Source: Eledone cirrhosa
Taxonomy: Eukaryota
DNA length: 64,000 nucleotides
NCBI GenBank assembly: GCA_964016885.1
Contig: OZ024740.1
Coordinates: 183,954,001-184,018,000, forward strand
Direction of reading: 5' to 3'
Below, piece by piece: positions 1 to 64,000 of the stretch. Position 1 is the first letter of the stretch. Each line of letters opens with the position of its first letter. The translations under genes were made by a program, and so were the position numbers. Under the pieces are notes generated by a model. The model saw nothing but the letters and a program-made list of their open reading frames with translations, was not told the origin of the DNA and ran no database searches.

Positions 1-690
1 ACCGAAGGACAATGTAGAGACAAAAACATATTGTAGCATAGGTGAGACAGCACGTAGTGTAGGGGAACGGATAAATGAACACTGGCGAGACCTTCAAGAT
101 AGTAAAGAATCATCTGTACTCTACCAACATGCTAAAATAGAACACAAGGGTAAATTAGAGAACATAGAAATAAAAATAGAATCTACACACAGAAAAGACG
201 CAATGTTTAGACAAATTACAGAGGCAATAAACATAAAAGATTTACAACCAAAATTAAATAGAAAACATGAGTGGAACAGCAACATCACAACTTACAATTA
301 AGGACAACATGAAAACACACACACACATAGAACAAACAACCAACCAGTAACATGTAAATAAACAAATAAATAAATGAACATAAACACACACAGACACCCG
401 GATGTGGCGCATGCGCAGACTGAGCACACAACACAAACACAGAAACAAAATGGCGTAGGACAGAACAAAGGAGAGGCACAGAAACAAAGAAAGGAATCCC
501 CAGTCACTGAAGAGGTCACAGAGTGTGTGACGAAAGAACTATGACAAAATATAAACAAATATCTGGTTGTGGAACCAACCAACCAGAAATTTATAAATTT
601 ATTATAAATTTATTATAATAAATTGAAGTGAAAGCTACTGGTGCGTGTGTTTCTTATTGGCAACATGACCCTCCCAAAGTATAACAATAT
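1..690 (+). mobile_element. Penelope-like element 3' end: GIY-YIG C-terminus plus pseudo-LTR, ending in (TA)n
   Basis: Frame 38-301 reads IGETARSVGERINEH...RQITEAINIKDLQPKLNRKHEW*, typical of a PLE GIY-YIG tail. Followed by an HHR motif and a (TA)n tract. Homologous inverted copy at ~60990-61470. Confidence 0.85.
503..545 (+). ncRNA. Minimal type I hammerhead ribozyme in PLE pLTR
   Basis: GTCA-CTGAAGA-G-GTCACA(gagtg)TGTGAC-GAAA-GAAC-TA-TGAC: stem I GTCA/TGAC, 6-bp stem II, intact core. Confidence 0.8.
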
Positions 691-718
691 ATATATATAT
701 ATATACATATATATATAC

Positions 719-787
<69 letters not shown>

Positions 788-802
788 CATATATATATAC
801 AC

Positions 803-879
<77 letters not shown>

Positions 880-915
880 TATATTTATATATATATATAT
901 ATACATATATATATT

Positions 916-997
<82 letters not shown>

Positions 998-1004
998 TAT
1001 ATAT
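687..1004. repeat. (TA)n microsatellite with TACA interruptions
   Basis: Direct inspection. Confidence 0.97.
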
Positions 1005-1204
1005 AACGAAGGATATGTGGTAAGGAACCAGGTGGACCATAACGCACCAAAGTACTCAATACTTGAGGTAGTAGAGTGGGTAATAGGAACCAGTAGGACC
1101 CCGACAGCTGAGCTCAAGCCGTTTCGACGGCTAATTCTGGACTGTATACGTCCAGAATTAGCCGTCGAAACGGCTTGAGCTCAGCTGTCGGGATCTTACT
1201 GGTT

Positions 1205-1209
<5 letters not shown>
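1005..1209. mobile_element. Small (TA)n-embedded fold-back element, probably an inverted PLE pLTR end
   Basis: ~60-bp inverted arms at 1083-1209 around a 7-nt loop. Homologous to 53020-53237 (GAACCAGGTGGA..CATAACGCACCA..GTACTC.ATACTT). Confidence 0.6.
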
Positions 1210-1239
<30 letters not shown>

Positions 1240-1688
1240 CATATATATAAAAAGACGCCCAGAGACATATTATTGCATATTTGCCTTGCCTACACATAAA
1301 TACACACCATACATACACACATACTTAGAATATGATGGCTGCCCCTCGTTATTTAGTATGGTCATTGTACGATATAACAATATTAATAATTATCAATTAA
1401 TGCTACTGTGGCAATGCCTCTGCGTGAATATATTTTTCAAAGTGAGAAAAGACTGTGTACTGAGCCAATCCCATTATCTGACCGACAGAAGCTATAATCC
1501 GGAAAGTAGAAAGGATCAACATCATTGGTAACTACTGAGCCGCACCTTTTAAATCGGAGTTAACCCAGTTTCCTGAGTTGCCTTTTCCTAGAAGAATGCC
1601 CTGAAAAAGTGGTAGGTAGGGTTCCTTCACTCCGAGTGGTTTAACCACGCGATCGGGTATCCAGCCCGATTATTTCTATGCCCCCGCG

Positions 1689-1885
<197 letters not shown>

Positions 1886-2479
1886 TTACAACTAACGTAC
1901 AACATGACTGCAAACTCTGCTAAGATTATTGCAATCGCCTGTCAGATTACAGGCAATGGTGCACATTTACGCCTGTCACACCAACCTGTCACAGATCCTG
2001 AAAAAGGAATGCCTGTGCTTTGAAGGTTTTTAAGTGGGGAAAGGCCTTGCACTCGCCTAATCCCACTCTCTGAGATTTGAAAACACTACACGAAAAGGAG
2101 AACAGGTCAACATTATCGGATGCTTCTAAAGCCGCAGGTTTCCCTCTCCTAGAAAGTTTTGTGACAACTGGGGGTCCTTTTACTCCCAGGTTAAACAAAT
2201 GTTCTATTTCGATGGCCGTTAACTCTGCTGAGTTCCTCCGCCCGTTGTTGGGTCTTTTATTTCATCCCGCAGGGTGTCCAAATATCACCCTCCACACCAA
2301 GCAAGCTTGGTTGGTTTGCTGGTTTAGTCGCCGACGACCCGACCATGAGACAGGTTGTACTGGGTTACATGATACCAGTAGCACTCGAGAGCTACCTGAC
2401 ATACATACTTTAATACATACATACATGCATAATAAATACTTACATACATACATATATATATATACATACATACAGAAAT

Positions 2480-3190
2480 ACACAGACCATAGAGAGGATA
2501 AATCATTCAAAAAGCTGGCGTGGAGTTCCGACAAGGTTATGACATCTCTCCTTGAAGGATATCGCTATGCAATACAGGAACAATAAATCCTTACACAAAC
2601 GAGGTGGGCCATCGGTCGACAATAAATATAGGCTATGTAAAACAAAGATCGCATATGCTAGCCACTATGCTGCCAACTAGGAAAGAATGTCGTCTCGCTG
2701 CTACCTCCCTATGAGATACGATGTGATAGAACACTCTGGAACGCACTTAGGAAAACAATATTTTAAAAAATTAGGAAAACAATGTTGAGATAGATTACAC
2801 TAAGGAATACTGATGGAACCTGAAAATAAAACCTGCCACCAAATTAAAGCACAGCCGACTTGATATTGTTGGGACCACACATTAAAAACGTGCTTTGTTG
2901 TAGAGATCAGCTGCTCACTTGATGTCAATGGGGTAGGAAAAATACAGGAGATGGAGGACATCACCGGACCATTGTTGATGAGTTTGCAGATCCAGTATCC
3001 AAGTTAAACCTTTTGCTTCATACCATTGTTATTGGAGCTACAGGTTATATACCAGACTGCTTGGACCAAAGTATGATTGAAGTTGGATTTGTGAACAAAG
3101 AGCGCAGCTCCCTAATTCATAGAATACAAATGGCTGCAATATCTGGCACCTTAAAAATTTGCAAAACATTCTTGCGATTCAAGGGTTGAC
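2480..3190 (+). pseudogene. Decayed 3' end of an RLE-type non-LTR retrotransposon, next to (TACA)n repeats
   Basis: Broken frames read EGYRYAIQEQ, KHSRLDIV..CFVVEISCSLD, GATGYIP and AISGTLKICKTFL, resembling the restriction-like endonuclease C-terminus. Confidence 0.65.
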
Positions 3191-3263
3191 AATTTCTTTT
3201 CTTTTACAACCTTGCCACCAGGAAGATGTCCGGTCAAAAATGTACTCGAAATTAAGAAAAAGA

Positions 3264-3341
3264 AACATACACACATACATGCATACATACACACATACAT
3301 ACATACATACATACATACATACATACATACATACATACATG
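3264..3341. repeat. (CATA)n microsatellite
   Basis: Direct inspection. Confidence 0.95.
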
Positions 3342-5109
3342 CAGGGAAATGTTTTATACTGTATCTTTCCTCTGAAGTCTGTTTGCCAGCAGATTTGGAT
3401 GCTTTAGCAGTTTGAAGATTTAAATATAATTTATCAGTGGGTTCGGCGAAATATGCATTTGGAAGAGATAAATGAATTATTTTCAGTATTTTCATTCATA
3501 TATGTATCGTTTAATGATTTTTTTTTTGCGCAGGCACTAGGCCAACTTTTTGGAGAACAAAGGAGAAAGAAGCGGTGTGTAAACAACTGAATTGACCTAC
3601 AATACCTGACTGATGTTTTATTATATATTAATCGTGTACGTGTACGTGTCGGACTGCGCGTAAATTTACTATATCGTTAATTTACATCAGGGATTTTAGC
3701 TATGGCATATTTCCTACTTAGTTCAGTTCCAACGGAGGTGGATTTTGCTTTCCATCTTTGCAGAAATTCATGAAATAAAGTAAAAGTGTACCTATATTAG
3801 TTATTACTACGCATAGAAGAGTTTCAATTATGGAATTTTACAATGTAAATCCAAATTCTACCAAAATCAACTTTACCTTTCTACCTTTCTGGAGTGGGTG
3901 ACATTAGAAGTTAGTGTAATCGACAGTCCCTCCATCTTGAACGTGTAGCTAACCAGCTTTTCGCCAATATGCGAAGTCCTTTATTTATGGCAGAATTTGA
4001 ACATAGAACCGTCTTATATAAAGTCTCGGTACATATTAAACCTTTCATCCATTTTAGTTTGCTTATATTATTAGATATTAAAGAATTTGAACATCTATAA
4101 GCATTACATGATATAAGTTATATAACTAATTTTGAGATAAGTAAATAAAATATTATCTTTTCATTATGGACAACAAAATTATTTTTCCATTAATATTGCG
4201 ATGCTTTGATATCTGCATAAATTCTTAGATGATGACGATAAGCATGTGTTGTCGTCTAATTCACTGCGCTGCATTCTGGTGTCTAGCGAGAAATGCCGTG
4301 TGGTGTTTGGCATCTGAAATATAGTTAGGCTCTTATTAAAGTCTCGGCAATGAGATTAAAGGAACACCAGCCCTCATAATAGATGCTTAGTAATAATAGC
4401 CTGAAATCAATTATAGACATCGTTGATGTAATCACATTTCATGAACCATAAAATATCGGTAAGTTTGAAACACACTTGGGTTATCAGAGCTACAAGAGAG
4501 CATTGCTTATTAGAAATTATCTCGACAGCAAGATTGTGGATACCGAATCTACTATACACACATTAGCATCCAGATATCCTTGAAATATGGGTTTATCTCG
4601 AATAGCTATTACCCCGTCAAGATCAGCAGGGAAGTCTACCCTGTAGAACCAGCAATTGCCTTTCCTTTACAAAAAGGAGCAGACAGTATTCAACTGCCTG
4701 GTGGCTCGTGTGAAGGGGTTTGTATCACAAACACGGTTAAAATATGTGTGGACAGAGTTTTCCTCTCAGATGATGAATTTCATTACCTTCGTCATGAACG
4801 ATTTAGAGAGAGTCAGAGTAGAGACATAGCTGCAGCGTGGTCATAGATCTTATGTAAGGTGGATGTAAGTAACCTGGCTAATGTGCCTTCTCATTTATAC
4901 AGCTGTAGGTTGGTGGTGTCCAGAAATAACATGAGAATCTGGAATTTCTAGGGGTGACTGAAAGAAGTCTAAATATTGGCTTACCATTTCGAAGATCCTT
5001 TCTTAGGTGTTAATATATCTTTATAGTAGGTGTTGCACTCGCTCTTTCGTCCCATGTTAATCTCTTATAGTTATCGTATTTGAATTTGTCGTTGTAGTGG
5101 GGCTTTGGT

Positions 5110-5262
5110 TATGTATCTGCTATGTTATTTTATTATCCTTGAAACCCCTACTATTATAGGTATTGTTTCTGTTTTCACCATCCACACAGGTTATTATAAT
5201 TGGATAATTTCTCCAATTCCCTGGTAGACATAATGTCATTTGGTGGGATTGAGACATCAATT
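5110..5262 (-). pseudogene. Dong/R4 RLE fragment
   Basis: Minus strand reads IDVSIPPNDIMSTRELEKLSNY...KTETIPIIVG, similar to IDMSVP..KLSKYKDL..KTIPVVVG in the Dong copies at 27-44 kb. Confidence 0.6.
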
Positions 5263-5281
5263 ATTATTATTATTATTATTT

Positions 5282-7335
5282 ATGTCGTTGGTGCTCTGGT
5301 AGGAGAGGCGCGGACATGCGCCATTCCAAACAGATCCATCCACTACAACCTCCACCTCATGCGATACATCGTGAAGAGGGTAGCTAGGGAAACTGGCATG
5401 GGTGGGTCGTTGATTAATTTAGATCATTCGAAATCTTTCGATAGGGTCGACCATCATTATCTGGCGGCAGTCTTAAGGGCGGCTGGCTTTGGGCACGTCT
5501 TCAGAGGCTGCATCGCTGCCATGCACAGCGTCATCTGCTCTGTGGTGAGAGTGAACGGCCACCTTTCGGAACCATTCAACATCATGCGGTCGGTCCGCCA
5601 AGGATGTCCCCTCTCGTCCCTCTTGTACGTATTGACTCTCCAGCCATTACTGCTCAAACTGGAGACGTTGAGGGGGGTCTCGCGCGAATTAGGATGGGGA
5701 ACATCAGTCTCAGCATATGCGGATGGTGAAACCGTATTGGTGTCGAACACCAAACACATCGAGGCGATCGACACCACACTAAAAGAATACGAAGCGGTGA
5801 CAGGAGCAATGATCAACCAGGAAAAGTCGGTGGGCCTGCAGCTCGGCACATGGAGAGGCAAGTCCAAGCCGTCCAACAGCGTTGTCGGGCGCTGGACGGA
5901 CGGACCGGTTAAATTGCTATGGTTTCTGGTTCGGTCCGGACCTCCAGACGGACAAAATCTGGGACGAGGTGACAAGCAGGGTGGCTTCTCTCACCCAGAA
6001 ATGGGAGGAGAGGAAGCTATCCCAGAAAGGTCGAGCTGAGGTGGCTAACGCGTACATCGCGTCCGTCATCTACTACTCCCTGACCGTCGTGCCTTGTCCT
6101 AGGCCTAGCCTGACTGCGCTGGAGCGTTTGCTCTTTCGCCTTTTGGGGAAGGGACGCGCTCCGATAGTCAGGCGGTCCATCTGAAGTCAACACCCGCTAC
6201 GTGGAGGGCTGGGTAGCCCATGGCTGATGATGCGCGGACACGCGCTCAGGCTACGATTTCATTTCCACCTCAACCTCGACGGTGATCAGGTGTGGTCGCC
6301 GTTTGCTAGACGCGTCTTTCCCCAGTTCGTCTCCTTGACGGAGCTGCAGTCCTGGGTCAAGCGAAGATCGAGAGGGAGCGCTTGGAGACTGGAATGTCTT
6401 CAGGCGCTCACAACCCTCGACCAATCGGGCAATGTGATCGGAGGAAATTCCACCTTGGCGTTCTATAGAGGATTAGTGGAGGGGAAGAGCGAACACGTAC
6501 TTGGGGAACCTCTAGGCGTCGGCGAAATTCAGTGTAGCCAATCTCTTTGGGAGAATATTCGGGACTGGGCCTATGGACAACTTTCAGAAATCCCTGGTCT
6601 GGCAGTGCTACTGAGGAGCTTTGCCAGTTAGGGATAAACTTTAGAGGCATGGAGGTGCCGTCAGCTGGGCATGTCCGAGATGCGCGCAGGGCGACGAAAC
6701 CGTCCTGCAGGCACTCATCCAGTGTCCGAGCATTGTTGACTTGTGGGTTTATGTCGAACACCTGCTGTCGCGTATAGGACGGATCCAGCTATCAGCTGAG
6801 TCCATCGAGAGGATTGCCCCGCCCTCTTCCTTTAGGAAGGCAATTTTTATCTGTCTGGTGGCCATGGCGAAAGAGATAGTATGGTGGACACGTTTGAAAG
6901 GGCTGAAGACGAGCACTTACCACTTCGGTGATGCCCTGATTAACTTTTTCCAATTTCATTTAAAAAGGAAAATCAGGTTAGAGAGGGAAGTGCTCTCTTC
7001 CCAGCTTTTTGTTGAAAGATGGGTGAGAGATGCAAGAATGGCCCGAGTGAATGGGCCTACTCCCAGTATGTGCCTGTAAATTAAAGGAGGAAGACTGGGA
7101 GAGGGCACTCGCCCTGGTGGTCAGGGTCACCTTTGCTTTTTTTAATGGGCTTTCTCCACGAATGGCCCCCGAAAGTCTCCCCTATATTGGGGAATTTTTC
7201 ATTGTTTCTATTTTTGTCACATCCTCTGTTTTTTTTTCACACGCAGTAATCACCATTTGTACCGTGCTGTATTGTCCTGTACTGTCATTAATGTCTACTT
7301 TGTGTAAACCCTTGTAGTTAATAAAGAAAGCATTA
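5282..7335 (+). mobile_element. 5'-truncated L1/Tx1-type LINE (copy A): RT, C-terminal region and 3' UTR
   Basis: RT motifs DHSKSFDRVDH, VRQGCPLS, AYAD. Frameshifted. 3' end CCCTTGTAGTTAATAAAGAAAGCATT; 5' side abuts (ATT)n. Confidence 0.92.
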
Positions 7336-7336
7336 A

Positions 7337-7432
7337 CGTTACCTTTGTCTTTCATCCTTACGGGGTCGATAATATAAAGTACCAGTAATACACTGGATAT
7401 TTGGTGTCCTTGTGCCAAAAGTAGAAACAATT
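7337..7432 (+). mobile_element. SINE 3' part (TCATCCTTACGGGGTCGAT family)
   Basis: Matches copies at 13918-14100, 28143-28237 and 52794-52976; ends in an ATT tail. Confidence 0.8.
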
Positions 7433-7477
7433 ATTCATTATTATTATTAATATTATTATTATCATTTAATATTATTC

Positions 7478-8550
7478 ATGCCATGGCTGATGATGCGAAA
7501 ACGTGCGCTGAGGCTGCAGCATCTCCGGTGCTTCCTTGGCGGTGAACAGGTGTGGTCGCCATTCGCCAGGCACGTTTTCCCACAGCTCATCTTGACAGAG
7601 CTGCAGTCCTGGATCAGGAAAAGACCGAGGGACAGCGCTTGGAAAATTGAATGTCTCCAGGCGCTCACTGCCCTCTGACAGCTGGGCACCAATATCGGTG
7701 GAACATCCACCTAGGCGTTCTATAGATGACTATTGGAGTGGAAGGGCGACGACGTTCTCGGAGAGATCCTGGGCGTCGAAGAAGATCAGCTGTTTGCTCT
7801 CTTCCGGAGAACTTTCAGCCGAGGGCCTATGGATAACTTCCCAAAATCCCTGGCTTGGCAGTGCTACCGGGAAGCGTTGCCGGTTCGAAATAAGCTCTAC
7901 AGGCACGCAAGTGCCGTCATCCGAGCCTGACCGAGATGCGCGCAGAGCGACGAAATCGTCGTGCGCATACTCGTTCAGTGCCCGAGCATTGCTGACTTGT
8001 GGAGCTATGTTGAACAGATTCTGTCGCGTGTAGGACGGATCCGGTTATCGACTGTGTCCATTGTGCAGGGTGAAAGGGTTAAAGACAGACACTTTCCTCT
8101 TCGGCCAATCCCTAATTAACTTTTTCAAGTTTCACTTGAAGAGGAAAATCAGGGTGGAGAGGCAAGTGCTGCCTTCTAGCAAGTTTGTTGAAAGGTGGGT
8201 GAATGTAGCGAGAATGGTCCGAGTGAACGGGACCGCTCTGTTGTTTGAGAAATGGAAAAATTGAGAGAGGGCGCTTTCCCTGTTGGTCAGGGTGGCCGTG
8301 GTCTTTTGTGTGGTTTTCGCCACGAGTAAACCTCGGAGATTTCCCTCCTATTGGGGAATTTTTCATTGTTTTAATTTTCATTTTTATTGTTTATATATAT
8401 ATATATGTTTCTATGTCTTTCTCTTCTTTTCTTATATAAATAATAAAAATCTTTACACTCACAAAACCCACATCGTACTGTCCAGTTCCGTCCTGTGCTG
8501 TCTGTAATGTTTTTCTTGATGTCAGCCCTTGTGGCCAATAAAGAAATCCA
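7478..8550 (+). mobile_element. 5'-truncated Tx1-type LINE (copy B)
   Basis: MPWLMMRKRALRL..., LAWQCYREALPVR, FFKFHLKRKIRVER. 3' end CCTTGTGGCCAATAAAGAAA then (ATT)n. Confidence 0.88.
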
Positions 8551-8598
<48 letters not shown>

Positions 8599-8617
8599 GG
8601 TTATTATTATTATTATT
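8551..8617. repeat. (ATT)n microsatellite/tail
   Basis: Direct inspection. Confidence 0.95.
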
Positions 8618-8959
8618 GTTGTTGTTTTCATTGTTTTTTCCTTTTTCTTCAGTATTGTTTCTGATATATGCCCAGTGTCTTCCATACATCTAGGGCAAAT
8701 AAATTCACTGTATACATTGGTAAACCAGTTAACACACCACATTGAATATAATTTACAGCTTATCATTCTTACAAAAATAGTGTTCCACTCTCTCTCTCAC
8801 ATCCACACGCGCACACACACACAAACATCCACACACTCACACACACATCCACACAAAAGGGGATATCATTCTCACAGAGATAATGCTCTTCTCAATGCAT
8901 GTGCAGTACCAGTCAAAACAGAGACCTAAGACACATATATAAGATGGAAAGAACTTTGA

Positions 8960-9720
8960 TGAGAAGGAGGGCAGTTGATGTCAGCAGAATTATTTAAACC
9001 TCGTAGTTTGTTGGTTTCCCTGGTATCTGGTCAAACAATTTGTCTGTACCTTTCATGATCATTCCAAGGGCACCCACAGCAGGGATTATTTTCATTCATA
9101 ATTGCCAAATCCTAGAAAGCCCAAGTTACTTGTACTTACATACAAATGCGTTTGCTGAGAGGTTTCTATCAGTTGGCAACGTCATATCAATTAACAGGCA
9201 TGTGTTTTGTCTTGTATCTTTGTTGACGGTGTCTGGTATGTTTTCATTTATTTGCTAGTCTGTATGTATCCCATAATCCTATGGAATGGTAACATTATTT
9301 CCTACTGTGAATGGCTGTGGATAGTGCTCATGCCAGATTTTTGGGTGCGGTATGTAAAGATGGGATATGCTCCAGTGTAAGTATTAGCCAAATAGATCTT
9401 GCTTGGCTTTATATTCTGTGGGCGCAACCAGAAACAATGTGGTCAATGCTCTTAAGCTTTTCCTACCTATGTCTGCACTTTCTGTCTGCCTGATTGTGCA
9501 AGACATTTGCTTGTTAGTTATTGAGGAAAATACTCTGATCTTGTCATAGTTTCAGCTGCCATTATTATTATTAGGATGCTTTTGTTCATGTTGTTTTCCC
9601 GCAAGTGTTCCTGTGAATGAACTAATCATACAGAATGCTTTTACTAACATAAGCAGTTATAACTTTGCTTGGTCATTATCCTGATGTTATGTTTTATGCA
9701 GAGAATACCTGAGAATAAGA
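8960..9720 (-). pseudogene. Old Dong/R4 3' remnant (zinc knuckle and RLE)
   Basis: Minus-strand fragments IDHIVSGC, CLLIDMTLPTDRN and VGALGMIMKG. Confidence 0.65.
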
Positions 9721-11239
9721 GATACCTTCAGGGTGAGCTGATTCTATTGATAGTTTTAATAGCACGTTAAAAATCAATTCATTTTAGTTTTACTGCTAAT
9801 ACTATTGGTAAAGGCTTTTCCCAGCAAGAACTTTCTTTCCCCTCCGCTATAAATATGCAACTAAATGTTAGCATACAGAAACCCTTATTTTATGTACGTT
9901 TTAAAGAGGGTATTTCCATGACTGTGGCTACATCGATATAAACTTTCAATTTTAAGATGCTAACTGAGACAATCTTCTAGATTACCCCCTCCCCTACCAA
10001 AATGATGAATATATAAAACAAGCAATATAATATAAAGTTTAGTTAGTTAATAAATTATATTCCAATGTATCTGTAGATCATATACAGCAATAAAGAAATA
10101 TTAAAATGCATATAAACCACTTATATTATATGACCTATATCAAACTGAAATACACATTAAATAAATATATTAAATAGATAAATACATAAATTTCACGGTT
10201 TGGCAGCATGCTTAAAATGTCAAAAAAATATCATGCAATATTTGTTCCTGTTCGCTGCACTCTCCCTTTCATTCGTTCAGATTTGAGAAATACATTGCGT
10301 TTAGAGCTGTAAGCTTTCTTTTGGATTAAATTGAGTCGACCCAGAATACTGATATGTGCAAACGTCATCAAAGAGAGCCATAAATAGTTTATGCTACTTA
10401 ATACGTGCTTGTGGTAGACACTATCACTTCTAAATCCATTTTGATAGCAGTGCTGGAGATTACTCAATTTGTGCCAGCTTGAGTATGATAACAGCAAACA
10501 TTTCTCGTTTCTAGTTATAGCAGGATTTCGGTTCCCAAGTCACTATTAACATTTGGTGTTCTCCTGTTGTTTGATTAATCCACTATATTTTACCCTTTTC
10601 GATAAAATGTCTTCTTTCAATTACCCACTTAACTTTGTTTATACAGACAACGTCTCTGTACTGGTTATAACAGGTTCACTATTATCTGCAGATAATATTT
10701 TGTTTCAAATAGCATAGAATTGTCAGCATATGCACGCAACTAGTTTTCAAATATGTTAACTAGTTATTTATAAAAATGAAAAATACATGTAGACAAAGTA
10801 TTAATTTGTCTCATTAATCGATGGCAGATGAGAACATTTTCTAGAAAGAAGGTCTGATGGATAATTAATTAAGGCAACGTTACAGCTATCTTGATTTGTG
10901 AATATCTCATTTGATACAAGAATAGCGCAAATCTCATGGTGTGAGACCTTGCAAACGCTCAAGTGATTTCTAGGACTCCTACATATATGTATTCAATCTA
11001 TGTTCATTCGATGATACTATTTCTGGGAAAATATGTACATGCAACATAATAATATTTCACTAGATTGTACATAATCCACAAGTATAACAAGTGTGAATAG
11101 GTGATACAATCAGAGCTGATAATTTGCTTACATCATTAATTTAATTTAACCGTGACTCGAAGATTTTACGGGATTAAGTAGCTGCATTAACTCTCTGGTA
11201 AGGTTTATTAAAACGATGATGCACTGCAAGCTCGTAATA

Positions 11240-11432
11240 CAGGCCTGCCGACCTCTAAAATTCGAAACGGGGAGTACAATGAAACAAATACCCCAAAATA
11301 AAGAGAAATGAGGCAAAATGGGGATATTTTACACAAGGAAAGCTATACCCACTTTCACAAGATAATACATCTCTCACACACTTCAAATTGGGTGGGAGAT
11401 CTCCACGTCGAGCGGAGGAGTTGACAGGTCTG
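11240..11432. mobile_element. ~193-bp MITE, copy 1
   Basis: Termini CAGGCCTGCCGAC / GTTGACAGGTCTG are inverted. Homologous to 18173-18366. Confidence 0.75.
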
Positions 11433-13059
11433 ATAGTATCAAGGTTAGTGGCATATACTTTGCATTAATCATTTTCTAAAAAAAGAATGGTTATTTTGCC
11501 CTTCAATCTAAAGTTTTATTTTTTTAGAAGAAATACTTGGTGAATACATGTTTGTGAGAAAAAGATAAGAGAGAAATAGAGAGATTGTTCGTGAGTTTGA
11601 GGTACAGAATGGGTAATAGAATTATTTTATTACAGGAGGGAGTGGAAGCAATATGTAAGAATATACATGGGGTAGAGAGGGGTAAAGAGGGAGAGGATGA
11701 GTTCAGAATGTTCTATCAGTTTTGCTGCTTGTCAATTCTTATCTTAATGTAATTACACTTTCTTCATACTAGAATATCTGCTTGATTGTATCTATGTCCG
11801 GTCTGCATAAACCTCCGTTTGTTTCTCGGATTAATAATAATCTTCAATTGCAAAAATACATTCTGTTATACCATTTTCTTCCCTTTAGTGGTTTCGTTTT
11901 TTGAAACTTTCTCGTCCAAGGCCATGCCTATAGTTATATAATTTAATTGTAGTTCTTCACATGACCCTTTCATTAAATATACTCGAGGATATAATTAAAC
12001 AATTAGGTGTTGGATGTTGAGAGACGTTTCTTTATGTACCACCTTTATTACACCGAAACATCGATTAAAGAAGTTGAATGGTTAGAATACACTTGGCTTC
12101 TCACTTGACCATCTCCATACAGACAACGCCATTCTCATATAAGTATTAATCCACCTAGTGGCTCCAGCGCAGAAAAAGTGGGGAGTGCACTGGAACAGCT
12201 ATTCCAGCTCGCGTGGCTCACTGCTGCTGGTAGCCAGCTCTGCCAGAATCGAAGTGAGTAAGGATGTGTTGCGGGGGACAAGAACGCCGGAAGTATCCAC
12301 TGCCACAGGCTCGACTACAAAGAATATTTTTCCCTCTTCGGTCTGACGAACAGCAACAACTGGGCTAGTGGCGAATCAGTACGTTACGTAATTACTTTCC
12401 TCGCATATGTAATCCAGTCTACACAGAGATGTGCCATTATATGTTTTCCTTCTGAATATCGATAAACACATAATCAGCTTTACTAAAAGATTGTTTTAAT
12501 TTCATCACTGAAAAGGAATAAGACTCAACGGATTTAAAACCATGATTCATCGATATTTAGAGTTATAACTATTATATTATTGTAGAGTATTTGCTAAGGA
12601 TCAGGTCCAAATCCCTCTGTATTCCATACTTAATAAAACTTATTTCATTTACTACATAAAGTATGCTAGCACCCAACTTCTTTATTATGTTTTCATATAG
12701 CTGGCTAATATGGATAATTTTCAAAGGTACTTGTATTCACATGTTTTCACATATATATATATGTATATTATATTCACATATATTCACATATATATATATG
12801 TATATTATATTCACATGTATTCACATATATATATGTATATTATATTTTTAGCATTATATATATATTATATATATATATACATATATAGGTAAGAAGTAAA
12901 AGGAAAAAGACACATAGGTATATTTGAAGATTATTTTTCTTTAATCTAACAGAATGAATACTTTTATCATTGTTGCATTTAATGTTACAATTTATAAATC
13001 TATTCTGTCGGATTCAAAAAAAAAAAGATCTTTAAATATGCCTCTCTCCTTTTTCACTC

Positions 13060-13917
13060 TGACCTTTGATTTATATGTAACTTTACCCCCGCTGTCAAAC
13101 ACAGATAAACACATATAATTTACCAGACAAAACCCCGATAAAAATGGTTCATCGTCTCTGCTGAACTTCCAGCGTGGAGTAACACAATGAGGTACTATAT
13201 ACACCAACTTCTAAAGGAAAGCTGCCAGTAGAGACCTGTTTGTGCATTATAGATCAAACCTTCCCCTTGGTGTTAAAACTGGATACATAAGAAATGAAGT
13301 TACGCGTATCCGGAATAAATTTAGCAAGACAGAGTACAGATCACTCACACTGCACACTTCATAGATGTACTGAAGACGAACGGATACCCAACATCCACAG
13401 AGAATCAACTTAAGAATCGATGGTGCTGCAGGCTTAAGACCTCCTCTATCATTTGCTTCGTGAAATTAACACATTTCAGCGAAAGTATAACCACAGCTAT
13501 CCGCAAAGAAGGACTGGACATACAATTAGCACACCCCGGCCCTTCACTCCGGGCATACCGGCCTAAAACGCAATCCAGAGACAACAACAATCAATGCTCG
13601 CTGCCTAACTGCTCAATCCGGGATATAGGTATGTGCCAGCGGACACATGTTGTATACTGCATTGAGTACAACACATGTAAGGAGTTCTACATTGAGTGCA
13701 ACACATGTAAGGAGTTCTACATTGGTAGCACGACTCGGGCGCTCCACACTCGCATTAAAGAACACTTCAACACACACACATCTTCATTCAAAAACACATT
13801 GACTAATGTAGAATCATCAATCAACATATTACTGTTGCTATTGAAGCTAGTGACAGGAATGTGGGCTATTTAAGAATTAAGGAAGCCTTGCTCATACGTA
13901 GACTCAAACCTCAAATA
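13060..13917 (+). pseudogene. Penelope-like element fragment (RT C-terminal region plus GIY-YIG)
   Basis: VVYCIE(C)NTCKEFYIGSTTRALHTRIKEH and LRIKEALLIRRLKPQIN. 30-bp tandem duplication at 13660-13719. Cut at the 3' end by a SINE. Confidence 0.85.
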
Positions 13918-14100
13918 AATAATTGTTTCTACTTTTGGCACAAGGCCAGCAATTACCCAGTGCATTACTGGTACTTTATTTTATCGACCCCGTAAGGATG
14001 AAAGGCAAAGTTAACCTCGGCGGGATTTGAACTCAGATAGTAAAGGGACGTAACTGTGCTACAAAGCAGGGCATCTGACTCTCTACCGATACTGCCAGGT
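13918..14100 (-). mobile_element. tRNA-type SINE
   Basis: Reverse complement has B-box-like GAGTTCAAATCCC, the family core and an AGAAACAATT tail. Confidence 0.85.
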
Positions 14101-14556
14101 TAGAACTCAGCACACAATATTTAACATAAAAATACGCACGCACACAAACTAAACAACATCTCACACAGAAAAGAAAATTGATTTCGCGAAATACTACATT
14201 GGCAATTGACGTCATTCTCGTGATAAACGAAAAAAAACATTAAAAACAAAAACGCTTGAAAACGACTTAGAATTACCTAAATCAAAATTTAATCTCAAAG
14301 AGAGGAAATTGGAACATTATAAACTGAAATTTCCTTAAACCCTGAAGAATGGACTTTTATGGCTCAACATTCTGGACAAAAAATAGAACAACAAAAAAAC
14401 AAAAACAAACAGAACAAAGATTAGCAGATAAATTATTTTTCGTTACCTCATCTTACATTCCATTTTGCGTTGTTTAGCCTTCTATCTATTTCAGTGTTTT
14501 ATATTATTACAATGTTTCAAGTAAACCACAATATTTTATTACATATATATATATCA

Positions 14557-14690
14557 CTCCATCTTTGTGTATTACAAACCCAGAAACAATATACCCCAAA
14601 ATATGCTATCTCAGTATTTTAGCTAAAATCACACACTCACTCACATATTTGGGTAAATTGTCTCTGGGTTAGTAATGCACACAGACGGAG
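14557..14690. mobile_element. Imperfect palindromic MITE-like element
   Basis: ~48-bp inverted arms CTCCATCTTTGTGTATTACAAACCCAGA... / ...TCTGGGTTAGTAATGCACACAGACGGAG. Confidence 0.6.
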
Positions 14691-15832
14691 AGAGATTCAT
14701 GTTTGACAAACTTCATTTACAGATGTATATATATATATAGTGATTGTATGATTTTTATGTGTCCTTGAGCAGTTATAAATTCAATTCCAATTTTCAATTT
14801 CGGTATATATGTTAAAAAGTATGCTTAGCTGATGAGGTCTTATAAAGACGAAAACATACACCAAACTGTTATCCGTGCTTGCTGTAAGCGTTATCTAATA
14901 TTGTTTCGACTAAAAATATTAATTTCTAGTAAGAATCTTAATGGTGTATGCATTATATATGTTAACGGTAACTGACCGATTTTTACCGACGTGTTGCAAG
15001 ACAATATTCGACTCTCACAAACTTGATGCTTTCTGTGTATTTGCTTAAACGTGTTAATATAGCAGATAAATCTCTTCCAGCAAAGGTCGTATTGCCTTTA
15101 AAATAATGACTACATGTTTTATGTCTAAAATATTAGAAGAGCATATTCTTCCAAATAAACGAATTGACTAAACCTAAAGGCAGAGATAAAATGCTTCATT
15201 CCATTTTGATTGGTTACCTATTTGATTCCTACCATAGCTTTACTCAAGAAGACATTCGTCTATCCCATAACGACAGCAACAACATCGGAACTTTCTGTGT
15301 CTGATTGAAATAGCAACTAACTCTATGACACATGTTTCAGTAATGTGATACTGTAAGGCAGTAAAAAGTGGACAGTAAAGTCAGAAAACATTCAAATATT
15401 GAAAAGAAATGAGGTAATTATTATTCCTTGGATATGCAATGTAATCTTGATAAATATCGGTTAAACATAAAAATCGGGTAAACAGAAACATCTAGATCTT
15501 AGATATCAAATGCGTTGGTCAGTGTATCCATAAAAAGTGAATGAGTTGATATTATGTGCATGTAAAAAGACTGGCTGGCTGCATTCAAGATGAATAGTTT
15601 GGCTTGCGTTGATTGCAGACTGTATACAAAGTCGATATAGCAATAAGAACACATAGGAGGAACTACTGAATGTAAACATTTCAACGTTCATATTAATTAT
15701 TTTATACGCAATATGTTGAATACGTATTCATAGAAAGAATTCGTATTTGAAGATGGGAAGTAGATAGAAGGTATCTTGGGTGTTTCATGCAAGGAGCCCC
15801 AGTCATAACAATTCATCTTTTCCTGGTGACAG

Positions 15833-16310
15833 GAGGCGGGATTTGAATGCAGATTACATAGAACGTAAACAGATACTTAACGTCATTTGGTCCGACACTC
15901 TACCAATTCTGCTACTCACCGTCATTTACTGGTACTACATTTAGGGATCCCGAAAGGATGAAAGATAATGATGACTTCACTGGGATTTGAAATCAGAATG
16001 CTGAGAGCCAAAACAAATAGTGCAAGGCATTAAATCCAACATTCTGATGAATCTGCCAATTCTTCATCAGCTAATTACGTTTTGAACGATTATCAATATC
16101 GATAGAGCGTCCGACAACCTGCTTTGTGGCATAAAGTTAAGTCCCTTTACATTCTGATTTCAAATCCCACCGAGGTTAGCTTTGTCATTCATCCTTACGC
16201 GTTCGGTAAAATAAAGTACCTGTAACGAACTGGGATCGATATAATCGACTACAACCCCCCCCCCCTCCCGCCAAATTGTTGGCCTTATGCCTAAATCAGA
16301 CACCATTATT
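15833..16310. mobile_element. Cluster of degenerate SINE copies (minus ~15833-16070, plus ~16095-16310)
   Basis: GGGATTTGAA, CCCGAAAGGATGAAAG and TTCAAATCCCACCGAGGTTAGCTTTG motifs of the same SINE family. Confidence 0.7.
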
Positions 16311-18172
16311 AGTCTTTTATATTGTATGAACTTGATATTTTATTGCTATCATTCTATTTGTATTATGTTTGCTCAACAATATGATTATACTTCTAACAAA
16401 TGATGCCTATAATTTCCGTTCTGTCTCTGCATGGTTTTCCTATAACATGCGATGTTCTCTTAAGGAAAACAAAACAAACAAACAATGCAGTGAAATTAAA
16501 AATGTAGTGAAATAAACACATCATTAAAGAATGCAATACTCTGTAAACACTGCAGACATGCCATACGAAATAAAGAATGCGTGAAATTGATCTGCATAGA
16601 AAAACCACCCGTTATTTCAAAATAGGAAATCCCTATGTGATTGTTGGAACTATTAATAACAGCAGCTAAATCTCCGTCAAAATGTATTCTACCGTCTTAA
16701 TATTTTTAAAAGGTGCATATTGGATAACGTATTGGTGTAGTCCTAGATACACTGTGAATGGAAAAAATATGACTTCATGTATATTATCAAATATTATTAA
16801 CCTGGCGATAATAACAAAAAACAACTAAGAAAGAATTATAGTATTGCATGAAAAAATATTTCATCCATATTATCTCTGTATGAACCCAACTGTTATTCCA
16901 CTTTTATTCAATTGCTTACTTGAAGTTTGTTGAAGGACACTTGGTAGCTCTAAAGAAACAGGTCAAACAATATATCTAGAAGTTTCTTCCTGTGATGATA
17001 TGATAAATATTTGTGTTTCATTGTCATTTAAAAGAATATATCATCTTTTTTTCCTATTGACATATTGTTTCTTAATACAGTGTTTTCGTTTTCTATTTTG
17101 TTACATGGGCGTTTATAAAAGATGTATTTAATTTATGCCTTATATTTGAGTTTAAGGAAAGAACATATTAATGATGTATTGTAAGCAGTGTATTTGGAAT
17201 ACCACAAACATCCACCAAAAAACAAACAAATATCTCATGTATGCTTGCACGATGTAGACGGATTCATTTAGATATTTATAGAATATAGATGTACAGAAGC
17301 GTTAAGCAAATTGAAATATTTTATTTTAACCACATAAAACTGTATTTTATATCCTAATGTTCTTGACATTTATTTCTATGATAAGAAAAAGAAAATGTAA
17401 TACCTGTATATCTTTTATACATTTATCATTACCTTTTACTTTGAGAAAACTGTTTTCTGGAAACTTTGTCAGACATAGAAGATCTATTTCTATGTCTGTA
17501 ATAATCTAAATTAAATACGTGTTGTGCAGGTGTTAACTTGTTCTACTTTATCTCGTATGCATGGCTATAAAACATACTATTAGAAGTTTCATAATATTTA
17601 GCAACCTATATCTACTTGGATACACTCCTTGAAACGTCGAAATATCAGCCACATCTTATTCAAACTAATTACAATCTACGAACTTCCCACCGTTTCCCCT
17701 CGATGAGTATTCAGTTATTCGATTAACTGAAATCCTATTTGTGAAGTTTTCACAGACACGTGTAATCTTAAGGTAATTCTCATAGATAACAAGCGCACCG
17801 CATTGTAAAATGACTGGGAATTTAAAGTATAAATGATTATCAGTAAAGCCTAGAGAGAAAGAGTAAGTAAAATCTACCTCAGCATTTTCCAGCTACTTTA
17901 TCTGCCCGCAAAGGGTGGAAAGCACGGTTAACGACATTGGAATTTAAGATAAGAGCCAAACTGAATATCGTAAGTCATTCTGTTTGTCGCTCTAATGATG
18001 ATGCTAATTTGCTGCACATATTGACTAATGTAGTCATATATAAATAGATAGCCCTTGTATGTTAATTATAACAGGGTAATTGACCTCATAGACATTTCCT
18101 CACAGGCTTGGAGATAGCAATGTTTTTCCTAGTGTTTATTTCCTTGAAGAATTAAAAGGTGAGATGGATTGT

Positions 18173-18366
18173 CAAACCTGCCAACCTCTAAAAACCCAAA
18201 CGGGGGTGTACCATGAAAAAGTGCCCCCAAACAGGGAGAAATGAGGCGTAATGGGAAGATTATACATAATGAAAACTATACCAATTTTCACAAGAGAAGA
18301 CATCGCTCAGCCACCCCAAAGTGGATGCAAGATCTCCCTGCCCGACGGGGAGAATTGACAGGTCTG
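18173..18366. mobile_element. ~194-bp MITE, copy 2, with 6-bp TSD GATTGT
   Basis: TIR CAAACCTGCCAAC / TTGACAGGTCTG; GATTGT at 18167-18172 and 18367-18372. Confidence 0.8.
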
Positions 18367-19139
18367 GATTGTCGTACTGTAATTGTTCTGTCTCTCAAGC
18401 TCCCTCAGTTCAAATCTTGCCGAGAGAAATATTGTTTTCTACACAGTTGGAATAGATACATAAATTATTAGTCCAGAACTGTATTTTGTTGCATTGAAAT
18501 GTCTTGTTATGTCTCTTCCGGTCATTTGCGCTCTGTACATATAAGGATCCAAATTAATTCGATGCTATGCTATTACCATTCATTCAAGGAGTGTAGCACT
18601 TGACATCTATATTCAATTGAATAATCTGCCCCTCATCATTTAAGTACAGTTTTGCATGGAATATACCAAGCATTATTAGGTTTCAATCCATCTGGAAACT
18701 TCTTCGACATAGAAAATGCGCTAACGAATCATATTTCTTAAATAAGCCATTTTTGTTATATTTCCTATATTGATGATAAGTAGCTTATTTGTTTAAACCG
18801 AAGGAGTGTAACAATCATCTTACAGAACCAAATAAAATGCCCTGCGATTTTTGTTACGTTCCTTTTATTTTGTAAGTTCACGTTTTGCCAGGCTCAGCTT
18901 CAAAATTACTAAATAAAAAGATATGTAGAACAAAATCATCACAATTTTGTTGATTATATGCTTGACGCTAAAGAAAATATGGAAGAAAATGATTGTATTT
19001 TATTTAAATTAATGTTAAATGAAATACGGCGATGACCACAGTGTCAGAAGGGAGATGGTCAAAGAAAAAGGAGGATTCAAGCTACTTTACATGGGATATT
19101 GTAAATCTAATCATTTAATACGGATATGTGTGGATGCAT

Positions 19140-19370
19140 AAACACTCATTGGTAACCAAATATAGAACACAAATCACACAAACTCCGACACCAACACACG
19201 AACAGACACCAAACTGAAAACACGCACGTAAGCGCATGCGCAAATAGAGAAAACAATAAATAAATAAATAAAAAGAGAATACGTAAACATTACTACACAA
19301 CGGGAAGAAACAAATTAGTGTCACTGATGATGTCACAGATATGTGAGGAAATAATTTTGAGAGACTAGCA
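19140..19370 (+). mobile_element. Solo PLE pLTR remnant with decayed HHR
   Basis: Shares GCGCATGCGCA and GTCACTGA.GA.GTCACA..TGTGA.GAAA with the element at 300-545. Confidence 0.6.
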
Positions 19371-19681
19371 AGCCCTCAACCGGAAGACTGGATCAGGTAA
19401 AAGAGTTAAAGAGTAAAGAGTAAGAGTATATCTATATTTTTAACTATTGGTCAATCAATGATAAAGAATGATTGCCAGCTAAATTAACTATAGGGATATA
19501 AAATATACGAAAGCAAATTATAACACAAACTAAACAGTGAGTGTGTTTTATTATATATTTCTGGCAACATTATAACAATGTGACACTCCCACATATAACA
19601 ATATTTGATTCAACGCACGATTTCATATCAAAACCCTTGCAAAACAAATTCATCGCCGTATATATATATATATATATATAT

Positions 19682-19866
19682 ACGTTATTCCGGGTTGAAT
19701 CGGAGGTAACCACAGTAAGTAAGGTACTCAATACATAGCAGAGTATAACAGTTTTAATATAGAAGAGATTCTACAGGACTAGAACTGTTTCATTCATTAG
19801 AAATCATCAGGAATCAATTCCTGATGATTTCTAATGAATGAAACAGTTCTAGTCCTGTAGAATCTC

Positions 19867-19874
<8 letters not shown>
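19682..19874. mobile_element. Fold-back element with a perfect 58-bp inverted repeat containing an HHR core
   Basis: Arms 19757-19814 and 19817-19874. CTGATGA at 19821, GAAA at 19840. Flanked by (TA)n. Confidence 0.7.
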
Positions 19875-19957
<83 letters not shown>

Positions 19958-20003
19958 AGGAAAAAGTATGACCGATTATACAGAGCGATTGCCGGTCAAG
20001 CAG

Positions 20004-21013
20004 AAATTGAAAGCTATAGAGTTTATCCCGAACTGGCGAAGCTCCTCGGTAGCACTGCCAAGCCAGCGATTGCTGGTAGTTGTCCATAGGCCCAGGGCTG
20101 AAAGTTCTCTTGAGGAGAGCGAACAGATGATCGGCTTCGATGCTCATGGTGGCCCTAAGAACGTCGTTGCTCTTCCTCTCCACAAGTCCTGTATAGAACG
20201 CCGAGGTGGATGTTCCACCGATGCTAGTGCCCAGCTGGTAGAAGACTGCGAGCGCTTGGAGACATTGCTGATTCCAAGCGCTATCCCTAGGTCTTTTCCT
20301 GATCCAGGAGTGCAGCTCCGTTAAGGAGACGAACTGGGGAAAAACACGTCTGGAAAACGGCGACACACGTCTCTTCACCATCAAGGAAGCACCAGATATG
20401 CCGCCCCCTCAGCGCGTGTTTGCGCATAATCAGCCACGGTATGTCCATTCCTCCACGCAACAGATGCTGACAGCAGATGGATCGTCGAACCATGGGAGCA
20501 CCCCTTTCATAAAAAGTAGAAGAGGAGGCGCCCCATTTTTGTCAGAGATGGGCGGGGGCAAGGCGCAACGGTTAGGTGGTAACAGATGACGGATGCTATC
20601 AACGCATTCGCCACCTCGGCCGGACGTTTCAAGGACAGCTTCCTCTCGGCCCATTTCTGGGTGAGAGAGGCCAGCCTGCCCGTCACCTCGCTCCAGTTTT
20701 TTCTCCATCTGGAGGTCCGGACTTAACTATACTCTGAGCAATTTAACGGCTCCTTCCGTCCAGCGCCACACGATGCTGTCGGACGGAATGGACTTGCCTC
20801 ACCAGGTGCCGAGCTGTAAACCCATCGACTTTCCCTGATTTAACTTTGCTTGCTCCCGTCAGTGCTTCATATTCCTTGAGAGCGGTGCCGAGCATTTCCA
20901 CATGTCCTGTACTTGACACCACCACGGTGACGTCGTCGGTGTAAGCCGATACGGATCTCTTACATTCCAGTTCGCATTGGATGCCTCCAATTTGCGCAGT
21001 AATGCCTCGAAGG
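20004..21013 (-). mobile_element. Tx1-type LINE fragment (copy C)
   Basis: SAYTDDVTVVVS, RRSICCQH and LAWQCYRG in minus-strand ORFs; 5' side abuts (TAA)n. Confidence 0.88.
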
Positions 21014-21059
21014 CTAATAATAATAATAATAATAATAATAATCATAATAATAATAATAA

Positions 21060-21612
21060 TGCTTTCTTTATTAACCACAAGGGTTTACATAAAGTAGACA
21101 TTAAGGACAGTACAGGATAATATAGGACGGTACAAATGGGCATTTCTGCGTGTAAAAAAAACAAAAAAAATAGAGGATGTAATAAAAGAACAATGAAATT
21201 TCCCCAATGGGGGGGGGGGAGAATTCCGAAGGCCATCGTGGAGAAAGCCCATTAAAAAAGCAAAGGTGACCCTGACCACCAGGGCAATTGTCCTCTCCCA
21301 GTTTTCCACCTTCAATTTACAGGCACATATTCAGAGTAGGTCCACGCACTCGGGCCATTCTTGCCTCTCTCACCAATCTTTCATCAAAAAGCTGGGAAGA
21401 GAGCACCTCCCTCTCTACCCTGATTTTCCTTATCAAATGAAATTGGAAAAAGTTAAGCTGGGCATCACCGAAGAGTTAAGTGCTCGTCTTCAGTCATTTT
21501 AGACGCGTCCACCATACTATCTCTTTCGCCATGGCAACCAGACAGATAAAAACTGCCTGCCCTGCCCGGGTAAAGGAAGAGGGCGGGGCAATCCTCACGA
21601 TGGACTCAGCAG
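21060..21612 (-). mobile_element. Tx1-type LINE 3' end (copy D, same family as A and F)
   Basis: Reverse complement closely matches 6795-7335; flanked by (TAA)n. Confidence 0.88.
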
Positions 21613-21879
21613 ATAATCGTAATAATAATAATGATTTCATTTATTGGCCACAAAGTCCGACATATAGTGGACAATACAAAAGACTGGGACAGTGGGCTTT
21701 TACAGAAAAATCGATTAAACAATATGAATAACAATAACAAAGTAACAAGAAAAATACAAGAACAATTCCCCAATAGGGGGGATGACCACCCAGGGTTCGC
21801 TCAAGTACCCAACCAATCCTGAACAACCCGACGCTTCGAGAGCACTCTGGAAGGGCACCCCTCTCCCCCTCAAATTTAC

Positions 21880-24800
21880 CCACCTACAGGCGCATGACCA
21901 GAGTAGACCCACTCACACGGGCCATTCTCGTCACATTCACCCACCTTTCAGCAGATATACTGGGAGGCAGCACTTCTCTCTCCACCCTCACCTTTCTTTC
22001 CAAGTGAAACTTGAAAAAGTTGATGGGAGATTAGCCGAAGAGAAATGTGTCTGTCTTCAGTCCTTTCAACCTCGTCCACCATACAATCTCTTTCGCTACT
22101 GCCACCAGACAGAGGAAAATTTCCTGCTCTTCTTGGCCAAAAGAAGGCGGCGGGTGGATCCTCACTATGTACTCGGCCGATAGCCGGATCCGTTCTACAC
22201 GTGACAACAGTTGTCCGGCATAACTCCACAAGTCAGTAATGCTCGGACACTGGACGAGTGCGTGCAGAACGGTTTGGTCGCTCTGCGCGCCTCTCAGGCA
22301 AGTCCGTTCGACAGCACTTCCGTGCCTGTAGTGTTTATCTCGAACAGGCAGTGACACCCGGTAGCACTGCCAAGCGAGGGATGTTTGGAAATTATCCATC
22401 GTCCCCGGCTCGAAAGTCCTCCGGAACAGACTGGTCAGTTCGACTTTGTTGACTCCCAGAGCCTCTCCGAGTGCGTCGTCGCACTAGCCCACCACTAATC
22501 CTCTATAGAACTCGAGAGTGGAAGTTCCACTGACTGCATTGCTCCCTGGAAGAGGGCAGTGAGTGCCTGGAAACATTCCAGATGCCGTCATCCTTTCTCG
22601 GTCTCTTCTTGACCCAGGACTGTAGCTCAGTCAAAGAAACGAGCTGCGGAAAGGCCTGTCTGACAAACGGCGACCACACCTGTTCACCGTTTAGGGAGAA
22701 TATCTGGAGATGCCGCAGCCTCAGTGCGTGCCTGCGCATCATTAGCCACGGCATGCCCAGCCCTCCACGTAAAGGGTGTTGGCAGCAGATGGACCGCCTC
22801 ACCAGCGGAACCTTACCCCTCCACAAGAATTTGAAGAGGAGCCGCTCCAAGATGGCGAGCGCGAGCCGCTCCAAGATGGCAAGGGACGACGGGCAGACGG
22901 TAGTAGATGACGGACGCGATGTACGCGTTCGCCACCTCCGCCCGACCTTTCAGTGATAGCTTCATCCCAGCCCATTTCTAGGTGAGACTGACTACCCTGC
23001 CCGTCACCTCGTCCCAATTCTTATCCAGCTCGAGGTCTGGCCCGAACCAAACCCCTAGAAACTTTAACGGTCCGTCCTTCCAGCGCCTAACGACGCTGTT
23101 GGACGGCATAGACTTGCCTCTCCAGGTGCCGAGTTGCAAGCCCACCGACTTTTCCGGGTTAAGATTTGCTGCCGTCAATCTTTCATATTCTTCCAATAAG
23201 TTGCCGACCACCTCGATTTCTGAGGAGTCCGACACCATCAAGGTGATGTCGTCCGCATAAGCAGACACAGCCTTTCCGTGTCCAGGTTCGAGCGGGATGC
23301 CCTGCAATAGCTCCAGCTTCCGCAGTAAAGGCTCGAGAGTCAATACGTACAGAAGGGAGGAGAGAGGGCAGCCTTGACGGACCGATCGGGAGACCTGAAA
23401 CGGTTCCGAGAGGTGGCCATTAATTTTAACCATCGAGCAGGTGCCGCTGTGCATTGCAGCGATCCAGCTTCTGAAGACGGGGCCGAAGACAGCCGCCTTG
23501 AGGACAGCCTTCAGGTACCGATGGTCGACCCTATCGAATGCTTTCGATTGATCTAAATTGAACAGAGCCCCACCGAAGCCAGGTTTACACCCTACCCTCT
23601 CTATGATGTATTGCATTAGGTGGAGGTTGTCGTGTATGGACCTGGTTGGGATTGCGCAAGTTTGCGCCTCCCCAACCAAATCCCCGACGACAAGCGCCAA
23701 CCTCTTCGCTAACACCCTGGCCAAAATCTTAAACTCTGTGTTGAGCAGAGTTATGGGCCTGAAATTGTCTAATGTGTCCCTCTTGTTCTCGTCTTTCCTT
23801 ATCAGCGCAACTACGCCCCGGCTCTCAGAACTTGGAATGATACCGTTTTTCTGCCAGTTGCAGTAAAGGGCTTCGAGGAGATTGGAGGACAAGTCTGGCA
23901 TATTTACGTAAAGCTCGTAGGGCAGACCATCCAAACCGGGTGACTTGCGCCTCATGCAGCCAACAAGGGCATCCTGAATCTCGGCTGAAGTAGTTGGCCT
24001 TTCGCAGCGCCCAGCGTCAGCCGTCGAGGTAGGGACTGAAGTCCACCATCATCTCTGACCCGCCATTTCCCCCGAAAAACCGTGCAAAATGTTGGTGAAA
24101 GGCCTCACACATATCTTGGAATCGATCAGCTCGGCCCGTCTCGGTCCGTCAAAGACCGAATCGTGGTTTTATTACCACGCTGCACCTCTGCCACGCGGGC
24201 CTATATTACAGCTTTGGTTCCCTTGTTTCTCAGAGCACGCGTCTTACCTCTGACAATGCAACTTTCGTGTTTCGCATTGAAGAAATGGTCTAATGCCATT
24301 CTCACCGCTAGCACGTCAGTTGCAATGCCACTACCAATAGCATCGTCTAACTTATCTACCAACTCACCCTCCATTCTATTTTTCTCTAACGCTACTTCTG
24401 TGCTAAACTCTATCGACATTACTCTAATCTCGCTTTTGAGAGCCCCTCCATCTATTGTTGACATCTCCTCCTGTCAACATTTTCTTAACTAAATTGTTGA
24501 CCTGGTCTCTGTAAGCCTTATGTGCCGGAAATGACATGTTTAGCTTCCAGTAACCAGGCCCTAACCTATTCGTCTTATCTGGGTCGACCATACAGATCAC
24601 AAACTTGTGATCTGAATAGGCGACCTTTTCAAAACGTGGACATCTTACACAATTTCTGTCTATTTTCCTAATGAATATCCTGTCTATATACGATCTAGAT
24701 GACCCTATGCGGTTAACCCAGGTCCACACTGGCGCATTAGGGAAATCTAGTCGGTACCTGTCAGACAGATGGAACTGGCTGATCAGGTTCTTGAGGCTTT

Positions 24801-25272
24801 TGCACCCCCGCTCCTATCGGATACTCCCACAGAGTTCCAGCGTGCGTCTAATATGCCGTTCCAGTCCCCCGCTAACAGTAAAGGGCGAGACGTACCCAGA
24901 AAGGCTTCCAGGCGTCTAAAGAAGTCAGGCCGTCCTGCCCCAATAGGAGCATAGACGGCCACCAGTCTAAAGGCACCACCTTCGTTTTTGTTCCAACTTC
25001 CCGCCCGGGACCCGGAAGATTGACCTTACCTCGCGTTCCAGGCCTTTCTTAAACGGCACTGTCACCCCACCTCCCATTTCCGGCCGGCTAGCAGATACAA
25101 AGATCTGATAGTCGTCGAAAATGGGGGATAGTGCGCGCGTGTCGGAAATCCTGGTCTCGCTGACGGCAATTACATTCATTTCTATAGACCTGACGTCGTT
25201 GAGCAGGTGACCCTGCTTCCAGGACGATCCCAGGCCTCGAACATTTAAACATCCTACTCTTAATACGGCCAT
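21880..25272 (-). pseudogene. Copy E ORF2: apurinic endonuclease plus reverse transcriptase
   Basis: MAVLRVGCLNVRGL, AVSETR, SYIDRIF, YSDH, KSPGLDGL, RPITLLN, DQSKAFDRVDH, RQGCPLS, YADD; several frameshifts. Confidence 0.93.
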
Positions 25273-25303
25273 GTTGGCAGGTTAACAAGAGAGAGAGGAA
25301 GGT

Positions 25304-27158
25304 TTACTTACCTTCCGGGCTCTTGTGAAGGTCGGGTTGTTCGACCTCCATAGTTGGTGGGGTTTCTTTTGGGAACCCCTTTAAAAGTCTTGAAATGGGT
25401 TTTACTTTCGAGGTTCCCACGTCCCGAGGAAAGCTGTCTCGTATTTCTTTGAAAATATCGAGCGACATTCGCACCACAGCCAAATCTTCCGGCACGCGAA
25501 ATGTGCTCGATTTAAACATTTTATTTGTTTGCGTGGCTGTGGTGGTGATGGTTTTGGTGGTGTTGTTTCGGTTGTATCTGTGTTTGTTGTGAGTGCGGTG
25601 TCTGTGGTTTCAGACGTTTGTGTGTATATTTGTTCTTGCGTCTGTTCAGGTTGTTTGCGTTTGGGGAATTCTGGTGATGGTGATGATGATGTTGATGTTG
25701 GTGTTATTGGAGATATGTTTGCGTGAGTGGTGTCTGCGTTTTTTATTGTTGGTGATTTTGTGCTTTGTTGAGTTTTTTTTTTCATTTTTGTGCTTCCTTT
25801 CTTGTATTATTTTGGGGGATTTTGATTTTCCCAGATGAGTGATCTGTGTCTGTAAGTGTGTCTGTATGTATATTTGTGGTTTTATTGGTGTGTGTATTTT
25901 GGAGCGGGAGGGGGAATTTGACAGCTTTCCTCGTTTCCCCCCTGGGTGGTCAATATTGGTGGTGGTCTTACTATTGGTGTTTTTGTTGGTGGTTTTGCCG
26001 GTGCTGGTGTTGGTTGTGGTCCTCGCCCCGGCGTCGGCAGCAGTGGAGCCTCTTTCAACAATTGAGGGAAGAAGGCTCGCAAATGAGTTTTTTCCCCACA
26101 AACAAAAGACTGCGGCCTTTTTCCTTCGGCCATAATGTGAATGACCGTCCCATTCTGAAGCGGATGTGGTCCGGGAATGTCTTCACATTCTCGGGCCTGA
26201 TCTGGAGAAGAATCTCCAGGACAACCCCAGACCAGTCCTCTCTGGCCGTTCTGGTCACTACTATAGAGACGGTGTCCGTCACCTCCACAATCACACATCC
26301 CAGACGCCACCACATGTCAAGTCCTGGTGAGATTCTGGGAATGCGGAGACGGGCCGTTCTTTTTCCCATGTGGAACGGGTACATTATGACCTTGCAGGTT
26401 TTGCAAGGAGTCATAGCGTGTTTCATAGCGAGGGCTTCAGACTTGAACAACACCGAAATGGTGCCGTGCTGTCTGCCCTTCTCTATGTATTCGGTGTCTT
26501 GTCTGATGCACCTCAGCGCGACTTCGACATCTTCTTGTGGGATTAAAGCTGCCCTTTTGGTTTGTGCTGAGATGCATCTATAATGCACCGTTCTGCGCTT
26601 CACTGCCTCAATAGCTTCTACCGGGACTGTTAAGTTGGCCCAAGTTTGCTCTTGCTTGATGAGCTTCCATGCCTGGGTCAACTTTTCATCTTTGTTTGAG
26701 AGGTCCATGTTGAAGAATGGCCTCTTTTTTGCTGCTGCCGCAGCGAAAGTGTTCTTCTTGTTTTCGTTGGGGGTGTTGTGGTCGTTGTCGTTGTTCTTGT
26801 TTGTGTTGTTGTTAGCACTGTCGCTGTTATCATTGTTGTCTTTGTTGCCACCTTTGTTCTTGGTGCAGTTGGTATTGTTGCTATTGGTGTTGTCGCTATT
26901 TGTTTTCCTGTTAGTGGTGTTGATATTGTTGTTGTATTTGTTATTTTTTTTTTTGTTATCTGTATTTTTGTTGTCACTGTTACTGTCATGTTTTTCAAAA
27001 TTAGAGTTCTCATTGGTATCATTGGTGTCCTTGTTTCTATTGTTTGTGGTGTTATTTGTTTTATCAAGTTGTGTTAATTTCGCTGTAGCGCTCCTCTCAA
27101 CTTCTACGTCGTTGTCGCACGACAACAGACATATCGCTGGGAGGCGTGGCTCAGCCAT
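25304..27158 (-). pseudogene. Copy E ORF1 (Asn/Thr-rich, degenerate zinc knuckle)
   Basis: ORFs 26055-27227, 25646-26101, 25402-25785 and 25304-25519. FVCGEKTHLRAF parallels CVFCGEGTHLRAFC in copy F. Confidence 0.8.
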
Positions 27159-27365
27159 GTTTTTTTTTTCTTCGTAAATTTTTTTACATGTAAAAAAAAG
27201 TTCAAATATGTGGGCCAAAAGGCCCAAATATTATACTTTCCCCTTCACGGGGCCAAATCTAAGGGTTTATATCCTTTACACAACAAGAAATATTTAACAA
27301 CAAATAATTTTAACAGGCCTATAAAGCGACTTACTGTGATCGAGCAAAATACGTTCGCTTAGACC

Positions 27366-27412
<47 letters not shown>

Positions 27413-27414
<2 letters not shown>

Positions 27415-28120
27415 CCGTGTATGCAAAAAACAACCAGAGACCATTGACCATATAATTTCAATGTGCAGTCCTATAGCTCCAACCGAATACCTAAACAGGC
27501 ATGACAGAGCTGCACAATACATACATTGGATAATGTGTAAGCATTTTGACCTGCCCCATCAAAAGAATTGGTGGAAGCATCAACCACCTCCCATACTTGA
27601 AAAAGATCACATCTCAATCTTGTGGAACTTTAGCATCCAAACAGACCGAAAAATACATGCAAATAGACCTGATATAATATTGAAGGACTTTCAAAGGAGG
27701 GTATGCCTGCTAATTGATATGTCTGTTCCAATAGACAAGAATGTATCTATAAAAACATTTGAAAAATTGAGCAAGTATAAGGACCTGGAGATAGAAATTG
27801 GAAAAATGTGGAAATTGAGAACTAAAACAATACCAGTGGTTGTAGGCGCTCTGGGAATGATACCTAAGGGGTCTAACGACTACTTATCGTAAATCCCAGG
27901 AAACCCGCGTATAGGAGAAATACAAAAGATAGTACTAATGGGAACTGCCCATATACTAAGGAAGATCCTGTCAATATAAGTACATCACAAGTCTAAACAC
28001 TAAGGATGCATGTGTGAATATGTGTGTTCTTTCTTGAACATGGCGGACCTTGTTGTCTCTTGAGGTCACTGGTTGTGACTTGGTGATAACTCGTATAAAC
28101 ATAAAGCAAGATAAATGCAA
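27413..28120 (+). mobile_element. Dong/R4 family R 3' fragment
   Basis: RHDRAAQYIHW, NRPDIILKD..LIDMSVP. Near-identical to 43987-44685; (TAA)n both sides. Confidence 0.92.
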
Positions 28121-28142
28121 ATAATAATAATAATAATAATAA

Positions 28143-28237
28143 TAATTGTTTCTACTTTTGGCACAAGGCCAGCAATTTTCCCAGTGTATTACTGGTACTT
28201 TATTTTATCGACCCCGTCAGGATGAAAGGCAAAGTTA
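28143..28237 (-). mobile_element. SINE 3' part inside (TAA)n
   Basis: Matches 13918-14012. Confidence 0.85.
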
Positions 28238-28253
28238 ATAATAATAATAATAA

Positions 28254-29537
28254 TGAAGGATACATATATTTAGGTGTTCTGGAGGCAGATGATATCAAGA
28301 ACAAAATAATGAAGGAATTGATAAGATCTGAGTACATTAGGAGAGTAAGGAGCGTATTAAATCACATCTAAATAGTAGGAATGTCATAAGTACAGAGAAT
28401 TCCCGAGCTGTGTCTATTATTAGGTACAGTGCGGGAATTCTGAAATGGAATGTTGCTGTACAAAAAGAAATGGATAGGAAGACTAGGAAGCTATTGACAA
28501 CATGTTCCACATTATCCACAACATGTTCCACAAGATGAGTGATGTCGATACACTCAACTTAAAGAGATCTGAAGGTGGAAGAGGTCTTATCAGCAAAGAG
28601 GACTGTGTTCAGATGAAGAACAACACCCTGCACAAATAGGTGACTGACAGTAGGGAGCCAATGCTCAAAATCGTACTGAAGGAGAAGACAATAGACCAGG
28701 GTATGTCCAAGGAGGAAATAACAACAAGGAGGAAGAGCAACGTTCATGAAAAATCCCTTCATAGTACCTTCTTTAAGAAAACTGAATTTAGAGATCCACA
28801 GACTTGGAACTCGTTAAAAAGAGGACACCTTAAAAAGGCTACAGAAGGAATGCTAACTGCCGCGCAAGTGCAGGCTCTCAGAACGAAGTGGGTGAAACAC
28901 CATATTTACAAGGAGGAGGGTAGCCCACTGTGTAGGATATGTGGAGAGAGAGAGGAGACTGTGGTTCACATTGTATCCGAGTGGAAACACCTAGCCCAGA
29001 CTAACTATAAAGGCTGGAGACATGATGTGATGGGCAGGGTGATCCACTGGCACCTATGCAGAAGTGGTATGAGCATAAGCCAGAGTCGGTGATAGAAAAC
29101 AATCAGTTGAAGGTGCAATGGGATTTTAGGATAAATACGGACAAACAATTAGGACACAATAGACCTGACCTGGTGGTTTTTGATAAGGAAAACATATCGT
29201 GCCTGATTGTGGATGTGGCCTGTCCATTCGACACGAGAGTGCAAGAAAAGTAGAGGGAGAAAATTAACCGATACCAGGACTTAAAGGATGTAGAACTGTC
29301 ATGAAGTGAAGTACGTCCTGATTGTCATAGGCGCATTAGGTACTATCTCAAAAGGTTTCCAAGGATGGTTACAGAACTTAGTCCAGCCCCGCTTTTTGGA
29401 ACACTTCAAAAGGCATGCTTGCTGGGAACAACAGAAACCCTCTAATACGACCTGAATATCTGAGGCTGCAGGTAGCGGCTTGATATTCATTTCAACAAAC
29501 ATTCCAGTTAAATAACATCAATGATTGAGACTCAAAG
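28254..29537 (+). mobile_element. Dong/R4 family Q 3' fragment
   Basis: CRICGEREETVVHIVSE, NRPDLVV..IVDVACPFD. Homologous to 37210-38517. Confidence 0.92.
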
Positions 29538-29575
29538 AATAATAATAATAATAATAATAATAATATTAATAATAA

Positions 29576-32500
29576 TGCTTTCTTTATTAACCACAAGGGT
29601 CTACATAAAGTAGACATTAAGGAGAGTACAGGACAATACAGGGCGGTACAAATGGGCATTTCTGCGTGTAAAAAACTAGAAACAGAGGATGTAATAATAG
29701 AACAATGAAAACATTCCCCAATAGGGGGGAGACTTCCGAGGGACATTCGTGGAGAAAGCCCATTAAAAAGTCACTGTGACCCTGACCACCAGGGCAAGTG
29801 CTCTCTTCCAGTTTTCCACCTTTAATTTACAGACACATACTCAGAGTAGGCCCATTCACTCGGGCCGTTCTTCCTCTCTCACCCATCTTTCAACAAAATT
29901 CTGGGAAGATAGCACTTCCCTTTCTAACCTGATTTTCCTTTTCAAATGAAATTTGAAAAAGTTAATCAGGGCATCACCGAAGAGGTAAGTGCTCGTCTTC
30001 AACCCTTTCAAACGTGTTCACCATACTATCTCTTTCGCCATGGCCACCAGACAGATAAAAACTGCCTGCCCTTCCCGGCTAAAGGAAGAGGGCGGGGCAA
30101 TCCTCAAGATGGACTCAGCTGATAGCCGGATCCGTCCTAGACGCGACAGCAGGTGTTCGACATAAACCCACAAGTCAGCAATGCTCGGACACTGGACGAG
30201 TGCGTGCAGGACGGTTTCGTCGCCCTCTGCGCATCTCGGACATGCCCGGCTGACGGCACTTCCATGCCTGTAGAGTTTATCCCTCGTAACACTGCAAGGC
30301 CAAGGATTTCTGGAAGTTGTCCATAGGCCCCGGCACGAAAGTTCTTCCGAAGAGATTGGCTAGTTCATTTTCGTCGACGCCTAGAGTTTCCCCAAGTACG
30401 TCGTCGCTCTTCCCCTCCACTAATCCTCTATAGAACGCCAAGGTGGAGTTTCCACCCATCATATTGCCCGATTGGTCGAGGGCTGTGAGCGCCTGAAGGC
30501 ATTTCAGTCTCCAACGGCTCTCTCTCGGTCTTCGCTTGACCCAGGACTGCAGCTCCGTCAAGCAGACGAGCTGGGGAAATACGCGTCTAGTATACGTAGA
30601 CCACACCTGATCTCCGTCGAGGAAGAGGTGGAGATGTCGTAGCCTGAGCGCGTGTCTGCGCATCATCAGCCACGGCATTCCCAGCCCTCCACTAAGCGGG
30701 TGTTGACAGCAGATGGACCGCCTGACCATCGGAACGCGTCCTTTCCACAAAAAGCGAAAGAGCAAACTCTCCAGCGCAGTCAGACGTGGCTTAGGACAAG
30801 GTACGACGGTCAGGCGGTAGTAGATGACGGACGCGATATACGCGTTAGCCACCTACGCTCGACCTTTCAGGTATAGCTTCCTCTCGGCCCATTTCTGGGT
30901 GAGAGAAGCCACCCTGCTCGTCACCTCGTCCCAGTTTTTGTCCGTCTGGAGATCCGGACCGAACCAGACTCCGACCAGTTTAACTGGTCCGTCCGTCCAG
31001 CGCCCGACGACGTTGTTGGACGGCATGGACCTGCCTCTCCAGGTGCTGAGCTGCAGGCCCACTGACTTTTCCTGGTTGATCATTGCTCCTGTCACCGCTT
31101 CGTATTTCCTTAGTGTAGTGCTGATCGCCTCGATGTGTTTGGCGTTCGACACCACTACGGTAACATCGTCCGCATATGCTGACACGGATCTTCCGCATCC
31201 TAGTTCGTGTGGTACCCCCTTCAACGTCTCCAGTGTGTGCAGTAATGGCTCGAGAGTCAATACGTACAAGAGGGACGAGAGGGGACATCCTTGGCGGACC
31301 GAGCACATGATGTTGAATGGTTCCCTCTCACCACAGAGCAGATGTCGCTTTGCATGGCAGCGATCCAGCCTCTGAAGACGGATCCAAAGCCAGCCGCCCT
31401 CAGGACTGCCGCTAGGTAACGATGGTCGACCCTATCGAAAGCTTTCGACTGATCTAAATTGATCAAGGACCCACCCGTGCCAGGTTCCCTAGCTACCATC
31501 TCTACGATGTATCGCATGAGGTGGAGGTTGTAGTGGATGGATCTATCTGGAATGGCGCATGTGACGTCTAGCACCACCAACATACCTTCTGGGTCCAGGA
31601 AGATGGCCCGTATGGCGAGATCCAAACCTCTCCGAAAAAGCACAGCAACAACTCCCCCTCCCCGATCCCGGACGGCTGGGAGATGCGTATACATCGTAGC
31701 CGCCGATGATCGGTTCGAAGTCCCGTACTTCGGAGATTCTGGTCTCGCTGATGGCCACTACATTTATGTTTAGTGACCTGAGGTCGTTGAGCAGGTGGCC
31801 CTGCTTGCATGGCGACCCCAAGCCACGCGCATTTATGCTGCCTATTCTGAGAGAGGTCATGTTGAAATGGAGTGGAAAAGATGCGAAAGACCACTTACCT
31901 TACTTCTCGTAGAGGAAGGAAGGTTTGTCCATCCTTTTCACTGCTTGTGGCCTCCTCCGGAAGGATGTCCTTATAAATCCTCCTGGAGATTGTTTGTCGG
32001 AAGTTTCCGATGTCTTCGGTGAATGTTTGTTTTAGTGTCGTGTACGTTTTCTGTGTGATGCCAGTGATTTGTATGTGTGGAGGTGGTGTGAACTTTTGGG
32101 TTGTTGTGTAGTCTTTTTCTGTGATGCTGGTGTTGTGTTGCATGTAGTGTAATAATTGGTTGTTGTGTAAATTTAATGCTGTGTATTGTGTATAGTGTTG
32201 GCTGTTTTGTTTTGTTTGCGTTTGTTGTGGGTTTGTTTCTGTTACGCTTTTTGGTGACTTTTGTGGTGTTGTTGTTGGTGGTATTGGGGTTAATGATGGT
32301 GATGGTGTTGGTGTTTGTGGTGATGGGGTTGGGGATGCTGGTGTGTATGGTAGCATATCTGTCCTAACTTTTTTGTTTGTTAATTTATTTGTTTCCCTCT
32401 GTATTTTGTTTTTGGAGGGGGAAGGAAGACACTTTTTTCTTTTTTGGTTTCTTTATTTTTTTCCTGATACCGTTTCCCACTCCTCGTCGTCACAATCTGT

Positions 32501-34072
32501 CTCCAGTTGCGATAAACCGGGGAGTGGAAATTGCTCCACAGGCGTTGGTTTTGGTTGTGGCGTGGTGGATGGTGTAGGCGCTGCTGCTAGTTCTGGCGCG
32601 TTGGGTAGTGGTGGTGTTGGTTTTGCTACTGTTGCTGGGGTTGTTGCTGTTACAGTTGCTTCTGTTGTTGCTGCTACAGTTGTTGCTGCCATATATGCTG
32701 CTGGTGGTGTTGATGGTTGAGTCACTGGGGTGGGTAAGAGAGGTGGCCTTAACCTTTTAGCCTGAGGGCAGAAAGCCCTTAGGTGGGTTCCTTCACCACA
32801 AAAGACACACCTAGGTCTACTGCCCTCGACGATTACGGTGAGGTGGCTGCCGTCAATGAGGTCTATTACCTCTGGGATCTCCTCAATTATTTTATGGTCC
32901 GCTTGGATCAGGAGCTCCATCCCAGATCCGGAGCAGTTCTCCTGCTTTTCTTTTGCTATTTATATTATTTTGGTGTTGGCCTCGATGCCGGCGAGGACGG
33001 CTGCCATTAGCCAGGGAATTTCGATTGCCGGTGGAACGTAGGTCACCCTGATCTTCACAAGTCTCTGGCCACAATAGCTTGGGACGAGTGTGAAGTCGTC
33101 ACTTCTTAATGGGGTCATGGAGTGTTCTCTGGCCTCCTGTGGTGTTTCAAAGAACACGTCCACGGTTCCATACTTCTGCCCACGTCCGATGTGGATTTTT
33201 TTTGCCCACAAATGTCCCAAAGCTTTTGGGATTTGAGATTCGGATGCCCGTTCCACTCGGCGCGATTTTATGTTAATTGTCCGATAAGACACGATGCATA
33301 GGCGACGTTGCTCCATTTTATTAGGTTTGGCGGGGGTGGGTGGGGGGTGAGGCTAACCCTGTACACATCTTTCTTTACCATTCCTTTGGCTTCTTCTAAT
33401 TCCTCCTGAGTTACCTGGATCGCTTCGCACGTTTCTGCTACTCTGGCAAACCTGAGGGTAGTTTTCTTAATTTCATTGTTGCTCTTGTTGTTATCGTTAT
33501 TTTTGCTATTGTTAATTTTAATTTTAGTTATGGTGGTGGTGGCGTCAGTGGTGTTCGGTGTGGAAGAGTTCATTTTGGTTGAATTCATTTCGATATCACG
33601 AGTTAATTTCTTTTTTCTTTTGTTTCTGTTGACGCTGTGGTGGTGGTGGGTATGGGGGTTGTCGCGGTGGTGGTGGTGGTGGTGGCGGCTTTAACACCTG
33701 CAGTCATTGGTAATGGCGGGAAATGAACGTCTGCCTGAGACAAATTTAAAATATTGGTAATGCTTACATTTCCAGTGTTGGCAAACGTAGCAATATTTAC
33801 AATGGTGGTGTCGGTGTGAGGTGTTAAAGTGTGAGGAAGGAGTGACTCTGAGACATCCATGATTTTTCAAAGAAAATTTTTATTTGATAATTATAAAAAG
33901 TTTAAATTTTGGGCTCAAGGCCCCAATATTTTTGAGTGTCCTTTTCAGAAATCAATGTATGTGCACTTATATACAGTTAACAATAAAACATTTCCATAAA
34001 TGGCAATTTTAAACAACTGAAAATAACAAACCTTTGCGGAGCACACGATGATACGATTTATACGTAGGTCGC
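29576..34072 (-). mobile_element. Tx1-type LINE copy F: both ends present, large internal ORF2 deletion
   Basis: ORF1 from 33860 to 31895 with CCHC knuckle CVFCGEGTHLRAFC. ORF2 starts MTSLRIGSINARGL at 31860. APE joins RT directly at ~31562 (LVVLDV|TCAIPD). (TAA)n both sides. Confidence 0.92.
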
Positions 34073-34073
34073 C

Positions 34074-34125
<52 letters not shown>
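34073..34125. repeat. (TAA)n between head-to-head Tx1 and Dong elements
   Basis: Direct inspection. Confidence 0.97.
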
Positions 34126-34129
<4 letters not shown>

Positions 34130-37100
34130 TAAGGGAAGAAAACGCACATGGTGGATATATATCGTTATGGAATCGCTCCCGTAAGTTTTTGATTTTTACT
34201 TCTTTAAAACAACTGTGATAGAATAATTCTTATTACAAATGAACAATAAGATTACAGTTTTCACGTTCAGCAAGCCATAACGCATCACTTTACGGCATAG
34301 GGCCCCAATATTTAATATTTAATTTTGGATCAGAAATGTTATAGTCGAATAGGAGGAAAATGGCAAAATGGCTAAATAGCTAAATAGCTAAATGGCTAAG
34401 TGGACAGACAGACAAATAATTTAACCACCAACACCACCACCACTACCACGCTAAAAACTCTAGTCAAGTTACCTCAACTTCTATTTCTACTTCAACTTCA
34501 ACACCATCACTACAGTACTACGATCATATCACCACCACCACTGCCTCATTATCGCTACCCTCGCTATTCTCTCCCACTACCTCCTGCTAAGTACTACTAG
34601 CACAGCACCACCACCACCACCACCACTGCCTCATTATCACTACCGCCGTTATTCTCTCCCACTACTTCCTGCTAAGACATTCATCTCAGTGTCCCCCACT
34701 AAAAGAGGAAGGCATCAAAATATATATATAGACTGATTTGATGACCTGGTCAAACAATAAAAAAACCAAAAATCAAAATCAAAGCAGCACAGCAACAATG
34801 AAAAACGTAAAAAAAGGAAAATGAAAAGAAAAACAAACAGACAGACAAAGAAGGGAAGGGAAAAACTAAGTCAGACATTCAAACATTACATTACAATGAA
34901 ACTTATGCTTATTCTTTTTTTTTTTTGCCTATTTGTTTGTTTGTTTATTTATGTTCGTCTACAGCGTTATAGTGCCACACAAAAATCACCGGGAGTGATG
35001 AAATCACCGGTGGTTATGTAACCATACATTCACCAATCCTCGATAACAGTGTTTAAATGTCGAACCTAAACAGTTCGAATAAGGGTGTAGTGGAGACTAG
35101 AATGTCATGTGACAGACTCTCACCCAGCAGGTGCTCCCTGGCTAAGCAGCAGGGACCTGGCTGTCAACCAAATACTGCTGGTGTCGGAGGAAGAAGAAGA
35201 AGGAAAGAGACCAGAACCAACTGGACGAAAGAATTGAATAGAACTGTTATGCAATGTTACCTGAAGAGTAACCCCAAGGAGAAAGGCTATAGGAAACGGA
35301 TGCATAACATCTGGAACGAGATTGGTCTATTTAAATTAGATGAACAAAAATTGGCCGGGCAGGCTCGGGTAATAAGAAATAATGGGTGGATAAGCGAGCT
35401 AGAACTGGAGGAAATGAGCAGAGAGATTAGGTTGGAAATGGAGAGTGGAGTATGCCAGGCAAACGAGCCAGTGAGAAATGAAGGTGAAGAGGTTGAGAGA
35501 ACGGAGGAACCATCTCAAGCAGACAATGATCTGAATGCTGAAATAAATAATACCTTGAACAAAGATACGGCCATTGAGGAGATGAATGCTGACAGGCTAG
35601 GACAATATTTGGTTGATATCCTAAACTTAGTGGTAGATAAATTCAACAATGATAGTGGGAAACGTATCAACCTAAGATTTGTAGACAGGAAAAAGTTAAA
35701 AGAAACAACTTGAGGCGAGGAGCCTTCACCAGTGCAACAATATCCTCAACAGCAAATGCGGTGAGGAAATTACTTGGTATAAAAGCGAGAGGAAACAACA
35801 AACAAGAAAGATCAGAGTCTTTGTGGAAGAAACGACTGAATGGTCAAATCAGGGAAATGAGAGATGACATTGGAAAGCTTGAGTCCCTACTGAATCGGAG
35901 ACTAAAAAACATAGACATTAAAAATAGACTGAACATAAAGTACAAATCTAAGAGGAAAAAGCTAAATATTATTATAGAGGAACTGAAGGAACGCATTGTA
36001 GCAAAGAATGCAAAAATTAGGCGATACGAGAGCAGAGTCAGTCAGTATAGACAGAACCGCATGTTTGACAACAACCAGAAGATACTGTTTGGACAGCTTG
36101 AAGAGAAAGAAAGAGGCACGACTTGATCCTTGAGGCGGAACAAACGGAAAAATCCTGGAGAGGAATATGGGAGCAGGATGTTAAACATAATGACCAGGTA
36201 GTGTGGATTGAGACAGTAAAAAAGGAGATTAGTGAACAGGCACACCAACAAACTGATTTGAGTATGACAGATTAAACTCTTAAGGGGCAAACTAAAAAAC
36301 TAACCAACTGGAAATCACCAGGCCCAGATGGTGTGCAGGGGTATTGGATTAAAAATATAACATCCCTCCACCCGAAACTGACAACCATGTTCAATGACTG
36401 CTTGATGTCAGGTGAGGTACCAGAGTGTTTGACAAAAAGTACCGCAGTTCTGGTAATGAAAGACCGAACCAAGGGTAATGATGTTACCAACTATAGACCT
36501 ATCACATGTCTGTCCGTAATGTGGAAACTGTTAACCAGCATTATGTCTGAGGAAATCTACCATCACCTCCACATGAACAACTTGTTACCGGACGAACAGA
36601 AAAGATGCCGAAAGAAGTCCCGTGGTACAAAGGACCAGTTACTTATTGATAAGATGGTAATGAGGAAGTGCAGGAGGAGACACACTGGTCTTGCCATGGG
36701 ATGGATAGACTGCAAAAAGGCATTTGACATGGTGCCTCATTCTTGGATCACCAAAAGCCTAGAGATCTTCAAGGTGGCAGATAACATCAGACAGTTGTTG
36801 GGCAAAAGTATGAAGTCCTGGAAAACAGAGTTAACATCAGCTGGAGAATCCTTCGGAGGCGTGAAGATCAAGAGAGGTATCTTCCAGGGTGATAGTCTGT
36901 CTCCTCTGTTGTTTGTCCTTGCCCTGATGCCCCTGACCATTATACTGCGAAAAGTGAGAGCAGGATACAAGTTGGGAAAGGGACAGCTTACCATCAATCA
37001 CCTCATCTTCATGGACGATCTTAAGCTCTTCGGGAAGAGTGAGGAGTTGGATGTGCTTGTTGACACTGTCCGTATTTTCAGCAATGATATATGTATGCAA

Positions 37101-38517
37101 TTTGGTATTAGTAAGTGTGGAGTTCTTGTGATGTAGAGGGGTGAATTGAGCAGAAGCAACGGAATCCAGGTACCAACAGGTGAGATGATAAATGAAATTG
37201 ACACTGAAAAAGGATACAAGTATTTGGGTGTTCTGGAAGCTGATGACATCAAGAACAAAAAAATGAAGGAATTGATAAGATCTGAATACATTCGGAGAGT
37301 AAGGAGCGTATTAAAGTCACATCTGAACAGTAGGAATGCCATAAGTGCAGTAAATTTCCGAGCTGTGTCTATTATTAGGTACAGTACGGGAATTCTGAGA
37401 TGGAATGTAGCTGAACAAAAAGAAATGGATAGGAAGACTAGGAAGCTATTGACTATCTACAACATGTTCCACAAGAGGAGTGATGTCGATAGACTCTACT
37501 TAAGGAGATCTGAAGGTGGAAGAGGTATTATCAGCATAGAGGACTGTGTTCAGATGGAGAAAAGCAACCTACACAAATACGTGACTGATAGTAAGGAGCC
37601 AATGCTCAGAACTGTACTGAAGGAGAGGACAATAGACCAGGGGATGTCCAAGGAGGAAATAACAAAAAGGAGAAAGAGCAGCCTTCATGAAAAATCCCTT
37701 CATAGTACCTTCTTTGAGAAAACTGAATTCAGAGATCCACAGACATGGAACTGGTTGAAAAGAGGAGACCTTAAAAAGGCTACAGAAGGAATGTTAATGG
37801 CTGCGCAAGAGCAGGCCCTCAAATCGAAGTTGTTGAAACACAATATTTATACGGAGGAGGCTAGCCCACTGTGCAGGATCTGTGGAGAGAGAGAGGAGAC
37901 TGTGGCCCTCATTGTATTCCAGTGTAAACACCTAGCCCATACTCACTATAAGGGCTGGAGACATGATGTGATGGGCAGGGTGATCTGGCACCTATGCAAA
38001 GTAAACAATTTACCACATTCTGAGAAGTGGTATGAGCATAAGCCAGAATCGGTGATAGAAAACGATCAGGTGAAGGTGCTGTGGGATTTTAGGATACAGA
38101 CGGACAAGAAACTGGAACACAATAGACCTGATCTGGTGGTTTTGGACAAAGTAAAAAGATCGTGCCTGATTGTGGATGTGGCGTGCCCATTCGACATGAG
38201 AGTGCAAGAGAAGGAGAGGGAGAAAATTAACCGATACCAGGACGTAAAGTGGGAGGTAAAAAGGATTTGGAACTGCCATGAATTCAAAGTGGTCCCGATT
38301 GTCATAGGCGCACTAGGTACTATCTCAAAAAGTTTCCAGGGATGGTTAAAGAAAATTGGCCCCGCCACGCTTTTTAGAACGCTTCAAAAGGCATGCTTGC
38401 TGGCAACAGCAAGAACCCTCCGATACGTCCTGAATATCTGAGGCTGCAGGTAGTGGCTTGTTATACATTTCAACAAACTTTCCAGTTAACTAACATCAAT
38501 GACTGAGACTCAAAGAA
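34126..38517 (+). mobile_element. Full-length Dong/R4-type RLE retrotransposon, family Q (inactivated)
   Basis: ~930-bp leader. Broken ORF 35057-38441 has NWTKELNRTVMQCY, YRPITCL, KAFDMVPH, GIFQGDSLSP, FMDDLKL, CRICG and RPD..D. Short 3' UTR, then (TAA)n. Confidence 0.92.
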
Positions 38518-38533
38518 CAATAACAATAATAAC

Positions 38534-38597
<64 letters not shown>

Positions 38598-38836
38598 GAA
38601 GTCAAAGTGATCCCGATTGTCATAGGCGCACTGGGGACTATCTCCAAAAGTTTCCAGGGATGGTTAAAGAAAATCGGCCCCTTCACGCTTTTTGGAACAC
38701 TTCAAAAGGCATGCTTGCTTGGAACAGCAAGAACCCTCCGATACGTCCTGAATATCTGAGGCTGCAGGTAGTGGCTTGATATTCATTCCAACGGACTTTC
38801 CAGTTAACCAACATCAATGACTGAGATTCAAGGAAT
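38598..38836 (+). mobile_element. Dong family Q extreme 3' fragment
   Basis: Near-identical to 38280-38517. Confidence 0.92.
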
Positions 38837-38867
38837 AACAATAACAATAATAATAATAATAATAATA

Positions 38868-39707
38868 AACCCATCAGTGGCTGGCATCCTCTGGACTGAA
38901 ATCGGAGACTGAAGGACTGATTATATCGGCACAAGATCAGTGTCTGCCAACAAAATATTACCAAGCCAACATAATAAAAAATGGGTGCAGCCCATTATGC
39001 CGTGTATGCAAAAAACAACCAGAGACTATTGACCATATAATTTCAATGTGCAGTCCTATAGCTCCAACCGAATACCTAAACAGGCATGACAGAGCTGCAC
39101 AATACATACATTGGATAATGTGTAAGCATTTTAACCTGCCCCATCAAAAGAATTGGTGGGAGCATCAACCACCTCCCATACTTGAAAAAGATCACATCTC
39201 AATCTTGTGGAACTTTAGCATCCAAACAGACCGAAAAATAGATGCAAACAGACCTGATATAATATTGAAAGACTTTCAAAAGAGCGTATGCCTGCTAATT
39301 GATATGTCTGTTCCAATACACTAGAATGTATCTATAAAAACATTTGAAAAATTGAGCAAGTATAAGGACCTGGAGATAGAAATCGGAAAAATGTGTAAAT
39401 TGAGAACTAAAACAATACCAGTGGTTGTAGGCGCTGTGGGAATGATACCTAAGGGGGCTAATGATTACTTATCGCAAATCCCAGGAAACCCGCTTATAGG
39501 AGAAATACAAAAGATAGTACTAATGGGAACTGCCCATATACTAAGGAAGATTCTGTCAATATAAGTACATCACAAGTCTAAACACTAAAGATGCATGTGT
39601 GAATATGTATGTTTTTTCTTGAACATGGCGGACCTTGTTGTCTCTTGAGGTCACTGGTTGTGACTTGGTGATAACTCGTATGAACATAAAGCAAGATAAA
39701 TGCAACT
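38868..39707 (+). mobile_element. Dong family R 3' fragment
   Basis: Near-identical to 43856-44685. Confidence 0.92.
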
Positions 39708-39763
<56 letters not shown>

Positions 39764-39765
<2 letters not shown>

Positions 39766-42700
39766 GATAAGAGAAGAAGACGCACGTGGTGGTAGAAGGT
39801 CATGAAATCGCTCCCGTAAGTTTTTGAGTTTTAACATATTTAAATCAATTGTGAAATTACAATCCTTAGTACAAATGATGCATAAACCACCGAATCAAGT
39901 CCCATAAAATTTCGGATCCATATTATATTGTTATATCGCTCAAATATTCAATTTTCTATTATATATTTTGTATTAAAAAAAGAAAATGGTTATAAATGGA
40001 AGAAAACACCCTCTGTCTACACTATATAGAACAGCCAAATAACAGCAATTTCACCAACACCAGAAACTTGATACACCACCTACCCCATCATACTAAATAT
40101 AACAGCCAGATAACGGCAATTTCACCACCACCACCACCAATCCCAGCATCATAATAATAATTACTATTATTATTGTCTCAAGTTTTAACAAAATGTTTAA
40201 TTCCAATTTTACGGGAATATGTCAACACAATATATATTAAACATACGCGACACAAACTCATAGATACTACATATCACAAAACTCAGTAACGACAACGCCA
40301 CCGCCACCACCACCTCATCCATCATTGCTACCACTATCCCATCACCGCCGCCACCACTCCTTCATTGCTACCACCACTGTTCCCCTGTTAACTTAAAAAG
40401 GGGAAGGTGGCGGTATCACTAGACAAGGGAGAGGCTAGCAAAATATATAAATAGATTGACCTAGTGACCTGGCCACCTGCCAAACGTCAACAAACTATGG
40501 AACTGCTGGCTCCCCCCTTCCTCACCAGCAATATAAAAAGCCCCAGAAACACCACCGACATAGCCAACAACAATGACAGGCAACTTCAGCGAAAAGTATA
40601 TTATATTATTGTAATGCACTGGGTGATTGCTGGCCTTGTGCCTGGAGTGGAGACGGTTATTAATAATTCATTATTAAGCCACGCAATGCTCACATTAAGG
40701 AACCACTCATGATAATAACAATTTTTAAAAAAAACAACAAAAAGAAAACCCCGTGACCAAGAAATACCGGGATGGCGGCCGGCGGGGAATAGCCGTGTCT
40801 CTAGGGGAGAACGACGCCTCTAGTCTTGGTTGACACTCGTTCTAGAAGTGGTAACACGAAATGATTACCCCTTGGCGGATAAGGATAAAACACGACGAAA
40901 TAAAGTAAATGCCTAATGATAAAATCTCATACCGGATCGGCCGTCACCCGGGTATAAAAGGGCCGCGTCCCTCAGAGAGGAACCAGACTTGGGTCGAAAA
41001 ATCAGCTAATGGTTCAAACCTTCCCATCACTTCGGAGATGGAGACCTCCCATAACCGGAATACTCCTACTGTTGGCCCTCCATGCTCACCACCAAGAAAT
41101 CCAAAGAAAAAGAGAGAAAAATGGTCAAGGGAAGATAATAAAGAAGTCCTTGAGGCTTTCTACACTGCCATGTACTACCCATCAAATACATCGAATACAG
41201 AACAGACATATATCAACTGGAAAAAGAAACATCCCGAAAACAGAGGCTATGTTGACAGTAACAAACTAGCTAATATACGAAGAAATATTGTAAGAAAAAA
41301 GTTACTAACTGATATAGAAATTGATCAGATCAAGCTATTAGCACAAAGTCAGCGAAGGGAAAATGAAACATGTGTTAGTGAAAACGAGGTAAATTGTAGC
41401 ACTTCGAATCCCAGGGTCGGGGCGGAATCACTGGCAACAGAACAAATTAAAGAAAGGATCGAAAAAGTGGAGGGAGTGCATGCTCAAGATGAAACTCCAA
41501 ATGAAAATAATGAGATCGTAAATGATAAAGAAATGAATGAGAATTAACTTGCCAACTTGAAGGATGAAATTATGATCGAATGGATGAAAATGAAAGAATC
41601 TGACATGGGGCAACGAGACACCCTCCCTAAGATCCAGAACTTCAAACAGAACCAAAAGATAATACACAAGACTAACATAATTCTCAAAAACATTATCATC
41701 ACAAACAAACTAAACATTACTGATTTAAATCATCTCTATTATGCATCGGCTAAAGTCACCACTCACTTATGTGGAGTGAAGATGAAAAAACAAATGAATT
41801 CCCACAAGAAATCTACTTGGCAAGAGAACATCAATCGCCAAATAAACCTGACATAGAAATTTTAACAAACTATAAAGTAGGTGAACATGTTAAACAAACT
41901 AAACTTAGAAAATTGAAAAGAAAGTACAGTATAAAATCAACAAGTGACATAGACATGCTGATAGAAATAATCAAGCAAAAAGTGTCGGCCAAAGCTGCTC
42001 GTATAAGGCGCTTTGAAAAACGATCTAGATTCTATAAGGACAATAATATGTTCAAAAACAACCAAAGAAACTTCTACAGAAAAATTGGTAAGTCAACAAT
42101 AACTGCTAAATCAATACCACCCAAGGAGGAAGTGCAAGAATTCTGGGAAAAGATCTGGGCCGAAGAAAAAGTTCATAAAATACATGCCCCATGGATAGAC
42201 AGACAAATGAAAGATACAGCTCAACTTGAGGAACAAATATGGGAAAATATAACAGTTGAACAGTTGCGCTTGGCTCTAAGAAAAACCAGGAAATGGAAAT
42301 CCTCAGGAAAAGACAAAATACAAAACTTTTGGATAAATGCCTTCACAGAGACTCATGAGCTGTTAGCCCAACTTTACAATGAAATAGTTAAGGAGCCAGA
42401 AAAGATACCATCATGGCTAGTTAACGGCATTACATTCCTGCTTCCGAAGAATGATGAGACAAACAATCCCAAAAATTACAGACCGATAGCTTGCTTGACC
42501 ACAATGTATAACATTTTAACATCAGTCCTAACTGAATACACATATGATCACCTGATAACAAATGACCTATTTCCCATTGAGCAGAGAGGGTGTAAACGAG
42601 GCTCATATGGAGTAAGGATCAGGTTTTGGTTAACAAAATGATACTGGAAGATTGTCATAATAGACACAAAAATCTATCGATTGCTTGGATAGATTATAAA

Positions 42701-44685
42701 AAACCATTCGATAGTTTGCCACACAGTTGGATTGAAAAATGTTTATAGATTTTCAAAATATCCACCGCTGGCAGGAGGTTTTTGTCATTCAGTATGAAGA
42801 CATGGAAAACGACACTCCTTTTGAATAGTGAAACAAAATCATTGGAAGCTGGAGAAGTTAATATTAATTGTGGAATTTTTCAGGGTGACTCTTTATCACC
42901 GCTTTTACTCTGCATCGCACTTATACCATTAAGTAAAATGCTCAATGAAACAAAACATGGATATAAAGTCTATGACAAAACCATTAATCACTTGTTCTAC
43001 ATGGATGACCTGAAACTATTTGCAAAAAATGATGAACAATTGCAAGGGCTATTATCCACTGTGGAGCAGTTCAGTAATGACATTAAAATGGAGTTTGCAC
43101 TAGATAAATGCGCCAAAGCAACGTTTACCAGAGGAAAGCTGCTGAAGAGTTCAGACATTAATCTTGATCGGGGGAACGTGATAAGAGAACTTGATCAAGA
43201 AAAGACTTACACATATCTAGGTGTTTGTGAAGGAGACGGAATCAAGCACTCGACAATGAGGGAAAGGATAAGGAAGGAATGTTACCGCAGAGTAAGAGCA
43301 ATCTTAAGAACGGAATTGAATGCAAGGAATAGGATCGATGCCATAAACACGCTTGCCATACCAGTAGTAACCTACAGTTACAATGTCATCAACTGGTCAA
43401 GCACAGAGATCCGTAGGCTCGATACAAAAATTCGAAAATTCTTAACCATGCACAGAATGCATCACCCTAAGGCAGATATAGATAGAATATATCTCCCTAG
43501 GAAAGAAGGAGGACGTGGGTTAATCCAGTTAGACATTGCGTTGAAAACTGCAACAATTGGATTATCTACATATCTAAGGGAATCAATCACATGATTGGAT
43601 GATCAAACTCGTTTTGAAACACGAAAGCATCAAAAGATCATATTCCATTACAAAAGATGCACAAAGATACAGTAATGGACTACACATTTCAGAAGTCCCA
43701 TTTACTGCTGAAATGGAAAACACAGAAAAAGCAAAGCAGGTAAAAGTAACTGCAAAGAAAGAACTGCTACAGAAACTGTCTAAGAAATGGCAAGAAAAGC
43801 CTCTGCATGGAAAATAACCAAAGCGAGCTAACAATCCTGATGTTGACAAAACTTTAACCCATCAGTGGTTGGCATCCTCTGGACTGAAATTGGAGACTGA
43901 AGGACTGATTATATCAGCACAAGATCAGTGTCTGCCAACAAAAAATTACCAAGCCAACATAATAAAAAATGGATGCAGCCCATTATGCCGTGTATGCAAA
44001 AAACAACCAGAGACTATTGACCATATAATTTCAATGTGCAGTCCTATAGCTCCAACCGAATACCTAAACAGGCATGACAGAGCTGCACAATACATACATT
44101 GGATAATGTGTAAGCATTTTGACCTGCCCCATCAAAAGAATTGGTGGGAGCATCAACCGCCTCCCATACTTGAAAAAGATCACATCTCAATCTTGTGGAA
44201 CTTTAGCATCCAAACAGACCGAAAAATAGATGCAAATAGACCTGATATAATATTGAAGGACTTTAAAAAGAGGGTATGCCTGCTAATTGATATGTATGTT
44301 CCAATAGACAAGAATGTATCTATAAAAACATTTGAAAAATTGAGCAAGTATAAGGACCTGGAGATAGAAATTGGAAAAATGTGGAAATTGAGAACTAAAA
44401 CAATACCAGTGGTTGTAGGCGCTCTGGGAATGATACCTAAGGGGTCTAATGATTACTTATCGCAAATCCCAGGAAATCCGCGTATAGGAGAAATACAAAA
44501 GATAGTACTAATGGGAACTGCCCATATACTAAGGAAGATTCTGTCAATATAAGTACATCACAAGTCTAAACACTAAAGATGCATGTGTGAGTATGTATGT
44601 TCTTTCGGACCTTGTTGTCTCTTGAGGTCACTGGTTGTAACTTGGTGATAACTCGTATGAACATAAAGCAAGATAAATGCAACTG
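39764..44685 (+). mobile_element. Full-length Dong/R4-type RLE retrotransposon, family R (inactivated)
   Basis: ~1.1-kb leader. Broken ORF 40909-44552 has KWSREDNKEVLEAFY, YRPIACL, GIFQGDSLSP, FYMDDLKL, CRVC..DHIISMC and RPD..D. (TAA)n flanks. Confidence 0.93.
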
Positions 44686-44703
44686 TAATAATAATAATAA
44701 TAA

Positions 44704-45400
44704 GACTAGATAAATGCTCGAAAGCAACGTTCACCAGAGTTAAGCTGCTGAAAAGTTCAGACATTAATATTGATCGGGATAATGTGATAAGAGAACTTGA
44801 TAAAGAGAAAACTTACAAATATCTAGGTGTTTGTGAAGGAGACGGAATCAAGCACTCGACAATGAGGGAAAGGATAAGGAAGGAATGTTACCGCAGAGTA
44901 AGAGCAATCTTAAGAACGGTATTGAATGCAAGGATCGATGCCATAAACGCGCTTGCCATACCAGTAGTATCCTACAGTTACAATGTCATCAAATGGTCAA
45001 GCACAGAGATCCGTAGGCTCTATACAAAGATTAAAAAATTCTTAACCATGCACAGAATGCATCACCTTAAAGCAGATACAGATAGAATATATCTCCCTAG
45101 GAAAGAAGGAGGACATGGGTTAATCCAGTTATATATTGCTTTGGAAACTGAAAAAAATTGGATTATCTACATATCTAATGAATCACATGATTGGATGTTC
45201 AAACTCGTTTTGAAACACGAAAGCATCAAAAGATCATACTTCATTACAAAATATGCACACAGATACAGTAATGGACTACAAATTTCAGAAGTCCCATTTA
45301 CTGCTGTAATGAAAAACACAGAAAAAGCAAAGAAAGAACTGCTACAGAAACTGGCTAAGAAATGGCAAGAAAAGCCTCTGTATGGAAAATACCCAGAATA
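44704..45400 (+). mobile_element. Dong family R internal fragment
   Basis: Paralog of ~43100-43820 (YLGVCEGDGIKH..., HRMHH). Confidence 0.9.
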
Positions 45401-45622
45401 CTACACATGCTAGCAGAAAACCACCAGAAGTGTTATTTTTCTGGTAGTAATAATAATATTAAAATGGACAATTTATTGTCTCCATTACAAAAAGAGACGT
45501 CCGACGAGCTTTTGATTCCATAGTCGGGCTAGATCAATACAGATCGAGCCTTGAGCTGGTCAATAGCGAAACGGGCGTCACTATTCAATAAACGTAATGG
45601 AGACATGACAAATCGTCCTTTT

Positions 45623-45676
<54 letters not shown>

Positions 45677-46137
45677 ATATTGACATGCTGATTCTTAACG
45701 AATAATAGGATTTTTGAGATAACATCCCTTGATACTGGGGTGTAACTTGAAGAATGTAGACATGGGTTGGACAACCATCGTTTCAGACGTGGCCTTTCCA
45801 GTTGTTAGAACAACGGCAGAGCTTTCTCCTGAAATTAACATGAAGATGGCTGAGAATTCAACGACACGTATACTACCCTTAATGTTGCTTTTGGGAAGAT
45901 TCAATTTGTCACATTATGCGTCACGAGAGCTCCTTTGAATTACCGGTAGAAAATATTTTACAAGCTGAGTGGGCTGAAGAAACGTTTACGGATCTTGCTC
46001 AAGGACACAGCACAGCACCGTGAATCGAATATATGATCATCAAACGGCCCATCTAACAGGTGAGCCAAGTTCTTTCATGTCAAATATACAGACAGACACA
46101 TACACAGACACAGACACACATACACATATATATATCA

Positions 46138-46524
46138 TCTATATATATAACAGCGAGTATGTGTTTCTGGCTGTGGACAACTTTGGACAACTAAGGCTTT
46201 TACAATTCCCAACCGAATTTGACAAAGTTTTCAGTACACGTTGCACCTCTTGCTAAGATGGTCACATCACAAAAAGTTTTCAAATCGACCCACGTTGTGC
46301 ATAAAAAATCGATAGCAAAATTATTTTTTCTAAAGTGTTCTGTTCAGTGTTTTCCTTCATTATCAGCATAGTTTTATGTGTACAAAGATTGCACTAAATA
46401 TTCGTTTGCATTAATTATTGAAGACTTCTGCTTATTTTGACAGGTTTGGGACAAATAATTTTCTTCTTTTACTTTCTAGCTGTATATTCTTAGCATAATT
46501 TCAAACACCGGGTAAATCTGCTAG
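46138..46524 (+). mobile_element. Non-autonomous Helitron-like element
   Basis: Starts A^TCTATATATATAA and ends CCGGGTAAATCTGCTAG^T (TC...CTAG at an AT site). No clear subterminal hairpin. Confidence 0.55.
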
Positions 46525-47214
46525 TATATATATATATAGAGAGAGAGATAGATAGATATAGAGAGAGATGGATAGATAGATGGATATATGCATAGGAATA
46601 TGTCACAACTTACAGATTTAACACATACGCACACAAAATAAAAGGCATGCCTGAATATTAACATGCACACACGTACACCGATTGACACATATATATGCAG
46701 ATATGTTCATGCATACGTGACTACGCAAGCTGTCTAACTTCTAATGTAAAAACATTTGTTTGTGTATTGGTGACAGGCTCTTTATTTAGTGGTGCGAAAT
46801 TAGAAGAGGAAACCTGAAGACTACACAGGAAAATATTTCGAGCAAATCCCTTTGTTCTATATGAGTTAACAATGTACTTGTAAACTGCTGCCAAAAGTCA
46901 TGTCCATAACGGAGCAAGGCAAACTGATTTACTATCACTTTAACATGCAGACCGAACATTCGTTTGACAAATAAATGTTAAAGAAACTTAGAGAATACGG
47001 GGATCCTGTTGCCGAAGTGTCTGGAATTTTAGATAGTTTTAATTTCTAGATTAAAAGTAAACATGGACCGATTTGCCAATACATAATAATACAGTAAGAT
47101 ACAATTTTGCAAGGATTTCCTGATATACATTCACACACACACATACACACGCACACACACACATACACACATACACATGCACGCACACGCACACACATAC
47201 ACACATTTACCCGA

Positions 47215-47246
<32 letters not shown>

Positions 47247-47292
47247 TTATATATATATATATATATATATTTATTAAAATAACAGATTAAAG

Positions 47293-48434
47293 ATTGCACA
47301 AAACTTTCCTGTATTACAGCCCCACGTTATACCCTAACGGATAGTACGATCTATACGTGGATATTTTACGTCCTGATGTGGGAGCTAAGTATATGTTTTG
47401 TTTATTCCTTTACTTATTTGCATAGGTAAATATATATTACCTGTATGTTTTGTGAAGGTTGTATACCTTCTCGTACGTATATTTGATTGTTATGGCGTAT
47501 ATTTTTTATATATTCTGGTATTTAGGGTTTGGCTATGTGTATACGGGAGTTTTGCGTCTGCGTGAGTATGCAGGTTCGTACGTATGGTGGGTGTGTGTAT
47601 ATGTGTACTTCTTGTTTTAGTTGACTTACGTCTCCGAACATTCGTGTATTTATATGTAGGTATGTGTGTGCGCTTGTTATATACGTATTTATTTACTTAT
47701 ATACGTTTATATAATTATTTATTTATTTGTACACAAGCATACACACACACACACATATTTATATGTGCGTGGTTGTATACCTATGGTACGGTTTTGCGTA
47801 TGCTTGTGTATGTACGTATTTGTTTGCGTGTATGTATTTATTTATTTCTATTACTTCTGTATTGTATTTATTTACTTTGTTCTTAACTCTGTAGCGGAGA
47901 TTCATTTGGTCTCCTAGTTAGAATTTTAGTCTACGACTTCTGCTATACCATTCACGTGGTTTTGTCTTTGCGTGCTATTGTTCTCCACGCTCCACATATG
48001 ACTTATTAACTTCGTTTTTTCGTTCATTGCCAGAGAACGTCTCTATGCACCACCTAAGAGAACATTAGTCTACCACCTCTTTTATACCTAAACGTGGTTT
48101 TGTCTTTGCGCGTAATTCTTTTTCACCGCTCCTTTTAATAACGTATTATTCGTTTTTTCCCGTTCTTTGCCAGCGAACGTTTCCACGAACCAAAGTATCC
48201 TCTTCCTGTCTTCCTCCGGTTGCAACGTTTTTTGAAATATCCAGTTCTGCGTTTACAGATTGACTTTGTTAGTTTCAGAAGATCCCGTTAAGGGTGAAAG
48301 CAGCGATTCTTTGCTTAAACTTTAATCTGTTATTTTAATAACTATTTGCTCTACGGTTCTTATATATTTGATATATATTTATCCTTATCGAGCCCTCTTT
48401 GGATTTTAGTCTTCAATTTTATTATTATTACTAT
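47293..48434 (+). repeat. 5' pseudo-LTR
   Basis: Near-identical to 50554-51698; contains an internal ~140-bp tandem duplication and an HHR. Confidence 0.93.
48271..48321 (+). ncRNA. Type I hammerhead ribozyme variant (CAGAAGA core)
   Basis: AGTTT-CAGAAGA-tCCC(gttaa)GGGt-GAAA-GCA(gcgattctt)TGC-TT-AAACT. Confidence 0.7.
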
Positions 48435-48475
48435 TTGGCTCCCCCGGTTGAGCACTCTACTGACTTATATTCATC

Positions 48476-50455
48476 ATGGAGAAACAACATCTGAATATTT
48501 CTACAAAGAACATACCCGTACCAAGCAGGAAAACATACCTAAAACTCCTGATACAGAAAACAGACGCGTTCATTAAAAGGTTGCGTTGGTGTGCCTTTTT
48601 TTTCGATAATCCGCGAAAAGCAGACAACAAACAGGATAAATTTAGATTTAAAACCTATAATAACCCCCCGTGGAACCCAGTATTGCTACCCTTCGAAAAT
48701 GATGCCTTGGAACTCATTCGGAGTATCAAATTTCGGAATAGGAGCAATTCCTTCCAGCAAGACCTGAAGAATATAATTCGTTCTATTAAGGATTCTAACG
48801 CCGTGCACGTCCATTCCGACAAAACTGGCAACCTATATCAAGTGGAGCGCAGTAATTACCATCAACTACTACATAATGCTGTAACTAAGGATTACCGTAA
48901 AACTAATCGGTGCGTCATCAATAAAATCATCGATGTTGGGTTTAAAATCACATCTGATCTCAACATCCTGGACTGGACCGAACCTCTGGACCCTATTTCT
49001 CCCCACTTTACACTGAAGGATCACAAATCCAATTTTCCGAACAACCCTTCTATTCGGCTTATTAACCCTACAAAGTCCGATTTAGGTAGACTTAGTAAAA
49101 CGATTCTTGATAGAATTATACCTGAAATTAGAAGTTTGGCCCCTCTCGCACTGTGGAACAATTCTTTCGCGGTGATTGATTGGTTCAACGGCATACGTAA
49201 CAAGGAACATTGCCGTTTTATCCAATTCGACATCAACAATCACTACTCCTCCATCAATTTACCACTTCTCCTTAGAGTTATCAATTTCGCTAAAACACTC
49301 ACAGCGGTTAAGGATTTCGAAGTTGATGTCATCCTTAATGCCCGAAAGTCGGTGATTAATTTCGACGACTCTATTTGGATAAAAAAATACAATAGTACCC
49401 CATTCGACGTGAGTATGGGCGCTAGTGACTCTGCGGAGGTTACTGATCTTATTGGCCTTTTCCTTCTTTTCTCTATCAAGGAGGATTTCCCAAACGCGGG
49501 CGGTGGTTTGTACCGTGACGATGATCTTTTGACCATGACTAAGTGCGGACCTCGTGCTTGCGACAGGTTCAGAAAAGAACTCACAGCCTTCTTTAAAGGC
49601 TTCAACCTCTGTATACAGGTTGAGGCCAATCTCTCGGTCGTTAATTACCTCGACGTTACCCTCAATTTATTGAATGGGTTGTATTACCCATATAGAAAGC
49701 AGAATGATACTCTTAATTACATAAGTAAGCATTCCAACCATCCCGCCAGCATAACCAAGAACCTGGTAAGAAACGTTTCGTTGAGGCTTTCCCGTCTTTC
49801 CACCAACGAGCGCATTTTCAACGACCATTCCACTTATTACAATGAAGCTCTTGCTCGAAGTGGATTTGTCGATAAGGTAGCATATACAGAGTACGAAAAT
49901 AGACCTAGAAGTAATAGATCCCGTCGCATTTGTTGGTTTAACCCACCATATAATATGGAGGTGGCCACACCATTAGCTAAGATCTTTATTTCCCTTATTA
50001 CGAAGCAGTTTCCCCCTACACATAAATATAGTAAAATTTTTAATAGAAATACTATTAAAATTTCTTACTCTACAACTCCTAACCTGGCACATAACATCAC
50101 AGCTTCAAATTTAGCTAAACTACCTAGCCGTAGGAACACGTGCAACCCTGTAGTTACTACTAACTGTAATTGTAGGAATCGGGCTGATTGCCCCCTATCC
50201 GGGAAATGCCTATCTAGTAACATTGTCTACAAATGTAAGGTTGTAACACCCACGTCCCGTAGGGCCTACATAGAGCTAACCGCCAATAGTTTCAAGCAGC
50301 GTCTTTACATGCATACCCATTCTTTTCGTTACCCTCTAAGAAGGAATATGACGTCACTTTCAGCTTATATCTGGAGTCTAAAAGACAACCACACCCAATA
50401 TAAGATACACCGGGAGATCCTACCTAGGGCTAGATCGTATAACGGAAATAAATGA
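48476..50455 (+). CDS. PLE polyprotein: reverse transcriptase plus C-terminal GIY-YIG endonuclease (probably premature stop)
   Basis: 659-aa ORF with DKTGN, LKDHK, RLINP, FDI, MGASDS, LYRDD, YLDVTL, CNCRNRADC and NIVY..YIE. Frame continues past the TGA as PCDLCAAE..CKH. Confidence 0.9.
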   Translation: MEKQHLNISTKNIPVPSRKTYLKLLIQKTDAFIKRLRWCAFFFDNPRKADNKQDKFRFKTYNNPPWNPVLLPFENDALELIRSIKFRNRSNSFQQDLKNIIRSIKDSNAVHVHSDKTGNLYQVERSNYHQLLHNAVTKDYRKTNRCVINKIIDVGFKITSDLNILDWTEPLDPISPHFTLKDHKSNFPNNPSIRLINPTKSDLGRLSKTILDRIIPEIRSLAPLALWNNSFAVIDWFNGIRNKEHCRFIQFDINNHYSSINLPLLLRVINFAKTLTAVKDFEVDVILNARKSVINFDDSIWIKKYNSTPFDVSMGASDSAEVTDLIGLFLLFSIKEDFPNAGGGLYRDDDLLTMTKCGPRACDRFRKELTAFFKGFNLCIQVEANLSVVNYLDVTLNLLNGLYYPYRKQNDTLNYISKHSNHPASITKNLVRNVSLRLSRLSTNERIFNDHSTYYNEALARSGFVDKVAYTEYENRPRSNRSRRICWFNPPYNMEVATPLAKIFISLITKQFPPTHKYSKIFNRNTIKISYSTTPNLAHNITASNLAKLPSRRNTCNPVVTTNCNCRNRADCPLSGKCLSSNIVYKCKVVTPTSRRAYIELTANSFKQRLYMHTHSFRYPLRRNMTSLSAYIWSLKDNHTQYKIHREILPRARSYNGNK

Positions 50456-50553
50456 CCATGTGACCTCTGCGCTGCTGAGGCTCTGAAAATACTCTACGCC
50501 AAAGACAACTTCTTAAACAAAATATCTGAGGCAATTTCGGCTTGTAAACATAA

Positions 50554-51692
50554 ATTGCACAAAACTTTACTGTATTACAGCCCCACATTATACCCTAACG
50601 AACAGTACGAACTATACGCGGATATTTTACGTCCTGATGTGGGAGCTAAGTATATGTTTTGTTTATTCCTTTACTTATTTGCATAGGTAAATATATATTA
50701 CCTGTATGTTTTGTGAAGGTTGTATACCTTCTCGTACGTATATTTGATTGTTATGGCGTATATTTTTTTTATATATTCTGGTATTTAGGGTTTGGCTATG
50801 TGTATACGGGAGTTTTGCGTCTGCGTGAGTATGCAGGTTCGTACGTATGATGGGGTGTGTGTATATGTGTACTTCTTGTTTTAGTTGACTTACGTCTCCG
50901 AACATTCGTGTATTTATATGTAGGTATGTGTGTGCGCTTGTTATATACGTATTTATTTACTTATATACGTTTATATAATTATTTATTTATTTGTACACAA
51001 GCATACACACACACACACATATTTATATGTGCGTGGTTGTATACCTATGGTACGGTTTTGCGTATGCTTGTGTATGTACGTATTTGTTTGCGTGTATGTA
51101 TTTATTTATTTCTATTACTTCTGTATTGTATTTATTTACTTTGTTCTTAACTCTGTTGCGGAGATTCATTTGGTCTCCTAGTTAGAATTTTAGTCTACGA
51201 CTTCTGCTATACCATTTACGTGGTTTTGTCTTTGCGTGCTATTGTTCTCCACGCTCCACATATGACTTATTATCTTCGTTTTTTCGTTCATTGCCAGAGA
51301 AAGTCTCTATGCACCACCTAAGAGAACATTAGTCTACGACCTCTTTTATACCTAAACGTGGTTCTGTCTTTGCGCGTAATTCTTTTTCACCGCTCCTTTT
51401 AATGACCTATTATTCGTTTTTTCCCGTTCTTTGCCAGCGAACGTTTCCACGAACCAAAGTATCGTCTTCCTGTCTTCCTCCGGTTGCAACGTTTTTTGAA
51501 ATATCCAGTTCTGCGTTTACAGATTGACTTTGTTAGTTTCAGAAGATCCCGTTAAGGGTGAAAGCAGCGATTCTTTGCTTAAACTTTAATCTGTTATGTT
51601 AATAAATATTTGCTCTACGGTTCTTATATATTTGATATATATTTATGCTTATCGAGCCCTCTTTGCATTCTAGTCTTCAATTTTATTATTAT

Positions 51693-51698
<6 letters not shown>
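50554..51698 (+). repeat. 3' pseudo-LTR
   Basis: Direct repeat of 47293-48434. Confidence 0.93.
51535..51585 (+). ncRNA. Hammerhead variant, second pLTR copy
   Basis: Same sequence as 48271-48321. Confidence 0.7.
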
Positions 51699-51731
<33 letters not shown>

Positions 51732-51733
51732 TA

Positions 51734-52411
51734 TAAACAATTAAGTTAAAAATGTACATCTACATATGCATACTGAAATACTAGTATGTATATGAATACA
51801 CACACGTATACATATGTAGATGTAACAAGTCTTTCACTGGTTACTTTACTGTGAGTAACCCAGCTATTCTGTATGTAAACACACAGACAAACCGGTTTTT
51901 AGAGTCATACTGGTTTTCGAGGAAACACCTTTCCTCTATTCTCCAGAAAGCCAGACAAGGAATATTGAACTAGTTTCGTTGTTGTTACAACTCATCAGCA
52001 ATATTTACCCATCTACCGCCTTTCTGGAGAATCGTAAAAGCACATATCGTTATATGCTTTTTCTATGAAAATTAGTAGTGGGCAGACTAATTTGCATAGA
52101 GTGTGAGTACGCACCGGTTCAGCGGAGACGATAAAAACAAATAACGAAACGAAATTAAATTTCGTTTCGTTTGTAACTCACTTTTGTATGACTGACGCTT
52201 AAACAATTAAGTTAAAAATGTACATCTACATATGCATACCGAAATACTAGTATGTATATGAATACACACACGTATACATATGTAGATGTAACAAGTCTTT
52301 CACTGGTTACTTTACTGTGAGTAACCCAGCTATTCTGTATGTAAACACACAGACAAACCGGTTTTTAGAGTCATACTGGTTTTCGAGGAAACACCTTTGC
52401 TCTATTCTCCA
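51734..52411 (-). mobile_element. Non-coding HHR-containing element: 466-bp unit with ~212-bp terminal redundancy (retrozyme-like)
   Basis: 51734-51945 is repeated at 52200-52411; HHR lies in the unique part; (TA)n on both sides. Confidence 0.75.
51961..52005 (-). ncRNA. Canonical minimal type I hammerhead ribozyme
   Basis: Minus strand AATATTG-CTGATGA-GTTGT(aaca)ACAAC-GAAA-CTAG-TT-CAATATT: 7-bp stem I, 5-bp stem II, palindromic ACTAGT stem III. Confidence 0.9.
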
Positions 52412-52413
52412 TG

Positions 52414-52417
<4 letters not shown>

Positions 52418-52456
<39 letters not shown>

Positions 52457-52534
52457 ATATATTTTATTATTATTACTATATATATATATATGTGTATATA
52501 TATATATGTGTGTGTGTGTGTGTTTGTGTGTGTG

Positions 52535-52593
<59 letters not shown>
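52418..52593. repeat. (TA)n/(TG)n microsatellites
   Basis: Direct inspection. Confidence 0.95.
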
Positions 52594-52597
<4 letters not shown>

Positions 52598-52793
52598 GTG
52601 TGTAACTTGTATGTAGCAATATTCGCAGGTGTGAAAAGGCAGGACTAAAACAGTACTCAATCGGGAAGAAAACAGAATTATCATAATATTTCATCAACTG
52701 AAGATACACACAATTTTTACGCCTCTCGTATTCTGGAGGTGTGGTCAACGTTGTGCTTTGGAACCTTGGGCAGTGCGTTTGTTTCATTATTAA

Positions 52794-52976
52794 TGGCAGT
52801 ATCAGTAGAGGGTTGGACGCCATGCATTGACACATGAAGTTACGGCCCTTGGCATTCTGAGTTCAAATCCCGTCGAGGTTAACTTTGCTTTTCATCCTTA
52901 TGGGGTCGATAAAATAAAGTACCAGTAATACACTGTGTATTTTACTGGCCTTGTGCCAATAGTAGAAACAATTATT
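52794..52976 (+). mobile_element. tRNA-type SINE, near full length
   Basis: A-box-like TGGCAGTATCAGT, B-box GAGTTCAAATCCC, family core, AGAAACAATTATT tail. Confidence 0.85.
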
Positions 52977-53019
52977 AAACAATATAATATAATATATACA
53001 TACATATATATAAATATAT

Positions 53020-53237
53020 AAAACAAAGAAAGTATGGTAATGAACCAGGTGGATCATAACGCACCAGAGTACTCGATACTTAGGGTAGTAGATTAGGTAA
53101 TAGGAAAAGTGTCAGCACCCCGACGGCTGAGCTCCGGTCGTTTCGACAGCTAGATCCGAACTCGGATCCGCGTTCGGAACTAGCTGTCGAAACGGCCGGA
53201 GCTCAGCCGTCTGGTGGGATCCTGACTATTTTCCTTT
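53020..53237. mobile_element. Fold-back element, relative of 1005-1209
   Basis: Imperfect inverted arms at 53102-53236; same unique flank; TA-rich borders. Confidence 0.65.
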
Positions 53238-53626
53238 ATATATATATATATATATTAATATATATCTGTGTGTGTGCGTGTGTGTGTGTAAGTATGTGAG
53301 TGTATGTGTGCAGAGAGAGAGTGAGAGAAAGATACAGAGAAAGAAAAAATATGTATAGAGAGAAAGGAAACGTAGCTTCACTTTTCGAGATACATTGAAA
53401 ACTCGACTATATTCTAGTTTCTTCTTTCATATCAAGGATTTTCATATTTTCATAAAAATCCATTGCAGTTAGTTTCGAACAGTAACCATCACCTATTAAT
53501 GATCAGAATTCACTTTTTATTACAAAAATATCTAACACGCTGAAAAGTTTCAAATTCCCATGGAAATATACTGAACAACTACATTCTCTCTGCGTAGAAT
53601 AATAGGGCAGAAAAAGACACAAACCC

Positions 53627-53680
53627 AACTTCATCCTGAAGACATAATTGCGCAGGTTTCGAAACATTCATGATGAAGTT
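53627..53680 (+). ncRNA. Decayed hammerhead motif
   Basis: AACTTCATC-CTGAAGA...GAAA...GATGAAGTT: 9-bp stem I around core motifs; stems II and III eroded. Confidence 0.5.
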
Positions 53681-55750
53681 TGAAACTTTGTATTTCAGAT
53701 TAACCGAAAGGTACTAATACAATACGAAGAAAGCTTCGACACATTTAAAACTGGAACAAAAACGTTTTTTTCAATTCCTACACACACAAACACAGATACA
53801 TGCATGCCCACCCACACACACATAGTCAGGTTCGTATTTGTTACCATCTGTTTCGATGTGCGATCAATTAAATACGCATATATATAATCATACATTATTT
53901 CATAGCTCCTGGTTTCTAAATATTTCGTGCCATTGTAAACATACTGAAGCAAATGAATGTTGGTTCACGAATAAAAACAAAATCTATAGAAACAATCTTG
54001 AAAAGAATAACACGATAAAACAATAACCCACATAAAGTTTCTCTATTCATCTAGCTTTCTACAATAGTTCCAAGATGGCAGTAGAGATCTATACCATTCT
54101 CTGTGCATTACGTAATAACAACACCTATGTCTGTAGCGTCCGGTAATTTTCTTACGGCTGTCAGATTTATTCGACTCTAAGATGTAGTCTTACCAACCAC
54201 ATTTCATGATATATTTTAATGTAGTTTTATTCTTTTCAAATTGCCTAAACGTATAATTTTCTGTCTACCTATTTTCCTTTCTTGCTAGTTTCAAAATAAT
54301 TATATACATATTCCAGGGACATCACTAATTAAATGTTGATTTTTTGTGAATATATGTATGCTTTTATACGTTTATTCTATCCATAATATTTTTACTTTCT
54401 CAAAACAATTTCACTTCCATTTAAATTACTATTGAACAATTGTCTTCTGAATTAGTAGAAAAAGACAAAAAAGATAAAATACATTTTGTTTTTGTTTGCT
54501 TCCTAGAGGACTCATTAAACCTTTAACAATAATGATACATCGATTTTATTTTCTACACACAAATCTATTTCTTTTGTGTAATCTTAATGGAAAATAAACC
54601 AATCTATTGTTTTCCTTGTGTGTCTTCTTAACAAGTTAATTGAAATTTCTAATTGTTAGTAATCAATTTAGGCGTTTTTCTTATTCACGAATACATCCAC
54701 AGCTGGCCAAGTTGATAGGACTTAAGGCTGCCAATCAAAAGGTATGTAGCTTCAGACGATAAATGCGCATCTACAAAATCAATTGACGTTTAAAAAATAG
54801 CACTTTAATGCTTAAAATGGAGATACACGGAAACAACGAGGGAAGAAATAGGTGATCATTAAATCCGATAGAAATATCAGTCAAATATACCTGAGATAAC
54901 ACCAAACCATCGAGATAATATATATTGTGAGGTAATTTCCTAGTAATAACATCTAGGTCATAGTTATCTCACACTGTCCCATAAAATGATTCACATCTCA
55001 AACAATAGGATTCGAGAAGAGTGGTTATGATAACTCCGTTGTATAGTGGTATGCCGAGAAATAAAGAGACGACTATCATTTGGGTAAAGTTCTACATTTA
55101 GAAGATATTTCGGTTTTCATTTTAAATTGTATACCTTCCAAGAAATTACTAAAACGGCTGAACTGATCTGTAGGAGGGCTGTTGGACGGCCACTCACAGT
55201 GGCCCTTTTCTGTAAAGTGAGGGAACTTTGAGCGAAGGGCTATCAGGCTATTCTCATGAACTAACAAATTACTAGAGCTATAGAAGGAAAAACCGATAAA
55301 GATTAAACCGGTTCCTGGAAACATGTGTTTACAAAAGTCTTCATCTTACAAGGTCTTCTAGACATCGTATTTGTCCCATATTCGGCACAAAAATGTTTGT
55401 GTCGAAGTCAAATTTGTTTTTCATTTCTCTAGAGTCTATAAAATATATTACCAATCAAGTACTGACGTTGATATAAATGGAATTCGACTGTCTCAAATTG
55501 CTGGCTTTGTACCTCAATTTGAAACCATTCTCCTCTCGGGAAATAGTATGAATGAAGCCAAATGTATAAAAGTACATTTTAAAATAATTGGTTATATTTG
55601 TTGATATAAAATTCACAATGTTCTATGCAGATTCGATCCGGGAATTGTGGATTTAGGACTATATTTCCAGTATCTGTCTTGCTATTTAACAACGGCATGA
55701 TGTAATTTGATGATGTTCTAGCTTCCATTTCATAATGCTAGGCTATAAGT

Positions 55751-56000
55751 GGAGGCGTGTGGCCTAGTGGTAAGGATGTTTGGCTTACCATCATAATGTT
55801 GTGGGTTCGATTCTTGGACAGTGTTGTGTGTTGTGTTTTTGAGTAAAACATTTCATTTCCCGTTGCTCTAGTATAATAAGATGAAAGTTAGTAGCAGTAA
55901 TATATTGAGGATGGAGTGACATCATGTCCAGGGAGATGTCTTGTACTCTCAGTCGCTGCATGTCAGGGAAATCGGGATAAGCACCGGTCTGATGACCCAT
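55751..56000 (+). mobile_element. Second tRNA-derived SINE family (CORE-like)
   Basis: GGCGTGTGGCCTAGTGGTAAG (A box), GGGTTCGATTC (B box), then GTGTTTTTGAGTAAAACATTT. Related minus-strand remnant at ~45960-46060. Confidence 0.75.
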
Positions 56001-58883
56001 CGGATTACAGACAGATTTTAGACATTTTACTGCAATAACGTACAGTCTCACTTTTGGCGCAACCTTCACAATGCGCATTATCTATTTGTTTATCAGTAAA
56101 GTGCAATTGGCTAGTAATTAAATGAAACAATTTATTCCTCTACAACAGTTCTGGTATAGTGAAATGTATTTCCTGCACATCTACATATCATCATATTTAA
56201 TGTTTATTATGGTAAGTTTGAAAATGGAGAAAGCCAATTTTAGTGGAAGACAAATAGCGGGAATTGACTTGTTTATTTTATCAACTTCAGAAAGAGTAAA
56301 TGCAAATATCTTTAGTGAGATTCGAACTCACAATATAGATAAAACAACAATACCAACAACACATTTCTAAAATAAGGCACTTAGTCTGAATCAGTTCGAT
56401 TCGGTCTGGTGCATCACTATTTCTGTCAACTTGCCGCCATAAATTTATAAATAATATTTTCATTTAGATTCTAGTTGAGTAACAAGATTGATTTCAACTT
56501 TTATTCAGACTGCTGATTAAAATAACATTAGTGACTATACTTTACTTTCGTTTTATACAAATACACTCGATAAGATGATGACTAATGCATTAATAATTTA
56601 CTGCATTAACATCATTATTTTCGCCCCCACTACCACTCATATATTCATCATTGTGTTTGTCACTACCATCATTACTGTTGTCATTATCTATCGTCCATCT
56701 GCTTACCAACTTTGAACAGGAACACTATAACAAAGAATCATATAGATTATCTTTAGAAATTCATCATGTCCATTTTGACAGTATTCTATGAAGATATTCT
56801 TAGTTAGCAAACACAGATGCAGAAATTTATTGATGTCATAGCTAACTATATTTGGCAGTAAGAAACTGCATATGTATTTAGATCCATTTTCAAAGGTTCT
56901 AAAACTTAGCATCAAACGAATTTCAAAGATAGATGAAAATTGATCACTTATGCATAATTAAGTTTGTTCTGAGGTTGGTAAAAGTTTTTCTATTTATGTT
57001 CAGGTTACAAGGCAATGAACGATGACGAAGAAAATTCTTTATGACATAAATTGTCCGTATAAAACAACCATACATCAGATAATTTATTAGTAATGGAGAA
57101 AATGACTTGGCTAAACTTTTTATTTTATTTTTCTAATCTGCATTACATAAGGTAACAATAACTTTAAATAAGAAGTAAGCAACAAGCAAGCTAAATTTAA
57201 TATTGAGAAACCTGTTTCAATTCCTGTTTAAACTCATTTTATATCCTCTTTTTCTCACAGTGTTAATCTAATCCTTAATAGATCATTTGAATGATAAATT
57301 CTAGCATAGTAAAGATCGTCAAGTCTTTTGCCGGGAAAATTAAGCCTTATTATTTTAAGAACGAATGACACGTGTAGTTGTAGATAATATATGTCTGAGT
57401 AATTAGACAAGAGTATTACAAGTGGAACATCCTGGCTTATTGGTATGCTCGATCAGAAATAATTTGTGACTAAGCAACAGTAACAACAAGTTTAACTGAA
57501 TCAGCGCAACAGATTTCATCTCACATTCCTTCTGCCGTCCTATTTTTTCTATTAATTATAACACCTGAAGTTTCAATAGTCGAGAGGAAGTAATTCAACA
57601 TTTTTTTTTTAAATGCAGTATAATTCGAGCTTAAAATCATATCTAAGTGCTTAGAGTAACACTTAAAAAAAACAAAAACTCATGAAGTAAACCTTATTTC
57701 AGATCTTCAAACCAAAAAAGAAAAATCAACTTGATATTACAAACGAACTTTCTGTTTGGTAATATGTATATAAATACGAGAAGCGATATGGCTGGTATAC
57801 TATCGTGACTACTATATAATTACAGAAACGAGTAAAAATATAAATGAATATATATTTTTACACGAATTACTCGGTGTAAATAATGTAGCAGGATGAGGTT
57901 TGCAAAGCCTATTACTCGATTGTAATAAATAAACTAACTCATATTCAGACTAGACTCCTAGCCTAAATACAGAGGGTACTCAGCTAAAGACACTCGAGGA
58001 CCAGCGTGTAAGGTAATGCTAGAATGGGATATTAGAAGCTTTAAGCAGATCCTTCAACAGGCTTCTACAAAGTTTTCGCGAATTTGGTAGAATATTCTTA
58101 CCTAAGGTGCTATGTAATATGATTGAACCGAAAATTCCAGAGGCACAAAGTGAGAATCTTAACCATACAGTTATGTTTCCGTCCGTACTTAAATTATAGA
58201 TTATATTTTGAGAACTATCTTTAGATTTCACCATCACCATTTGAAAGAGTTCAAATCATGTTACTTAATAAAGAACATTTACAAATGTCAGTTATAAAAT
58301 AAAGGGTTTCATTCTATATTTTTATTTTTCTTGCTTAACTAAACGCGTTTGGGTGGTAACATTATGCTTGCATAGTGAAAAACTATAATTGATTTTTACA
58401 GTTAGAAATTGCGTAATTTGCTGAATTGCGAACAGGTAATTGATTATTTAGTATATAGCTTAATGGCACACTATAGAAAATAAGAAATCTTCGAATATGA
58501 GAATTTTAAGTTAATACTATTCAACACTTATTTCCTTACAATAGTAATTAGTAGCATAATGAATTACATTTAGTGTAGAAGCCGACTACTATTGAAGAGA
58601 TAGATGTCAATTTAATTCGCTAAATTTATAATACTTGGAAACCAAATTGGGAGAAATATATATAAGTTAATCTACAACCAATATACATACATACCTATAG
58701 AGAGATTTATTTAATTATGTCTCATATAAAATAATACAACCAGCTATCCACGGAATACTGTATAGTTACCACCCCAAACACTAAATAAGGATTATACTTA
58801 AGTATATCCTAATGTTTGTTGAGTGAGATGGAGTTGGTCAGATTATCGCTTACAGCTTTCTCTGTTAATTTATTAAATACATA

Positions 58884-58966
<83 letters not shown>

Positions 58967-59095
58967 TATATATATTATATATATATATATATGGAGTTTA
59001 AGCTAACATAGAGTTTTTTTATCATGAAAATAGTCTAATATATTAAATAAACTTTCAGCCGGTTGATTCAGCTAACACAGAATATACTAACTATA

Positions 59096-59127
<32 letters not shown>

Positions 59128-59524
59128 CGCTCCACACGCAAGAAAAGTAATAAGAAAACTAGTTACATTACTAAGTAACTCCAAATGCTTGAAAATAATA
59201 CGCAGTGTCTTTCTTATGGCGTATGGTAACAAAAGAGTTAATAATTTTTCTGCTGAGAAGTTATTAATAAGAGAGACAATGTTTGTGAGTGGGCTCGGAA
59301 AAAAAGGAGAAGATATAGTGAGGTGATGGTGCATTGGGACTAATTTCAGTAAGAAAATATGAAAAAGTCCTGTTTATGTGTAGGGGAAAGGGGGACTGAG
59401 GTGGAAATGGAAGAAGAAGGATAAACAAAGTTTGAAAATGTGTTTACTTTTTAAATAATTTCTCAAAGTATGTTTGAGATGAGATTCACTTGAGTCTGTG
59501 CGAGAATTGAGATCGAATATACAC

Positions 59525-59578
<54 letters not shown>

Positions 59579-59720
59579 CTGTGTGTGTCTGTGTATGTGT
59601 GGGTGTGTCTGTGTCTGTGTCTGTGCGTACGAATGTGTGTACAATTGTATGTTAATCAATATGGGTGTATATGTGTATGTCGATATGAGGTAACGATCTC
59701 AATGTGTGAAATCCCACACG

Positions 59721-59789
<69 letters not shown>

Positions 59790-59791
<2 letters not shown>

Positions 59792-60615
59792 TAAATATAT
59801 TTAAGTCGTTTGGAAGCCTCGACAATGCAAATGGGTAAATCTCCGGGTAACAAGATCCGGTGGTGGAGAGAGAGATGTAAGTGGGTTTACGTTGAGATGC
59901 GTGGTATGTAAAGATGTGTAAATGTGTAGAAGAAAGAAGGGAAGAGTATAAAGGATAAAATAAAAATAACAACACAAGAAAGAGTTACCTTGGGAGAGAT
60001 TTAATAGTCCCTATATATTTCGGATTCACATTCATCAACTGGGGTTTTTTTTCCGGGGAAAAGGTTGTCTGTCAGACAGGTGCAAAACGCGTCCTACGCT
60101 GTTTGTTGTTTTGAATATGTGAGGTATTCGGCAGAGCGCGCGTGCGCGTGAAATGGGGTCGGTCGGGCAGAGGTCAGCGGCCGAATGAGGGAGTGGGGTG
60201 GCGCCAGCTGTCAGTCCATTCTCTGCCTGTTTGTTAAATGTTACGGTGTGCGTGCGTGTGTTGTTGTCTCGCTTGAGTGTGTGTGTGTGTGCGTGTGTAG
60301 TTGCCTTGTTCCTCTGTATTGGCAGTGTAGTATGTTCGTATGGTGGAATGCTACTGTGTGTGTAGTTGTCTCGTTTGTGTGTGCGTGTGTTGTGTGTTGC
60401 TACATCGTTTGTTAACTTAAACCAGCCATCTGATTTCGCTTCTCTCTAATCGGTTGTTCATTTGCGGTTGCAGGCGTTTGATAAAAAGTGCTTCCTTGAT
60501 ACGTAACGTGCCGACGTTTCTTTCAGACGCTAGAATTGTGACAATGGGTCTTCCGTCTTTGTTTCCGCATTTGTCTATGTGTTTCCGGAGAGACGAGGCC
60601 CTTGTTTTAGTGCGT
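59790..60615 (-). mobile_element. PLE 3' end (GIY-YIG tail plus pLTR) between (TA)n tracts
   Basis: Minus 60540-60418 reads VTILASERNVGTLRIKEALFIKRLQPQMNNRLE...*. HHR-like TTGATGA..GAAATATATAGGG at 60009-60044. Confidence 0.78.
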
Positions 60616-60739
60616 TATATATATATATATATATTATATATATGTTATATATATATATATACATATAAATATATACATATAAATATATACACACACACAT
60701 ATATATGAGAAAAACCACAGACCCTCCATCTCAACTCTA

Positions 60740-60776
60740 CTTTTGATAAGCAGAAGAACTGCGAAACCGGCAAAGG
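60740..60776 (+). ncRNA. Decayed minimal hammerhead motif
   Basis: CTT-TTGATAA-GCAG(aagaa)CTGC-GAAA-CCGG-CA-AAG: correct geometry, three transitions away from the canonical core. Confidence 0.5.
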
Positions 60777-60989
60777 AACCAATTAAATATATATATTTTT
60801 TTTAAAATAAGACTCCAGTTGCATTTTCGATTTCATCTTTTTTTCTTTATACTTTCACTCGTGTAGGACACCTCGGTTATTTTTCAATTTGTAAACAAAT
60901 CCTCACTTTCTAATATATATGAGTATATATATATTTCGTTTTTGAATTTGTTTTATAAAATTTGTTATCTGAAAACATGTGTTGAAACA

Positions 60990-61470
60990 GATATTGTTAT
61001 ACTTTTGGAGGGTCATGGGGCCAATAAAAACACACGCACCTGTTGGTTATCACTTCAGTTTATTATAAATTTCCGGTTTGTTGGCTTGTTGGTTGGTTCG
61101 ATAAAAGGGTGGCCGTTTATATATTGTGATGGCTCTTTCGTCCTCAGTGACTAGGTTTTTATTTTGTGTGTTTCTCCTTTGTTCTGTCCTACATCGTCTT
61201 ATTTTTGTATGTTGTGTGCTTAGTTTGCGCATGTGTTACATGCCGTTGTGTTTGTTTTAATTTATTTATGTGTTTATTTACGTGTCATTATTTGGTTGTT
61301 TGTTCTATCTGTGCGTGTCTGATTTGTTTTGTTAGTTTGATTTGTGTGTCTGTATGTCTTCATTTTGTCCTTAATTTCTAGTTGTGATGTTGCTATTCAA
61401 CTTATATTTTCTGGTAAGTTTGGTTGGAAATCGTTTATGTCTCGTGTCTCTGTGATTTGCCTGACCATTA
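60990..61470 (-). mobile_element. PLE 3' end/pLTR, diverged relative of 200-690
   Basis: Reverse complement aligns by eye with 205-690. HHR reduced to GTCACTGAGGACGAAAGAGC (stem II deleted). Confidence 0.82.
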
Positions 61471-61519
61471 GATATACAGACACACACAAAAACCAAACTA
61501 ACAAAATGAATCAGGCGTT

Positions 61520-62350
61520 TTAGTCTCCAATTTAATGTGACATAGTGACCAGACTTTAATTCCTAGTCTACCAAAGGCTTTTTGCTGCCTTGTGTATACG
61601 AAATGTAATTTCCGTATTCAATTTGCCATCACCTTATATCATTCTGCCAAGGTATTCGAAGGAGGTCACTACCTTTAGTATTGTGCCCTTAACGAGGATA
61701 AGGGGTGAAGCTGTATGCTCTCTAGGAGCATTTTGATGCATTACACAGCACAAGCATCGTCGAAACCAATGATCAGGCTTTGCAAGCCATCTTCGGTGTG
61801 ATTTAGAAGATTGCAGCCATCTGTATATAGAAATTCTGGATGAAATAGGGGAAGAATTTAGAGTTGAATTTCATTCTAGTCAAATTGAACACATTGCCAG
61901 AGGAGCGATATCGGATAAAGCGGCTATCTGTTGGTGTTGCAAATACATTTAAGAGTATCACCGCAAAAGAGATGGCGAAGAGTTTTGGTGCTTCAAGGTC
62001 AGCCTGCTTTGCTCCATTTGCCATTGAAAACGGATCTGAAAGAATACGACCAAAAATATACTTATGGGCGGGTGGCTTTAATCAAATTCACAAACTTTTC
62101 AGGCCAGCCAAAATCGTTCAACACCAATTAAAATGCAGTCCTATAAACAGTATCGAAAGCTTTGCTAAGATCTAAAAAGCAATGACAGCTGGCGGATAGT
62201 AAAAATCATGTCAAATGTCCCGCAGAGGGGCGAAAACGACACTGTGATTCTGACACAACTCTTAGAACGATGAATGTGTGAAAAAGCTTTGAAAGAATAC
62301 ACGAGAGTCCTTTCTAACAATAGATAACAAATATATGCTACGAAAGATAC
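61520..62350 (-). pseudogene. RTE-clade LINE reverse transcriptase fragment
   Basis: DMIFTIRQL, FLDLSKAFDTV, GWPEKFVNLI, NGAKQ..APKLF, IRYRSSGNVFNLTR, FEYLG. Confidence 0.8.
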
Positions 62351-62419
62351 CACATAAAGCCTTAGGAGCAGGCATATAAAGTGTATATATATATAAAGTG
62401 TATATATATATAGAGAGAG

Positions 62420-64000
62420 GTGAGTGATTTCTTTTCCTCTTCTGATAACTTTTCAGCACCAACATGGCTAATATAAGAATTGGATCTGTGAATGTACGCG
62501 GCCTGGGGATGCCCTGGAAACAGGGCAAACTCTTAAACGACCTCAGGTCGCACAGCATGGATGTAGTTGCCATTTGCAAGTCCAGGATCCACAGCGAGCG
62601 ACAACGGGACCACATCTTCGACGACTTTGAGATCTAACCATCTCTCTGTCAGCCGGGAGGTGGAGGTGGGGTTGCCGTTTTGCTGCGGAAACACCTGGAC
62701 CTCGTAACACAGACGGTACATCTGGACTCGGAGGGTCGACTGGTAGTCCTAGACGTTGACGGTAATGAAGGTGGAGCATTCAGGCTGGTGGCCGCATATG
62801 CCCCATCCGGGACACCGCGGCCAGACTTCTTCAAACGTCTAGAGACTTTTCTGTGAATGTCCCGCTCCCTGCTGTTAGTGGGGGACTGGAATGGAATCCT
62901 AGATGCACGTTAGGACTATGCCGATAGAGGAGGGTGTAACAGCCTCAAACAGTTAATCGGCCGATTTGACCTGGCCGATAGATATCGACTAGATTTTCCA
63001 ACTGTGTCACTGTGGACGTGGACTAATCTCACGGAACATCTAGATCGTAACTAGATAGGGTTCTAGTTAGAAAGAAGGATAGGGACCTGTTTAGCTGTCC
63101 ACAAATGTTCATGGTTGCCTATTCAGATAACAAATTAGTGACCTGCTTAGTCAACCTTGACAAAACCCATAGACAGGGACCCAGCTACTGGAAGCTGAAC
63201 TTGTCGTTACTGACATGCAAAGCCTTCAGTAGACGGATTAGCACTTTAGTTAAGCACCACTTGACGGGGGCTATTGACAACAACATATGGTGGTACTCTC
63301 TCAAGAGGGCAGTTAGATTAGACTCGATAGGTTTTAGTAAAGAATTAGTGTGTTAGATAGAAATAAGACCGAAAAGGAACTGGTAGATAAAGTAGAAGAG
63401 GCACTTGGGAGTGGCAACATAGCCAGAGTGCTAGCGACGAGAACGGCCTTGGATCAGTTCTTCGACGCAAAGCATGAAGGTTACGTTGTCAGAAGAAGAA
63501 TACGTGCTCTGGGAAACGAGGGAGCCAAAGTTGTTAGCTGGGCCCGAGTGACGGAGGCGAAAAGTGGCAACAAGTCCACGATTCGGTCTTTGAAGGACCA
63601 AGACGGACGCGTGACACGTGATCCGAAGCAAATGTGCGCGGCCTTTCAGCGGCACTTTGCTCAACTGTTCGGTCAGGGCGGCGCGCCGGGAGGGGATATG
63701 GATTTCGATTCATACCTCGACGGCCTACCGCGACTCTCGGACAGCGAGGCGAAGTTCTGCGAAAGGTCGATTTCGGCCGCTGAGATAGGCGACGCGCTGA
63801 GCCAATGCGGCAAACGCAAATCTCCAGGTATCGACGGTCTACCCTACGAAGTTTACGTAGCAATCCCGGACTTGTTCTCCCGTCTCCTGGAAGCGGTCTG
63901 CTGCAACTGGCAGCAGAACGGGAGTATTCCCAGTTCTGTGACCAAGGGCGTAATTAGGTTAGTCAGGATGGACGATAAGAAGGGGGATGACATAGGCAAC
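62420..64000 (+). mobile_element. Tx1-type LINE copy G: inter-ORF spacer plus ORF2 (APE into RT), runs off the window
   Basis: ATG at 62464 gives MANIRIGSVNVRGLG; GGGVAVL, VGDWN, YSD, SYWKLN and KSPGIDGLPYE follow; stops and frameshifts present. Confidence 0.9.

Follow-up and report, generated by a model that had tools for sequence, protein, structure and literature searches.

A conserved 5' splice donor at the end of ORF1 in a LINE lineage of Eledone cirrhosa, and ORF2 as a possible giant intron

LINEs need ORF1 protein far in excess of ORF2 protein, and human L1 makes both proteins from one two-gene mRNA. Here, we have analyzed a window of 64,000 nucleotides from Eledone cirrhosa (contig OZ024740.1, positions 183,954,001 to 184,018,000), in which ORF1 of a LINE copy (copy F) closes within a 5' splice donor. 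The question raised by this locus is whether the whole of ORF2 could be an intron. A first-pass annotation had proposed that the donor at 31898, which was indeed found there, is joined to an acceptor in the 3' UTR, giving an ORF1-only mRNA with a new C-terminus. Our analysis suggests that the LINE lineage likely uses the donor in this way, as a regulated giant intron spanning ORF2, and we put the probability of this reading at roughly 0.5. The features concerned are listed in Table 1.

Table 1 Positions of the relevant features in the window (a slash marks a splice boundary)
Feature	Position	Strand	Remarks
LINE copy F (L1/Tx1 group)	29535..34073	minus	Dead copy, within (ATT)n run; 5' end 34073, (ATT)n tail near 29535
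Copy F ORF1	31895..33860	minus	Broken by frameshifts and one stop; C-terminal end ...LPLREVR-stop
5' splice donor AAG/GTAAGT, overlapping ORF1 stop	31893..31901	minus	First intron base 31898, phase 2; ORF1 stop TAA 31897-31895
Pyrimidine-rich spacer, clamp 5' strand (predicted)	31861..31892	minus	
Copy F ORF2 (endonuclease, reverse transcriptase, zinc finger)	29827..31860	minus	Stop TAA 29829-29827
Clamp 3' strand (predicted)	29783..29834	minus	CACTTGCC at 29800-29793 complementary to donor
Motif CCCCCCTATTGGGG, hairpin-like, common to families	29713..29732	minus	Inside the proposed intron, so splicing would remove it
Acceptor ACACGCAG and T-rich tract, A/D/F family only	29662..29685	minus	
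Putative terminal exon, 19 codons	29570..29661	minus	Stop 29603-29601, AATAAA 29588-29583
Acceptor in copy D	21139..21153	minus	Last intron base 21146
Acceptor in copy A	7239..7250	plus	Last intron base 7246
Donor AAG/GTAAGT, family B copy	25306..25314	minus	Phase 1
Donor GAG/GTGAGT, family G copy	62417..62425	plus	

The intron span given by the first-pass annotation is right in its coordinates, but it was read from a dead copy: 1,354 nt of ORF2 are deleted at about 31562, and the proposed intron measures 2,237 nt in copy F versus 3,622 nt in an intact copy. In the intact copy L069, ORF2 is 1,139 amino acids long, matches Pfam PF03372, PF00078 and PF13966, and contains an AP endonuclease, a reverse transcriptase and a C-terminal zinc finger, as in the L1/Tx1 group. 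Its best solved relative is human L1 ORF2p (E 1e-47; R2, E 1e-17), and a separate upstream ORF1, a poly(A) signal, a simple-repeat tail and the absence of LTRs also agree with this group. No Pfam match was found for ORF1 of copy F. A microsatellite target preference is indicated by (ATT)n preceding 11 of 12 F-type 5' ends, and the assignment to the Tx1 clade is drawn from domains and microsatellite targeting rather than from a reverse transcriptase tree with named Tx1 elements. The family is large: in the 3.0-Gb genome, the 21-mer spanning the unspliced acceptor occurs 7,827 times without mismatch.

Several further observations were made on these elements and on the window. Insertion takes place at (ATT)n runs, which are often the tail of another copy, and same-strand tandem arrays of different families result (27366-27410 and 34073-34130 in the window; loci L061-L080). 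Three copies (L201, L211 and L295) have a 5' half (ORF1 and spacer) and a 3' end from different families; L201 and L202 were also considered as two trans-mobilised deletion copies, an idea that was dropped as they appear to be one duplicated segment. In both copies of family Q (L259 and L261), ORF2 starts with ATA and has no ATG, and ORF1 of this family (612-613 open codons) stays open past the donor and reaches into the ORF2 start, overlapping it in the -1 frame. On the minus strand at 27340, a GTAAGT about 30 nt within the 5' end of a family B copy is a possible 5' UTR donor. Finally, an open frame of 663 codons without a Pfam match lies on the plus strand (48464-50455) between direct repeats of 1,145 nt that are 98% identical (47293-48434 and 50554-51698).

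The conservation of the donor was analyzed in 11 families (F, E1, E2, B, H, G, I, I2, N, J and Q), each represented by one copy, with 5' and 3' ends paired within single copies; R (the same family as Q) and P (with a 3' UTR like that of J) were left out of the counts. AG/GTRAGT closes ORF1 in all 11 families, in codon phases 0, 1 and 2, and lies 28-46 nt upstream of the ORF2 start. The donor 8-mer is invariant in 11 of 11, with an A/G change at +3, which the splice consensus allows, as its sole change, whereas adjoining columns agree in only 5-9 of the 11 families; four-fold sites of ORF2 show 49-70% identity to F. Judged from these alignments, the conservation of the donor exceeds chance, and the site appears to be kept for its own sake. 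Donor-plus-ORF2-start matches number 4,478 in the genome.

Use of the donor was observed in one contig. Record 1 of run X4 (469 nt, depth 3.1) aligned to positions 2740-2826 of L069 with seven differences, position 2826 being the last exon base, and was unlike the element for at least 255 nt past that place. This continuation has a single occurrence in the genome, directly after TTTAATTTTGACTATAG in an exon of a kinesin-3-like gene, where TTTTGACTATAG precedes it; the next kinesin exon, with the P-loop, is 4.4 kb further on. On the same strand lies a full-length F-family copy whose donor is 9,535 nt upstream of the junction. Like the contig, it differs from L069 at seven places, and its donor is the sole one among the 80 F-type donors examined that carries all five listed variants; the contig starts 30 nt ahead of the first private variant, as expected from a 31-mer graph. 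From this single contig, the library type of which is inferred, we conclude that the donor functions in splicing. X4 is taken to be RNA from the GT-AG junction and from the small assembly (88 million letters versus 1,428 million for X1). The spliced molecule skipped both the 3' UTR acceptor and the AATAAA of its own copy, which are intact, without a branch, and the bypassed acceptor ranks first (tied) of the 99 sites in the skipped interval. At this locus (G000:C2:91059129-91070878; L242, L244 and L245), the LINE copy lies in sense inside the kinesin-3-like gene, its ORF1 frame (56 open codons) is joined in frame to the kinesin motor exon, and the AG of the junction lies about 110 nt inside the likely natural exon start.

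A second line of evidence for donor use comes from a hybrid subfamily with five loci (L085, L106, L109, L255 and L293), in which an E-type ORF1 is cut exactly at the donor and followed by F-type sequence after a CAG. The joining CAG is 42 nt upstream of the donor of F, and one added base preserves the frame; the same join was also found in record 5 of X4 and record 14 of X6. The join may have arisen by splicing or by a template switch at the shared AG, as its CAG has no pyrimidine tract.

We then examined the proposed acceptor. As the first-pass annotation had reported, a T-rich tract and an acceptor are present in the 3' UTR of copies A, D and F, and the distance to AATAAA, given as 70-80 nt, is 73 nt in F. 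The site of F reads TTTTTTACACGCAG/A, with 29662 as the last intron base, and ranks 2 of 40 YAG sites downstream of the donor by a crude pyrimidine count. The YAG is retained in at least 89 of 94 F-type 3' ends, a level of retention to be expected of any site while copies are young. An acceptor at this place was found in 1 of 11 families only: the sister family E1 has ACACGCAC, with CAC instead of CAG, one base change away, family B has TAA where F has CAG, and no YAG occurs downstream of the ORF2 stop in families I, N and Q. The ORF2 stop is TAA in F alone and YTAG in the other 10 of 11 families. As acceptors, sites at the ORF2 end rank 1 of 29 in Q, 3 of 33 in G and ninth in B and H, and in N a CAG 7 nt ahead of the ORF2-stop TAG ranks 2 of 29. 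The loss of the ORF2-stop TAG and the gain of the 3' UTR acceptor on one branch would fit an acceptor that moved, although this is a single event. Conservation of TAG/G at the ORF2 stop could alternatively reflect pairing with CCAAC-ATG rather than splicing, and testing whether the phases lead to a quick stop gave no significant result (8 of 10, P 0.055).

Joining donor and acceptor removes the ORF1 stop and yields the frame EVR-NAHLYRPVLSC(T/L)(L/V)LNVYFM-stop, as had been read by the first-pass annotation; the frame is open in D and A, and the changes between D and F are those listed there. The open frame was rejected as evidence, since among 20,000 shuffles 49% had no stop in the first 19 codons and 17% had a stop at codons 15-23, and the matching stretch of E1 is open in the same frame despite CAC for CAG. 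Exon variants common to at least 4 of 94 copies comprise three silent changes and one replacement in the proposed frame (P 0.037, uncorrected, with n = 4 and three frames tried), and their comparison with singletons gave a Fisher P of 0.084 (ORF2 control, 15 to 15). The 3:1 ratio of silent to replacement changes among shared variants is a weak hint. The idea of a new C-terminus found little backing, as the coding signal is weak and the exon has no counterpart in other families; the 19 added codons would likely serve just to reach a stop codon in the final exon rather than form a new domain.

A similar layout was identified in a distant relative with 41% ORF2 identity, which occurs as tandem arrays on contigs filed in a bacterial MAG; these contigs are likely host DNA. 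ORF1 of this relative, which has a zf-CCHC domain, ends in TAA G/GTAAGT, placing the donor 1 nt past the stop in 28 of 28 ORF2 starts, and a second donor lies 14 nt past the ORF2 stop. A pyrimidine tract with TAG is present in the 3' UTR of 21 of 21 distinct copies, 175 nt upstream of AATAAA, and ranks 1 of 37 as an acceptor. This is the layout proposed for copy F, with the ORF1 stop left intact, and the acceptor there could serve the second donor only. A second family on the same contigs has a 3' UTR donor and acceptor and no ORF1-end donor. It should be noted that loci L382-L423 hold head-to-tail intact LINEs, in which an intron-like 3' UTR stretch of 237-263 nt is retained in every genomic copy seen. 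No spliced junction was found among 40 overlapping loci of the relative. A first metagenome scan turned up nothing, and 20 more distant loci (19 of 37 metagenome hits and L421) contained one donor-like hexamer, far from the ORF2 start, and the layout in none.

In every family, the spacer between ORF1 and ORF2 is predicted to pair with the end of ORF2 as a clamp, a long-range pairing over the donor that the first-pass annotation had overlooked. The spacer's own partner (-41.5 to -52.7 kcal/mol) was better than every ORF2 window (104-166 each) in 11 of 11 families, and own partners were 9.2 kcal/mol better than foreign ones after centring (0 of 20,000 permutations). The own partner came first in 6 of 11 rows, with close sisters holding most of the remaining first places. 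Matching changes could be observed at the donor: in F, GTAAGT faces ACTTGC, and in G, GTGAGT faces ACTCAC. In a six-family run, one pairing failed (33 of 300 shuffles), that of L211, likely a hybrid copy. In the distant relative, no part of the element pairs better with the donor region than the ORF2 end (5 of 5, each with 0 of 200 shuffles). Of the nine donor bases, the predicted helix covers eight in F and between five and eight across families. In every family, and likewise in the relative, it brings the ORF2 AUG to face the region of the ORF2 stop; the AUG has a CCAAC context in 10 of 11 families. Since pairing of eight donor bases in F should hinder splicing, the helix counts against a giant intron there. 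On the minus strand, ATTAAA (29821-29826) lies immediately 3' of the ORF2 stop of F, in one of the loops of the predicted clamp. We also considered a weakened clamp as the cause of splicing at the kinesin copy and found it unpersuasive (-39.6 versus -45.2 kcal/mol, second weakest of 17, with the donor still covered).

The proposal that ORF2 is a giant intron thus stands in part: the donor works, the acceptor of F is among the best two of the element and the layout recurs in the relative, but the predicted junction was not seen, the acceptor was skipped at the kinesin locus and it is specific to one family. If the reading is right, splicing of some transcripts would join the donor to an acceptor located at the ORF2 end or beyond it (CAG at 29662 in A/D/F) and give a short ORF1-only mRNA, and the helix between spacer and ORF2 end would keep the remaining transcripts unspliced. 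The 3' strand of the clamp would be transcribed about 125 nt ahead of the acceptor. With U1 already on the donor, spacer pairing would draw donor and acceptor together; with no U1 there, the helix would close over the donor and hold the RNA in its full-length form for translation and copying back. A race between U1 and the clamp would then set ORF1-only mRNA against full-length RNA, presumably for an excess of ORF1 protein like that of copia Gag. On read-through of the poly(A) site, acceptors of the host or of a neighbouring copy would come within reach of the donor. The fuller version of this reading we hold more tentatively, at somewhat short of an even chance: in a lineage conserved to 41% ORF2 identity, the whole reverse transcriptase gene would be a regulated intron, a clamp in the 3.4-kb range that co-evolves with the donor would set the ratio of ORF1-only to full-length RNA, the acceptor would shift between the ORF2 stop and the 3' UTR by family, and read-through splicing would yield hybrid families and LINE-host fusion RNAs.

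The alternative that survives best, although we consider it rather unlikely, is that the donor is a docking site for U1, serving protection of nascent RNA, elongation or export, and is later masked by the clamp; splicing would be a leak, and the CAG of F would have arisen by chance, the 3' UTR being rich in T. In favour of this reading, the two observed uses of the donor both lead to places other than the 3' UTR of the element itself, the acceptor is missing in 10 of 11 families and is one base change from E1, and the helix lies over 5-8 of 9 donor bases. In Arabidopsis, moreover, U1 at the donor of the EVD element is described as blocking premature termination (PMC5580714). However, ORF2 contains no AATAAA or ATTAAA in 5 of 11 families, including F, so U1 would have little to protect, and the relative retains a strong acceptor in 21 of 21 3' UTRs. 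Nonsense-mediated decay follows a 50-nt rule, and the two donors of the relative, 1 and 14 nt past stop codons, lie as expected if real splicing must escape this decay.

It is improbable, in our view, that the clamp serves translation or packaging, bringing ORF2 start and stop together for reinitiation or for cis-binding of ORF2 protein, with the donor-like sequence kept mainly as part of the helix. That the AUG of ORF2 faces its stop region throughout the families, and in the relative as well, speaks for such a clamp. Nevertheless, the donor is invariant where its partner is not (B, H, N, J and Q leave positions +2 to +4 without a pairing partner), the only change at +3 is the A/G change of the splice consensus, and the X4 contig shows the site used in splicing.

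Genomic copies that lack exactly the proposed intron, which the first-pass annotation had suggested looking for, were not found. The exact 21-mer of the spliced junction had 0 matches in the genome versus 7,827 for the unspliced one, which by the rule of three limits spliced copies to less than 0.04% of unspliced ones. None of 48 matches with the donor followed by a base other than G was spliced, all being point changes, small deletions or unrelated sequence, nor were any of three such matches in family B. Among 54 deletion rows, the sole repeats were one locus fetched twice, and none began at the donor. If ORF2 acts strictly in cis, an RNA lacking ORF2 leaves no copies, and spliced genomic copies would not be expected; that deletions are not common to several loci fits such cis action, so their absence weighs little. 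It is further discounted because splicing would also remove the hairpin common to the families. When contigs of X4, X5, X6 and X1 were compared with a full copy, the donor-to-3' UTR joint was absent among the best 15 of 1,111 joints. A 186-nt donor stretch was found in 19 contigs (13 of X4, 2 of X6 and 4 of X5), with 7 of 8 loose ends visible and no joint to the 3' UTR or to a mini-intron acceptor; this blank carries no weight, as consensus-like copies would give junction contigs with about 30 nt on either side of the joint, which may escape alignment. The summed depth of the 3' UTR in X4 (18-fold, versus 1.04 in X1) was rejected as evidence of splicing because contig depth cannot rank parts.

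These data also bear on a mini-intron of 52-58 nt, whose removal would take out the spacer and fuse ORF1 in frame to ORF2. Such an intron could end at an in-frame AG 52 nt past the donor of F, and the top-ranked YAG lies within the spacer in G, I, I2 and N; but the spliced RNA would retain ORF2 and be copied back, yet 0 of the 48 altered matches are spliced, the AUG keeps its CCAAC context in 10 of 11 families and the phases differ, which makes this very improbable and largely refutes it in F already. Hardly more credible is that the kinesin contig stems from a deletion in the DNA or from chimeric assembly, with the donor unused: its depth is low, the library type of X4 was not recorded and its acceptor lies within an exon, about 110 nt past the likely natural one, but the two sides of the joint fall exactly on GT and AG, on the same strand and in the right order, with agreeing locus-specific variants and just 2 nt of shared sequence at the joint.

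With regard to known systems, the closest is the Ty1/Copia element EVD of Arabidopsis, which makes a spliced short gag RNA and an unspliced full-length RNA (PMC5580714). In EVD, as in the LINE described here, the gene for the structural protein ends in a conserved U1-type donor, and splicing supplies the stop (PMC5580714), as it would in the LINE. EVD, on the other hand, is an LTR element with a short intron, its splicing is coupled to premature termination inside pol and its spliced RNA has been demonstrated (PMC5580714), whereas the LINE is non-LTR, with a proposed intron that comprises the whole of ORF2, its own poly(A) site and a predicted helix over the donor. The earlier comparison with copia gag splicing therefore holds for a conserved and used U1-type donor and fails for the LTRs, the short intron and premature termination; by analogy, the LINE may work like copia-type subgenomic gag splicing without being a member, being non-LTR with a 3,622-nt intron that would end in a normal 3' UTR.

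Spliced human L1 is likewise an L1-group element with working splice sites (PMC5860796, PMC2896524). The L1 SpIREs use 5' UTR donors, lose 5' UTR or ORF1 sequence and are called dead ends, their donor being retained for a RUNX3 site (PMC5860796), and splicing of SpORF2 leads to an ORF2-only RNA (PMC2896524). In contrast, the donor here is at the end of ORF1 and ORF2 is what would be removed; genomic copies lacking exactly the intron, as seen for SpIREs, were not found, and a chimeric subfamily joined at the donor exists. Kibi and Koshi, microsatellite-targeting Tx1 elements, share an L1-like ORF2 and insertion into simple repeats, but differ in the repeat unit, and passages on splicing and introns mention none for them (PMC4494074). 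TART of Drosophila, also non-LTR, has spliced transcripts, with introns in antisense ones (PMC1636488). Full-text searches, matched by title and abstract start and excluding subscription journals, Repbase and supplements, returned no description of a LINE with a donor closing ORF1, an intron across ORF2 or a clamp of this kind.

New in this study are the junction contig, the family test of the F acceptor and the two-donor layout of the relative. As the kinesin case indicates, 4,478 copies with a near-perfect donor are also a large source of mis-splicing into host genes. If true, a splice switch acting together with a long-range RNA clamp would meet the need for excess ORF1 protein in another way, of a kind so far shown for LTR (copia) elements.
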